DNA of 64,000 nt from an uncultured Candidatus Rokubacteria bacterium (lineage in GTDB: Bacteria; Methylomirabilota; Methylomirabilia; Rokubacteriales; CSP1-6): contig CAWBMV010000037.1 of the NCBI GenBank assembly GCA_963789955.1, positions 416,001 through 480,000 of the forward strand. The letters are read 5' to 3'. The position numbers and the translations under genes were made by a program. Of this stretch, positions 1-64,000 are shown piece by piece. The number at the start of each line of letters is the position of its first letter. Positions within the stretch are counted from its first letter, which is position 1. The notes beneath the pieces are model-generated. The model searched no databases and was not told the DNA's origin. It worked only from the letters and a program-made list of their open reading frames with translations.

Positions 1-845
1 CGGCCGGCATCAACCTGAACGTCTTCCCGTCGAAGGGCTCCATCGAAAACGTGTACGCGGTCTACCAGCGGCCGGGCGTTCCGATGGGCATCGTGCAGTC
101 GGACGTGCTCGCGTTCGTCGCGCGCGTCCAGACCGACCCCGTGCTGCAGCGGATCGCGAAGAAGACGAAGATGGTCTTCCCGCTGTACAACGAGGAGATC
201 CATCTGCTGGGCAAGAAGGGCATCACCGATTTCGACGACCTGGCCGGTCGGAAAGTCGCGGTCGGCCGTGACGGCAGCGGCACGTACCTCACCGCGCGCT
301 TGCTCTTCAAGCTGTCGGAGGTCGCGCCCGCCGAGATGGTGCCGATCGACACGGGCGAAGCGCTCGCCGAGCTCAAGGCCGGCCGCATCGACGCGATGTT
401 CTACGTGGCCGGCTACCCGGTGAAGCTCCTCAAGGAAGACGTCACGGACAAGGACGGGCTCGCGCTGATCCCGATCACCAACAAGAGCGTCCTCGAGTTC
501 TACCCGCAGGCCGAGATTCCGGCCGGGACGTATCCGTGGCAGACGACGGCGATCAACACCGCGGCGGTCAAGGCGGTCCTCGTGTCCTTCGACTTCCGCC
601 GCCGCGATTGCGACAACGTCGGCCGCTTCGCGCAGCTCATGTCGCGGGGACTCGACTCCCTGCAGAAGAACGGCCACGCGAAGTGGAAGGCGGTCGACTT
701 CAACTATCCGCTCCGCGGCTGGGAGCAGTACGACTGCGTGCGGAAGGCGCTCGGGAAGGCCGCGCCGGCGCCCAGCGCGTCCGGGGCGACGCGCAGCGGG
801 CAGAATCCCGTCTTCGACGCCATCAAGGGCGCGCTCGACCAGTAG
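1..845 (+). CDS. TAXI-family TRAP transporter solute-binding subunit (5' truncated by window)
   Basis: Motifs GSIENV, MGIVQSDV, PLYNEEIH, G..GSGTY and G.IDAMFYVAG.P are typical of TAXI receptors; frame is open from window start. Confidence 0.8.
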   Translation, partial: AGINLNVFPSKGSIENVYAVYQRPGVPMGIVQSDVLAFVARVQTDPVLQRIAKKTKMVFPLYNEEIHLLGKKGITDFDDLAGRKVAVGRDGSGTYLTARLLFKLSEVAPAEMVPIDTGEALAELKAGRIDAMFYVAGYPVKLLKEDVTDKDGLALIPITNKSVLEFYPQAEIPAGTYPWQTTAINTAAVKAVLVSFDFRRRDCDNVGRFAQLMSRGLDSLQKNGHAKWKAVDFNYPLRGWEQYDCVRKALGKAAPAPSASGATRSGQNPVFDAIKGALDQ

Positions 846-890
846 GCTCGATCGACACGCGCCTCGTCGGCGCGGCTGAGTCCCCGAGGA

Positions 891-1886
891 TCAGACGCCG
901 ACGAGGTGCAGCAGAAACCAGGTCGCGGCGGCCACGATCGCCGACGCGGGAATCGTCAGGATCCACGCCCAGAGGATCTGCCCCGCCACGCCCCAGCGGA
1001 CGGCCGAGAAGCGCTGAATCGCGCCCGACGCCCATGATCGAGCCGCTGATCGTCTGGGTCGTGCTGACCGGAATGCCGGCGATGGCGGTACCGAGCAGGG
1101 TGATCGCGCCCGCCGTCTCCGCGCAGAAGCCGCCCACCGGCCGCAGCTTCGTGATCCGCATCCCCATGGTCTTCACGATCCGCCAGCCGCCGGCCATCGT
1201 GCCCAGGCCGAGCGCGGCGTGCGCCGAGAGGATGACCCAGAACGGCACGTAGAAGTCGGCGCCGAGGTGGCCGGTGGTGAAGAGGAGCACCGCGATGATC
1301 CCCATCGTCTTCTGGGCGTCGTTGGTGCCGTGGCCCAGGCTGTAGGCGGCGGCCGACAGGAGCTGGCCGCGCCGGAAGACCTTGTCGACCCGTCCGGGCG
1401 TCTCGCTGCTTGAAGACGTTGAGCACCAGCACCATCATCGCGAAGCCGACGACCAGGCCGATCAGCGGCGCCAGGATCATGAACGCGCCGATCTTGACGA
1501 GGCCGCTCGCGACGAGCGAGCCGAAGCCCGCCTTGACGACGGCCGCGCCGGCGAAGCCGCCGATCAGCGCGTGGGAGGAGCTGGTCGGCAGTCCCCAGTA
1601 CCCACGTGATCAGGTCCCACACGATCGCGCCGACGAGCCCCGCCAGGATCACCCACTGGTCGACCACCGCGGTCTCGACGACGCCCTTGCCCACCGTGCG
1701 CGCCACGCTCACGCCGAAGCCGAACGCGGCGACGAAGTTGAAGAACGCCGCCCAGACGACCGCCTGCAGCGGCGACAGCACGCGGGTCGACACGACGGTG
1801 GCGATCGAGTTGGCGGCGTCGTGGAAGCCGTTGATGAAGTCGAAGACGAGCGCGACGAAGATGATGACGACGACGAGCGTGAGCAC
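891..1886 (-). CDS. pit: Inorganic phosphate transporter (PiT family), split by several frameshifts
   Basis: NGFHDAANSIATVVSTR, G.NDAQK.MG, GGWRIVKTMG and GIPVSTT motifs spread over successive frames. Confidence 0.85.
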
Positions 1887-1900
1887 CGGTCAGTTCGCGA

Positions 1901-2519
1901 TCAGGCCATCTTGAGGATGATCCCCTCGATCACGTTGGCGACGTCCTCGCACCGGTCGGTCACGATCTCCATCGTCTCGTAGATCTCTTTCCACTTGATG
2001 ACCTCGATGGGATCGCTCGCCTCGTCGAACATCGCGGCGAGGCTGTCGCGCAGCAGCACGTCGGCGGTGTTCTCGAGGCGGTTCACCTCGACGGTGTGCT
2101 CGTGAAAGCCGGGGTCCATGGTCCGCAGGCACTTGATGGTGCGGTCCATCGCGTGGGTGGTGTTCACGATGACCTCGGCCATCGCCCGGCAGGCCGAGGT
2201 CGGCTCCTTGATGCGGTAGACGACCAGTCGCTCGGCGGCCGCCTCGATGTAGTCGAGCACGTCGTCGAGACGCGAGGCCAGCTCGTGGATGTCCTCGCGG
2301 TCGATCGGCGTGATGAAGCGTCGTGTTCAGCTTCTTGATGATCTCGTGCGTCGTGTGGTCGCCCTGGTGCTCGACTTCCTTGATCGCGTGGGCCTTGGCC
2401 CGCGCATCGCCGAAGTTGTGGACCATCTCGTGCAGCAAGGCGGCGGCCCGGATGATGTGCTGGGACTGCTGCTCGAAGTAGTCGAAGAACCGAACTTCCT
2501 TCGGGATCAGGTTGAACAT
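1901..2519 (-). CDS. DUF47 / PhoU-like phosphate transport regulator, one frameshift near 2325
   Basis: MFNLIPKEVRFFDYF...EHQGD; TPIDREDIH; IKWKEIYE..E..TDRCEDVANVIEGI; adjacent to pit. Confidence 0.85.
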
Positions 2520-2594
2520 TGACCCGAGCCCGAGTGTAACGGAAACGTCACAATTGCGCCACCGGAAGTGACCGGACGCGGCGGGCACCGCCCG

Positions 2595-3451
2595 CTAGCC
2601 CTTCCTCAGCGCGAGCGGAGGAAGCCCGAGCATCGCCGCCCGCGCGAGCCGCCAGCACCCCTCGACGGCGTCGAGCAACGCGGGCGCGCTCGGCGCCAGG
2701 CAGCGGACGAGGGCACCGCGGCGCGGCAACACGGCCACCCCGACCTTCGTCGCGCCGCCGCTCGCATCGAGGCTCCCGACGTCGGCCGCGAAGCGGTCGC
2801 GGTCGAATGCGCCGACGACCGCGATCGAGGCGAAGTACGGACGCGACTCGGTAAACCCGGGTCCATCGAACGCGGGATCGTCCTTCCGCGTCGGCCCGCG
2901 CAGGACGAATCGGTCGTGCAGAAGCCAGCCGCCCGGGTCGCGGATCGAGATCGCGCTCTCGAGCAGGGCGAATCGCCACGATTCGCCGGCCGCCACCCGT
3001 CCGGCGGCAAAGGCGTCGACGAGGATGAGCCCGGCGGTCTCGTCGAGCTCGACATCGATGGCCTGACGCAGTGCCGAGCCCGCGAACGGGATGGTGTGGT
3101 CGGGCACCCACTCGACGACCGCGCGCGGGCCGATCGAGAGCCGCACGGTCTGAACGGTCGGCTCACCCTCGGCGCGATACACGCGGGTGGCCGAGGGCGT
3201 CGTGAGCACCGCGTGAGCGCCGGCGCCGGCCTGGACGTCGATCTCGAGTCGATCGCCGCCGACGAGACCACCGGTCGGATTCAAGATCGAGACGACCGCG
3301 GCCGGGTCGTCGAGCGCCATCGGAGCCAGGACCTGGAGCGGCAAGGTGAATCGGCATCCCGCGACGACGGTCGCCGGACCGCGCCGAGCGAAGCCGAGCC
3401 GCAGCGCGCCGTCGCGACCGACGCGGGCGGCGCCGAGCGCTGTGCCGGCCC

Positions 3452-3455
<4 letters not shown>
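2595..3455 (-). CDS. ureD: Urease accessory protein UreD
   Basis: [33 protein letters not shown]; urease operon context. Confidence 0.9.
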
Positions 3456-4074
<619 letters not shown>

Positions 4075-4078
<4 letters not shown>

Positions 4079-4767
4079 GATCTGAATAGCCTCATGTCGA
4101 GCGCCGCGTGACGGATGCCCGCGAGCTCGAGCGCTGGATTGAAGCTCCAGAGATCGTCCACGGTCGCCGTCGCCGCCGCGGCGGCCAAACGCTCGATCCG
4201 GCCTCGCATCGCGGCCAGCACTCGCTGGCCGTCGAGCTGACCGAGCGCGATGAGCCTGAGGCCCGCGCCGACCAGCAGCGCCGCGGTGGAGTAAAGATAG
4301 GCCGCGGCCGCGCGCTCGGGCTCGGCGCCGCCGCGGCCGACGGCCGCGCCGAACACGGTCGCGTGATGAGCGGCCGCCCGATCGTCATCGACGGCGCGCG
4401 CCAGCCGGGCGAGAAATGGGTCATCGCCGAGGCCGGCGGCGACGCGCAGCGCCTGACGGCCCATCTGGCGACTCGCGGCTCGGAACTCCGGGACCGTCTT
4501 CATCGCGTCGAGGCGCGCGTCGAGCGCGAGCCATTCGTGCGACTCGTCGCGCCGGGCGACGCCGACGGCGATCGCGGCGGCCGCGGCATCGGCCGGTCCG
4601 GCCGAGCCATCGAGGTGCGCCGCGACGAACATCTCGAGATCGTGCCGATCGCGAACGCGCCCGTCCTGCACGTAGGTTTCGAGCCCGAACGAGTGGGCGA
4701 AGCCGCCGGCCGGGAAGAGTCCGTCCGAGAACTGCAGCAAGGTCAGGAGCGCTGGATCAGCGGTCAT
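4075..4767 (-). CDS. ureF: Urease accessory protein UreF
   Basis: [21 protein letters not shown]-terminal RLFRS. Confidence 0.95.
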
Positions 4768-5197
4768 GGCGCTGGGCTTTTCCGATCGGCGTGAAGACCG
4801 CGCGCACCCGCTCGTAGTGGACGCCCATCCGCGTCAGGAGGATGTCCATCCCGGGATCGTCGGGCACCAGCAGCCGCTCCCCATCGATCGCCAGGTTGAA
4901 GTGGCGATTGCCCACCTCGAACGCCACCCGCAGCGCCTCTTCGCGCGACGCCGGCATGACCGCGAAGCACGGCTCCGCCGCGCACTCGACCGCCACGAAC
5001 CAGTCCGCGCCGACGTACAGCACCGCGCCCGGCATCAGCACGCTCCCCGTCGGCAACGCCAGCGCCAACGTCCGTCCCGCGCTCGTCGTCACCCGCCGCC
5101 GCCCCCACCGCCGCTCTTCCGCGGTCAGCACGAGCGTGTCCCGCTCCCGCCCCGCCAGCTCCGCATCCGCGACGCGAGCCGGCAGCGCGGTGATCAC
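4757..5197 (-). CDS. ureE: Urease accessory nickel chaperone UreE (no His-rich tail)
   Basis: LVLTAEERRWGRRRVTT, AFEVGNRH; GTG start with GGAGG Shine-Dalgarno 5 nt upstream. Confidence 0.85.
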   Translation of the reverse strand: MITALPARVADAELAGRERDTLVLTAEERRWGRRRVTTSAGRTLALALPTGSVLMPGAVLYVGADWFVAVECAAEPCFAVMPASREEALRVAFEVGNRHFNLAIDGERLLVPDDPGMDILLTRMGVHYERVRAVFTPIGKAQRHDR

Positions 5198-5321
5198 GAC
5201 AACCTCCGCGCCCGCAGCGCGCTCTGCAGAAGCAGCAGAAGCTGAAGAAAGCCGAGTCAGCTGAACACAACGAAGCAGAATCAGCCGACATGCCGCACGC
5301 GCAGTAACGGGCTGACTGCTA

Positions 5322-5393
5322 GAACGATCGAGCCCCAAGCTCGATCGTTCCGCGAATGGGGGGGTATGGGGGGCCATTTCGTGGCCCCCCATC
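5322..5393. repeat. Two GC hairpins (12-bp perfect stem at 5322-5350, then a GGGGGG/CCCCCC stem) between ureC and ureE; REP-like
   Basis: gaacgatcgagc-N5-gctcgatcgttc and atggggggcca..tggccccccat read directly. Confidence 0.6.
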
Positions 5394-7110
5394 AAAACAA
5401 GAAATACCGCTGGGCCATCGGCAGGACTCTCGCCGGCTCGCACGTGATCACCGCGCCGTCGACGCGCACCTGATAGGTCTCCGGATCGACCTCGATCCGC
5501 GGCAGCGCGTCGTTGTGGATCATGTCGCGCTTGCTGAGCCCGCGACAGCGACTGACCGCGACCGCCCGCCGGGTGAGCCCGAGCCGCTGCGGCACCCCGT
5601 CGGCGAGCGCGGCCGCCGAGACGAACGTCAACGCCGTCGAGCCGACGGCGCGGCCGAACGCTCCGAACATCGGCCGATAGAGCACCGGCTGCGGCGTCGG
5701 GATCGACGCGTTCGGGTCGCCCATGGCCGCCCAGGCGATGAGGCCGCCCTTGACCACCATCTCGGGCTTGACGCCGAAGAACGCGGGCTTCCAGAGCACG
5801 AGATCGGCCAGCTTGCCGACCTCGACCGAGCCGACGTGGCTCGACAGGCCGTGCGCGATCGCCGGGTTGATCGTGTACTTCGCCACGTAGCGCTTCACGC
5901 GCAGGTTGTCGTCGCCCGGCGTCTCGCCCGGCAGCGGTCCGCGCTGACGCTTCATCTTGTCGGCGGTCTGCCAGGTCCGGATGATGACCTCGCCGATCCG
6001 GCCCATCGCCTGGGAGTCCGACGACATCATGCTGATCGCGCCGAGATCGTGGAGCACGTCCTCCGCGGCGATCGTCTCGGCGCGGATGCGCGACTCGGCG
6101 AACGCGAGATCCTCGGGGATCCGCGCGCTCAGGTGGTGGCAGACCATCAGCATGTCGAGGTGCTCGTCCATCGTGTTCACGGTGAACGGCATCGTCGGGT
6201 TCGTCGAGGACGGCAGGCAGTTCGGCTCGCCGCACACGCGGATGATGTCCGGCGCGTGGCCGCCGCCGGCGCCTTCGGTGTGGTAGGTGTGGATCGTCCG
6301 CCCCTTGAAGGCACGGATCGAGTCCTCGACGAATCCGCTCTCGTTGAGTGTGTCCGTGTGAATGGCCACCTGCACGTCGAGCTCGTCGGCCACGCCGAGC
6401 GCGCAGTCGATGGCCGCCGGCGTCGTGCCCCAGTCTTCGTGCAGCTTGAGCCCGACGGCGCCGGCCACGATCTGCTCGCGCAGCGGATCGGGCGCCGAGG
6501 CGTTGCCCTTGCCGAGAAACCCGAGGTTCATCGGGAACGCTTCCGCCGCCTCGAGCATCCGGTGGATGTTCCAGGCCCCCGCCGTGCACGTCGTCGCGTT
6601 GGTCCCCGTCGCCGGACCGGTGCCGCCCCCGAGCAACGTGGTGAGCCCGGCGCTGATCGCCTCGTCGATGAGCTGGGGACAGATGAAGTGGATGTGCGAG
6701 TCGAGCCCGCCCGCCGTGACGATCTTCCCTTCCCCGGCGATCACCTCGGTCGAGGCGCCCACCACCATCCCGTCGGTGACACCCGTCATCAGGTCGGGGT
6801 TGCCGGCCTTGCCGACGGCGACGATCCGGCCGTCGCGGATACCGATGTCCGCCTTCACGATCCCCCAGTGATCGATGATGACCGCGTTGGTGATCACGAG
6901 GTCCAGCGCGCCGGACGCCCGCGTGGCGCGAACCGCCTGGCCCATCCCGTCGCGGATCACCTTGCCGCCGCCGAACTTGGCCTCCTCGCCGGGTGTCGTG
7001 AGATCGCGCTCGATCCGGATGAAGAGCTCCGTGTCGGCCAGCCGCACGCGGTCGCCCGTCGTGGGGCCGTAGAGATCGGCGTACTGCCGCCGCGTCAGGC
7101 GGAGGGTCAT
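5392..7110 (-). CDS. ureC: Urease subunit alpha
   Basis: [59 protein letters not shown]. Confidence 0.98.
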
Positions 7111-7457
7111 GAGCGCCGCTCCCACGCCGCGAGCTTGGCCAGCGCCTGCTCGCGCGCGCCGCCTTCGGTCAGCCCGTTCAGGCCGAAGATCCGGCGGGCG
7201 CCGCCGAGCTCGACGAGCGTGACGCGCTTCTCGTCGCCGGGCTCGAAGCGCACGGCGGTGCCGGCCGGCACGTTGAGCCGCATCCCGAAGGCCTGAGCGC
7301 GGTCGAAGCGGAGCGCGCGATTGACCTCGAAGAAGTGGAAGTGTGAGCCGACCTGGATCGGACGGTCGCCCGTGTTCGCCACCGTCAGCTCGACGGTGCG
7401 GCGGCCCTGATTCGCGATGATGTCGCCCTCGCCCAGCAGATATTCGCCCGGAATCAC
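7107..7457 (-). CDS. ureB: Urease subunit beta
   Basis: [34 protein letters not shown]. Confidence 0.97.
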
Positions 7458-8215
7458 GGTTGGCCTCCTTCGCTCAACAGCCGGTAGTAGAACGCGCTCG
7501 GATCGAGGGCGCCGTCGGCGCTGCGCGCGTAGCGCGGAATCACGCCGGCCAGGGTGTAGCCGACCGAGATGTAGAGCTGCTCGGACGGATCGCCCCGTCG
7601 CGTGTCGAGCACCAGGGTGGTGCGCCCGAGCCCGCGGGCGCGCTTCTCGATCGCCAGCATGAGCGCGCGCCCGATCCCGCGACGCCGCGCCTTCGTGTGA
7701 ACGATCACCTTCGCCACTTCCGCGCGATGCGATCCGTTCGGCCGGGTCGCCGGCAAGAGCTGCGCGGTGCCCACGAGCGTTCCGTCGGGCTCGCGCGCGC
7801 CCAGCAGCACGCAGGATCCGTCCCGCACCGCTTCGACGACGCCGCGCCAGTACGCCTCGCCTTCGGCATCGGCCAGCGGCGGCAGGAATCCGACCGACGC
7901 CCCCGAATCCACCGCGTCCTTGAGCAGCGCGAGCAATCCCGCCAGATTGCGGACGGTCTCCTCCGCCGTCAGCGCCTCGATCGATCGACCCGGCCGCGTT
8001 CCGATCTCGAGCTCAGGAAAGCACTCGCCGATCGGAACGTAGCCGCCGGGCACGCGGGGAGGGCGGGAGCCCCGACTGGCGAAGTGGGACCCCCTCGTCC
8101 CGCCCGCAGCGCGAAGCGCTGCGAATCGGGCGAGCGGGTGACGCAGCCAGCCGGGGCCCCCCCCTCCCCGCGTGCCCGGCGCCGCAACGCGACGAAACCG
8201 CAAAGCGCCCGACAT
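7454..8215 (-). CDS. GNAT N-acetyltransferase, Ttr (tabtoxin resistance protein)-like; true start uncertain, domain begins near 7985
   Basis: [47 protein letters not shown]...GY. Confidence 0.85.
8045..8180. repeat. 136-bp palindromic element with 19-bp perfect terminal inverted repeats
   Basis: gccgggcacgcggggaggg (8045-8063) / ccctccccgcgtgcccggc (8162-8180); inner hairpin cgcagcgc-gaa-gcgctgcg. Confidence 0.75.
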
Positions 8216-8233
8216 GAGCTCGAAGACCGGAAG

Positions 8234-8536
8234 CTAGCGGATCGGATGGTGAATGGTGACGAGCTTGGTCCCGTCGGGGAACGTCCCCTCGACCTGGACC
8301 TCTTCGAGCATCTCGGGCACGCCTTCCATCACGTCGTCACGCCTGAGGATGTGGAGACCGGCCGACATCAGGTCCGAGACACTGCGGCCGTCGCGGATCC
8401 ACTCGAGAATCTCGGCGGTGATGAGCGCCAGCGCCTCGGGATAGTTCAGCTTGAGGCCGCGACTGCGGCGCCGGCGTGCCACTTCGGCCGCCGTGAAGAC
8501 GAGGAGCTTCTCCTGCTCGCGCGGGGTGAGGTGCAT
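8234..8536 (-). CDS. ureA: Urease subunit gamma
   Basis: [38 protein letters not shown]. Confidence 0.98.
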
Positions 8537-8560
8537 CGTCGAGCCTCCTGACTCGCCTCG

Positions 8561-9250
8561 TCAGACCGCTAGATGCTGCCTGACCATCTCGGGCCGCAAG
8601 TCCCGCGTCGCTCCCGAGGCGACGACGGCGCCCTTGGCCATGATCACGTACTTGTCGGCGAGTCGCTCCGCGAAGTCAAGGTACTGCTCGACCAGGAGGA
8701 CGGCCAGCTTGAGCTCGGCCTTGATGCGCTGGAGCGCCTCTTCGATCTCGAGGATGATCGAGGGCTGGATGCCTTCGGTCGGCTCGTCGAGCATGAGCAG
8801 CTTCGGCTTGGTGAGCAAGGCGCGTCCGATCGCGAGCATCTGCTGCTCGCCGCCCGAGAGCACGCCGCCCTTGCGTGCCAGCAGCGGCTTGAGCGCCGGG
8901 AAGAGGGCGAGCGGTTCGTCGAGGGAGGCGGCGCGGCCGCAGCCGAGCAGCGCCATCCGGAGATTCTCCTCGACCGAGAGATGCGGGAAGATCTCGCGCC
9001 CTTGCGGCACGTAGCCGATGCCGGCCCGCGCCCGCCGGTCGGGCGACCACGTCGTGATGTCGGATCCGTCGAACATCAGGCGTCCGCCGCGCGCCGGCAA
9101 GAGCCCGATCGTGGTCTTGAGCAACGTGGTCTTGCCGACGCCGTTGCGTCCCATGAGACAGACCAGCTCGCCGGCCCGCACCTCGAGGTCGACACCCCAC
9201 AGCACCTGCGACTGACCGTAGGCGACGTCGAGGCCGCTAATGGACAGCAT
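8561..9250 (-). CDS. urtE: Urea ABC transporter ATP-binding subunit
   Basis: GRNGVGKTT, YVPQGREIF, LSGGEQQ, LDEPTEGIQPSII, VEQYLDFA. Confidence 0.93.
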   Translation of the reverse strand: MLSISGLDVAYGQSQVLWGVDLEVRAGELVCLMGRNGVGKTTLLKTTIGLLPARGGRLMFDGSDITTWSPDRRARAGIGYVPQGREIFPHLSVEENLRMALLGCGRAASLDEPLALFPALKPLLARKGGVLSGGEQQMLAIGRALLTKPKLLMLDEPTEGIQPSIILEIEEALQRIKAELKLAVLLVEQYLDFAERLADKYVIMAKGAVVASGATRDLRPEMVRQHLAV

Positions 9251-10043
9251 CGGCCCCCTCGCGCTTGCGCCCCAGATACACCTCGAGGACGCGCGGATCG
9301 TTCTGAACCTGCTCGACCGGCCCTTCGCACAGCACGGTCCCCTGATGCAGCACCGTCACCTGGCGGGCGATCTGCCTCACGAACTCCATGTCGTGCTCGA
9401 TGACGAGCACCGAGCGGTCCGCGGCGATCGACTCCAGCAGCTCGCCCGTGCGCTCGGTTTCTTCGTCGGTCATGCCGGCGACCGGCTCGTCGACCAGCAG
9501 GAGCTCCGGGTCCTGCGCGATGACCATCCCGATCTCGAGCCACTGCTTCTCGCCGTGCGACAAGGCACCGGCCATGCTCTCGGCTTTCGCCTCGAGCTTC
9601 ACTGTTTGCAGGGTCTGGACGATTCGCGCCCGCTCCTCACCGGCGTCGCGCTGGCGCAGCGCGGCGAACACGCCTTTCGACGGCCGCCGGAGCGAGAGCT
9701 CGACGTTGTCCCAGACCGTGAGGTTCACGAACACCGACGGCGTCTGGAACTTGCGGCCGATCCCGAGCTGCGCGATCGCGTTCTCGCGGAGCGGCAAGAG
9801 GTCCGTGCTGTGACCGAAGATGACGCGGCCGCTCTCGGGCTTGACGCGACCCGAGATGACGTCGAGCAGCGTCGTCTTGCCGGCGCCGTTGGGGCCGATG
9901 ACGACGCGGAGCTCGCGGCGGTCCATGAAGAAGTTCAGACGGCTCAACGCCTTGAATCCGTCGTAGTTCACCGTCACGTCTTCCAGGTAGATGATGCTCG
10001 CGGCGCGCGTCGGCCGCTCGGACGCCGGAGGCGGCGGCGTCAT
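9237..10043 (-). CDS. urtD: Urea ABC transporter ATP-binding subunit
   Basis: ELRVVIGPNGAGKTT, IGRKFQTP, LSHGEKQWLEIGM, DEPVAGMT. Confidence 0.93.
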   Translation of the reverse strand: MTPPPPASERPTRAASIIYLEDVTVNYDGFKALSRLNFFMDRRELRVVIGPNGAGKTTLLDVISGRVKPESGRVIFGHSTDLLPLRENAIAQLGIGRKFQTPSVFVNLTVWDNVELSLRRPSKGVFAALRQRDAGEERARIVQTLQTVKLEAKAESMAGALSHGEKQWLEIGMVIAQDPELLLVDEPVAGMTDEETERTGELLESIAADRSVLVIEHDMEFVRQIARQVTVLHQGTVLCEGPVEQVQNDPRVLEVYLGRKREGADAVH

Positions 10044-11173
10044 GGCGTCGGCCGCCCGAGCGAGACGCTGGGGGTCGAGACCGCCGGGTCCGGTCGTCGC
10101 GACACGATCCGGCGCACGCGCGCGCCCAGGCGGCCGAGCGCGCCGACGATGCCGTCCGGGAAGAACAGCACCGCGCCCATGAAGAGGCCGCCCAGGAAGA
10201 GGAGCCAGAGGTCGGGGTAGCTCGTGGTGAGCCAGCTCTGGATCCAGTTCACGCCGAACGCGCCGAGCACGGCGCCGTAGAGCGTGCCGCGGCCGCCCGC
10301 GGCGACCCACACGACCATCTCGATCGAGGGCAGCACGCCGATCTTCGCCGGCGTGATGATGCCGACTTGCGGCGCGTAGAGCGCGCCGGCGATCCCGGCC
10401 AGCGCCGCGGACACCACGAACACGAAGAGCTTGTAGGCCGCCGGCGAGTAGCCGGAGAACAGCACGCGCGTCTCGCTGTCGCGGATGGCGACGAGCACCT
10501 TGCCCGCGCGCGTCAAGGTGATCCAGCGGCACAGCACGTACGCGCCGATCAAGGTCAGCGCGGTCGCGACGTAGAGGCCGCGCTGGGTCGCCGGCCGGTT
10601 CAGCGGAAAGCCGAAGATCGTCTTGAAGTCGGCGAGGCCGTTGGTGCCGCCGAGGTTCATCTCGTTGCGGTTGAATACGAGCCACGCGCTGAGCGCCAGG
10701 GCCTGCGTGATGATCGAGAAGTAGACACCGCGGATCCGGCTCCGGAACGCCAAATAGCCGAAGGCGAAGCCGAAGAGCGCCGGGACCAGCACGATCGCCA
10801 GCAGGGTGAACGCGGCGCTGTGAAAGGGCCACCAGAACAGCGGCAGGCTCTTGACCTGGTTCCAGACCATGAAGTCGGGCAGCGCGCTCTGGTAGACGCT
10901 CTTCGACCCGATCTCGAGCATGAGGTGCATGCCCATCGCGTAGGCGCCCAGGCCGAAGAACACGCCGTGGCCGAGCGAGAGCACGCCCGCGTAGCCCCAC
11001 AGGAGATCGAGGCCGAGCCCGAGGATCGCGTAGGTGAGGAATTTGCCGAACAGGTTCAGGGTGAAGTTCGAGATCGAGAACGGCGACCCCGGCGGCAGCA
11101 TGTTGCAGAGGGGCAGCACGACCGCGACGACGATCGCCACGATCCCGAGTGCGACGGCCTCACGCTTCGGCAT
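10040..11173 (-). CDS. urtC: Urea ABC transporter permease
   Basis: LDLLWGYAGVLSLGHG.FF.LG.YAMGM, FRSRIRGVYFSIITQA, PQVGII. Confidence 0.93.
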   Translation of the reverse strand: MPKREAVALGIVAIVVAVVLPLCNMLPPGSPFSISNFTLNLFGKFLTYAILGLGLDLLWGYAGVLSLGHGVFFGLGAYAMGMHLMLEIGSKSVYQSALPDFMVWNQVKSLPLFWWPFHSAAFTLLAIVLVPALFGFAFGYLAFRSRIRGVYFSIITQALALSAWLVFNRNEMNLGGTNGLADFKTIFGFPLNRPATQRGLYVATALTLIGAYVLCRWITLTRAGKVLVAIRDSETRVLFSGYSPAAYKLFVFVVSAALAGIAGALYAPQVGIITPAKIGVLPSIEMVVWVAAGGRGTLYGAVLGAFGVNWIQSWLTTSYPDLWLLFLGGLFMGAVLFFPDGIVGALGRLGARVRRIVSRRPDPAVSTPSVSLGRPTP

Positions 11174-12827
11174 TCCGTCCTCGCGAGGCGAAGAGGCCGG
11201 CCGGCCGACGCTGCAGGAAGAGGATGACGCCCACCAGGATCGCGACCTTGCCGAACACCGCGCCGAGCGCGGGCTCGATCCCCTTGGTGAGGCCACCGAG
11301 ACCGGCCGAAGCCAGGATCGTCCCCGCGAGCTTGCCGACACCACCGGTCACGACCACCATGAACGAATCGACGATGTAGTTCTGACCGAGCGACGGGCCG
11401 ACGTTGCCGATCTGGGTGAGCGCGCATCCGGCCAGGCCCGCGAGCCCGGCGCCGAAGGCGAACGTCGTGGCGTCCACCACGCCGGCGCGCACGCCCAGGC
11501 ACGAGCTCATCGCGCGGTTCTGGGTCACCGCGCGGATGCGGAGCCCGGCGCTGGTGCGGAAGAGGAGCCAGTACATCGCGGCGACCGACGCGGTCGCGAG
11601 CCCGATGATGAACACGCGGTTGTACGGCAAGGTGAGCCCGACCATCACGGGCACGCCGCCCGAGAGCCACGACGGCGAGCTCACGTCCACGTTCGCTGCG
11701 CCGAACCAGAGGCGAAGACCTTGCTGGATGATCAGCGAGGCGCCCCACGTCAGCAGCAAGGTCTCGAGCGGCCGCCCGTAGAGGAGCCGGATGACGCCGC
11801 GCTCGAGCACCAGCCCGACGGCCGCCGCCACCAGGAACGAGACCGGCAGCGCCACCAGGAAGTAGGAATCGAAGTGCGACGGCCACGTCGCGCGGAACCA
11901 GTTCTGCACGACGAAGGTCGCGTAGGCGCCGAGCGCCATCAGCTCGCCGTGCGCCATGTTGATCACGCCCATCAGCCCGAAGACGACCGCCAGGCCGAGC
12001 GCCATCAGGAGCAGGATCGAGCCGAGCGAGGCGCCCTGGAACACGGTCTCGACGGTGCGCGTCAGCAGGCCCCAGCGCTCGATGCCTCGAATCGCGTGCA
12101 GGGCGGCCTCGCGCTCGGCCGGTGACGCGCTGCCGTCCGTCGCGAGCCGCTGGAGTGCGGCAACCGCGCTTTCCGAATGGAGGTCGCCCAGGCTGCGCGC
12201 CGCCGCGGTGCGCTGCGCCGGGGTGCCGTTGGCCAGGTGAATCAGCGCTAACGCCTCCGCGAGCGCATGGCGCACCCAGCGATCGGATTCCTTCTTCAGC
12301 GCTTCTTCGACGACGGGGGCCGCGGTGGCCACGGCCTGGTTGCCGAGCTTCACGGCGGCGCCACGCCGCACGGCGGGATCGGGGTCGGCGAGCTGCACCT
12401 GCGTCTCGTCGGCGTCGAGGAACGGTTTGATGGCCAGCCGGAGGCGGCGGTCGGCCGGCACTTCTTTGAGCTCGGTCAGCGGCACCGTGCCCAGCGGCTC
12501 ACGATCGTACGCGCCGCTGACGTCGATCACGTCCTGGTCGCCCTTGGTGGCCTTGCTGCCGCCGACCACGAGCTCGGTCTTGCCGGCCCGCGTGCGCGCG
12601 TAGACGCTCCCGTCGCGGAGCGCGCTCAGGAATTGAATCCATTTCGGGTCCCGCGTCTGGCCGATCACGGCGACGGCCGCTTCCCGCTTGTCCGCGTCGT
12701 CACCCGTGAGATCGGTCAGCGCCGCGGCGACCTCGGGAGAGGCCGCGGGAGCGGCGGCCGCGTGGCCCGCCGCTCCCGCGGCGAGCCACGCGACCAGCGA
12801 AAGGAGAACGATGAGACGAGAGATCAC
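11160..12827 (-). CDS. urtB: Urea ABC transporter permease with N-terminal exported HEAT-like domain
   Basis: GLMGVINMAHGE, LYGRPLETLL.TWG.SL, YIVDSFMVVV.GGVG.L. Confidence 0.92.
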   Translation of the reverse strand: MISRLIVLLSLVAWLAAGAAGHAAAAPAASPEVAAALTDLTGDDADKREAAVAVIGQTRDPKWIQFLSALRDGSVYARTRAGKTELVVGGSKATKGDQDVIDVSGAYDREPLGTVPLTELKEVPADRRLRLAIKPFLDADETQVQLADPDPAVRRGAAVKLGNQAVATAAPVVEEALKKESDRWVRHALAEALALIHLANGTPAQRTAAARSLGDLHSESAVAALQRLATDGSASPAEREAALHAIRGIERWGLLTRTVETVFQGASLGSILLLMALGLAVVFGLMGVINMAHGELMALGAYATFVVQNWFRATWPSHFDSYFLVALPVSFLVAAAVGLVLERGVIRLLYGRPLETLLLTWGASLIIQQGLRLWFGAANVDVSSPSWLSGGVPVMVGLTLPYNRVFIIGLATASVAAMYWLLFRTSAGLRIRAVTQNRAMSSCLGVRAGVVDATTFAFGAGLAGLAGCALTQIGNVGPSLGQNYIVDSFMVVVTGGVGKLAGTILASAGLGGLTKGIEPALGAVFGKVAILVGVILFLQRRPAGLFASRGRNAEA

Positions 12828-14131
12828 GCCTTCTTCTGATACGTGCCCTGATGGTTGATCCAGTCACAGCCCTTGTCCGGGCTCGTGTACTTGCTCCACG
12901 GTTCCGGCTCGACCGTACCGTTCGGGCCCGTGCCCTTCACCCGGCTGATGATCTTGAACTGGCCGTCCTTCAGGATCTCGCCGATCAGCACCGGCCGGTA
13001 GGTGTGCTGGTTGTACTCGTGCATCTTGATCGGACCGCCCGGCGCCATGAACGTCTGGCCGTACACGGCCTTGCGGACCGGGTCGACATCGAAGCTCTTC
13101 GCCTTCTCGACTGCCTGCTTCCAGATGTAGACGCCGAAGTAGGCGGCCTCCATCGGATCGTCGGTGACGCGCTTGGCGCCGCCCGGCAGCTTGGTCTTTT
13201 CGCTGTAGTTCTTGAACGCCTGGACGAATTTCTTGTTCTGGGGCGCGTCGACCGACTGGAAATAGTTCCAGGCGGCGAGGTGGCCGACCAGGGCCGACGT
13301 GTCCATACCGCGCAGCTCGTCCTCGGCCACGCTGTAGGCCATGATCGGGGCGTTCTCGGAGCGGAGCCCCTGGTTCGCGAACTCCTTGTAGAAGGGCACG
13401 TTGCTGTCGCCGTTGATCGTCGAGAGCACGCAGGCGCCGCCGCCCGAGGAGAACCGCTTGATCTTGCCGACGATCGTCTGATAGTCCTGATGGTTGAACG
13501 GCGTGTACTCTTCCTCGATGTTGGCGGCCGGCACGCCCTTGGCGAGCAGGAACGCGCGCAGGATCTTGTTGGCCGTGCGCGGGAAGACGTAGTCGGTGCC
13601 CAGCAGGTAGAACTTCTTGTAGCTTCCGCCTTCCTTCGACATCAGGTACTCCGCGCCGGGGACCAGCTGCTGGTTCGGCGTGGCGCCGGTGTAGAAGACG
13701 TTCTTCGAGCACTCCTCACCTTCGTACTGCACGGGATAGAAGAGCAGGCCGTTGTTGTTCTCGAAGACCGGCAGCACCGACTTGCGGCTGACCGAGGTCC
13801 AGCAGCCGAAGACGACCGAGACCTTGTCCTGCAGCAGGAGCTGCTTGGCCTTCTCGGCGAAGAGATCCCAGTTCGACGCCGGATCGACGACGACGGGCGA
13901 GATCTTCTTGCCCATCACGCCGCCCTTCGCGTTGATCTCCTCGACGGCCATGAGCACGACGTCTCGGAGCGAGACCTCGCTGATCGCCATCGTCCCCGAG
14001 AGCGAGTGCAGGACACCGATCTTGACGGTTTCCTGCGCCCTCAGGACGTTGGGGAAGCTGAGGCCGGCGCCGACGGCCGTGGATGCCAGCAGGCCCCCCT
14101 TGATGAAGTCGCGACGTGAAAACTCCGCCAT
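12824..14131 (-). CDS. urtA: Urea ABC transporter substrate-binding protein (Tat-type signal SRRDFIK)
   Basis: VLHSLSGTMAISE, DPASNW, GCWTSVSRKSVLPVFE, FYPVQYEGEE, GTDYVFPR; AAAGGAG SD upstream. Confidence 0.95.
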   Translation of the reverse strand: MAEFSRRDFIKGGLLASTAVGAGLSFPNVLRAQETVKIGVLHSLSGTMAISEVSLRDVVLMAVEEINAKGGVMGKKISPVVVDPASNWDLFAEKAKQLLLQDKVSVVFGCWTSVSRKSVLPVFENNNGLLFYPVQYEGEECSKNVFYTGATPNQQLVPGAEYLMSKEGGSYKKFYLLGTDYVFPRTANKILRAFLLAKGVPAANIEEEYTPFNHQDYQTIVGKIKRFSSGGGACVLSTINGDSNVPFYKEFANQGLRSENAPIMAYSVAEDELRGMDTSALVGHLAAWNYFQSVDAPQNKKFVQAFKNYSEKTKLPGGAKRVTDDPMEAAYFGVYIWKQAVEKAKSFDVDPVRKAVYGQTFMAPGGPIKMHEYNQHTYRPVLIGEILKDGQFKIISRVKGTGPNGTVEPEPWSKYTSPDKGCDWINHQGTYQKKA

Positions 14132-14162
14132 TTCCGTCTCCTTTCGTGTGGGTGGTCTCGGT

Positions 14163-14207
14163 CGCGACGTCATTGGCGCGCCTCCCGCGGACGTTATTGG
14201 CCGCAGG
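14163..14207 (-). promoter_or_regulatory. Putative ANTAR-binding twin stem-loop in the urtA leader
   Basis: CCUGCGG-C-C-AAUAAC-G-U-CCGCGGG and CGCG-C-C-AAUGAC-G-U-CGCG; two 6-nt A-initiated loops; next to an ANTAR gene. Confidence 0.65.
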
Positions 14208-14222
14208 CTGGCCTCGGTATCA

Positions 14223-14237
14223 GCAAAGGCCGTACCG
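14223..14237 (-). promoter_or_regulatory. Sigma54 (-24/-12) promoter of urt-ure operon
   Basis: CGGTACGGCCTTTGC = GG-N10-GC; upstream boxes at 14291-14307 and 14321-14337. Confidence 0.7.
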
Positions 14238-14293
14238 GAAACGCTATGTGTTTCTTTTCGGTATCTTGGCGAGCGGTAAGGCCGGGCGAATGC

Positions 14294-14890
14294 TCAATGC
14301 GTAGGCACGTCGGAGGCGACTGACTCTGACACGAGCAGGGCCTTGGCGATGTCCACCATGGGACGGCGGCTGTCCATCGCGGCCCGACGGAGCCGGCGGA
14401 AGGCTTCGTCCTCGCTCAGCTGGTAGCGCGCCATCAAACGCCCCTTCGCACGCTCGATGATCTTCCGCTCTTCGAGCGAGCGGCGGAGATCGCGGGTCTC
14501 GCCGAATCGCGCGACCGCGAGGTCGAGGACGGGCGCGAGCTCCGCCGCGCGAAGCGGCTTGAGCAGGTAGGACATCACGCCGGCCGAGCGCGCCCGATCG
14601 ACGAGCTCCTGGCGTGTGTGGCTCGTGAAGAGAACGACGGGACAGCCGGCGTCGATCAGCTGGCGCGCCATTTCGATCCCGTCGCCGTCGGGCAATCCGA
14701 TGGCGCAGACGGCCACGTCGGGAGTCGTGCGGCGCGCCAGGCTCAGCGCGTCGGCGCAGCGCACGGCCTCGCCGACTACCTCGCCGCCCGCCGCCCAGAT
14801 CGCGGCGCGCAGCGCCGCGCGTGAGCGCTCGTGGTCGTCGAGAATCGCGACCCGCCAGCGCGGGTCGCCCTTCGGCCCCTCGCTCGCCAT
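14294..14890 (-). CDS. ANTAR-domain response regulator (NasT/AmiR-like, pseudo-receiver)
   Basis: REC-like N-terminus; LEERKIIERAKG.LM....LSEDEAFRRLRRAAMD.R.PM..IA ANTAR signature. Confidence 0.93.
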   Translation of the reverse strand: MASEGPKGDPRWRVAILDDHERSRAALRAAIWAAGGEVVGEAVRCADALSLARRTTPDVAVCAIGLPDGDGIEMARQLIDAGCPVVLFTSHTRQELVDRARSAGVMSYLLKPLRAAELAPVLDLAVARFGETRDLRRSLEERKIIERAKGRLMARYQLSEDEAFRRLRRAAMDSRRPMVDIAKALLVSESVASDVPTH

Positions 14891-14903
14891 GGTCGCGGTG
14901 ATC

Positions 14904-14918
14904 GCAAGCCCGGTGCCA
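14904..14918 (-). promoter_or_regulatory. Sigma54 promoter of the ANTAR gene, with IHF-like site at 14944-14956
   Basis: TGGCACCGGGCTTGC is a perfect TGGCAC-N5-TTGC; AATCAATGGCTTA matches WATCAA-N4-TTR. Confidence 0.8.
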
Positions 14919-15076
14919 GAGGCCGAGAAAAGCCGAGTCAGAGAATCAATGGCTTAGCGGCGTGGACGTCGCACCCCGTGCTCAGCGACACGGCATCTCG
15001 CGGGATTCTGCTGTTTTCCCGAGCAGTGCCCTCGCCCCTGGCGCGAGCGCGCGACGCCACGCGTATACTTCCGGCC

Positions 15077-15853
15077 GTGAGCGTCCGCGGGCACCGCTGG
15101 CCGCGACACGGATGGATCGTGGTGGCTCTCGCGGTGGGCATGGTCTGGCCGGTATGGGCCGTCACCGGAAAGGCGCGAGAGCTGGTCCGGCAGGCCGATC
15201 AGCTCCAGGCCGCCCCCGATGCATCCAATGAATCCTCGCAGCGAGCCATCGCGCTCTACCAGGAGGCGGCGGGGCTCGAACCGAACAGCGCTGAAATCCA
15301 GCTGAAGCTGGCGGATGCGGCGCTCACGGTCGCCGCCTGGACGAGCGGGGACCGGCTGCGCTGGTATCAGCTCGGCCGGACCGCCGCGGAGCGGGCGGTC
15401 GTTCTCGATCAGAACGACGCGGAGGCCCTGTTCCTGCTTGCCGCGCACCGCGGCCAGATCGCGAAGCCTCCAGAAGGACCTCGGAGGGCTCGTCGTGCCC
15501 CAGGAGCTCGAGCGCCTCCTGTCGCGCGCTCTGGCCTTGAACCCGCGTCACGCGCGGGCGCTGCACATGATGGGCGTGCTGCTCGAGCGGACGCCCGCGC
15601 CGCTGCGGCTCCTCCTGAAAGGAAGCGCCCGCGATGCGGAGAAGTATCTCGTCGCCGCGATCGAGTCCGACCCGAACTTCTCCGAAGCGCGCCTGGATCT
15701 GGCGAGGCACTACGCGAGCCGCCGGCAGACTGCGCAAGCGCGCGCGCAGATTCGGCCGTGCTGCAGATGACGTCTCCGACACGTCCGCGCGCGTGGCGTG
15801 AGAAGCATCGGCCGGCGGCCGAGGCGTTGCTGAGAGAGCTGCCCGCCGAGTGA
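15077..15853 (+). CDS. Exported TPR-like protein, two compensating frameshifts near 15465-15765
   Basis: Hydrophobic N-terminal segment; AIALYQEAAGLEPNSAE, ALALNPRHARAL and AIESDPNFSEARLDLA TPR-like helices. Confidence 0.65.
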   Translation: MSVRGHRWPRHGWIVVALAVGMVWPVWAVTGKARELVRQADQLQAAPDASNESSQRAIALYQEAAGLEPNSAEIQLKLADAALTVAAWTSGDRLRWYQLGRTAAERAVVLDQNDAEALFLLAAHRGQIAKPPEGPRRARRAPGARAPPVARSGLEPASRAGAAHDGRAARADARAAAAPPERKRPRCGEVSRRRDRVRPELLRSAPGSGEALREPPADCASARADSAVLQMTSPTRPRAWREKHRPAAEALLRELPAE

Positions 15854-15924
15854 GTTTCCGGCCCGTTGCGGCCATTCCATCGACCACCTGGATAACGCGA
15901 AAGGGCCCCCTGTAGAATGCGCCC

Positions 15925-16729
15925 ATGTCGGAGCCCGTCCTCTCCCGACGTGCCGTTCTCCTGGGGCTGGGCTCGCTCGTCCTGGGTCTCTCGCTCCCGA
16001 CGCGATACGCGGCGGCCACCTCTCCGGCCGCGCGGACCTTCGACTACCGCGTCGACATCTCGATGCTTTTCGACCTCCTCCGTTATTCCGTCGGGGGAGC
16101 ATGCTCGAAGAGGTGGATGCCCGAGCCGGACGCTATCGCGTCCTCATCAACGGGAGCGGCACCGGCGTTTCCTCGCGCGTCGAAGCGCAAGGCCTGATCG
16201 AGAACGATCGCTATCGCCCGCTGGAGCTGAAGAGCGCTCACTCCTTCGTGGGCCGACCGAGCTCGCTCTCGATCACCTATGACTACGCGCGCGGACTCGT
16301 GAGCTACCACGCCGTCGGGCACACGCTGCTCAGCGGCCGACGCCGGCAGGTGGACGACGTGGTGGTCCTCCCTCCGGCCAGCCCGTCGACGATGCTGTCT
16401 CCGCAAGTCTGAACTTCGCCGCGGGACGCCTCGAGCAAGGTTCGGACGGTGCGTACCGAATGGCTGTCCTCCGTCGATCGCGACCGACCGGCGAAGGGCC
16501 GGACGACGTCACGCCCGGCGCCTATCGCGTCGGGGTCGTGCCCGTGCGTTTCCAGGTCGAGCCCGATCCCGGCACCGGCAAGCTGATCGCGCGGCTCGAC
16601 ATGTCCGGCTGGTCGTCCTGGGCCCGCGCCGACCAGCCGGCCCGTCTCGTCTTCACCCCCGAGCGACGCTTGGAGTCGATCGAATCTCGCTTGATCTGGG
16701 GAAGCACGGTCCGGATGCGCCTCTCGTAG
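15925..16729 (+). CDS. Hypothetical Tat-exported beta-rich protein (DUF3108-like), frameshifted
   Basis: MSEPVLSRRAVLLG Tat signal; protein-like continuation across three successive ORFs. Confidence 0.5.
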
Positions 16730-16849
16730 GCGGCGAGCATGCCGGCGTGCGCCGAGGGCGCCGAAACAACGCCGTGACGTTCGACGAGCACATTTCGAGC
16801 GCCGGCTTTGCCGGCGCCACGATCGAAACGCGACGGCGAGGGCAACCCG

Positions 16850-16890
16850 GTGGGGGGCATCGGGGGGAGCGGCGCTCGCTCCCCCCGATC
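16850..16890. repeat. G6/C6 REP-like hairpin downstream of glnA, possibly acting as terminator
   Basis: atcggggggagcg-gcgct-cgctccccccgat preceded by tgggggg, same architecture as 5356-5393. Confidence 0.55.
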
Positions 16891-16894
16891 AAGG

Positions 16895-18319
16895 TCAAAT
16901 ATCGAAGTAGAGCGCGAACTCCCACGGATGCGGCCGCAGCCGCACCGCGTCGACCTCGTTCTTGCGCTTGTACTCGATCCACGTCTCGATGACGTCCGGC
17001 GTGAACACGTCGCCCTTGAGGAGCCAGTCGTGCGACTTCTCGAGGTTGTCGAGCACGATCGAGAGATCGCCCGGCAGCTGCTTGATCTTCTTCTGCTCGG
17101 CCGGCGGCAGCTCGTACAGGTCCTTGTCTACCGGCTTGCCCGGGTCGATCTTGTTGGCGACGCCGTCGAGGCCCGCCATCAGGCACGCCGCGAACGACAG
17201 GTACGGGTTGCAGGTCGGATCCGGCGTGCGGAACTCAATCCGCTTGGCGCCTTCCGACTTCGAGTACATCGGGATCCGGATCGCCGCCGAACGGTTGCGC
17301 TGGCTGTAGACCAGGTTGATCGGCGCTTCATACCCCGGCACCAGACGCTTGTAGGAGTTGGTCGACGGCGCGATCAGCGCGAGCAGCGCCGGCGCGTGCT
17401 TCAGGATGCCGCCGATGTAGTAGAGGCACATCTTCGAGATGTCGGCGTAGCCGCCCCGCTCGTAGAAGAGGTTCTTGCCGCCCTTCCAGAGCGACTGATG
17501 GGTGTGCATGCCGGAGCCGTTGTCCTGGAAGAGGGGCTTGGGCATGAAGGTCGCGGTCTTGCCCCACTTCCGCGCGGTGTTCTTCGCGCAGTACTTGTAC
17601 CAGCAGACCCGGTCGGCCATCTTCGTGAGCGTGTCGAAGCGCATGTCGATCTCGGTCTGGCCGCCGGACGCCACCTCGTGGTGGTGCACCTCGACCCGGA
17701 TGCCGACCGACTCCATCGCCAGCACCATGTCCGACCGGATGTCCTGGAACTTGTCCATCGGCGGCACCGGGAAGTAGCCCTGCTTGTAGCGCGGCTTGTA
17801 GCCGAGGTTCGGCTGCTCGGGCGTGCCCTCTTTGCCGGTGTTCCAGGCGCCGGCCTCGGAGTCGATGAAGTAGTAGCCGGAGTTGTAGTTCTGGTCGAAG
17901 CGGATCGAGTCGAAGAAGAAGAACTCGAGCTCGGGTCCGATATAGACCGTGTCGGCCAGCCCGGTCTTCTTGAGATAGGCCTCGGCCTTCTGAGCGATGT
18001 AGCGCGGGTCGCGCGTGTACGCCTTACCGGTGACCGGATCCTTGACGTTGCAGATCAACACCAACGTCGGCACCGCGGTGTACGGGTCCATCACCGCGGT
18101 GTTGGGATCGGGGATCAGCAGCATGTCGGACTCGTCGATCGACTGGAAACCACGGATCGACGACCCATCGAAGCCCAGACCGTCCTCGAAGATCTCTTCG
18201 CTGAGCTCGGATACCGGGATCGAGAAGTGCTGCCACAGGCCCGGCAAGTCGATGAACCGGAGGTCGACGATCTTGGCGCCCTTCTCCTTGGCCAGCTTCA
18301 GTACGTCCTTCGCCGTCAT
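16895..18319 (-). CDS. glnA: Glutamine synthetase type I
   Basis: [48 protein letters not shown], adenylylation site DLY. Confidence 0.98.
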
Positions 18320-18407
18320 GCGCGACTCCTTCTGTGCTGAGTGATGAACAGCCCGCCTACGTTAAGGTCATCCGAGTGGTGAATCAAGCCCCGCCCGGCG
18401 CGCGGGC

Positions 18408-19883
<1,476 letters not shown>

Positions 19884-19935
19884 GGTAGATCCTCCCTTCG
19901 TTCGACCTCACGCTCACTCTCGGTGACTGTCTCTG

Positions 19936-20298
<363 letters not shown>

Positions 20299-20302
20299 TC
20301 AA

Positions 20303-20317
20303 GCAACCCCCGTGCCC
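20303..20317 (-). promoter_or_regulatory. Sigma54 promoter of glnK-amtB-glnA
   Basis: GGGCACGGGGGTTGC; IHF-like AATCAGCCGCTTC at 20345-20357; boxes at 20391-20407 and 20421-20437. Confidence 0.8.
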
Positions 20318-20484
20318 GGCGACGCTGCCTGCGAACCGTCAGAAAATCAGCCGCTTCGAGCGAGCCCCGACCGGTCGCACCAACGGGTCTTGCCCAACGA
20401 ATAGGCATACCGGGCTCGGATGCTCGCGATTCAGGCGCGCTGCGGTTCCGGCTATGGGCGGGCGCGGGCGGGCGCGACTCGAGA

Positions 20485-21873
20485 TCAGGCGCGGCGCTGC
20501 GGGATGCCGTGCTTGCGCATCTTGGAGTAGAGCGTGGGCCGGCGGAGGCCCAGCAGGGCCGCGGCGGCCTGCTTGTTCCAGCGTGTCGTTTCGAGCGCCT
20601 TCAGGATCGATGCGCGCTCGATCTCCTCGAGCGAGCCGGCCGGCACCTGCGAGGGCGCCACCGCCGAGGGGCCGAGGCCGCCTTCGCGCGCGCCGTGCTG
20701 GAGCTGCTCGGGCAGATCCTCCAGGACGATCATCGGCCCCCGCGTCACCAGCACCGCACGCTCGATCGCGTGCTGGAGCTCGCGCACGTTGCCCGGCCAC
20801 GACCACGACAGCAGCCGTCGATACGCTTCCGGATCGATGCCCTCCACCGGGCGCGCGTGCTTGGTGCGATAGCGATCGAGGAAGGCGCGGACCAGAATCG
20901 GGATGTCGTCGCGGCGCTCCCGTAGCGGCGGCACCGCGATGGACACGGTGTTGATCCGGAAATAGAGGTCCTGCCGCAGATGACCGTCGCGCAGCGCGAC
21001 GTCGGGGCTCTGGTTGGTCGAGCTGATCAGGCGGAAGTCGACGGGCACGGCTTTCGCGGCGCCGAGACGGCGGACCATTCGCTCCTCGAGCACGCGGAGG
21101 AGCTTGGCCTGGAGGTCGATCGGCATCTCGGTGATCTCGTCGAGGAGCAGTGATCCGCCGTCGGCTTCTTCGAGCAGTCCGACCTTGTCCGTCGTCGCGC
21201 CCGTGAACGCGCCGCGGGTGTGACCGAAGAGCTCCGACTCGATCAGGTCCTTGGGCAGCGCCGCGCAGTTGATCTTGATCCACGGACCGCTCCGGCGATG
21301 GCTCTTCTCGTGGAGCGCGTTGGCCAGGAGCTCCTTGCCGGTGCCGCTCTCGCCGACGATCAGGACGTTGGCGTCGGCATCGGCCACCGCCGCGACCGTC
21401 TCCAGCACGCGCTGGATACCGGGCGCGCTGCCGAGAATTTCGGTATCGGTCACCTGGTCGACGAGCCGGCGTTTGAGGTCCGCGTTCTCACCGACCAGCT
21501 TGCGATGCTCGAGCGCGTTCTCGAGGAGCACGAGGAGCTCGTCCGGCTCGAACGGCTTCTCGAGGACGTGGAACGCGCCGGCGCCCTTCGTGGCTTCCAT
21601 CGCCTTGCGCACCGATCCGTACGCGGTGATGACGAGCACTTCGAGGGCGGGATCGCGGCGCTTGAGCTCGCGGGTCAGCTGCAAACCGTCGCCGTCGGGC
21701 AGCATCAGGTCCACGATCGCGGCGTGCGGGTCGCCCTGCACGAGAGCGCCCAGCGCTTCGCGCACGCTGCCCGCGGTGCGCACGCCGTAGCCTTCGCTCT
21801 CGAGCGTCAGGCGCAGTCCGTCGGCGATCGTCTTCTCGTCGTCGACGACGAGAATCGTATGGCTGCGCTTCAT
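20485..21873 (-). CDS. Sigma54-dependent response regulator (REC-AAA-Fis HTH, NtrC family)
   Basis: GESGTGKEL, ESELFGH..GAFTGA, LLDEI, DLYFRIN, WPGNVREL. Confidence 0.95.
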   Translation of the reverse strand: MKRSHTILVVDDEKTIADGLRLTLESEGYGVRTAGSVREALGALVQGDPHAAIVDLMLPDGDGLQLTRELKRRDPALEVLVITAYGSVRKAMEATKGAGAFHVLEKPFEPDELLVLLENALEHRKLVGENADLKRRLVDQVTDTEILGSAPGIQRVLETVAAVADADANVLIVGESGTGKELLANALHEKSHRRSGPWIKINCAALPKDLIESELFGHTRGAFTGATTDKVGLLEEADGGSLLLDEITEMPIDLQAKLLRVLEERMVRRLGAAKAVPVDFRLISSTNQSPDVALRDGHLRQDLYFRINTVSIAVPPLRERRDDIPILVRAFLDRYRTKHARPVEGIDPEAYRRLLSWSWPGNVRELQHAIERAVLVTRGPMIVLEDLPEQLQHGAREGGLGPSAVAPSQVPAGSLEEIERASILKALETTRWNKQAAAALLGLRRPTLYSKMRKHGIPQRRA

Positions 21874-22257
21874 TGTAGCGGGGGCCTCGAGGTCGGGTTG
21901 GACCGAGGGTGGCCTGAGATAGGCGCGAGCCGGCTCCGCAGGGTCGTCTTCATCGCGGCGCGGTCTGCGGGCCCGGCTCGGCGTTCGCGGGCCCCGCGGT
22001 GGACCGAGGGTGGCCTGAGATAGGCGCGAGCCGGCTCCGCAGCGTCGTCTTCATCGCGCCGCGGTCTGCTGGCCCGGCTTGGCGTTCGCGGGCCCCGTGG
22101 TGGACCGAGGGTGGCCTGAGATAGGCGCGAGCCGGCTCCGCAGCGTCGTCTTCATCGCGCCGCGGTCTGCTGGCCCGGCTTGGCGGTCGCGGGCCCCGTG
22201 GTGGACCGAGGGTGGCCTGAGATAGGCGCGAGCCGGCTCCGCAGCGTCGTCTTCATC
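21870..22257 (-). repeat. Tandem array of 101-bp units (3 full + 1 partial) of a dispersed repeat family
   Basis: ggaccgagggtggcctgagataggcgcgagccggctccgcag recurs at 21900, 22001, 22102, 22203. Confidence 0.95.
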
Positions 22258-22511
22258 CGTGGCGTGCTTCAGTGGCCCCGGTTGCGGTTCGTTGGTGCAC
22301 TGATGGCGCGCTCTGCCAGCATCGGTTTGGAACCGAGGTGTCCTGATTCGTCGCTGTACGAACCCGGGCGAGTCGACGTGCGTTCTCCGTGGCAATTTGT
22401 AGGGTCTCACCCGTCCCATGGTAGCGAACCGTGCAAGGCCACGGGTGCGACGCTGAAAGGCAGCGGTTTCTGGTTGAACGCCCACGGAATCTGCCGGTTC
22501 CCGCCGACCGC

Positions 22512-24035
22512 TTACGCGCCCGCGCCCGACGGGCGGGCTGAATCGGGTACCGGCTCGAGCGGCAGACGCGCCTGGACGCGAGTGCCTTCGCCCACGCGGC
22601 TCGACACCGTGAGCTCGCCCGCGTGCAGGTTGACGACCGAGCGCGCGATCGACATGCCGAGCCCGGTCCCGTCCGGCTTGGTCGTGAAGAACAGATCGAA
22701 GGCCCGCGACAGGGTCTCCTCCGTCATGCCGGGGCCGGTGTCCTCGATGGTCACGGTCACCGTCCCGGTCGCCGCCGAGTACGAGGTGGCCACGGTCAAC
22801 CGCCCCGCGCCCTCGAGCGCCTCGAGCGCGTTGAGGATCAGGTTCAGGAAGGCCTTCTTGAGCTCGCGGGTGTCGAGCCGGCCGTCCGGACACGACGAAT
22901 CGTACGCCGTGATGATCTCGACGCCCTCGGTCGGCCGGCGCGCCCGCGCGAGCTCCAGGCATTCGTCGAGCAGCGGATGCAGGGCCGTCGGCATGCGATG
23001 AAGCTCCGGGGGACGCCCGAACGCGGTGATCTCGGCGACGACGCTCGTCAGGTGATCGACGGTGACCGCGATCTTGCCGGCGAGGTCCTGTCCGGCCGGA
23101 TCGTCCACCTTCACCAGGTGCTGCTCGAGGTGGCGCACATAGAGTCGAAGCCCGGCCAGCGGATTCTTCACCTCGTGGGCCACCTGCGTCGCCATGCGTC
23201 CGAGCGCCGCGACCGCGCCGCTCTTGAGGCTTTCGAGGTCGTGCGTGTTGCGAATGGCGATCGCCGCCTGCGAGGAGAACAGCGCCAACAGCTCGAGATC
23301 GTCCTCGCCCGGCTCGAGCCGCGCCGCGGTCTCGATGACGAGCGCGCCGGCGGGGCCACGCTGAACAACCAGCGGCGCCGCCACGATCGTGCCGCTGTCG
23401 GCGCCCTCGGCCGCCCCCGACATCGTGATCGGCATGCCCTTGTCCATCGCCGCCGACGCCGCGGCTTCGAGCCGGTGCCAGGCCGTTGGCGGCGACCCCG
23501 CGCTCGCCATGGGAACGAGTCGGCCCTGCTCGAGCTGGAACACGACGCAGCGGTCCGCGTCGGTGGCCTCCACGGTGGCCTGGGCCACCGAGTCGAGGAC
23601 GCGGGCCATCACACCGGACGAGGCCAGCGCCTGGCCGACCGTCAGGAGCCGCTCGCGGTCGCGCGCCCACCGGCGTGTCGCGAGCGTCCGCGCGATCTTC
23701 GAGCGAAGCTCGTCGCGCACGAACGGCTTGGTGAGGTAGTCGAACGCGCCACGCCGGACCGCCTCGACCGCCGTCTGGATCGTGGCGTGCGCGGTCATGA
23801 TCAGCACCGGCAGGCGCGGCTGCCGCGCGTGGAGCCCTTCCATGAGCCGCATGCCGTCGGTCGGCTCCATGCGCAGATCGAGCAGGGCGAGATCGAAGCG
23901 GCCTGCCTCGGTCGCTTCGAGGGCACGGCGGGGATCGCTCGTGGCGATCACGTCGAAGCCCATCGCGGTGAGCCGCATCTCGAGCACTTCGAGGATCGCC
24001 GCGTCGTCGTCGACCACGAGGACCTTCTGCTTCAC
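22512..24035 (-). CDS. Hybrid sensor kinase (REC-GAF-HisKA-HATPase)
   Basis: VVDDD..LLDLRM..YLTKPF; VAHEVKNPL; NLILNALEA; DTGPG; FFTTK..GTGLG. Confidence 0.92.
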   Translation of the reverse strand: MKQKVLVVDDDAAILEVLEMRLTAMGFDVIATSDPRRALEATEAGRFDLALLDLRMEPTDGMRLMEGLHARQPRLPVLIMTAHATIQTAVEAVRRGAFDYLTKPFVRDELRSKIARTLATRRWARDRERLLTVGQALASSGVMARVLDSVAQATVEATDADRCVVFQLEQGRLVPMASAGSPPTAWHRLEAAASAAMDKGMPITMSGAAEGADSGTIVAAPLVVQRGPAGALVIETAARLEPGEDDLELLALFSSQAAIAIRNTHDLESLKSGAVAALGRMATQVAHEVKNPLAGLRLYVRHLEQHLVKVDDPAGQDLAGKIAVTVDHLTSVVAEITAFGRPPELHRMPTALHPLLDECLELARARRPTEGVEIITAYDSSCPDGRLDTRELKKAFLNLILNALEALEGAGRLTVATSYSAATGTVTVTIEDTGPGMTEETLSRAFDLFFTTKPDGTGLGMSIARSVVNLHAGELTVSSRVGEGTRVQARLPLEPVPDSARPSGAGA

Positions 24036-24042
24036 GCTGCCA

Positions 24043-24441
24043 TCACTTCCGTTTCTCGAGCTGCAAGTCGATCTGCTTGAGGCGCTCGAGGTCGGCCCGC
24101 AGCTTCTCGGCCTCCTGGCGCACTCGGGCCAGATCGCCCTCGCGCTTCGCGAGCTCGTCGCGCACGCGCGCGAGCTCCTGGGTGAGCCGCGCGATCTCGT
24201 CGCGCGTCGTCATGATCGAGGCGACGGCGTCGCGCCGCGCCCGGATCGCCTGCGAGTCGTCGGGATATTGAGCGAGGTACGCGTCGTACGTCGCGACGGC
24301 GGAGCGGTAGTCGCCGTCCGCGGTGAGGCGATCGGCCTTCGCCAGCATCGTCGACGGCGCACCGAAGGGATTCATGAGGTTCCAGGTGCTGCAGCCCGCG
24401 AGCACGAGCGGCAGCACGACGACGAGCAGGGACAGCCTCAT
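24043..24441 (-). CDS. Lipoprotein with TPR-like helix and C-terminal coiled coil (QseG/YfhG-like)
   Basis: Lipobox LAGC; C-terminus DLERLKQIDLQLEKRK. Confidence 0.7.
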   Translation of the reverse strand: MRLSLLVVVLPLVLAGCSTWNLMNPFGAPSTMLAKADRLTADGDYRSAVATYDAYLAQYPDDSQAIRARRDAVASIMTTRDEIARLTQELARVRDELAKREGDLARVRQEAEKLRADLERLKQIDLQLEKRK

Positions 24442-25871
24442 GAGCGCGGGAGGAGCACGGTGAACCGGCTCCCCTTCCCTTCCTGGGATTCGACGGTGAC
24501 GCGGCCGCCGTGTGCCTGCGCGACGCCGCGAACGATCGCCAGACCGAGACCGGTCCCGCCTCGGTCAGCGTGGGCCTGCCGGTACGGCTCGAACACGTGC
24601 GGAAGCTCGGCGGGCGGGATCCCGATGCCCGTGTCCTCGACCTGGATCTCCAGCTCCGGCCCCGTCGAAACCAGCCGCGCGACGACTCGCCCGCCGCGCT
24701 TGGTGAAGCGGATGGCGTTACCGACGAGGTTGACGACCACCTGCAGGAGCCGCGTCTCGTCGCCGAGGAGCACGAAGTCCTCGCCGACGAGCTCACGCTC
24801 GAGCGCGACGCCGGCGTGGTCGGCACTGGGCTTGAGCTCCTCCACGGCGCGCGTGACGACCGTGTCCAGATCGAGGCGTATGCGCTGGATCGGCAGGACG
24901 CCCGCCCGCAGGCGCGACACTTCGAGGATCTGGTTGACGAGTCCCAGGAGCCGATCGGAGCCGGCCGCGATGATCTCGACCAGGCGCCGCTGCTTGTCGC
25001 TGAGGGGCCCCGAGACTCGATCGCGGAGCAGGTGCGCGCCTTCGCGGATCGACGTGAGCGGCGACCGCAGCTCGTGGGAGACCGAGGCGAAGAACTCTTC
25101 CTTGGTTTCCTCCATCCGTCTGAGCTCTCGCGCCATCGAGCTGAACGAGCGCGCGAGCTGGCCGACCTCGTCCCGACCCTCGACTTCGATGGGCTCCTCG
25201 AACGAGCCCGCGGCCACGGCGGAGGTCGCGGCCGACAGCTTCTGAAGCGACTGGGTCAGACGATGCGCGATCAGCCCACTGCCGATCAGGGCGAGCCCGA
25301 CCGCGGCGCCCAGCGCCACCAGCACACCCGACCAGGTGCGCGCCTCGAGACGCGCGACCTCGGCCTGCGCCTGCAGGACGTCGGCGTGCATCGATTCGGT
25401 CAGCGCCTCCAGGCTCGCTTCGATGCGCTCGGCGAGCGACCGCGATGCGCCCTCCGAGAGGGCCGCCGCGCGCACGCGCTGGCCGCGGGCGAGCAAGGCC
25501 TGGATCTGGCCAACCGTGCCGTAGTAGCGCTCGAAGGACTCGCTGGCGTCTTCGAGAAGGCGGGTTTCCTGCGCGTTCGTCGTGTACTCGCGCAGGCGGA
25601 TCAGGCTCGCGCGCAGGCGGTCGGCCCGCTCGTTCCAGGCATTGATGAAGCGCGCGTCGTTGAGCACCAGGAACCGGGCTTCGAGCCGAACCAGCGCGGG
25701 CACCGTGTCGCGCGTCGCTGCGGCGAGGCGGAGCGCCGGAACGGTGCGGGTGGTGATCTCACGGTTGACAGAGGCGAGGCGGCCGACGGCGCGGAGGCTC
25801 AGGACGCCAACGACGCCGAGTACGACCACGACGACCGCCGACGTCAAAAATATCTTCGAGGCGAGCCGCAT
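24438..25871 (-). CDS. Membrane sensor histidine kinase (4-helix-bundle sensor, HAMP, HisKA, HATPase)
   Basis: Two TM segments, RDEVGQLA, SHELRSPL, NLVGNAIRF, DTGIG, GTGLGL; probable start MRLASKIF. Confidence 0.92.
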   Translation of the reverse strand: MRLASKIFLTSAVVVVVLGVVGVLSLRAVGRLASVNREITTRTVPALRLAAATRDTVPALVRLEARFLVLNDARFINAWNERADRLRASLIRLREYTTNAQETRLLEDASESFERYYGTVGQIQALLARGQRVRAAALSEGASRSLAERIEASLEALTESMHADVLQAQAEVARLEARTWSGVLVALGAAVGLALIGSGLIAHRLTQSLQKLSAATSAVAAGSFEEPIEVEGRDEVGQLARSFSSMARELRRMEETKEEFFASVSHELRSPLTSIREGAHLLRDRVSGPLSDKQRRLVEIIAAGSDRLLGLVNQILEVSRLRAGVLPIQRIRLDLDTVVTRAVEELKPSADHAGVALERELVGEDFVLLGDETRLLQVVVNLVGNAIRFTKRGGRVVARLVSTGPELEIQVEDTGIGIPPAELPHVFEPYRQAHADRGGTGLGLAIVRGVAQAHGGRVTVESQEGKGSRFTVLLPRS

Positions 25872-26363
25872 TCCGCCTCTCACTCTGTCCGAGATCGCAG
25901 CTTCAGCCGGCGGAGCCGCCGGAGCGAGTTGAGTCGCCGTGAGCTTCGCGATAAGCCGCCGCTGATCGTCGAAAACTTCGACGTCGACGACGAGAGTCGT
26001 ACGACCACGATGGACGATCTGGGCCTCGGCTGTCAAGGTCCCGTGATCCGAATTTCGGATAATGTTTGTCGATAGTTGAAGGGTCAGAGGAAAGAGCTCG
26101 GGGCGAAGCTCGCCCGAAGGGTTGATCTCCCACATCGCCGCGCACGTGGCCGTCTCGTCCGCGAGCGCCACGATCGCGCCGGCGTGGAAGCGGCCGGTGA
26201 GCTGCGAGAGCGTCGGTTTGTAGTCGAGCTGGGCCACGGCGCGGCCCGACCCCACCGACACGAATCGTGTTCCGTGGCTCTCGATCATCGTGCCGCGAGC
26301 CCACCCAGCGAGCCTCTTCAGGAATTCCTCGGGCGTGACGGTTCGCGGTGGCACGCGACTCAC
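25872..26363 (-). CDS. PaaI-family hotdog thioesterase; reads in frame into the kinase
   Basis: GRFHAGAIVALADET, AEAQIVHRGRTTLVVDVEV. Confidence 0.8.
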
Positions 26364-26388
26364 CTCGATGTGTGGTCGCGCCTCGGGC

Positions 26389-28205
26389 TCAGTGCGCCGC
26401 CTCGGCCGGGCGAGCTCGGTGACACCAGACGGTGAGGATCGAGATGGCGGCGGGAGTCACGCCGGGAATGCGTGAGGCCTGGCCCAGCGAGCGCGGGCGG
26501 ACCTCGGTGAGACGCTCCCGAATCTCCGTCGAGAGACCGGGCACGGCGCGGTAGTCGAGTCCGTCGGGGATCAGCCGTTGCTCGAGGCCCTTGAAGCGCG
26601 CCACGTCGTCGAGCATGCGGCGGATGTAGCCCTCGTACTTCGCGGAGACCTCGACCTGGCGCGCCACCGCGACGTCGGTGAGCGCGGCGGGATCCAGGCG
26701 GCGGACGTCGGCGTAGGTCACCTCGGGTCGCCGGAGGAGCTGGAGCAGCGGAGTGCCGCCGATCCGCGTCGACTCGAGGCGCCGAATCTCCGCCGCCGTC
26801 TGCGCGCGACGTCGCTCGACGGCCTCGAAACGCTCGCGCGAGACGAGGCCGAGGCGGTGGCCGGCGGGCGTGAGGCGCAGGTCCGCGTTGTCCTCACGGA
26901 GGAGCAGCCGATACTCCGCACGCGAGGTGAACATCCGGTACGGCTCCAGCGTGCCTTTCGTCACCAGATCGTCCACCAGCACGGCCATGTAGCACTCGGA
27001 GCGATCCGGCAGAAACGGCTCGCGCCCGAGCACCGCCGCCGCCGCGTTGGCCCCCGCCCAGAGCCCGAGCGCGGCGGCCTCCTCGTATCCGGTCGTGCCG
27101 TTGATCTGGCCGGCGAGATAGAGCCCCGGCGCCGCGCGGCATTCGAGCGTCGGCGCCAGCTGCGTCGGGTGGACGAAGTCGTACTCGATCGCGTAGCCCG
27201 GCCGCATGATCTCCGCGCGCTCGAGGCCCGGGATCGAGCGGACCAGCGCGTCCTGCGCGTCCGGCGGCAGGCTCGTCGAGATCCCGTTCGCGTACACCTC
27301 TTCGGTGTCGAGGCCGTCGGGCTCGAGGATCACCTGATGGCGGTCGCGGTCCGCGAACCGCTTCGACCTTGTCCTCGATCGATGGACAGTACCGGACGCC
27401 GGTCGCGTCGATGATCCCGGAGTAGAGCGGCGAGCGGTCGAGGTTCTGCCGGACGATCTCGTGCGTGCGCGGTGTCGTGTACGTGATGTGGCACGACACC
27501 TGACGAAGCTCGAGCCGCTCGGTCGCCCAGTGAAACGGCCACGGCTCGGCATCTCCGCACTGCTCCTCGAGCCGCGTGTAGTCGATCGTGGAGTGCCGCA
27601 GGCGCGGTGACGTGCCGGTCTTGAGCCGTCCGAGGGTGAGACCGAGATCCCGCAAGGCGTTCGAGAGATCGACCGACGCGAATTCGCCGGCCCGGCCCGC
27701 GCTGTGACGCGCGAGCCCGACGTGAATCAGCCCGCGCAGAAACGTCCCGGTGGTCACGACGACCGCCCGGGCGCCATAGCGGACGCCGATCTGGTCCTCG
27801 ACGCCGGCCACCCGGCCGCCTTCGAGGACGAAACGCACCGCCTGTCCCTGTCGCACCTCGAGGTTCGGCTCGTGCTCGATCGTCCGCTTCATCGCGCCGC
27901 GGTACCGGGCGCGGTCGCACTGGGCGCGCGACGGCCCGGACGGCGGGCCCGCGCGAGGCGTTGAGCGTCTTGAGCTGGATCGCGGCCCGGTCGGTGTTGC
28001 GGCCCATCTCCCCGCCGAGCGCGTCGATCTCGCGCACCAGATGCCCCTTCGCGGTGCCGCCGACGGCGGGGTTGCACGACATCTGGCCGATCGCGTCGAG
28101 GTTCATGGTGAGGAGGAGGGTGCGGCAACCCATGCGTGCCGACGCCAGTGCCGCCTCACACCCCGCATGGCCGGCGCCGATCACGATCACGTCAAAGAAT
28201 TGCAT
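26389..28205 (-). CDS. mnmG: tRNA U34 5-carboxymethylaminomethyl modification enzyme MnmG/GidA, two frameshifts
   Basis: [77 protein letters not shown]. Confidence 0.95.
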
Positions 28206-28265
28206 TCCGCTTAGTGATACCATAACGGCCGTCGCGTTCCAGGATTCCCCCTTATTTCTCGGAGG

Positions 28266-29317
28266 ATGGTCGTGGAGTTCGGGTTCTCGCTTCCGGGTCG
28301 CGGGCCGCTGGCCAGCATCGACGTCGTTCTGAAGCTCGCCGAGAAAGCCGACGCGCTGCGGTTCGATTCGCTGTTCGTCACCGACCACGTCGTCATGCCC
28401 GTCGCCTCGGCGCAAGTCGGTCTATCCGTACACCGCGAGCGGCCAGTTTCCCGGCGGGCTCGCGCAGGACTACCTCGAGCCGCTGGCGACCCTGGCCCAC
28501 CTCGCGCACGCGACCAAGCGGGCCCGGCTCGGCATCAGCGTGCTCGTCGTTCCGTATCGCAACCCGCTGCTCCAGGCCAAGATGCTCGCGACCATCGACG
28601 TGCTCTCCAAGGGCCGCGTCATCCTGGGCGCCGGCGTCGGCTGGCTCCGCGAGGAGTTCGAGGCGCTCGGCGCGCCGCCGTTCGAGGAGCGCGGGCGCGT
28701 GACCGAGGACTACATCAAGCTGATGCGCGCCGACGTGGACGACCGATCCGGTCAGCTACGAGGGCAAGCACTACTCGGTCCGCGACGTCCACGTGCTGCC
28801 CAAGCCGGTGCAGCGCGGCGGCATTCCCGTGTGGATCGGCGGCCACAGCGGCGCGGCCGTCCGGCGCGCCGGCACCATCGGCGACGGCTGGCATCCGATC
28901 GCGATGCGACCGCCGGCGATGCTCGGGCCCGACGAGTACGGCGCGAAGGTCAAGGAGCTCCACGACTGGGCGCGCCGGCCGGGTCGCGACCCGAAGGCGA
29001 TCACGCTCACCATTCGCGTCCCGATGGACGTGCGCGCGCGCAACGCCAAGCCCGCGACCGGCGACCGGCCGCCGTTCCAGGGCACCGCGGACGAGATCGT
29101 CGCCGATATCCGCCGCTACCAGGCGCTCGGCGTCTCGCACTTCGTCTTCGACCACACCGTGCAGGAGCTCCGCGCGGTCCTCGCGAACATGGAGCGCTTC
29201 GCGAGCGACGTGCGGCCGAAGCTCTCGCGCGCCGCCGGCGGCCGCACCGCCGCCGCGTCGTCTCGTGCCGGGTCGAAGACGCCTCCGAAGAAGAAGGCCG
29301 CGAAGCGACGCGCATGA
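28266..29317 (+). CDS. LLM-class (probably F420-dependent) oxidoreductase, two frameshifts
   Basis: [46 protein letters not shown]...P.WIGG, GDGW. Confidence 0.85.
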
Positions 29318-30457
29318 TCTCGCATCAGGACGCGTGCGCGCTCATCGACGCGCCGGCGGCGGCGCTGGACGAGCTGCTGGTCCGGGCCGGCGAGCTGCGC
29401 GACCGCGGGCGCGGGCGCACCGTGACCTTCTCGGCCAAGGTGTTCGTGCCGCTGACGACCCTGTGCCGTGACTACTGCGGCTACTGCACGTTTCGCCGCG
29501 ATCCGGGCGAGCCCGGCGCCCACACGATGGAGCCGGACGAGGTCGTGGCCCTCGCGCAGGCCGGAGCGCGACTGGGCGCCAAGGAAGCGCTGTTCTCGCT
29601 CGGCGACAAGCCGGAGGCGGCGTTCGCCAGTCATCGCGACGTTCCTGCGCCGTCACGGCCACCGCACGACACTCTCGTACCTGCGCGCGGTGTGCGCGGC
29701 GGTCCTCGCGGAGTCGTCGCTCCTGCCCCACGCCAACCCGGGGCTGATGGGCGAGCGCGATCTGGCGGCGCTGCGCGAGGTGAACGTGAGCATGGGCATC
29801 ATGCTCGAGACGGTGTCGGAGCGGCTGCTGGCGCGCGGCATGGCGCACGACCGCGCGCCGGACAAGATCCCGGCGCGGCGGCTGCGGACGATCGCGCTGG
29901 CCGGGAAGCTCGGCATCCCGTTCACGACCGGCCTCCTGATCGGCATCGGCGAGACGCGCCGCGAGCGCGTGGACACACTCGTCGCCATCCGCGACCTGCA
30001 CGAGAAGCACGGCCACATCCAGGAGGTCATCGTCCAGAACTTCCGCGCCAAGCCGCGGATCCCGATGCGCGATGCCGCCGAGCCCTCGCTCGAGGACCTC
30101 CTGTGGACGCTCGCGGTGGCGCGGCTCGTGCTCGGCCCGGACGTGAACATCCAGGCGCCGCCGAACCTCTCGCCCGACGTCTATCCCCGGCTCCTGGCGG
30201 CGGGCCTCAACGACTGGGGCGGCATCTCACCGCTGACCCTCGATCACATCAACCCAGAGAAACCGTGGCCGCTGATCCCCGAGCTCCGGCGCGCGACCGA
30301 GAGCCAGGGCTTCGTCCTGCGCGAGCGTCTCGCGATCTATCCGGAGTTCGCGACGCGCGCCGAGTACCTGGACGAAAGCCTGCGCGCGCGCGTCCAGGCC
30401 CAGGTCGACGAGCGCGGTCTCGTCAAGGAATCCCATGAACGCTGGCGTCGCTGGTAG
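29314..30457 (+). CDS. cofG: FO synthase subunit CofG, frameshift near 29640
   Basis: KVFVPLTTLCRDYCGYCTF radical-SAM motif, LLPHANPG, FTTGLLIGIGET, IQEVIVQNF, NDWGGISP. Confidence 0.93.
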
Positions 30458-31700
30458 CGTGCTCGGTTCGCTCGACTGGGTCTCGCGCGATCTTCGCCCG
30501 ATCCTCACCCGGGCCCTCGACGGCCACGAGGTGTCGATCGAGGACGGCATCGCGCTCACCGGCGCCGAAGGGCGCGACTTCCACGCGCTGACCCTGGTCG
30601 CCGACGAGCTGCGCCAGCGACAGGCCGGCGACGTCGTGACGTACGTCGTGAATCGCAACGTCAACTTCACGAACGTCTGCATCAAGCACTGCACCTTCTG
30701 CGCGTTCAGCCGCGACCACCGCGAGGAGGAGGGCTACTTCCTCCCGGTCGCGGAGGTCGTGCGGCGCGCCCAGGAAGCGCGCGACCTCGGCGCCACCGAG
30801 GTGTGCATCCAGGCGGGGCTGCCGCCGAAGCTCGACGGGCGCTACTACATCGACCTCGCGCGCGCGATCACGACGGCGCTGCCGGAGCTGCACATCCACG
30901 CGTTCTCGCCGGAGGAAGTGCTGTACGGCTCGGTACGCTCCGGGCTGCCGATCCGCGAGTACCTGAGCGAGCTCAAGGCCGCGGGGCTCGGCACCCTGCC
31001 CGGCACGTCGGCGGAGATCCTCGACCAGGCGATCCGCGACGTCATCGCGCGCGGCCGGATCACCGTCGAGCAGTGGGTCGACGTGATCACGACCGCGCAC
31101 GCGCTCGGCATCCGGACGACCTCCACGATCATGTACGGCCACGTGGAGACGCCGGCTCACTGGATCCGTCACATGGCGCTGCTGCGCTCGATCCAGAAGG
31201 ACACCGGCGGCTTCACCGAGTTCGTGCCGCTCTCGCTCATCCACTCGGAAGCGCCGATGTACTCGAAGGGGCTCGTCCCCGGCGTGCGGCCCGGCGCCAC
31301 CGGCGCCGAGGTCATCAAGATGCACGCGCTCGCCCGCCTGATGCTCGGCGCGACGTTCCGCAACATCCAGTCCTCCTGGGTCAAGGAAGGACCGAAGCTC
31401 GCCCAGCTGCTGCTCGGCGCGGGCGCCAACGACCTCGGCGGCACCCTGATCAACGAGTCGATCTCCACGTCGGCCGGCGCGCAGTACGGTCAGCTCGTCG
31501 GGCCCGCCGAGCTGCATCGACTGATCCGCGACGTCGGGCGCGTGCCCGCGCAGCGCGACACGCTGTACGGGCTCATTCGAACCTATAGAGACGGCGAAAA
31601 CCCCGATTCACCCCTGGACAAGGTCGACGACGCGGAGGCGCGCTTCGGCTCGTATCGCCGATTGATCGCTTCGGGAGAGTTCCGCTTCACGCGCGGCTAG
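30435..31700 (+). CDS. cofH: FO synthase subunit CofH
   Basis: VTYVVNRNVNFTNVC...C.FCAF, PGTSAEIL, TGGFTEFVPL, NIQSSWVKEG, GANDLGGTLINESIS. Confidence 0.93.
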   Translation: MNAGVAGSVLGSLDWVSRDLRPILTRALDGHEVSIEDGIALTGAEGRDFHALTLVADELRQRQAGDVVTYVVNRNVNFTNVCIKHCTFCAFSRDHREEEGYFLPVAEVVRRAQEARDLGATEVCIQAGLPPKLDGRYYIDLARAITTALPELHIHAFSPEEVLYGSVRSGLPIREYLSELKAAGLGTLPGTSAEILDQAIRDVIARGRITVEQWVDVITTAHALGIRTTSTIMYGHVETPAHWIRHMALLRSIQKDTGGFTEFVPLSLIHSEAPMYSKGLVPGVRPGATGAEVIKMHALARLMLGATFRNIQSSWVKEGPKLAQLLLGAGANDLGGTLINESISTSAGAQYGQLVGPAELHRLIRDVGRVPAQRDTLYGLIRTYRDGENPDSPLDKVDDAEARFGSYRRLIASGEFRFTRG

Positions 31701-31775
31701 CCGCGCGGGTAGGCCTGTGGTAATAATGCAGTTCGCGTTCAATCACCACTATCCTCGATCGACAGGAGGTCACCT

Positions 31776-32069
31776 GTGCCGAAGACGATGACGAAGTCTG
31801 CGACGGTCGCGTACCTTGCGGAGAAGACCAGCCTCACCCGGAAGCAGATCGAGGGTATCCTCGACGAGACGCTCAACCTCGCCTCCAAGGAAGCGAAGAA
31901 GAGCGGCGTGTTCCTCCTGCCGGGCTTCGGGAAGCTGGTGCTCGCGAACCGCAAGGCACGGATCGGACGCAACCCGCAGACCGGCGAGCCGATCAAGATC
32001 CCGGCCAAGCGCGTCTGCAAGTTCCGTCTCGCCAAGAGCCTGAAGGACGCGGTGCTTGGCAAGAAGTAG
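31776..32069 (+). CDS. HU-family DNA-binding protein
   Basis: LPGFGKL, RKARIGRNPQTGEPIKIPAK; AGGAGG SD. Confidence 0.95.
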   Translation: MPKTMTKSATVAYLAEKTSLTRKQIEGILDETLNLASKEAKKSGVFLLPGFGKLVLANRKARIGRNPQTGEPIKIPAKRVCKFRLAKSLKDAVLGKK

Positions 32070-32595
32070 GACTGGACATCGCGCGGGGGGCGCTCGGCCC
32101 GCCGCTGCCCCAGCTCCCTCACTCGCGTCTGCGACCGTTCCGCGGGTCTGGCAGGGAATCGGATACCGGCCCCTGCCGGACGCCGCGATGGCCCGCCCGC
32201 TCTTCGATTTCGCCGCGGTCTCCTGGCCCCCCACCGACGACATCGCCGTCGCGTGGGGCGCCACGGATGGCGGTCAGCGTCTCATCGGCGCCGTGATCGG
32301 AGAGCGGAGCGGTCAGGCCATGCTGCTGCACGGACCCGTGGTCACTGTCGAGACCGATCCACTCGAAATCGCCTCGCAGCTCGTTGCCGCCGTCCTCGAT
32401 CACGCCGCGGCTTCCGGCGTGGTCACCATCTTCGCGCGACCGCAGAGCCTCGATCGGGTCTGGGTGCGCTTCGGCTTCATCCCGGTGCCCGAAGGCACGT
32501 TGCCTCCCGATCTCGCGGGTCGGCCCGGGAGCGGTCTCTACGCCTGGCGTGGCGGCACCGCGTTGTGGACGCTTCGCGAACACCTTCGCGACTGA
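32056..32595 (+). CDS. Hypothetical protein with degenerate GNAT-like fold; start uncertain
   Basis: LIGAV..E..G..MLLH..VV....IASQLV..VLDHA...G...IF....W.RFGF.PV resembles GNAT motifs. Confidence 0.5.
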   Translation: MARSRTGHRAGGARPAAAPAPSLASATVPRVWQGIGYRPLPDAAMARPLFDFAAVSWPPTDDIAVAWGATDGGQRLIGAVIGERSGQAMLLHGPVVTVETDPLEIASQLVAAVLDHAAASGVVTIFARPQSLDRVWVRFGFIPVPEGTLPPDLAGRPGSGLYAWRGGTALWTLREHLRD

Positions 32596-32596
32596 C

Positions 32597-33534
<938 letters not shown>

Positions 33535-33538
<4 letters not shown>

Positions 33539-34431
33539 GGAACGGCGCCGGGTCACGCCTCGTCGTCGCCGTGCCGGTCAAGGACCTGACCCACGCCAAG
33601 CAGCGGCTGATGGGCGCGCTCTCGGTCGCCGAGCGCGGCGAGCTGGCGCGGGCGATGCTGCGCGACGTGCTCCGCGCGCTCGCGGCCGCCGACCTCGACG
33701 GCGTGTGGGTCATCACGCGCGACCCCGCGGCCACGGCCATCGCGCGCGGGCTCGGCGCCGAGGCCGTCTCGGAAGCGGAGAACCGCGGCCATACGGCAGC
33801 GGTCGCGCTCGCCCAGGCCGAGGCCGTCCGCCGAGGCGCGCGCATCTTCGTGACGGTGCCGGGCGACGTGCCGTGTGTCACCGCCGACGAGCTGAGAGCG
33901 CTCGCCGACGGCGTGCGAGAGGGCGCGCCGATCTTCGTGCCCTCGCGCTCCGGTCTCGGCACCAACGGCGTCGCGCTGGCGCCGCCCGACGCGATGGCGC
34001 TGACGTTCGGCGAGCCGTCCTTCGCGCGCCACCTCGAGACGGCGCGCGCCCGCGGCCTCACGCCGCGCGTGCTCACCTTGCCGGGACTCGGGCTCGACGT
34101 CGACTCGCCGGAGGACCTCGCGACGCTCCTGGCCGAGCGCAGCGCCACCGAGACTCACCAGCTCGTCTCCGCCTGGCGCCGCGCCCCCAACCTCGTGCGC
34201 CTCCGACAGATGAACCACGCGTCGCCGGGCTCGCGTCTGTCTCAGGCCTCGCGCACCACGGGGCCCGCAAACGCCAAGCCGGACGTCGGCCGACGCGATG
34301 AATACACCGTGCGGAGCCACGCCGCTCCTATCTCAGGCCACCCTCGGTCAAGCCGGCCTCGAGGACCTCGCTACAATGACTCGCTACGAGGTGATCGGCG
34401 TCGCAGGCATCGGCGAGGTGCGGCCTGGTGA
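33535..34431 (+). CDS. cofC: Guanylyltransferase CofC (FbiD); homology ends near 34180 and the C-terminus runs through a repeat element
   Basis: VPVKDL..AKQRL, AMLRDVL, PGDVP, GTN, FG..SF.RH, LDVDSPEDL. Confidence 0.92.
34185..34378 (+). repeat. Copy of the dispersed repeat family at the cofC-cofE junction; left end approximate
   Basis: ccacggggcccgcaaacgccaagccgg...ctatctcaggccaccctcggtc..cctcgagg..cgctacaATG is the reverse complement of the 21870-22257 unit. Confidence 0.9.
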
Positions 34432-35125
34432 CGACATCGCGCAGCTCATCGTCGAGGCGGCCGCGCGTCAGGCGACGCCCGTCCTGTCCGGCGATCTGCT
34501 CGTGATCGGCCAGAAGATCGTGTCGAAGGCCGAGGGCCGGCTCGTGAAGCTCGCGGACGTGCAGCCCTCGCCGATCGCGCTGGCGATGGCACCCGGGCTC
34601 GCCAAGGATCCGCGCCTGGTCGAGGTGATCCTCGCCGAATCGCGCCGCGTCGTCCGCATGGACAAAGGCGTCCTCATCACCGAGACCCATCACGGCTGGA
34701 TCTGCGCCAACGCCGGCATCGATCAGTCGAACGTCGACGCGGATTCGGTCGCGCTCCTGCCCGAGGATTCCGACCGCTCGGCGCGAGCGGTGCGGGATCG
34801 CGTGCGCGCGCTCCTCGGTGTCGACGTGTTCGTGATCGTCACCGACACGTTCGGCCGGCCCTGGCGCGAGGGGTTGACCAACGTGGCCATCGGCATCGCC
34901 GGATTCGCGCCGCTCCTGAGCTACCTCGGCGAGCGCGATCCGGCCGGCCGCCCGCTGCAAGCCACCATCCTGGCGCTCGCCGACGAGCTCGCCGGCGCGG
35001 CGGAGCCGGTCATGGGCAAGCTCGACCGCATTCCGGCCGCGATCGTGCGCGGGCTCGCGCTCAGGCCGAGCGAGGAAGGCTCGAAACCGCTCCTGCGCGA
35101 GCCGGCGCGCGATCTCTTTCGCTGA
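34376..35125 (+). CDS. cofE: F420-0:L-glutamate ligase CofE (no C-terminal nitroreductase domain)
   Basis: GEVRPGDD, KIVSKAEGR, ANAGIDQSN, TDTFGRPWREG, DELA, RDLFR. Confidence 0.95.
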   Translation: MTRYEVIGVAGIGEVRPGDDIAQLIVEAAARQATPVLSGDLLVIGQKIVSKAEGRLVKLADVQPSPIALAMAPGLAKDPRLVEVILAESRRVVRMDKGVLITETHHGWICANAGIDQSNVDADSVALLPEDSDRSARAVRDRVRALLGVDVFVIVTDTFGRPWREGLTNVAIGIAGFAPLLSYLGERDPAGRPLQATILALADELAGAAEPVMGKLDRIPAAIVRGLALRPSEEGSKPLLREPARDLFR

Positions 35126-35136
35126 ACGGTGAGGCC

Positions 35137-35782
35137 ATGAACATCGCGATTCTCGGGGGAACGGGCAAAGAAGGGGCCGGGCTGGGCACACGCTGGGCGC
35201 TGCTCGGCCATTCGATCATCATCGGCTCGCGCGACGCCGAGCGGGCGAAAGCCAAGGCCGCCGAGCTCCGCGAGCAGACGCAGAAGCTCCCGATCATGGG
35301 CGAGTCCAACGCCGAGGCGGCACGCCTGGGCTCCGTGATCGTCGTCGCGCTGCCGGCGACGGGGCTCGCGGCCACGCTCCCCGAGGTGCGGGACGGCTGC
35401 CGCGGCAAGGTCGTCATCTCGCACGGTCGTGCCGCTCACGTTCGGCGGCCCGCGCCTTTTCACGCCGCCGCCGGCGGGGTCGTCGGCGGAGGAAGCGCAG
35501 GCGCTCCTGCCCGACGCCAAGGTCGTCGCGGCCTTCCACCACATCGCCGCCCACGAGCTGTCCGAGACCGAGCACGCGATCGAGTGCGATCTGCTCCTCT
35601 GCGGTGGTGACGCCTCCGCCAAGGAAGTCGTCGGTGAGCTGGGGCGCTCGATGGGGCTCCGGCCGATCGACGTCGGCGGGCTCAGCAACGCCGGACCGCT
35701 CGAGGGCATCACCGCGGTCCTCGCCACGATCAACCGGCGCTACAAGCTGAAGAACTCCGGCATCAAGATCACCGGCCTCTGA
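35137..35782 (+). CDS. npdG: NADPH-dependent F420 reductase, frameshift near 35420
   Basis: IAILGGTGKEGAGL..RW, IGSR..ERA, S.AEEAQ, VVAAFH, L.NA..LE.IT.VL..IN. Confidence 0.9.
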
Positions 35783-35798
35783 GCCGCCCGCTCGCCGC

Positions 35799-36255
35799 TC
35801 AGGCGCGAGAGACGGCGAGCCCGAGGTAGACGATCACGACCGCGAGCAGCAGCACGACGCGATCCATCCACGCGATCGCCGAGAGCGCCGGGCTCGGATC
35901 GTCGCCGGCGGCCACCGCGCGCGTCAGACGCGGCACCTGCGCGAAATCACGCTGACCGGCGACCGCGACCGCCGCGAGCACGAGCATGAACTTGAGCGCC
36001 AGCAGGAGCGCGGCGCCGCTCTGCAGCACGCGATCGAGCGGGCCGAGCAGGGTCACGTTGTAGAGCCCGGTCAGCACCACCAGGGCGACCGCCGACCCAT
36101 GTGACGCGCCGGCCGCGGCGCAGCATCTCGGCCAGCGGCGTGCCGCTGTTCCGCCGAGCCGCGGGCATGACCACGTGAGCCTGATACATGAGCCCGCCGA
36201 TCCACACCACGACGCCCAGCAGATGGAGCCACACCGAGACGAGCGACGTCGTCAC
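35799..36255 (-). CDS. CopD/DUF4149-like membrane protein, frameshifted
   Basis: WLHLLGVVVWIGGL; LVVLTGLYN; LALKFMLV; four TM segments. Confidence 0.6.
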
Positions 36256-36944
36256 GAGGCCCCGTCGGCCAGGCGCGCCACCACGCGCTCGACGTCCGCG
36301 AGATTGCTGAAGAGCACGTCGGGGCGGTGCCCCGCCAGCTCCTCGACCGGGTACTGACCCGTCGCGACCGCGACGGCCACCGCGCCGCAGCCGCGGGCGC
36401 ACGCGATGTCCAGCGGGGTGTCGCCGATGATCGTGACGCGATCGAACGTGAACTCGTGACCGAGGGCGCGCGCCCGCTCGCGCGCGATCGCGGGCAGGCG
36501 CAGCCGGTCGGCGTCGTCGCCGCCGTAGGCGGCCACGCGGAAGAACGGCCAGAGACCGGTCGGCTCGAGCTTGATGCGGGCTCCGGCTTCGATGTTCCCG
36601 GTCAAGAGCCCGACGACCGCGTCCGGCCGCGCGCCGAGCCGCCGGACCACCTCCGCGACGCCGGGCAAGACCTGGATCCGAGAGCCGTCGCCGATGATCC
36701 GCGTGAGCTCGCGCGCGTAGGCCTGGAAGCACGCGTCGACGCGCGCACGAATCCGCTCGCCGTCCAGGCCGGCGTCGGTCATCAGCTCGTGGACGATGCT
36801 CAGGTCGGTCCGCCCGCGGAAATCGTAGCGCTCGATCGTGCCGGCGGTGCCGTACGTTTCCTCGAGCGCGCGCGCGAACGCGGTGCGGCCGGCGCCGCGC
36901 ACGCTCACGAGCGTGCCGTCGATGTCGAACAGGAAGAGCCGCAC
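36252..36944 (-). CDS. HAD-family hydrolase/phosphatase
   Basis: LFDIDGTL, GRTD, LLTGN, IGDTPLDI. Confidence 0.9.
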   Translation of the reverse strand: MRLFLFDIDGTLVSVRGAGRTAFARALEETYGTAGTIERYDFRGRTDLSIVHELMTDAGLDGERIRARVDACFQAYARELTRIIGDGSRIQVLPGVAEVVRRLGARPDAVVGLLTGNIEAGARIKLEPTGLWPFFRVAAYGGDDADRLRLPAIARERARALGHEFTFDRVTIIGDTPLDIACARGCGAVAVAVATGQYPVEELAGHRPDVLFSNLADVERVVARLADGAS

Positions 36945-36945
36945 G

Positions 36946-38154
36946 CTATTGGGACGCGAGGCGGCGGAGGCGGGTGACCACCGCGGGCACCGCATCGAGC
37001 ACGAGGTCGATCTCGCTCGCCGTGGTCCAGCGGCCGAGCGTGAAGCACAGCGAGCCCTCGGCCGTGTCACGGTCGCAGCCGATCGCCCGCAGCACATGCG
37101 ACGGCTCGCCGGTCATGGCCGTGCAGGCCGCGCCCGACGAGGCGGCCACGCCGCGAAGATCGAGATCGGTCAAGGCGCTCTCGGCCTTCACGCCGGGCAC
37201 GACGATCGACGCATGCTGCGGGAGCCGATCCGCGCCGCGGGCGCCGGTCAGGCGAGCGTCCGGAATGCGCGCGAGCAATCCGGCGAGCAGTCGATCACGC
37301 AGCTCGCCGAGCCGCGCCACTTCGCTCGCGACCTCGACCCGCGCCAGGTCGGCCGCGACGCCCATCCCGGCGATCGCCGGCAGGTTCTCGGTGCCGGCGC
37401 GATAGCCGCGCTCCTGTCCGCCGCCCACCGTGAGCGGCGCGAGCTTGACCGACGCGCGCGCCCAGAGGGCGCCGGCGCCCGGCGGCCCGTAGAGATCGTT
37501 CGACGAGAGCGTGAGCAGGTCGATGCGGCAGTCGTCGACGAGGAGCGGGACGCGTCCGGCGGCGCCCACCGCGTCGACGTGGAACGGCACGCCGCGCGCG
37601 CGCGCGATGCGGCCGATCTCGCGAACGGGCTGGATCGTGCCGATCTCGTTGTTCGCCGCCATGACCGAGACGAGCGCCGTCTCGTCGCGGATCGCGTTCG
37701 CCACCGCCTCCGGGTCGATGCGGCCGTCGGCGTCCACGCCCACGTAGGTGACGCTCCAGCCGCGCTTCTCGAGGTCGCGACACGAATCGATCAGCGAGAT
37801 GTGCTCGATCGCTGAGGTGACGATGTGCCGGCCGGCGGCCCGCTGGGCCAGTCCCTTGACGGCGAGGTTGTTCGCCTCGGTGGCGCTGGCGGTGAAGATC
37901 ACGCCGCCGGGTGTCGCGGCGAAGAGCCGCGCGACCTTGGCCCGGGCTCCGTCCAGGGTCGAGCGGGCTTCGAGCCCCAGCGAGTGCTGGGCGTTCGGAT
38001 TGCCGACGCCCCCCTCGAAGAACGGCCGCATGACCGCCACCACGCGGGGATCGACCGGGGAGAAGCCCGCGTAGTCGAGGTAGACGCGGGCCCCCGCGGA
38101 GGGGAGCCCGGTTCTAGCGAGCCTTTCGGACGAAGAAGCGGAAGACCGCGCCAT
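36946..38154 (-). CDS. IscS/NifS-like class V aminotransferase-fold protein with Asp in place of the PLP lysine
   Basis: YLDYA, FTASATEANN, ANNEIGTIQP, GGQERG.RAGTEN and SSGAACT conserved; SxHK replaced by SSND. Confidence 0.9.
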   Translation of the reverse strand: MARSSASSSERLARTGLPSAGARVYLDYAGFSPVDPRVVAVMRPFFEGGVGNPNAQHSLGLEARSTLDGARAKVARLFAATPGGVIFTASATEANNLAVKGLAQRAAGRHIVTSAIEHISLIDSCRDLEKRGWSVTYVGVDADGRIDPEAVANAIRDETALVSVMAANNEIGTIQPVREIGRIARARGVPFHVDAVGAAGRVPLLVDDCRIDLLTLSSNDLYGPPGAGALWARASVKLAPLTVGGGQERGYRAGTENLPAIAGMGVAADLARVEVASEVARLGELRDRLLAGLLARIPDARLTGARGADRLPQHASIVVPGVKAESALTDLDLRGVAASSGAACTAMTGEPSHVLRAIGCDRDTAEGSLCFTLGRWTTASEIDLVLDAVPAVVTRLRRLASQ

Positions 38155-38350
38155 TTCTCTGCATCTCCAAGAGCTCGTTGCCGGTTCGCATCGACCAGCT
38201 CTTCATGTCCGCCTCGGAGCCGGGATCGTCCGACGTGACCTCCAGCACCTGGCCCGGATCCATGTGCTTGAGCGCCTCGCGCGTCTTGACGATCGGCATC
38301 GGGCAAAAGAGCCCGAGGCAATCGAGCGTCTTGTCGGCAACGACGGGCAT
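38114..38350 (-). CDS. tusA: Sulfur carrier protein TusA/SirA family
   Basis: LDCLGLFCPMPIVKT, GQVLEVTSDDPGS..D. Confidence 0.9.
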   Translation of the reverse strand: MPVVADKTLDCLGLFCPMPIVKTREALKHMDPGQVLEVTSDDPGSEADMKSWSMRTGNELLEMQRNGAVFRFFVRKAR

Positions 38351-38799
38351 ATGGGCTATTTCCTTGAAAATTCTGACATCGACCGTGGTGCTCACGCAAT
38401 CTTTCCTGCCGAGGTTAGCACAGGCCTCGAATCGGCCGCTCGCAATGCCCGTTCTCCTGTGGGGACTGCTCGTCCACGGGCCGGTCCCCTCCGCTATACT
38501 CCGTGGCCTCCGGCCGCGGCACCCGCAGGTTGCCGCCCGCGGGGACATCAGGTTCACGGCAATCTGCGCGCCCGGCTCCGGAGCAACCACGCTCGGGTCC
38601 ACGGGTGTCGTTGAAGGCCCGCCGAGCCTACGAGAGGCGGGGCCGATAGACTGGGTGTCATGAAGCGTCGTCCTGCATGTCGCAGGGTATACGACGGACG
38701 TTGCCACGGTCGTCGGCTGGAGCCGACCGCTGCTACCCTGAGGCTCATGCTGTCGCGCGCGACGAGAGGTCTGCGCCCGCCTTCCACTGCCCACGGCCC

Positions 38800-40343
38800 A
38801 TGGACCTAGAGCATTTCGGTCTTCGCGAGCGTCCGTTCTCGAACGCGCCCGATCTTCGATTCGTCTATATGGGCGCGCACCACGAGCAGGCGCTCGCGTA
38901 TCTGCTCCACAGCGTGGAGGCGCACGCGGGGGTCGTCCTCCTCACCGGAGAGAGCGGTGTCGGCAAGACGACGACGTGTCGCGTGCTCCTGAACCGGCTG
39001 CCCGAGCGCGTCGACGTGGCGTTGATCCTCAATCCCGTGCCGACTCCCGCGGAGCTCGTTTCCGTCATCTGTGACGAGCTCGGGGTGCCCCACGGGATGG
39101 AGGTGTCCGCCCCGATGGTCCTCGACACCCTCCACCGGGAGCTGGCGGTCCGTCGCAGCACGCGGCGCACGGTTCTGATCGTGGACGAAGCGCAGAACCT
39201 GAGTCTGGAGGTGTTCGAGCAGCTCTGCGTTCTCTCGAACTTGAAAACCGACGGACGGAAGCTTCTCGAGATCATCCTGGTCGGCGAACCGGAGCTCATG
39301 GAGCTCGTGGCGCGCACGGCTCTGCATCCGCCCTCGCAGGCGACGACGGGCTACTATCTGATGCCCTTCGCGGAGGACGAGACCTGCGCGTACGTGCGCC
39401 ACCGGCTGGCCATCGCGGGCGGCCGCGACGTTTTCGAGAACGAAGCGCTGCGAGACGTGCATCGTCTGTCGTCCGGCGTCCCCCGTCTGATCAACACCAT
39501 TTGCGATCGGGCGCTCTCGAGAACGGTCGCGCAGGGGCGTCGACGCGTCGACCGGGCCACCGTCCGCGCGGCCGCGCGCTCCACTTTGGCTCCCGCCGCC
39601 GCCGACTCAGCGGCGCTCGAGACTCGGGCAGACGTAGCTCGGGAAGCGGGTCCGCGGGTCAAGTACGTGACGACCCCGCGGGGGCGGCGGTAAGGGCGCG
39701 GCGGCCGCTCCGGCTGTGGCTCGTGAGCGGCGCGCTCGCTCTCAGCGCGATCATGATCGGCGCCGTGCTCCTGGGTCCCCGTTCGGCGAATGTCGGGGCG
39801 CCTTCGCCCGAGTCGCCTGCCCCGACGGAGACCGCCGGCACGGTCGAACCGTCAGGTCAAACGGCACCGGCGGGGCCGCTCCGCCGCGCAGCGAGCAACC
39901 AACTGCAGCCGCGCGTGTCGACGCGACCCGGCAGCCAGACACGGCTCCGGCATCGACCGAGCCCGTCGTGACGGCGCGGCCCGCCCCGGCCCAGCCCGAC
40001 GATGCGCCCCACCCCGCCGGTGGCGAGTTACGCTCCGGCGTCGCCGGCGCCGTCGGACGAGAGCCCGCGGCAGCGACGCCGGCGGGCTCGCGCCGAGCTT
40101 GGGGGAATCGCCTCACCGCCCCCAGCCTCCATTGAGGCCCTTCCTCCCCAGGAGCTGCCGCTCAAAATCGAGATGCTCGTCTGGGCGCCCGAGCCCAGAG
40201 AGCGGATGGTCTATGTAAACGGGCACAGATACGTTGAAGGCGAGACGCTCGCGAACGGCGCGATCCTTCAGCGAATCGAACAGGATGGCATCATCGTGAT
40301 TCAGGCGGGCCAGCGCCTTCGGTTGCGGTCCGAGACGCGATAA
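38800..40343 (+). CDS. ExeA/GspA-like AAA ATPase followed by TM, Pro-rich linker and GspB-like C-terminal domain; probably one frameshifted gene
   Basis: FGLRERPFS.APD, LTGESGVGKTT, IVDEAQNL, GVPRLINTICDRAL; C-terminal LVWA.....RMVYVNG..Y.EG.....G..L..I..DG. Confidence 0.75.
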
Positions 40344-40446
40344 GGCGCTTCCCGATAGCTTTCGCTCAGCAGATCGTGTAGTTACGACACACCGCTCAAA
40401 CTTTTCCTGCGTTGACCGCCTGCAGCGGCAATAGAATAATTGTGTC

Positions 40447-41400
40447 ATGTCGCGTGAGTCCGGCGATATCGCGTCCACGGGCCGCCTGCTGAGGCGTAAA
40501 GTCCTGCTGGCGCTCACTCTTTCGTCGCTGATTCCGCTACTGGTGCTGGCCTACGTGGTGTACCGCTACGTGCGGCCCGACCTGCACCCGGCGGACGTCA
40601 TGAAGTTCTACGGGCTCCACGCCCTCCTGCTGTTCACAGTCCTCGCCATGGTCGGCGGGGCATACATCATCTGGGATCTCGGCCGCGCCTTCGCGAAGAT
40701 CGCCGAGCTTCTCTCGCGGGAGCCGAAGCTCGCCGAGCTGGGCGGCCGCAGCGACGAGGTCGGCACTCTCATGCGGTCGTTCTCGAACATGCTCGGGACC
40801 GTCGAGCAGCAGGCGATCGACATCAACACGTTCGCCATGCGGCTCGACGCCGCGTACCGCGAGCTCGAAGCGACCAACGCCAAGCTCAAGGAGACCTCGT
40901 TCAAGGACGAGGTCACCGGTCTCTACAATCGACGCTTCTTCTCGCTCCGCCTCGAGGAGGAGATTTCACGCTTCAGGCGGTTCAATCACCCGGTTTCCGT
41001 CGTGGTGCTCGACCTTGACGGGTTCAAGAGCGTCAACGACGAGTTCGGCCACGCGGTCGGCGACGAGACGCTGCGCGATGTCGGTCAGATCCTCATGAAG
41101 CACTCGCGCGGCATCAACGTCGTCTCCCGATACGGCGGCGACGAGTTCGCCGTCCTGCTGGTCGAGACGTCCAAGAGCGGCGCTCGGCTCTACGCGGACC
41201 GGATACGGCAGGTCGTCGCGACCTTCCCCTACTCGCACGGCACGCGCGTCACCGCGAGCTTCGGCGTCGCCAGTCTTCCCGACGACGAAGCCTCGACGTC
41301 GGAGGAGCTGTTCCGCGCCGCCGACGGAGCGCTCTACGCTGCGAAGCGAGCGGGCAAGAACCAGGTCGTGGCGGCTGGTCCGGGTCAGAAGGTAGATTGA
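40447..41400 (+). CDS. Membrane diguanylate cyclase
   Basis: Two TM segments, DEVTGLYNRR, DLDGFKSVND.FGH..GD, RYGGDEF. Confidence 0.93.
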   Translation: MSRESGDIASTGRLLRRKVLLALTLSSLIPLLVLAYVVYRYVRPDLHPADVMKFYGLHALLLFTVLAMVGGAYIIWDLGRAFAKIAELLSREPKLAELGGRSDEVGTLMRSFSNMLGTVEQQAIDINTFAMRLDAAYRELEATNAKLKETSFKDEVTGLYNRRFFSLRLEEEISRFRRFNHPVSVVVLDLDGFKSVNDEFGHAVGDETLRDVGQILMKHSRGINVVSRYGGDEFAVLLVETSKSGARLYADRIRQVVATFPYSHGTRVTASFGVASLPDDEASTSEELFRAADGALYAAKRAGKNQVVAAGPGQKVD

Positions 41401-41401
41401 C

Positions 41402-42466
41402 ATGGGGCAGCGAGAGGTTCTGATCGTCGACGACGATCGGCAGGTCCGTGACGTCCTGCACCAGATCTTCCTCGGCGCCGGCTATAAATGCCTCCTCGCC
41501 AACGACGGCCAGGAAGGGGTCGAGGTGTTCCGCGGCGCGATCCGCGAGGCGCGCTCCCCGCTGACCGTCACCGACCTCAAGATGCCGGTCATGGGCGGCA
41601 TCGATCTGCTCCAGCAGGTGCGCCAGGCCGACCCCGACGCCGCCGTCATCGTGCTCACCGGTGCGGCCGACGTGAAGACCGCGATCTCGAGCCTCAAGCT
41701 CGGCGCGTACGACTTCATCATGAAGCCGGTGAACGTCGACGAGCTCCTCATCGCCGCCGATCGCGCGCTCGAGCGCCGCCAGCTCTTGCTGGAGCACCGT
41801 CACTACCAGGAGCTCCTCGAGCGGCGCGTCGAAGAGGCCACGCGTGGGCTGGCACAGCTCAACCGAGAGCTGCAGGATGCCTACCGGACCACCCTCGAGG
41901 CGCTCGGCTCCGCCCTCGACACCCGCGACGTCGGCACCGAATCACACTCGCGCCGCGTCCACGGCTATGCGCTGGCGACCGCGCGCGTGTACGGCGTGCC
42001 GGAGCCGGATCTTCCGGCCCTGGCTCACGGCGTGCTGCTGCACGACATCGGTAAGATCGGGATCCCCGACGGCATCTTGCTGAAACCGGGCCCGTTGACA
42101 GAAGACGAGTGGAAGATCATGCGGCGTCACCCGGAGATCGGCAAGCAGCTGATCGAGAAGATTCCCTTCCTCCAGGGCGCCGTGCCGATCGTCTATTCGC
42201 ACCACGAGAAGTGGGACGGGAGCGGCTATCCGCGGGGCCTCAGGGGCGAGGAGATTCCACTGGGGGCCCGGATCTTCATGGTGGTCGACGCCTTCGACGC
42301 GATCACCTTCGATCGTCCGTACTCGAAGGCCCAGCCCTTCGAGGTCGCCAAGGCCGAGATCAAGCGCTGCTCGGGCAAGCACTTCGACCCCACCGTCGTC
42401 ACGGCGTTCTTCAACGTGCCGGAGACGTTACTCGAGGAGATCCGAAGGAAAAGCGTCGAGCCCTGA
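41402..42466 (+). CDS. Response regulator with HD-GYP phosphodiesterase domain
   Basis: REC (VDDD, TDLKMP, KP); LLHDIGKIG, HHEKWDGSGYP..L.GEEIP..ARI. Confidence 0.93.
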   Translation: MGQREVLIVDDDRQVRDVLHQIFLGAGYKCLLANDGQEGVEVFRGAIREARSPLTVTDLKMPVMGGIDLLQQVRQADPDAAVIVLTGAADVKTAISSLKLGAYDFIMKPVNVDELLIAADRALERRQLLLEHRHYQELLERRVEEATRGLAQLNRELQDAYRTTLEALGSALDTRDVGTESHSRRVHGYALATARVYGVPEPDLPALAHGVLLHDIGKIGIPDGILLKPGPLTEDEWKIMRRHPEIGKQLIEKIPFLQGAVPIVYSHHEKWDGSGYPRGLRGEEIPLGARIFMVVDAFDAITFDRPYSKAQPFEVAKAEIKRCSGKHFDPTVVTAFFNVPETLLEEIRRKSVEP

Positions 42467-42477
42467 ACGCGCCGGGC

Positions 42478-44641
42478 TCAGGCCCGCGCGTCCATCCCGA
42501 GCTCTTCACACAGGCGGCGCACCCGCGCGAAGGCCGCCACCAGGTCGTCCTCGGAAAGCCCCAGCTCCAGACCGCGCTTCACGAGCCCGTGCAGGTCGCC
42601 GGCGGCGACGATCGCTTCGTCGCGGCTTCCGGCTTCGGCGAGACGACGGATCGACAGCGCGCGCACCGCGGCGATGCCCTCGAGCGCGCGAACGACCGCC
42701 CCCCGCGTCTCGGCCTGACGCTCCGGGCCGATCGACGTGAAGCGGAGCGCGTGGATCAGCGGGTCGAGCGCTTGTTCGTAGTCGCCCGCATCGAGCCGCC
42801 GGCTCCCGAGCTCCGCGTACCCCCACCAGAGCCGCTGATCGACCTCGTCACGCCGTGTCGGTGGAAGCGCGTCGGAGGGGATCGTCTGGAGCAGGTCCTC
42901 GGCGCGCTGAAGCGCTCCCACCGCCTCGGACTCACGACCCTCCTGCATGCCGAGGATCGCCTGCGCCGTCAGCTGACCGATCTCGCCGCCGAACGTGCCG
43001 GAGATCAGGCCGCGAAACCCGGCGGCGCGCGCCGCCGGCAGCGTGGGATCGTCCAGCGCCTCGTGAAGGATCTGTCGTGCGCCCGAGAACTCCTGCCGCT
43101 GCAGCAGGGACGTCGCGGCCTGTTCGTAGGCCTGCCAGAGCGCCTCGTGCGAGGCCGCGTGCGCGTCGGTCAATGCGGTGTCGGCCGGCACCACCGCCAG
43201 CCCGCGCTCGGTCCACGCGATGGCCGCGCGGGTCAGCGCTATCCGATCGCCCGCGTCGTGGCTCCCGGCTCGCGCGAGCCGCGCCTGGGCGGCCTCGAGC
43301 GCGAGCGTGGCCAGATGGCGGCGATACGTCGACCGCTCGGGCTCCGCGGCCGAGTCGATCGACGATTCGAGCGCCGCATGCGCGCCGTCGTCGTCGCCGA
43401 GCGCTTGTTTCGCGAGCCCGACCACCGACCAGAGCGCCGCGGTCTCGCGTGAAGGACCGGCCGCGGGCTGCCGCTGCATCTCGGCCAGCGCCGGCTCGCC
43501 GGCGGACAGGACCTCGCCGAATCGCTTCTCCTGATACAGCACGAAGCACCGCTCGACCAGCGGTGTGTCTCGACCGAGCGTCGTCTCGCCTCTCGGCCCG
43601 GCGTCCGGAGGCGGCAGCGGGATCCTCGTGGACGCCTCGACCGGAGCCAGTGGTGCGACGTGGCTCGACGGAGGCTCCACGCCGGACCGCTCTTGCGGCC
43701 CAGGACGCAGCACCCGGTGTGGCCGCGCGTGCGGCGAGATCTTGCTCCGGCGCCGCCTCGGCGGCTCCGGAGGCTGCACGGGCTGCGGTGGCTCCACGGG
43801 CTCCTGCGGCGGAGCGACAGGCTCGAAATGACGGTGGAATGCGCACGATCGGTTGCGGCCCGGGCTCGATGATGGGCGGCGCCGGCTCGATCGGCTTCGG
43901 CTCGGCCTCGACCTCGGACGGCACAAGGTCGACCACGGGCTCCGGCTCGAACCACGATGACTCGGGTTCGAGTCGCGGCGACGCGGCCTCGAACGGGGGC
44001 GGCTCGCTCTCGAAACGCGGCGGCTCGGGTTCGTTCGGTGCCGACTCGTGTTCAAACCATGGTTCGCGTCGTGACGGCTCCGGCTCGAATCGAGGTGGAT
44101 CGGCCTCGAACCGCGGTGGCTCGGGCTCGATCGGTTGCGGCTCTGGCTCGATCGTGAGCGGCGTGTCGTCGGCCCGAGCGCGCGCGGGCTCGATCGGCTC
44201 GGGCTCGACCTCGACGGCCGGCGGTGCGATGTAGGCAGGCTCCGGTGGCGCCACGGGCTCCTCGATCGGTTCGGGCGGCGTGGGCGCCGTGAGCGGCTGC
44301 TCGGGCTCCGGAGAGCGTTCCGGAACGACGTATCCGACGGGTCGAAGGGGGCGCATTTCTTCGCGCGGCAACGGAGGCGGCACATAGTCGGCCGGCGGCG
44401 GAAATGCGAATCCGCCGGCCGGTCGCGTGGCAGACGGCGAGTCGACCAGCCTGCGCGGCAGGATGCTCTGAGCCGGGCGCGGGGGCGTGACGGTCAGGGA
44501 CGGACGCGCCGGCGTCGGCTCGACCCCGGAGTGGCGCGGGCGACGCGACCGAGTCGGCCACACCAGCTCGAGGACACCGAGCACGAGCAGCGCGCACGCG
44601 CCAACGACGGCGGCGAGAATGAGCGCTTCTTCACTCAGCAC
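42478..44641 (-). CDS. Membrane-anchored protein with Pro/Glu repeat linker and C-terminal TPR-like domain, frameshift near 43830
   Basis: N-terminal TM segment; EPEPPRFE-like repeats; helical C-terminal half. Confidence 0.6.
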
Positions 44642-44764
44642 GCGAGGTTAACCCGCCTCAGCACCTACGACCATTGAACCTGGGACATGGTAGTCACGGC
44701 AAGAAGAATTGGTCGAGCCGAACGCCGCGAATTTTAATGCTAGCATGCGAGCAGGAGGACATTC

Positions 44765-45919
44765 ATGCGCCGCGTCGCCGTGATCGGGGTCGGAGTGACG
44801 AAATTCGGGCTGCACGACCGCACCTCGGCCGAGCTTTTCGCCGAGGCCGCGCGCGACGCGCTGACAGACGCCGGCGTGCCCGCGAGCGCCGTCCAGGCCC
44901 TCTACTACGGCAACGTGGTGGGCGGCGAGACCGAGCATCAGCTCCACACCGGGCCTCAGGCGGCCTCCGTCCTGGGCATCCCGACGGTGCCCACGACCCG
45001 CTTCGAGACCGCGTGCGCGAGCTCGCACGCCGCGTTCCGTCACGCCGTGATGGAGATCGCCGCGGGGGTCTCGGACGTCATCCTGGTCGGCGGTGCCGAG
45101 CGCGTGCTGAATGTCTCCACGGCCGAGTCGACCGAGTACTTCGCGTACGCATCCGACGCGGTGTGGGAGCAGCCGCTCGGTCTGACCTTCCCCGGCGTCT
45201 TCGCCCTGATCGCCCGGGCGCACATGCAGAAGTACGGCACGACCGAGGCCCAGATGGCCGCGGTCGCCGTGAAGAACCACCGGCACGGCGCGCTGAACCC
45301 GAAGGCGCAGTTCCAGAAGCCGATCACGATCGAGCAAGTCCTGAAATCCGCCTACGTCGCCGACCCGCTCAAGCTCTACGACTGCTGCCCGTTCTCCGAC
45401 GGCGGCGCGGCGGTGGTCCTCGCCTCCGAGGAGGTCGCGCGCAAGCATCGCAAGCCCGTGTGGGTGCTCGGCTCCGCGGCCGCGTCGGACTGGATGCTGC
45501 TCGGAGACAAGCGCGATCTCTCGCGCGTGCCGGCGACCGAGCGCGCCGCGGCCGCGGCGTACCGGCAGGCCGGGATCGGCCCGTCCGACGTGGACGTCGT
45601 CGAGCTGCACGACTGCTTCACGATCGCCGAGATCGTGGCCACGGAAGGGCTCGGCCTCTTCGAGGCGGGCGCCGGCGGCCGCGCGGCCGAGAAGGGCCTC
45701 ACGGGTCTCGGCGGGGAGATTCCGGTGAACCCGTCGGGCGGGCTGAAGGCCAAAGGCCATCCGATCGGCGCGACCGGCGCCGCGCAGGTGGCGGAGATCG
45801 TGACCCAGCTCCGCGGAGAGGCCGGGCCGCGCCAGGTCGAGGGCGCGCGCAAGGGGCTCACCCACACGCTCGGCGGCAACACCGCGACGGTCCTGGTGAG
45901 CCTCTTCGGCCGTGACTGA
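44765..45919 (+). CDS. Thiolase (SCP2/archaeal-type)
   Basis: ETACASS, SDG.AA, ELHDCFTIAE, NPSGGLKAKGHPIGATG, HTLGG. Confidence 0.92.
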   Translation: MRRVAVIGVGVTKFGLHDRTSAELFAEAARDALTDAGVPASAVQALYYGNVVGGETEHQLHTGPQAASVLGIPTVPTTRFETACASSHAAFRHAVMEIAAGVSDVILVGGAERVLNVSTAESTEYFAYASDAVWEQPLGLTFPGVFALIARAHMQKYGTTEAQMAAVAVKNHRHGALNPKAQFQKPITIEQVLKSAYVADPLKLYDCCPFSDGGAAVVLASEEVARKHRKPVWVLGSAAASDWMLLGDKRDLSRVPATERAAAAAYRQAGIGPSDVDVVELHDCFTIAEIVATEGLGLFEAGAGGRAAEKGLTGLGGEIPVNPSGGLKAKGHPIGATGAAQVAEIVTQLRGEAGPRQVEGARKGLTHTLGGNTATVLVSLFGRD

Positions 45920-46295
45920 GCCGACCATCACCGCCCGCGCGTTCTTCGAGAAGGCGCGCGGAGGACAGCTCACCGCCATTCGCTGCGGCGCGTGCGGCGA
46001 GCTTGCGATGCCCCCCAAGGAGCTGTGCCCGAACTGCCACGCGCATCAGTGGCAGCCGGTGACCCTCGCCGGCGACGGGACGATCGCGAGCTTCACGGTG
46101 ATCCGTGTCGCGCCCCGGGCGCACGCGGCCGACGTGCCCTATGGCGTGGCGGTCGTGCGGTTGAAAGAGGGCGTGTCCATCCTCGGCCGGATCGTCGACA
46201 TTCCGCTCGACCAGCTCACCGTCGGCTTGCCCGTCCGGTTTCGTCCGCTCATCGCGAAGGACCTGACGACGTCGGTCGGCTTCGGGCCTGTCTAG
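45912..46295 (+). CDS. DUF35 Zn-ribbon/OB-fold protein (thiolase partner)
   Basis: RCGACG...PP...CPNC, GTI.SFTV, PY..AVV.L.EG. Confidence 0.9.
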   Translation: MTEPTITARAFFEKARGGQLTAIRCGACGELAMPPKELCPNCHAHQWQPVTLAGDGTIASFTVIRVAPRAHAADVPYGVAVVRLKEGVSILGRIVDIPLDQLTVGLPVRFRPLIAKDLTTSVGFGPV

Positions 46296-46296
46296 C

Positions 46297-47169
46297 TCAC
46301 GCCTTCTTGGCGTTGCGCGAGTCGAAGTCGGGCCAGAAGCTCCTGACGAAGCGCTCCGCGGTGCCGCCGACCAGACGCTCGCGCACCGATTCGCCGAGGC
46401 CGGCCCGGTCCAAGGTCTGGTAGATCTCCTCGAGCGTGCCGGAGCCCGCGGGATGGTCGGTGCCGAACATGATCCGCTCGCTATGGGGCCCGATACCCTC
46501 GAGGAGCAGACGCTTCTCGGTGTCGTACTCCTTGAGAACGTAGCGCCGGTCCCAGAAGCTCGAGAAGACGTTGGTCATCTCGAGCCACACGTTGTCGTAG
46601 CGCTCGACGATCCGCCAGGCATCGTCGAACCGCGGGAAGAGCGAGTGGGCGAAGACGACTGGTAACGTCGGAAACAACCGCGCGATCTCCTCCATCGTCT
46701 CCGGCGGCAGGCTCAGACCGTAGAACTCTTCGTAGCCCGTGTGGAAGACGACCGGCCGCCGCCAGCGAGCCAGCCGCTCGTAGGCCGGCATCATCCGCGG
46801 ATCCAGCGGATCGAACGACTGGATGAACGGGTGGAACTTGAAGCCGAGAAACCCGTACTCGCCGAGACACCGCTCGACGATCGCGCCCTTGTCCTGGTCG
46901 GCGGCGTTGAGCCCGCCGAACGGAATGATCCACGGGTAGCGCTGGTGCAGCTCGAAGTTGAACCGGTTCACCGGCTCGGTCTCGTCGTCGCGAATCGGAT
47001 AGACGAGATTGAAGATGTAGTCGACCGGGATCGTGTCGTAGTAGGCGATGCACTGCTCGAGCGTCACGCTGCGCGGAATCGGGTGCTCCGGGTAGAACCC
47101 GTGCATCCACTTCATGAGCCCCGCCAGCCGCCGGCGGGGCAAGAGATGCACGTGGCAGTCGATGAGCAC
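46297..47169 (-). CDS. Amidohydrolase family protein (Amidohydro_2)
   Basis: IDCHVH, GFKFHP, VFHTG, VFAH, IMFGTDHP. Confidence 0.88.
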   Translation of the reverse strand: MLIDCHVHLLPRRRLAGLMKWMHGFYPEHPIPRSVTLEQCIAYYDTIPVDYIFNLVYPIRDDETEPVNRFNFELHQRYPWIIPFGGLNAADQDKGAIVERCLGEYGFLGFKFHPFIQSFDPLDPRMMPAYERLARWRRPVVFHTGYEEFYGLSLPPETMEEIARLFPTLPVVFAHSLFPRFDDAWRIVERYDNVWLEMTNVFSSFWDRRYVLKEYDTEKRLLLEGIGPHSERIMFGTDHPAGSGTLEEIYQTLDRAGLGESVRERLVGGTAERFVRSFWPDFDSRNAKKA

Positions 47170-47209
47170 GGCTAGGCGAGCTCGAGGAGGCCCGCGGCGA
47201 CGACGGGCA

Positions 47210-47965
47210 TCAGACGGTGGAGTAGCCGCCGCTCACGCTGATCGTCTGCCCGGTGACCCAGCCCGCGAGATCGGAAGCGAGGAACGCGACCAGCGGCGCG
47301 ACGTCCTCGGGCTTGCCGAGGCGGCGGATCGGATAGAACGCGAGGATCCGCTCGCGGTTCTTCGCGATCCACTCCTGGTCGGAGTGCGAGGTCTCGATCC
47401 AGCCGAGCGCGAGGGAGTTCACGGTGATGTTCTGGCGGCCGAGCTCCTTCGCGAGCGTCCGCGTGAGGGACAGCACCGCGCCGCGCGCGCCGGCCGACAC
47501 GCCGAGACGCTGCTGGCCCACGCGCGCCGAGTCGCCGACGATGCTGATGATGCGACCGCCCTTCTGGGCCGCCAGCTTCGGCGCGGCCGCGTGGCAGACG
47601 TTGAAGACGCCGTAGAGGTCGACGTCCACCTGGCGCTTCCACTCTTCGGGCTTCGTCTCGAGAAACAGCTTCGCCTCGACGTAGCCCGCGTTGTTGACGA
47701 CGACGTCGAGACGGCCCAGCTCGGCGACGATGCGGTCGATCATCCGGCCGACGGCGGCGTAGTCGGCCACGTCGGCCTGATAGGCCACCGCGCGACCGCC
47801 CAGCTTCGCGATCTCCGCCACGAGGGATTCGGCGTCGGCCTTCGAGTGCATGTAGTTGACGGCGACGGCGGCGCCTTCGCGAGCCAGGGTCAAGGAGATC
47901 TCGCGGCCGACGTCCCGCCCGCCCCCGGTGACCAGCGCGACCTTCCCGGCGAGCCCGAGATTCAT
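47210..47965 (-). CDS. SDR oxidoreductase lacking the canonical YxxxK
   Basis: VTGGGRDVG, VNNAG, R.G.PED, TGQTISVSGG; SAGAR at the YxxxK position. Confidence 0.88.
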   Translation of the reverse strand: MNLGLAGKVALVTGGGRDVGREISLTLAREGAAVAVNYMHSKADAESLVAEIAKLGGRAVAYQADVADYAAVGRMIDRIVAELGRLDVVVNNAGYVEAKLFLETKPEEWKRQVDVDLYGVFNVCHAAAPKLAAQKGGRIISIVGDSARVGQQRLGVSAGARGAVLSLTRTLAKELGRQNITVNSLALGWIETSHSDQEWIAKNRERILAFYPIRRLGKPEDVAPLVAFLASDLAGWVTGQTISVSGGYSTV

Positions 47966-50330
47966 CGCTTCGCTCCCGGGGCGCCCCCGAGGAGCCGGAA
48001 GAGTCGATCGGGGCTGACCGGCAGCTCGGCGACCTCGATCCCCAGCGGCGACAGGGCGTCCGCGATCGCGTTGGCGATGGCCGCGGGGGCGCCGATGGTC
48101 CCGCCCTCGCCCATGCCGCGGAATCCCCCGAGCGTGACCGGTGACGGCGTCTCCAGATGGTGCACTTCCATCATCGGAACCTCGCACGCCGAGGGCACGA
48201 CGTAGTCCATCAACGTGCCGCTGAGGAGCTGGCCGTGGTCGTCGTAGACGATCTCCTCCAGGAGCGCGGCGCCGATGCCCTGCGCGACGCCGCCGTGAAC
48301 CTGACCGTCCACGATGAGCGGGTTGACCATGCGGCCGCAGTCCTCGACGACGACGTAGCGCAGGGTCTTCACCTCGCAGGTGGCGCGATCCACCTCGACC
48401 ACCGCCACGTGCGTCGCGTTCGAGGCGGTGCCGTAGTACGGATCGTAGAACTTCGTCGCCTCCAGCCCCGGCTCGAGCCCCTTCGGGAGCTGGCGCGCAC
48501 CCGAGTAGGCCGCGCGGGCGATCTGCCGGACCGCCACGCTCCGGTCGCGCATCCCGCGCACGGAGTATCGGCCGTCGACCACCGTGACGTCGGCCGGGTC
48601 GGCTTCGAGCAGATGACCGGCGATCAGCACCATCTTCTCGCGGATCGCTCGGCCGGCGAGGATGGCGGCGCCGCCGGCCAGCACGAGACTGCGGCTCGCG
48701 TAGGTGCCGGTCCCGTAGGGCGAGATCTCCGTATCGCCGTGGAGCACGCGCACGTCCTCGATCGGCACGCCGACTTCGTCCGCCACGATCTGCGCCAGGG
48801 TCGTCTCGAGGCCCTGGCCGTGCGAGGCGACGCCGAACACCGCGGTGACCTTGCCCGCGGGGTCGAAGCGGATCGTCGCCGCCTCGGTCCCGGTCGAGAC
48901 GGGCATGCCCGGCGACACCGGGATCGCGGAGCCGATGCCGGTGAGCTCGACATACGACGCGACACCGATCCCGAGCCAGCGCCCGTCGGCCCGCGCGCGC
49001 GCTTGCTCGTCGCGGGCGGCCTTGTAGTCGAGGGCCTCGCGTGCCTTCACGAGCGAGCCGGTGAAGCTCGACTGTGTCCCACACGATCCCCGACGGGGAC
49101 TTGTAGGGAAAGTCTTCGTCCCGGATGAAATTGCGGAGCCGGATCTCGGTCGGATCGATCCCGAGCCGGCGCGCGGCTCGATCCATCAGGCCCTCGATCA
49201 CGAACACGGCGGGCGGCCGCCCGACGCCACGGTACGGCCCGAGCGGCGCCTTGCAGGTCGCCACGCCGCGCGTCCGCCCCCGATAGGTCGGTACCTTGTA
49301 GGGCCCGGGCAGGAAGCTGATCGTCTGCACCGGCTCGATGGCAGCGGTCCACGGATAGATCGAGTAGGCGCCGACGTCGGCGGTGACCTGCGCGCGAAGC
49401 CCGACGATGGTGCCGTCCGCGTTCAGGCCGAGCTCGGCGTCGACGATCTCGTCCCAGGCGTGCGTGGTCGAGAGCAGGTCCTCGCGGCGATCGCCGATCC
49501 ACTTCACCGGGCGCCCGAGTCGTCGCGCCATCACGCACGTGGCGATCTCCTCGGGGTAGAGCGAAGCCTTGGCGCCGAAGCCGCCGCCCACGTCGTTCGC
49601 GATCACGCGGATCTGGTGCTCCGGCATGCTCAGCAGGTCGGTCAAGATGTCGCGCACGAGACCGGGGCACTGCGCGGACGACCGCAGGGTGAGCGTCTGG
49701 CTGCCGGTCGCGTAGTCCGCGAGGCAGCCGCGGTTTTCCATGCAGACCGGCGTGTGCCGGTGGAAACGAAACCGCTCGCGCACGACGAGCGCCGCGCCGG
49801 CCAGCGCGCCGTCGACGTCACCGCGGGCGAACTCGCGGCTCACGAGCAAGTTCGTCCCGGCGTCCTCGTGCAGCACCGGGCTCGCCGGATCGAGCGCCTC
49901 GTCGGTGTTCTTCACGACCGGCAGCGGCTCGAACTCCACGACGATGTGCTCGACGGCGTCCTCGGCCACGTAGCGGCTCTCGGCCGCGACCATCACGATC
50001 GCCTCACCCACGTGACGCACCTTGCCGAGGGCCAGCGGCGGAAAGCTCGTGGTCTTGACGCTCGGCGTCTTGGACTCGGCGCGCACCGGTTTCGCCGCGC
50101 GCGCGATGTCCTCGCCGGTCAGCACCGCCGCGACGCCGGGCAGCGCGAGCGCCGCCGACGCGATCGATGCGCACGAGGCGGGCGTGGGCGTGCGGCGAGC
50201 GGAGGAAGGCCGCGTAGAGCATCTGCGGCGGACGGTGGTCGTCGACGTAGCTGCCCTGCCCGGTCAGAAGACGGGGATCTTCGCGCCGCGCCACGCGGGC
50301 GCCGACGAGCCGCGGCAGGTTCACTCCCAC
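47962..50330 (-). CDS. Xanthine dehydrogenase/CoxL-like molybdopterin large subunit, two frameshifts
   Basis: [48 protein letters not shown]. Confidence 0.92.
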
Positions 50331-50345
50331 GAGCTCTCTCCGAAC

Positions 50346-50828
50346 CTAGCGCCCGGAGGCGAGGATGGGCGCGGCGGCCCGGACCGCGTTGACGATCCCC
50401 TGATAGCCGGTGCAGCGGCAGAGGACGGCCGAGATGCCCTCGCGGATCTCGCGATCGGTGGGCGACGGGTTCGTGCGCAGGAGGTCGAGCGCGGTCATCA
50501 GCATGCCCGGCGTGCAGAAGCCGCATTGCAGCCCGTGATGGTCGCGGAAGGCCTCCTGCAGCGGGTGGAGCTTGCCGTCGCGCATGAGCCCCTCGACGGT
50601 GGCGAGCTCGGCGCCGTCGGCCTGGACGGCGAGCATGATGCACGAGCGCGCCGCCTCGCCGTTGAACATGATCGTGCACGCCCCGCAGATCCCGTGCTCG
50701 CACCCGACGTGCGTGCCGGTGAGTCCGAGGTCCTCGCGGATGAAGTCGACCAGCAGCTTGCGCGGCTCGCAGCGCCCCTCGTGGGCGACGCCGTTCACTT
50801 TCAAGCGGACCGTCACCATGTCAGCCAC
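50346..50828 (-). CDS. 2Fe-2S small subunit (CoxS-like)
   Basis: GCEHGICGACT, LQCGFCTPG, LCRCTGY. Confidence 0.95.
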   Translation of the reverse strand: MADMVTVRLKVNGVAHEGRCEPRKLLVDFIREDLGLTGTHVGCEHGICGACTIMFNGEAARSCIMLAVQADGAELATVEGLMRDGKLHPLQEAFRDHHGLQCGFCTPGMLMTALDLLRTNPSPTDREIREGISAVLCRCTGYQGIVNAVRAAAPILASGR

Positions 50829-51687
50829 GCGCGACTCCGATCGCCCTCGTGAGGGCGCGCTTCGTGAGCACTCCAGTGAGGTGACGCCGATAGTCGGCCG
50901 AGGCGTGAATGTCGGCGTCGGGATCGACGAGCTCGGTGGCCTTCCGCGCCGCCGCCTCGATCGCCGCCTCGCCCAGCCCCTCGCGCTCCAGAATCTCTTC
51001 GGCGGCGCGTAACCGCACCGGCACGGGCCCGGCCCCGGCGGTGGCGAGACGCGCCAGCTTGCAGCGTTGCCCTTCGCGCACGACCATCGCCGCGATGCCG
51101 ACGATCGCAAAATCGCCGTGGCGTCGCGCGAACTCCTCGAGCGCGTAGCCGGCGCCGGCCGGCATCGCGGGCAGCCGCACCTCGGTGAGGATCTCGTCGG
51201 GCGCCAGATTCGTCGTGAGATACGTCTGGAAGAGATCGGCCGCGCGGATCACCCGCTCGCCCTTGGCGCCGCGCGCCACCACTTCCCCGTCGAGCGCCGC
51301 CAGCACCGCCGGGTATTCGGCCGACGGATCGGCGTGGGCGATCGAGCCGCCGATGGTGCCGCGCGTGCGAATCGGCAGGTGCCCGACCCAGCGCGTGGCC
51401 TCTTTCAGGAGCGGCACCCGCTGGGCGACGACCGGTGAGAACTCGATCGTCCGCTGCCGGGTCATCGCGCCGAAGCGAACCTGGCCGTTCTCCTCGCGGA
51501 TGTAGGCGAGCGACGCGATCCGGTTCAGGTCGACGAGCGCGGCCGGGCGCGCTAGTCGGAAGTTGAGCAGCGGCATCAGGCTCTGGCCGCCGGCCAACAC
51601 CTTGGCGTCGCCGCCGTAACGGCCCAGCGCCGCGAGCGCCTCGTCGAGGCTCGCCGGAGCGTGGTACTCGAACTTGGGTGGTTTCAT
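50821..51687 (-). CDS. FAD-binding medium subunit (CoxM-like)
   Basis: MKPPKFEY, LAGGQSL, RGTIGGS.AHADP.AE, RRHGDFA. Confidence 0.93.
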   Translation of the reverse strand: MKPPKFEYHAPASLDEALAALGRYGGDAKVLAGGQSLMPLLNFRLARPAALVDLNRIASLAYIREENGQVRFGAMTRQRTIEFSPVVAQRVPLLKEATRWVGHLPIRTRGTIGGSIAHADPSAEYPAVLAALDGEVVARGAKGERVIRAADLFQTYLTTNLAPDEILTEVRLPAMPAGAGYALEEFARRHGDFAIVGIAAMVVREGQRCKLARLATAGAGPVPVRLRAAEEILEREGLGEAAIEAAARKATELVDPDADIHASADYRRHLTGVLTKRALTRAIGVARG

Positions 51688-51895
51688 TGTAGCGGGGTCC
51701 TCGAGGTCGGCTTGGACCGAGGGTGGCCTGAGAGAGGTGCGAGTGGCTCCGACACGCCCGTTCTCCCGTCGCACTCCGAGTTGTGGCTCCGACACGCCCG
51801 TTCTGACGGTTGCGTTTCGAGTCGTGGCTCCGACACGCTCGTTCTCACCGTCGCACTCCGAGTTGCGGCTCCGACACGCCGTTCTCACCGTTGGC
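51685..51895 (-). repeat. Third copy of the dispersed repeat end, fused to four ~40-41 bp tandem repeats
   Basis: cattgtagcggggtcctcgaggtcggcttggaccgagggtggcctgaga, then g(t/c)ggctccgacacgc..gttct at 51743, 51783, 51824, 51865. Confidence 0.9.
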
Positions 51896-54320
51896 GTGCG
51901 GCTTGGCGACGTGCCCGATCCATTGCTGTCCAGAGCTTCGATGGGGTCATGGGCAGCTCGTTGATCCGGATGCCGAGCGGCGCGAGCGCGTCGCTGACGG
52001 CGTTCGCGATGACCGCCGGAACCGTCATCGACGAGGATTCGCCCAGTCCCTTCGAGCCGAGCGGCGTCAGCGGAGACGGCGAGACGATGTGCGCGATGTC
52101 GATCTGCGGCGCCTCGCTCGCGGTCGGGACGAGATAGTCCATGAACGTTCCGGTCAGGAACTGACCGTGCTCGTCGTAGGCGAGCTCTTCGTAGAGCGCG
52201 CCGCCGAGCCCGTGGAGCGCGCCGCCGTAGATCTGTCCCTCGGCGATCATCGGGTTGATGATCGTGCCCGCGTCGTGCACGGTCACGTAGCGCAGGATCG
52301 TGATCGCCGCCGTCTCGGGATCGACCTCCACGGCCATCACCTCGGCGATGAAGCCGTACGTGTTGGACGAGTTCACGCGGTCCTCGGCGTCGACGGCCTT
52401 CGCGACCGTGAAGCCGAACACCGCCGTCGCCTGGAGGGCGGGCTCCATCCCGTCCGGCAGCGACTCGGTGTTCCAGTGTGCGCGGCCGGCCAGGTCCTTG
52501 ATGGAATAGGACGGCCCCTTTCCGGTCCGCGGTCGCACGGCGCCGTCCCGGAACTCGAGCGAGGCGGCCGGCAGCTCCATCAGGTGCGCGCCGTATTCCA
52601 CGAGCTTCGCCTTGAGCTTGCGGGCGGCCAGCGCGACGGCACTCGTCCCGACCGAGCCGAACCGGCTCGAGTAGGTGCCCGACGAGATCGACCACACGCG
52701 CGTGAACGTGTCCATCTCGTCGACGACGGTGACGTCCTGCGGCGCGAGCCCGAGCTCGTCGGCGACGATCTGCGACACCACCGTCTGGTGGCCCTGGCCC
52801 TGAGGCGTCGTGCCCAGGATCGCGATGACCCGGCCGAGAGGATCGATCTTGATCGTGGCCGCGTCCACGGCGCCCGACTTCGGCAGATACTCGGGCTTCG
52901 CGCGGAACTGCGGGTCGAGCGCGGTCGCGACGTAGCCCATGTTCGACACCGAGGGGTCGACGGCCAGCGCGAGCCCGATGCCGACGTAGCGGCCCGCGGC
53001 GCGCGCCTTCGCCTGCTCGCGACGAAGCTCGTCGTAGCGCGCCAGCTCCAGCGCCTTGTCGAAGACGGCTGGATAATCGCCGCTGTCGTACAGCCCGCCG
53101 GTCGGCGTGCGATAGGGAAACTGATCGGGCTGCACGAGGTTGCGGCGCCTCACTTCGACCGGATCGAGGCCGAGCCGGTCGGCGAGCCGGTCCATCATGC
53201 CCTCGGTCTCGAAGTAGAGGTGACCGCACGCGTAGCCGCGGTTCGGCCCGGTCAGGCTCTTGTTGGTCATGACCACCGAGGCGTCGACTTCGAGATTCTG
53301 AAAGCGGTAGGGCCCGACGAAGTTCCCGGTCGGACGGAAGCTGCAGCCGGGCTCCGGGCTGCGGATGTAGCCGCCGACATTGTCGAGCCACTTGAACCGC
53401 ATCCCGAGGATCGTGCCGTCCTTGCGCGCCGCCACCTCGCGGTAGGCCACGCGATCCGTCCCGCTCGACGACGCCAGCAGATGCTCGCGCCGGTCCTCGA
53501 TCCACTTGACCGGCACCCCGAGCCGCATCGCGGCGAGCGCGATCAGGGCGATGTAGGGGTAGATCGACGACTTGATACCGAACGAGCCGCCGATGTCGGT
53601 CGGCACGATGAAGCGCAGCTTGTTCTCGGCGAGACCGAGGACCCGCGCGGTCAGCGGGTGCATGATGAACGGCCCCATGAAGTTCGACCACACCGTGCAC
53701 ACGCCGTCGATCGGATCCCAGCGCGCGATGACGCCGTAGGTCTCGATCGGCGTCGAGCCGTACTTCGGAAACGCGAAGCGCTCGGTCAGGACCACGTCGG
53801 CCTCGCGGAAGGCGCGGTCGGGCTCGCCGTAGACGAGCCGGCGGTGACCCGCCAGGTTCGAGCCGACGGCCTGATGCAGAACGGGTGCCGAGGCGTCGAG
53901 CGCGCGCTCGGGATCGACGACCACGGGGAGCGGATCGTAGTCCACCCGGACGAGATCGGCGGCGTCCTCGGCCACGTAGCGGTTCTTGGCCACGACCACT
54001 GCCACCGGCTCGCCGACGAACCGCACGCGGTCCGTCGCCGCGCAGTAGTAGTGGATCGGCGCGGTCACGCCGACCGAGAAGGGCTTGGTGTACCGGGCGA
54101 CGTCCGCGCCGGTGAGAGCGCCGTCCACGCCGTCCAGCGCCAGCGCCTCGGACAGATCGTAGCCGCGGATCGCCGCGTGAGGCAGCGGCGAGCGCACGAT
54201 CGCCGCGTGGCGCACGTTGCCGACCGGCGGGTGGTCGTCGATGTAGGTTCCGCGCCCGGTGAGGAGCCGCGCGTCCTCGACGCGCTTGACCGACTTCCCG
54301 ATCCAGCGAGCCTCGCTCAC
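51885..54320 (-). CDS. Second molybdopterin large subunit, HmfA (2-furoyl-CoA dehydrogenase)-like subfamily
   Basis: KRVEDARLLTG, GGSFGIK, SNFMGPF.MHP, PNRGYA, YDSGDY, GQGHQT, KGLGE; GTG start at 54320. Confidence 0.88.
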   Translation of the reverse strand: MSEARWIGKSVKRVEDARLLTGRGTYIDDHPPVGNVRHAAIVRSPLPHAAIRGYDLSEALALDGVDGALTGADVARYTKPFSVGVTAPIHYYCAATDRVRFVGEPVAVVVAKNRYVAEDAADLVRVDYDPLPVVVDPERALDASAPVLHQAVGSNLAGHRRLVYGEPDRAFREADVVLTERFAFPKYGSTPIETYGVIARWDPIDGVCTVWSNFMGPFIMHPLTARVLGLAENKLRFIVPTDIGGSFGIKSSIYPYIALIALAAMRLGVPVKWIEDRREHLLASSSGTDRVAYREVAARKDGTILGMRFKWLDNVGGYIRSPEPGCSFRPTGNFVGPYRFQNLEVDASVVMTNKSLTGPNRGYACGHLYFETEGMMDRLADRLGLDPVEVRRRNLVQPDQFPYRTPTGGLYDSGDYPAVFDKALELARYDELRREQAKARAAGRYVGIGLALAVDPSVSNMGYVATALDPQFRAKPEYLPKSGAVDAATIKIDPLGRVIAILGTTPQGQGHQTVVSQIVADELGLAPQDVTVVDEMDTFTRVWSISSGTYSSRFGSVGTSAVALAARKLKAKLVEYGAHLMELPAASLEFRDGAVRPRTGKGPSYSIKDLAGRAHWNTESLPDGMEPALQATAVFGFTVAKAVDAEDRVNSSNTYGFIAEVMAVEVDPETAAITILRYVTVHDAGTIINPMIAEGQIYGGALHGLGGALYEELAYDEHGQFLTGTFMDYLVPTASEAPQIDIAHIVSPSPLTPLGSKGLGESSSMTVPAVIANAVSDALAPLGIRINELPMTPSKLWTAMDRARRQAARQR

Positions 54321-55406
54321 TATGACCCGGCGAGCACGAACGGCACGTTGGCGTTCTTCGCGACCGCGCGCAGCTGATCCATGAGGTCGTCCGGAATCGG
54401 CACCCCCTGCTCGAGCCGCTCCTTCTTGTTCGCCCGCTCCGGATCGCCCGCGACCAGCACCGGCTGATTGGCGTCCACTCGCTTGGCGTTGTGCAGCACG
54501 TCGATCACCTGGTCGAGATCTTCTTCGAACTCGCCCTCCGCGCGAAACGCGCGCGGATCGATCGCCATGAAGAAGTGACCGATGTTGTGCGGGTCGGACG
54601 TCTTCTGCGTCTGGTTGCGGATCGGCGAGAACGAGGCGCCGGCGAGCGTGCCGGCCAGCACGTGCACCATCACCGCGAGCCCATAGCCCTTGTGGCTGCC
54701 CGCCTCGCGCGAGCCGCCGAGCGGGCGTGATGCCGCCGTCGCGATCGCTGACGTGCTGGAAGCCCTTCGCCGAGTCGGTCACGGTCTTGCCGTCGCCGTC
54801 GACGACCCAGCCCGCCGGCAGCGGCTTGTGGTTGAGCTTGTACACCCGGACTTTTCCCGCGGCGACCGTCGTCGTCGCCATGTCGAGCTCGAACGGCGCG
54901 TTGCGCTTCGCCGGGGCCGCGAACGCGAGTGGATTCGTGCCCATGACCGGCTCGGCGCCGAACGTGGGCACCATGGTGACGCCGCGGGTGGCCGAGGTCA
55001 CCATGCCGATCACGCCGCGATCGGCGGCGATGCGCGCATAGCACCCGGCGGCGCCGAAGTGGTGCGAGTTGAACACCGCGACGACGCCGACGCCGACCGT
55101 GAGGCACTTGTCGACCGCGAGATTCATCCCGTGGGCGGCGGCCGGGTGGCCGAGCGAGGCGTCGGCGTCGATGAGCGCCATCGCCGCCGTCTCGCGCACC
55201 TTCTTGAAGCTCGGGCGCATGTTGAGGCGCCCGTTGCGAAACTCCTGGTCGTAGGTCGGCAGCATCCCGATGCCGTGCGAGTCGACGCCTCGCAGATCGG
55301 TCTCCACCATCATGTCGGCGGTGGTGTCGGCGTGGGCCTCCGACATCCCCCACGCCCGGAAGACGGACACGAGCTGACGGTGAATCTGCTGGGCGGGAAC
55401 TCGCAT
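54320..55406 (-). CDS. Ldh_2-family (malate/sulfolactate/ureidoglycolate-type) dehydrogenase, frameshift near 54725
   Basis: DLRGVDSHG, NSHHFGAAG, GTNPLA, LDMATT.VA.GK, HKGYGL. Confidence 0.9.
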
Positions 55407-55434
55407 GGCCCGTTCTCCGAGTCGCGCTGACCGT

Positions 55435-56184
55435 TCAGCCGCGGCCGACGAACGGCATCTTGTTGGCCATCACGGTCATGAACAGCACGTTCGCATCGAG
55501 CGGCATCCGCGCCATGCAGAGCACCGCGTTCGCCACGTTCTCGACGTCCATCGTCGGCTCGATCATGGTCGTGCCGTTCGGCTGCGGGACACCCTTCGCC
55601 ATCCGCTCGGTCATCGGGGTCGCAGCGTTGCCGATGTCGATCTGGCCGCAGGTGATGTCGTACTTTCTGCCGTCCAGCGACGTGGCCTTCGTGAGGCCGG
55701 TGATCGCGTGCTTGGTCGAGGTGTACGGCGCGGAATTGGGCCGCGGCGTGTGGGCCGAGATCGAGCCGTTGTTGATGATCCGCCCGCCGCGCGGGTTCTG
55801 GTCCTTCATGATCTTGAAGGCTTCCTGGGTGCACAGGAACGAGCCCGTCAGGTTGGTGTCGACGACGGCCTTCCACTGCTCGACGGTCAAGTCCTCCAGG
55901 AGGCCGGCGGCGCCGATCCCGGCGTTGTTGAACAGGAGATCGAGACGGCCGAACGCGCTCTTGGTCTGGGCGAAGAGGGCGCGGATGGCCTGGGGATCAC
56001 ACACGTCGGTGGGGATGGCCAGGGCGCGAGAGCGTGCGTCGCCCGCCTCGGCCACGACCTTCTCGAGGGCGTCCTTGCGCCGTCCGGCGAGCGAGACGTG
56101 GTAGCCCTCTCTCAACAGCGCGAGCCCGACCGCCCTGCCCACTCCGCTTCCGGCACCCGTCACGATCGCGACTTTCTTGTCCAT
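55435..56184 (-). CDS. SDR oxidoreductase
   Basis: [36 protein letters not shown]. Confidence 0.93.
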
Positions 56185-56310
56185 ATCTCGATCTCCTGAT
56201 GGCCTTTGATGGTCGATGTCGCCGACTCTACCACCGATGCGACGCTTTTTGCCGGGCAGACCGGCGAGGTTCTCGGGCATCATGGGGCACCCCTCGGGAG
56301 GCGAGAACGT

Positions 56311-57156
56311 ATGGGCCGGATCGTGTATGCGGCGGCGATGTCGCACGTGCTCTACCCCGACTACTACGGCCAGAACGTCGGGCCGCACGGACGGCGAATG
56401 GTCGAGGACCTGATCGCGGTGGTCCGCGACATGGGACGCACGCTCCTCACGACCGCGCCCGACGCCCTCGTGGTGGTCGCCGACGATCACCTGAACGTCT
56501 TCTCGTTCGACGCGATCCCCGCGCTCTGCGTCCGCGTCGGACGGTCGGTGAATCGCATGGTCCAGGACGACGCGATCGAGTTCGATCGCGCCCTCGACGG
56601 CCTGCCCGAGCGCTATCCGGTCCACGAGGACCTCGCCAACAGCATCCTGGAAAAAGGGATGCAGTCCGGGTTCGACTTCGCGGCGTCGTGGTCGGCGCCG
56701 CTCGATCACGCGTTCCTGAGTCCGGTCTCGACCCTGTACGGCGATCGACCGGTGCCGCCGCTCGTCCCCTTCTGGGTCAATTGCTTCGTGACGCCTCAGC
56801 CGACCGCGAAGCGCTGCTTCGAGGCGGGGCGTCACATCGCGCGGGTCGTGGCCGAAGGTCCGTGGAATGTCGCGATCATCGCCACGGGCGGGCTCAGCCA
56901 CTTCCCGGAGCTCTCCCTCGCGCGCGTGGGCCAGTCGGATCCGGTCTTCGACCGCCGGATCGTCACGCTGATGGAAGCGGGCGACCACGAGGCGATGACC
57001 GCGCTCACGGCCAAGGAGCTTCACGACAGCGGGTCGCACGAGCTGCTCAACTGGCTCGTGCTCCTGGGTGCGGTGAGTCCGGCGCGCGCGACGGTCCGCT
57101 TCTTCGGCGAGATGGGCCGCGTGGATCTGGCGGCGCTCCAGTGGGACGTGGCATGA
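56311..57156 (+). CDS. Class III extradiol ring-cleavage dioxygenase beta subunit (LigB-like)
   Basis: [31 protein letters not shown]. Confidence 0.85.
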
Positions 57157-57368
57157 GCCGCTACGAGACGAACGTGGTGCTCTACCGCCTGAAGAAGGAT
57201 GCGGCCTTCCGCGACCGGTTCCGCGCCGATCCTCGCCGGGCGCTCGCCGACGCCGATCTCACCGACGAGGAGCGCGAGGCGTTCGTGCGCTGGGATGCGC
57301 GCAAGCTGAACGACCTCGGCGGCTTGCTACACCTCCTGATCTCGATCCCCGGCCTCGGCGCACACTGA
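57153..57368 (+). CDS. Extradiol dioxygenase small subunit (LigA-like)
   Basis: [10 protein letters not shown]....LT.EER.A....D...L; ATGA overlap with the LigB-like gene. Confidence 0.8.
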
Positions 57369-57374
57369 GCGGGG

Positions 57375-57497
57375 CTACTTCGCCTCGGCGGCGCGCTCGG
57401 CCGCGAGCGGCTCGTCGTGATGAGCCGCGAGCTTGACCTCCAGGACGGCCGCCAGGGCGACGACGAGCACGAGCAGGGTCAAGACGAACTTGGGCAT
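57375..57497 (-). CDS. Small (40 aa) single-TM protein
   Basis: GAGGAGG SD; MPKFVLTLLVLVVALAAVLEV hydrophobic helix. Confidence 0.5.
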   Translation of the reverse strand: MPKFVLTLLVLVVALAAVLEVKLAAHHDEPLAAERAAEAK

Positions 57498-57678
57498 GTT
57501 CCCCTCCTCTGCGTCGTGCCGTGGCAAGAACGATGCCGCCTCAGCGGCTCTGACCACACCCGCGTGGATTCAGCCGGTTACACGCTCGCGACACGGTATC
57601 GATGCCCAGACTCCGGGCGCGCCCGGGCGCTCTTCGCCTGAAGATCGGGCGCGCTGCCCGAGGCTGCTGGCTTCACAT

Positions 57679-58848
57679 CTAGAGCTCGCGAAGAGCGGAA
57701 GCGATCTGGGCGCGCGCCGCGCGCACGGCCGGCGGCACGCCGCCGATGAGCCCCATCAGCAGCGCGAACGCGAGCCCCATCGCCAGGAGACCGGGCGTGA
57801 CCCTGAACGCGAAGGCCAGGTGCGAGAAGGTCTGCCAGTTGATCGTGCCCGTCGTGAGGCCGTTCAGCGGCAGGACGACCACGCAGCCCAGGAGGCCGCC
57901 CACGAAGGCGATGCAGAGCGACTCGACCACGAACGACACGACCACGCTCCCGCTCCCGAACCCGAGGGCCCGGAGCGTGGCGATCTCGCGCGTGCGCTCG
58001 GAGACCGCCGAGTACATCGTGTTCAGCGCGCCGAAGACGGCGCCGATGCCCATCACGATCGCGATGATCGAGCCGAGCACCGTGATCAACGTCGTCAGCT
58101 GACGCGACTGCTTGGCGTAGTAGTCGATCTCGCGGTCGATCTGCACGGTCACGCGCGGATCGGAGGTCAGCGCGTCCTTGAAGGAGGTCAGCGCGTCGGG
58201 CGACGTGAGGCGCACGGTGGCCGACTGGAACATGTTGAGCGGACGCTGGTAGACCTGCCGGAGCACGCTGTAGTCGCACCAGAGCTCCGAATCGTACGCG
58301 CTGCCGCCGCTGTCGAACACGCCCACCACGGTCCAGGTGCCGCCGCCGAAGCGCACGGTCTTGCCGAGCTCGAGGCCGTCGTAGCTCGCGGCCACGTTGC
58401 TGCCCACCAGCAGCTCCGACAGCCCGGGCTGGAAGGCGCGCCCCGCGACGATCTTCACGGTCGGCCGGACGGTCAGCGCCTTGGGCGATACGCCGCGGAC
58501 CTGAGCGTTGCCGTCGACGCCGCGCCCCTTGAGCGGAAACGAGGCGATCACGACGACCTCGGGGCTGACCAGCGGGCCGCCATCGCCGCGCTCGACTCCG
58601 GGCGCGTCCTCGACCACCCGCACCTGCTCGAGCATCACGCTGCTGTCCATCTCGGACGTGGCGCCGGCGCGCCGGACGATCGCGTTGCGGGCCGATCCGG
58701 AGGCCACCAGGGTGGCCTCGAAGCCGCGCGCGAGCGAGAGCATGGCCACGAAGACGCCGACGGTCCCGGCGATGCCGAGCACGGCCACCACGGTCGACGT
58801 CCATCGCGCGCCGAGACTCCGGACGTTGTAGACGATCGGGATGGCCAT
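57679..58848 (-). CDS. ABC transporter permease (MacB/FtsX family)
   Basis: NTMYSAV.ERTREIATLRALGF, GG..PA.RAAR. Confidence 0.92.
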   Translation of the reverse strand: MAIPIVYNVRSLGARWTSTVVAVLGIAGTVGVFVAMLSLARGFEATLVASGSARNAIVRRAGATSEMDSSVMLEQVRVVEDAPGVERGDGGPLVSPEVVVIASFPLKGRGVDGNAQVRGVSPKALTVRPTVKIVAGRAFQPGLSELLVGSNVAASYDGLELGKTVRFGGGTWTVVGVFDSGGSAYDSELWCDYSVLRQVYQRPLNMFQSATVRLTSPDALTSFKDALTSDPRVTVQIDREIDYYAKQSRQLTTLITVLGSIIAIVMGIGAVFGALNTMYSAVSERTREIATLRALGFGSGSVVVSFVVESLCIAFVGGLLGCVVVLPLNGLTTGTINWQTFSHLAFAFRVTPGLLAMGLAFALLMGLIGGVPPAVRAARAQIASALREL

Positions 58849-58849
58849 C

Positions 58850-59990
58850 TTAGATCCGCCTCAGCGCGTCGACGACGCGCAGCCGGCTCGCGGACAGCGC
58901 GGGAAGGATGCCGGCCGCGAGACCCACCCCGAGCGCCAGCATGATCCCGGTGACGAGCGATCGCGGCGACACGTAGAAGAACGGCATCAGGCCTCCGGTC
59001 GGATCGCCGCGCAAGGTGAAGAGCTTCGCCAGGCCGAGACCCACGCCGCCGCCCACCACGGCGACCGCCATCGTCTCGACGATGACCAGCGCCAGCACGA
59101 AGCCGTCGCGGAAGCCGACCGCCTTCAGCACCGCCAGCTCGCGCGTGCGCTCGCGGACGGCGATCGCCATCGTGTTGCCGGTCACGAGCAGGAGCGTGAA
59201 GAAGACGACGCTGCCGACGCTCATGATCAAGAGCTGGATGTTGCCCATCTGCTTCACGAACGAGGCCGCGAAGGCCTTCTCGGTGTCGGTCTTGGTCTCG
59301 GTCGGCGAATTCGCGAACTGATCGTCGATCGCCTTGCACCAGGCGGACCGCGTCGTCGGGATTGGCGATCCGGATGACGTACCAGCCCACCACGCCCTTC
59401 GTGAACGTCTTCCGCTCGTCGAAATAGTCCCAGCGGAACCAGAACTGCGTGGTGTCGTCCTGAGGGCGCCGCCCCCGGTAGATGCCGCGGATGTTGAACT
59501 CCCAGCTTCCCGGGAAGATCGCGCCCTTGATCGGGATGCGGTCGCCGAGCTTCCACTTGAAGCGCTCGGCCAGCGCCTCGCCCACGATCGCGCCCTCCTT
59601 GTCGCCGAGGAACGCCTGCCACTGGTCGTCCGGCACGAGGAACTCCGGGTACATCTCGCGATAGCTCTCGCGATCGACGGCGAACTGGGGAAAGAAGTTG
59701 CGTTCGTCCTGGTACACGCCGCCGAACCAGTTGGCGAACGTGACTTTCGTCACGCCGGGGATCCGGGCCAGCCGGTCACGATAGGCGAGCGGCAGCGGCT
59801 GGATGATCGAGACGCGGTTCAGCACCACGAGACGATCGACGCCGGCCACGTCGACGCCTTGCTTGAAGGCGCCGTCGACCGCGGCCAGGATGCCGAAGAG
59901 AAAGAGCGCCACCGCGAACGATCCGGCCGTGAGCGCCGTGCGCGTTTTCTTTCTGAGCAAGTTGCTGACGACGAGATGCAGGTACTTCAT
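58850..59990 (-). CDS. ABC transporter permease (MacB/FtsX family), frameshift near 59335
   Basis: NL.RKKTRT.LT, WFGG.Y.D, GNTMA.AVRERT.ELAVLKA.GF. Confidence 0.9.
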
Positions 59991-60007
59991 CGATTACGCT
60001 GGCTATC

Positions 60008-60733
60008 TCACCGCGCGCCGCCCGCGGTCACGGACTCGACGAGCACGCCCTTCTCCAGATGGAGCACGAGGCGCGCACGCTCCGCGGCCAGCGGGTCGTG
60101 GGTCACCATCAGCACGGTCTTGCCGTGCTCGCGGACCAGGCGGTCGAGCAGATCGAGAACCTCGTCGGCGCTCTTCCGGTCGAGGTCGCCCGTCGGCTCG
60201 TCGCAGAGCAGGAAGGTCGGGTCGGCCACGATCGCGCGCGCGATGCCCACCCGCTGCTCCTGTCCACCCGAGAGCTGCCGCGGATAGTGACGCATCCGAT
60301 CGCCCAGCCCCACGACCTGCAGCGCCGTTTCGACGTGTCGCCGCCGGTCCGCCTTCGAGAGGCTCGTGAGCAAGAGCGGCAGCTCGACGTTCTGAAACGC
60401 GGTGAGCACGGGAATCAGGTTGTACATCTGGAAGACGAACCCGACGTGGCGGGCGCGCCAGGACGTCAGCTTGGCCCCGGACATGCGCGTGATCTCGTCG
60501 CCCGCCACCGTGACGCTGCCGGCCGACGGCACGTCGAGCCCGCCGAGCAGGTTGAGCAAGGTCGTCTTTCCCGAGCCGCTCGGCCCCATGAACGCCACGA
60601 AATCGCCGGCGTCCACGTCGAGATTGAGCCCTTGCAGCACGTGGATCTCCTCGCCGCCCCGGCGATAGGTCTTGCCGAGCCCTCGCGCGATGATCAGGCC
60701 CTTGCCGTCTCCGCGACCATCGATGCTGACCAT
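60008..60733 (-). CDS. ABC transporter ATP-binding protein (LolD/MacB-type)
   Basis: GPSGSGKTT, LSGGQEQRV, DEPTGDLD, MVTHD. Confidence 0.95.
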   Translation of the reverse strand: MVSIDGRGDGKGLIIARGLGKTYRRGGEEIHVLQGLNLDVDAGDFVAFMGPSGSGKTTLLNLLGGLDVPSAGSVTVAGDEITRMSGAKLTSWRARHVGFVFQMYNLIPVLTAFQNVELPLLLTSLSKADRRRHVETALQVVGLGDRMRHYPRQLSGGQEQRVGIARAIVADPTFLLCDEPTGDLDRKSADEVLDLLDRLVREHGKTVLMVTHDPLAAERARLVLHLEKGVLVESVTAGGAR

Positions 60734-60802
60734 GCATCTCCTGTTGTATCGGCACGCCTCAGCGACCGGGAGCCCCGGCCTACAGCGGCACGACCGTTCT
60801 GG

Positions 60803-62012
60803 CTAGCGCTTCACGCGTACGGCTTGCCCGTCGCGTAGTTGCTTGGCTCCGGTGGTGACGACCTGCTCGCCGTCCGAGAGGCCGGCGATGACTTCCTGGT
60901 CGTTGCCGCGCGCCTGGCCGAGCCGCACCGCGCGCCGCTCGACCTTTCCATCGCGATGCACGAACACCGCCGGTCGTTCCACCCTCGTCGACCAGCGCGG
61001 CGCGCGCGATCAGCACCCGTCCCGCGGTCGCGGGCGCGGCGCGCTCCTCGCCGAGGAACGTGACCTTGACGCCCATGTCGGGAAGAATGCGCGGGTCGAG
61101 GCGGTCGAAGGTCGCCCGCACCTTGACCGTCGCCTTCTGGCGATCGGCCGTCGGGATCACCGTGCGCACCTTGGCCGGGATCTGCCAGTCCGGGTAGGCG
61201 TCGAGCACGGCCGTGACCGGCTGCGCGGCCTTCACCCGCGCGATGTACGACTCGTTCACGTCCACCTCGATCTCGAGCGAGGCCATGTCGACGATCGTGG
61301 CGATGCCGGTGCGCGTGAAGCCGCCGCCGGCGGAGACCGGCGACACCATCTCGCCGCGCTGCGCGTCCTTGGAGACCACGATGCCGCCGAAGGGCGCGCG
61401 CACCGTGCAGTTGTCGAGATCCTGCTGCGCGACCTTCACCCGCGCCTCGGCGGCGCCGACCTGCTCGCGGGCCAGCGCGATCCTCGCCTTGAAGCTGTCG
61501 ACCGCCATCTTGGCCTGGTCGCGGCTTTGCTCGGCCACCAGCTTGCGGTCCCAGAGCTCCTCGACCCGCTTCAGCTCGCGCTCGGCGTTGTCGAGGTTCA
61601 CCTGCAGGTCGCCCAGGGTCGCCGCGGTGGCGGCACGCTCGGCCATCGCCGAGATGAGCCGGGCCCGCGCGTCGGAATCGTCGAGCCGGGCGAGCACCTG
61701 ACCCGGCTCCACCTGCATTCCCTCGTCGACGTAGATCTCGTTGACCCGCGCCGTGATCTTGGCGGCGATGGTCGCCCGCTGGCGAGGCGTGACGTACCCG
61801 CTGGCGTTCAGCAGCGCCGCGCGGCCTCCCTTGTCGGCGCGTGCGGCCGCCACCTCGACCTCCGGAGGCTTCTCGCGCAGCGCGACGAACAGCACGGCGG
61901 CGACCGCGAGCAGCACCACGAGCCCGATGGCGATCGCGCGCCAGCCGAGCCGCCGCGGCGCACGCCGGGCGCGCTCGTCGATCCGGAGGGCCGAGAGATC
62001 GGGGCTGCTCAT
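60803..62012 (-). CDS. Periplasmic adaptor (MFP, MacA-like), frameshift near 60970
   Basis: LNASGYV, RAPFGG.V, EVDVNESYI, IPTADRQKATVKV, ILPDMG. Confidence 0.92.
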
Positions 62013-62091
62013 CAGCCCAGGGTACCAAGTCCTCGCGGGGCGCGCCCGCCGGGAGACATTGTCGGATACTCTACCGGCAAGGAGGCGTCGC

Positions 62092-63096
62092 GTGAACCAA
62101 CCGTCGGGGCTCGTGCGCCTGGTGCTCGTGCAGCTGGAGAAGCTCGGGGAGATGGGCTTGCCCCGCGACCTGCTCCTGCGCGAGGCCAAGATCGACGAGC
62201 GCCAGCTGCGCGATCCAGACGGACGCATCCCGCTCGACGCGGTCACGCGCCTCTGGCACGCCGCCGCCTCGCGCGTGCCCGACCCGGCGTTCGGACTGCG
62301 TATCGGCGCACAAACCTCGGTGCGTGAGTGGGGCCTCGTCGGCTATGCGGTCGCCCACAGCAGCACCCTCGGCCACGGCCTCAATTGCTTCGCCCACTAC
62401 AGTCGAGTCGTCTCGGACGCGCTGGTCGTCCGGATCGACGCCGAGCGCGACGCGGCCTGGGTGCGACTGGACGTCCAGCCGGCGCTGCGCGCGTTCAGGC
62501 CCGCCGTCGACGCGCGCCTGGCGGCCCTCTTGTCGGCGTGCCGCGAGATGGTCGGCGGGCCGGTGACACCGCTCCTCGTCCAGCTCTCGTACCGACAGCC
62601 CGCCGACGTCAAGGAGTACGAGCGATTCTTCGGCGCGCCACTGGAGTTCGGCTCGCTGGCCTCGTCGTTTCTCCTGCGGAGCGAGGATCTGACGCGACCG
62701 GTCGCGGTCGCGGACCAGACCCTGGTCGGCTATCTCGAGACCCTCGCCGACCAGAAGCTCGCGAGCATCGGCACGGAGCGCTCGCTTCGCGAGCGGGTGC
62801 GCCGCGCGCTGTGGTCCGAGCTGAGCGAGCGAACACCCACCCTGGAGGGCGTCGCCCGCAGCCTGGGAGTCAGCGCGCGGACGCTCCAGCGGCAGCTGCG
62901 GCAGGAAGGGGCCAGCTTCGCGAAGCTCCTGGCGGAGCTTCGGCGCGAGATGGCGCCGGCGCTCTTGCGCGACGGCCAGTACGGTGTTTCCGAGGTGGCG
63001 TTCCTCCTGGGCTACGAGGATCCGAGCGCGTTTCGCCGGGCATTCCAGCGGTGGTTCCGACGCTCGCCCCGATCCTTCCGCAGCGCCACCGACTGA
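62092..63096 (+). CDS. AraC-family transcriptional regulator
   Basis: DP.FGL, G.VGYA...S.TL, A..LG.S.RTLQRQL, EVAFLLGYEDPSAF.RAF.RW. Confidence 0.93.
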   Translation: MNQPSGLVRLVLVQLEKLGEMGLPRDLLLREAKIDERQLRDPDGRIPLDAVTRLWHAAASRVPDPAFGLRIGAQTSVREWGLVGYAVAHSSTLGHGLNCFAHYSRVVSDALVVRIDAERDAAWVRLDVQPALRAFRPAVDARLAALLSACREMVGGPVTPLLVQLSYRQPADVKEYERFFGAPLEFGSLASSFLLRSEDLTRPVAVADQTLVGYLETLADQKLASIGTERSLRERVRRALWSELSERTPTLEGVARSLGVSARTLQRQLRQEGASFAKLLAELRREMAPALLRDGQYGVSEVAFLLGYEDPSAFRRAFQRWFRRSPRSFRSATD

Positions 63097-63191
63097 CACC
63101 CTCCCAGAAAGCGCCGCTGTCGTCGCCGACCCGAAACTTGTCGCCCGCGGCCACGGTGCACCGGCCCGAAGCTCGGTAGCATCAATGAAGT

Positions 63192-63575
63192 ATGGGCGCC
63201 TCGATGTCCGAGCTCGCAGGCCTTCACGTTCTGGTGATCGACGACGACCAGCTGGCCCGCCATTTCCTGCGATCAGTGCTCGAGTTCTCGGGCGCGGTCG
63301 TCACCGCCGCCAGCACCGGGGATGCCCTGCGGGCCGCGCTCATCGCCGACGTCATCGTCTGCGACCTGGCGTCGGCGGAGGCGGCCGGGCGCGAGTTCAT
63401 CGTGCAACTCCAGCAGGTGCACGTGCGCCTGGGTCGCAGTGTCCCGGTCATCGCGCTGCTGCCGGCCGGCGTCCGCAGCGCGCGCACCCGTGCCGCCGGC
63501 TTCCAGATGCATCTGATGAAGCCCGTCGACGGCGACGAGCTCCGCGCCGCGGTGCTCGAGATGGCTCGCCGCTAG
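63192..63575 (+). CDS. Single-domain response regulator
   Basis: VLVIDDD, VIVCDL, AAGFQ.HL.KPVD. Confidence 0.8.
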   Translation: MGASMSELAGLHVLVIDDDQLARHFLRSVLEFSGAVVTAASTGDALRAALIADVIVCDLASAEAAGREFIVQLQQVHVRLGRSVPVIALLPAGVRSARTRAAGFQMHLMKPVDGDELRAAVLEMARR

Positions 63576-63613
63576 CTCCACACCGCTCCGATCGTCCCGC
63601 GGTCCGCCGAGCT

Positions 63614-64000
63614 CTAGAGCGCGATCAGCCCTTGTCGCACGCCGAACGTGACCGCCTCCGTGCGGCTCGCGGCGCCCAGCTTGGCCAGGATCGAGGCCAC
63701 GTGGAACTTCACCGTCTGGCTCGAGATCCCGAGCCGCGCCGCAATGGTCCGATTGCTCATTCCTTCAGCCAGCATCTCGAGGATCTCGAGCTCGCGTGGT
63801 GTCAGCACCGGCGCGCGATCGCGGCGCTCCGCCGCGCGCGCCTCGGCCGACGCCTTGCAGCGCATCGGGATGAAGGACGACGAGGCCGGCTTTGGCGGCG
63901 GCGATCGCCGCGCCGAGCTCCTCGGCGGTCGCGTCGTCGCGAAGGACCGCGCGAACCCCCGCGCGGCGCGCCTGGGCCGTCCAGGCCGCGAGCGGATCAG
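63614..64000 (-). CDS. LuxR/NarL-family regulator (5' truncated, frameshifted)
   Basis: LTPRELEIL..LAEG.SN..IA..LGIS..TVKFHV.SIL.KL. Confidence 0.9.
   Translation of the reverse strand: MIRSRPGRPRRAARGFARSFATTRPPRSSARRSPPPKPASSSFIPMRCKASAEARAAERRDRAPVLTPRELEILEMLAEGMSNRTIAARLGISSQTVKFHVASILAKLGAASRTEAVTFGVRQGLIAL

Follow-up and report, generated by a model that had tools for sequence, protein, structure and literature searches.

The window analysed here, a 64,000-nucleotide stretch of DNA (C37:416001-480000), encodes on its minus strand a predicted IscS-fold protein of the lysine-less type known from Archaeoglobus fulgidus (402-aa ORF, positions 36946-38154), and we judge it somewhat better than an even bet that this protein, hereafter SSND IscS, is a non-catalytic persulfide carrier which exchanges sulfur with its dedicated TusA. 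The translation reads DAVG at residues 194-197, LSSNDLYGP with Asp220 and SSGAACT with Cys344, so that the altered DAxQ motif, the SSND in place of SxHK and the retained loop cysteine described in the first-pass annotation all stand, and the GAT codon of Asp220 lies at 37495-37497, exactly where it had been placed. No further in-frame start precedes the conserved YLDY strand. The host belongs to Rokubacteriales, as judged from a named homolog. The product shows the fold-type I class V aminotransferase fold with a long Cys loop (Pfam PF00266, E 3.7e-67), and Foldseek superposes its AlphaFold model (pLDDT 93.8, lowest in the mobile loop, with a block pLDDT of 64) on A. fulgidus 4HVK with a TM of 0.94 and an rmsd of 1.2 Å, and on IscS/NFS1 structures with TM 0.93-0.96. 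On the IscS/NifS models of NCBIfam it falls below every curated cut-off, scoring 418.8 on TIGR03402 (cut-off 530.75) and 355.9 on TIGR02006 (cut-off 643.2).

The active site was compared column by column between 30 Rokubacteriales rows, 61 other SxND rows and 155 His-Lys control rows, with positions numbered after a fetched E. coli-like IscS (L268) that agrees with the published numbering (PMC2854127) at W45, E49, D52, R55, R220, R237, E309, C328 and E347. Asn219-Asp220 (37495-37500, minus strand) takes the place of His205-Lys206, which holds the PLP Schiff-base lysine; the pair is Asn-Asp in 30/30 Rokubacteriales and 61/61 other SxND rows and His-Lys in 155/155 controls, the groups themselves being defined by that motif. 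Gly197 (37564-37566, minus) replaces Gln183 of the DAxQ motif, a position occupied by Gly in 100% of the Rokubacteriales, Ala in 97% of the other SxND rows and Gln in 97% of the controls. The anchor of the substrate carboxylate, Arg354, is replaced by Cys370 (37045-37047, minus) and varies among Cys, Ala, Val, Leu and Glu in the SxND rows against Arg in 99% of the controls; this loss is an addition to the first-pass annotation, which had missed Cys370. The SxND proteins also lack Thr12/Thr13 and are variable at Asn155. His104, Asp180, Thr76 and Cys328 are retained in every SxND row, and Thr243 is Thr or Ser. SSND IscS itself keeps His118 (equivalent to His104), the B6-cradling set of His118, Asp194, Thr92, Ser217 and Thr255, and the mobile-loop Cys344 (37123-37125, minus; equivalent to Cys328), which is present in 100% of both SxND groups. 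Its five lysines (73, 100, 130, 237 and 323) map by alignment column to no pocket position, and none has moved in to replace the missing one.

The strictly conserved catalytic set of cysteine desulfurases consists of Lys, Arg, His and Cys, with the Arg binding the substrate carboxylate (PMC8918507, in excerpt). As its residues read, SSND IscS cannot form the PLP-lysine aldimine and cannot anchor cysteine; it is predicted to lack cysteine desulfurase activity, and we infer that its loop cysteine is functional. The pocket of the SxND proteins is, from these columns, rebuilt beyond a single mutation. This agrees with the pseudo-desulfurase of A. fulgidus type that had been proposed, with no relocated lysine in the pocket and with the substrate Arg lost as well, and what had been stated about that protein is borne out: 4EB5 shows ssndiygp at the aligned position, and the excerpted text of PMC8918507 reports Asp199, bound PMP and absent desulfurase activity, together with a D199K variant that still holds PMP. 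The cofactor cradle of SSND IscS is probably still occupied; going by the A. fulgidus protein, the ligand is probably PMP, kept in a structural role.

Directly upstream, tusA encodes a 78-aa sulfur carrier with the CPMP motif (38114-38350, minus; Pfam TusA, E 3e-24), and, as had been noted, the two genes overlap, the end of tusA sharing 41 nt with the start of iscS. Cys16 of the CPMP motif lies at 38303-38305 (minus), Asp42 and Asp48 correspond to Asp45 and Asp51 of the E. coli protein, and C16, D41, D42 and D48 are invariant across 40 SxND-linked TusAs. A motif scan of GTDB returned at least 120 SxND stretches; among those listed, 118 are IscS and 78 have flanks, and two of the 120 (L062 and L118) are not IscS and were dropped. 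The listed loci belong to Bathyarchaeia, Asgard archaea, Thermoplasmata, Hadarchaea, Methanosarcinales, Geoglobus and several bacterial phyla. Among the matches listed with a flank of at least 900 bp, profile searches placed tusA directly upstream in 65 of 69 SxND loci (10/10 in Rokubacteria, 55/59 elsewhere), and the same arrangement was found in 28/28 relatives. Lysine-bearing IscS loci from metagenomes (77 of 80 usable) had tusA upstream in 0/51 and anywhere in 0/77, with iscU following in 29/61, a control that is not taxon-matched, comes from another collection and probably represents other taxa, in a comparison where kin are not independent and SxND-linked proteins served to make the TusA profile. 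The TusA pairing first noticed at a single locus is thus a strong association across the lineage, and three genomes of the host family (G055, G017 and G118, 89-94% complete) have neither the SSND gene nor its cognate tusA. The SSND gene is inherited together with tusA, and the link of SxND IscS with TusA is old and specific.

E. coli IscS-TusA (3LVJ/3LVK) represents the same two families, and the CPxP Cys and the equivalents of TusA Asp45, Asp51 and Arg27 are common to both systems; unlike SSND IscS, the E. coli enzyme is an active PLP enzyme that donates sulfur to TusA. In that complex TusA Cys19 lies within 4.5 Å of Cys328 of the opposite IscS subunit, IscU being served in cis, and W45R, E49A and D52A on IscS and F58A on TusA each abolish binding (PMC2854127, in excerpt). 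The residues of the E. coli interface include Trp45, Glu49, Asp52 and Arg55 on IscS and Met24, Arg27, Arg31 and Phe58 on TusA. The corresponding patch of SSND IscS has Leu for Trp45, Ser for Glu49 and Ala for Arg220, and it keeps the equivalents of Asp52 and Arg55, with Asp52 found in just 43% of the Rokubacteriales rows; the TusA encoded here keeps the Arg27 equivalent and has Lys for Arg31 and Arg for Phe58. Since Trp45, Glu49 and TusA Phe58 are changed, either the proteins meet through a reshaped interface or the genes are neighbors although their products do not bind each other directly.

With the catalytic residues lost, the loop cysteine kept, tusA adjoining and no iscU present, SSND IscS probably passes sulfur and does not make it. 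Under the carrier reading, the homodimer would hold TusA much as in the E. coli complex, with the TusA cysteine opposite the loop cysteine of the second subunit, and sulfane sulfur would move between TusA Cys16 and Cys344. We assume that the transfer runs most likely from TusA to SSND IscS, opposite to E. coli, because the latter cannot make its own persulfide. TusA may be loaded in trans by the normal type I IscS of the host, or by DsrE-family or thiosulfate-handling proteins encoded at other loci of the host, and Cys344 would relay or store the sulfur for some acceptor. Counting against the carrier reading are the only partly kept TusA patch, a cassette without DsrE, and one relative (G029) in which a 128-aa remnant of the SSND gene lies between tusA and the HAD gene.

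The host genome holds further IscS genes that bear on this question. Contig C6 carries an iscR-iscS-iscU-iscA-hscBA-fdx-iscX operon, behind which lie DsrE-like genes and, next to cysE, a third IscS (names read from translations, except for genes with a Pfam search). The isc-operon IscS reads TAHL and EQR, that is, Lys206Leu and His104Gln; this H-L/M pattern recurs in 74/78 family genomes and 0/42 others, with a dN/dS of 0.091. As the protein forms a separate clade among ISC-type proteins (support 0.971) and its pattern is conserved across the family, we regard it as a second, independent inactivation, and it retains the full IscU surface. The single normal type I IscS of the host (C6:185997-187130) is 44% identical to SSND IscS, and the His-Lys IscS motif is present in 76/78 family genomes. 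Neither SufBD nor DsrC/TusE was found in the host genome (87% complete), leaving the classic TusBCDE relay incomplete there; MnmA, YeeE, a SufS-like/SufU pair and five DsrE-family matches are present. A Lys-bearing desulfurase-like gene was also found in all five of the non-Rokubacteria SxND genomes examined, and cysteine independence as an established property of these organisms is for this reason unsupported.

These paralogs invite the suggestion that SSND IscS forms a heterodimer with an active paralog, an idea also raised in the first-pass annotation; the partner would be the normal type I IscS, with the dead subunit docking TusA and the active loop cysteine loading it in trans. TusA does accept sulfur in trans across the E. 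coli IscS dimer (PMC2854127, in excerpt), a partner with His-Lys is available throughout nearly the whole family, and the active IscS has Arg at the Trp45 position, a change that in E. coli blocks TusA binding in the same excerpted account. We nevertheless regard the heterodimer as unlikely: it leaves the invariance of Cys344 unexplained, the two proteins share just 44% identity, and the SxND clade does not need it, since in 2/5 of the non-Rokubacteria genomes the Lys-bearing paralogs are SufS-like only.

Outside Rokubacteriales the gene order differs. Among the matches listed, iscU follows the SxND gene in 49/64 non-Rokubacteria loci, and a DsrE-family gene (by Pfam), whose product has a conserved Cys, lies directly upstream in 39/59, mostly between tusA and iscS; the usual cassette there is tusA-(dsrE)-iscS-iscU. 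By profile searches, neither dsrE nor iscU accompanies the Rokubacteriales gene (0/10 GTDB loci listed, 0/28 relatives), and among the SxND loci listed, cassettes without iscU occur in some Thermoplasmata and bacteria too. The window was correctly described as lacking iscU, the two NifU_N matches of the genome (C6:181240 and C37:60053) both falling outside it. In a FastTree phylogeny of 303 sequences (midpoint root; 28 near-duplicate loci and the A. fulgidus sequence left outside), the SxND proteins fall together in a single clade (98 tips, support 0.998; three tips spelled otherwise), which includes the protein of a Geoglobus gene that has both tusA and iscU. The Rokubacteriales form a clade inside it (33 tips, support 1.0; sister support 0.03). 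The protein had been introduced as a bacterial oddity, a view that does not survive its place in this wide archaeal and bacterial clade.

The surface through which IscS meets IscU has changed along with the gene order. In E. coli, IscU contacts the IscS helix 309-316 and the C-terminal helix, and deletion of residues 376-404 abolishes binding; E311R, D346R, L386R and M389R singly did not stop it (PMC2854127, in excerpt). In SSND IscS, Lys323 (37186-37188, minus) replaces Glu309 at the start of this contact helix, a position with Lys in 30/30 Rokubacteriales rows and Glu in 61/61 other SxND rows, and the protein ends ahead of the IscU-binding C-terminal helix. A Ser-Pro tail, scored by a loose test, is found in 46/49 of the listed SxND loci that have iscU and is missing in 112/113 close homologs and in 22/30 relatives (two frameshifted), being kept in the other 8/30; several IscU-linked SxND proteins likewise end just beyond the Ser-Pro. 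Read from these residues, the IscU-contact surface appears altered in Rokubacteriales, with the retained tails, the equally short IscU-linked proteins and the tolerated single mutations as a caution against making too much of it. The Fe-S scaffold role with TusA put forward in the first-pass annotation finds no evidence here in that form, and this surface is changed in the lineage.

A related proposal would retain the A. fulgidus-like role, with SSND IscS binding the IscU of the isc operon in trans, Cys344 serving as a [2Fe-2S] ligand and TusA feeding sulfur. It is the role proposed for the type member (PMC8918507, in excerpt) and suits the cassette of the 49/64 other listed loci; the genome does encode IscU, its isc-operon IscS is lysine-less as well, SufBD was not found in the 87% complete assembly, single surface mutations are tolerated for IscU binding in the excerpted E. 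coli data, and 8/30 relatives keep the Ser-Pro tail. We consider it decidedly unlikely nonetheless, given that iscU adjoins none of the Rokubacteriales loci, that Glu309Lys is fixed in all 30 rows and the missing C-terminal helix belongs to the region whose deletion abolishes IscU binding in E. coli (PMC2854127, in excerpt), and that the isc-operon IscS with its intact surface is the obvious IscU partner.

The carrier reading places the wider cassette in an evolutionary order. Where a dead IscS keeps its loop cysteine without exception and its gene sits between tusA-dsrE and iscU, a relay from TusA through IscS to IscU is the simplest reading, and the ancestral chain would have run from DsrE to TusA, to the lysine-less IscS and on to IscU; transfer from DsrE to TusA is directional in vitro (PMC4175335 and PMC11094781, both in excerpt). 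In Rokubacteriales, dsrE and iscU would then have gone from the cassette and the IscU-contact surface drifted, so that the TusA half alone was kept.

Downstream of iscS lie a HAD-family phosphatase gene (36252-36944, minus) and a CopD-like membrane protein gene (35799-36255, minus), in the order first reported. The latter is frameshifted near 36092 in the assembly and intact in relatives (151 aa), and a contig from an RNA run has one base fewer at 36092. The HAD gene is probably cotranscribed with iscS; it follows iscS in 29/30 relatives (the remaining one is cut off by the end of its contig) and in 9/10 of the GTDB Rokubacteria loci listed, L049 being the one without it, and was not seen beside SxND genes outside Rokubacteriales among the loci listed. 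Contigs from four RNA-labelled runs (four studies) overlap parts of tusA, iscS and the HAD gene (27, 16, 27 and 15 of 30 bins) and leave 38427-38700 wholly uncovered; as these contigs come from related strains and have no DNA or silent-region control, they do not establish transcription. Scans for promoters and terminators at the locus gave nothing above chance.

The linkage of the HAD gene in Rokubacteriales raises the idea that SSND IscS is a PMP- or PLP-dependent enzyme, or a B6-binding protein, with new chemistry, for which the phosphatase would be a partner, for example in B6-phosphate handling. Lysine-less PMP enzymes exist, and the cofactor-cradling residues are invariant. PMP is moreover bound in the A. 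fulgidus structures (PMC8918507, in excerpt). We think this very unlikely, as the HAD gene is missing from every non-Rokubacteria SxND locus listed and from L049, the one solved HAD structure close to it (2HCF) bears the name of an uncharacterised protein, and both TusA and Cys344 would be left unexplained. Equally hard to favour, and very improbable in our estimate, is a regulator or buffer that would tie up TusA or use Cys344 to sense sulfane sulfur, and would in this way direct sulfur among Fe-S, molybdopterin and tRNA thiolation without net transfer. The tusA pairing, the lost IscU link and strong purifying selection would fit it just as well, and in E. coli TusA competes with IscU for IscS (PMC11302665); against it, a regulatory domain is absent and the ancestral cassette has a biosynthetic layout.

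The unusual motif is stable across the lineage. Asn-Asp occurs in 120/120 homologs listed (113 by regular expression, seven as variant spellings) and in the 30/30 best loci from 40 relatives, with both Asn and both Asp codons in use, which rules out a sequencing error at SSND. Across 120 genomes sampled evenly from the phylum, the exact DNA pattern was present in 60/78 genomes of the host family, 5/8 of a sister family and 0/34 of other orders; a protein search recovered an ortholog in 15 of the 18 pattern-negative family genomes, with Asn-Asp seen in 14 of these, so that 75/78 family genomes carry the gene overall. Together with a median dN/dS of 0.146 (91 pairs among 14 genes of the genus), this presence rules out a decaying pseudogene, and the orthologs are conserved with the G029 remnant as the one truncated exception. 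That the protein is an active desulfurase by way of a relocated lysine, or else a gene in decay, is hardly credible: Lys323, Lys73 and Lys130 are conserved in Rokubacteriales and one relative does have a truncated copy, but Lys323 maps to Glu309 of the IscU-contact helix, Lys73, Lys130 and Lys237 align next to Arg55, about Arg116 and near Arg223 in the surface partner-binding region (PMC2854127, in excerpt), Arg354 is lost too, A. fulgidus D199K still binds PMP (PMC8918507, in excerpt), and selection and occurrence across the family speak against decay.

The lysine-less type as such is already known from A. fulgidus and from Methanosarcina acetivorans, where IscS1 (MA0808), paired with IscU1, likewise has no catalytic lysine and shares its genome with active paralogs (PMC7585200, in excerpt). 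The A. fulgidus IscS2-IscU system (4EB5, 4EB7, 4HVK; D199K in 4R5F) resembles SSND IscS in its SSND, its DAxQ motif without Gln and its retained loop cysteine, at 43-44% identity and a TM of 0.94-0.96. Unlike it, SSND IscS has no adjacent iscU, carries Glu309Lys and stops short of the IscU-binding helix; its gene is followed by the HAD and CopD-like genes, and its host also encodes a normal type I IscS, along with another IscS that died independently. The tusA-dsrE pairing of the wider SxND clade recalls the DsrE/TusA relays of sulfur oxidisers (Metallosphaera cuprina; sHdr), which, however, feed the sHdr oxidation complex and not an IscS homolog (PMC4175335 and PMC11094781, in excerpt), whereas the locus described here has no dsrE. 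Our literature search returned no paper that links lysine-less IscS to TusA/DsrE or places it in Rokubacteria, the primary A. fulgidus papers and the supplements lying outside that search and possibly already containing the link; the excerpted text of a 2026 review (PMC13066941) is likewise without the TusA/DsrE link. What is new here is the family-wide TusA-only form, its IscU surface altered, in genomes that hold a second dead IscS as well.

Among the open questions named in a review of 2022 are how an inactive IscS can serve Fe-S assembly, what the source of its sulfur is and why PMP is bound (PMC8918507, in excerpt), and the near-invariable tusA neighbor offers a testable answer to these questions. 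The Rokubacteriales form is a minimal two-gene version, free of DsrE and IscU, and thus a clean system for TusA-to-IscS transfer and for other roles. More tentatively, and as a possibility to which we give clearly less than even credence, the three IscS paralogs may separate sulfur mobilisation from delivery: the one active desulfurase would load TusA, the isc-operon copy (His104Gln, Lys206Leu/Met) would supply IscU with sulfur, and the SSND copy, no longer tied to IscU, would relay TusA sulfur to a different acceptor, both dead copies being persulfide adaptors. If so, reverse transfer from TusA to IscS would be a general mechanism, the source of sulfur for A. fulgidus-type IscS would be answered, and IscS-fold pseudoenzymes would constitute a class of retargetable sulfur adaptors. 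A further consequence is that automatic annotation gives too high a count of cysteine desulfurases for an abundant soil lineage, in which two of the three type I IscS genes are predicted inactive.

The isc operon of the host genome encodes a second lysine-less IscS (contig C6, positions 180008-180846; locus L031), in which, as in loci L165-L194, His104 is replaced by Gln and Lys206 by Leu or Met, with the retention of Arg354, Gln183, Cys328 and the whole IscU surface. This pattern of His104 and Lys206 loss was observed in 74 of the 78 family genomes sampled, and it is an independent event. The isc-operon IscS of a single genus in the sister family bears EQR and DATEA with the lysine still in place, a possible intermediate state. 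Additionally, proteins with other residues at the lysine site (NQ, QQ, QG, RS, HT, HR, HL and GR; P0123-P0272) group together in the tree, where they are sister to the SxND clade with a support of 0.958. On the basis of this placement, the loss of the IscS lysine may predate SxND and be more widely spread.

The only His-Lys type I IscS of the host genome is followed by a cysE-like gene and separated from iscX by three small divergent DsrE/F/H-like genes (C6:185041-187130; L031:13042-15155, also L034 and L036). A search of the same genome found no DsrC/TusE. On contig C22 (190042-191925; L032:6043-7926), a three-gene run comprises a second tusA-like gene, dsrE and a gene whose product joins an N-terminal TusA domain to a cobalamin-independent methionine-synthase catalytic domain.

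Within the window, the tusA-iscS* cassette, named for its lysine-less SxND-type iscS*, is convergent with a plus-strand F420 biosynthesis cluster (28266-35782), a linkage retained in many relatives. This cluster comprises an LLM oxidoreductase, cofG/cofH-like radical SAM genes, HU, cofD, cofC, cofE and npdG, of which cofE and npdG were identified by NCBIfam and the remainder from translations. Several genes, namely the CopD-like gene (35799-36255), npdG (35137-35782) and the isc-operon iscS (C6:180391-180445), are broken by frameshifts in the host assembly and intact in relatives, a pattern suggestive of assembly indel errors. Upstream of tusA, an extended -10-like element, TGTGCTAACCT (38412-38422, minus strand), is common to 6 of 37 upstream regions. 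Closer to the tusA start lies the conserved TGTCAATGTCAGAATT block (38357-38381), whose other strand in relatives presents TTGACA with a TAGAAT-like -10 and which is probably the promoter of a divergent GGDEF gene.

The sole clear example of iscS* loss through deletion is the related genome G029, where an N-terminal remnant of 128 aa (L361:1802-2188) lies between intact tusA and HAD genes. In Geoglobus, thiI (L119:1999-3129) immediately precedes tusA-iscS*-iscU and is a candidate alternative sulfur acceptor. The cassette is often flanked in anaerobes by rubrerythrin, desulfoferrodoxin, flavodiiron and ferritin-like genes (L065, L073, L082, L099, L116 and L120), neighbors which hint that it acts in repair following oxidative stress.
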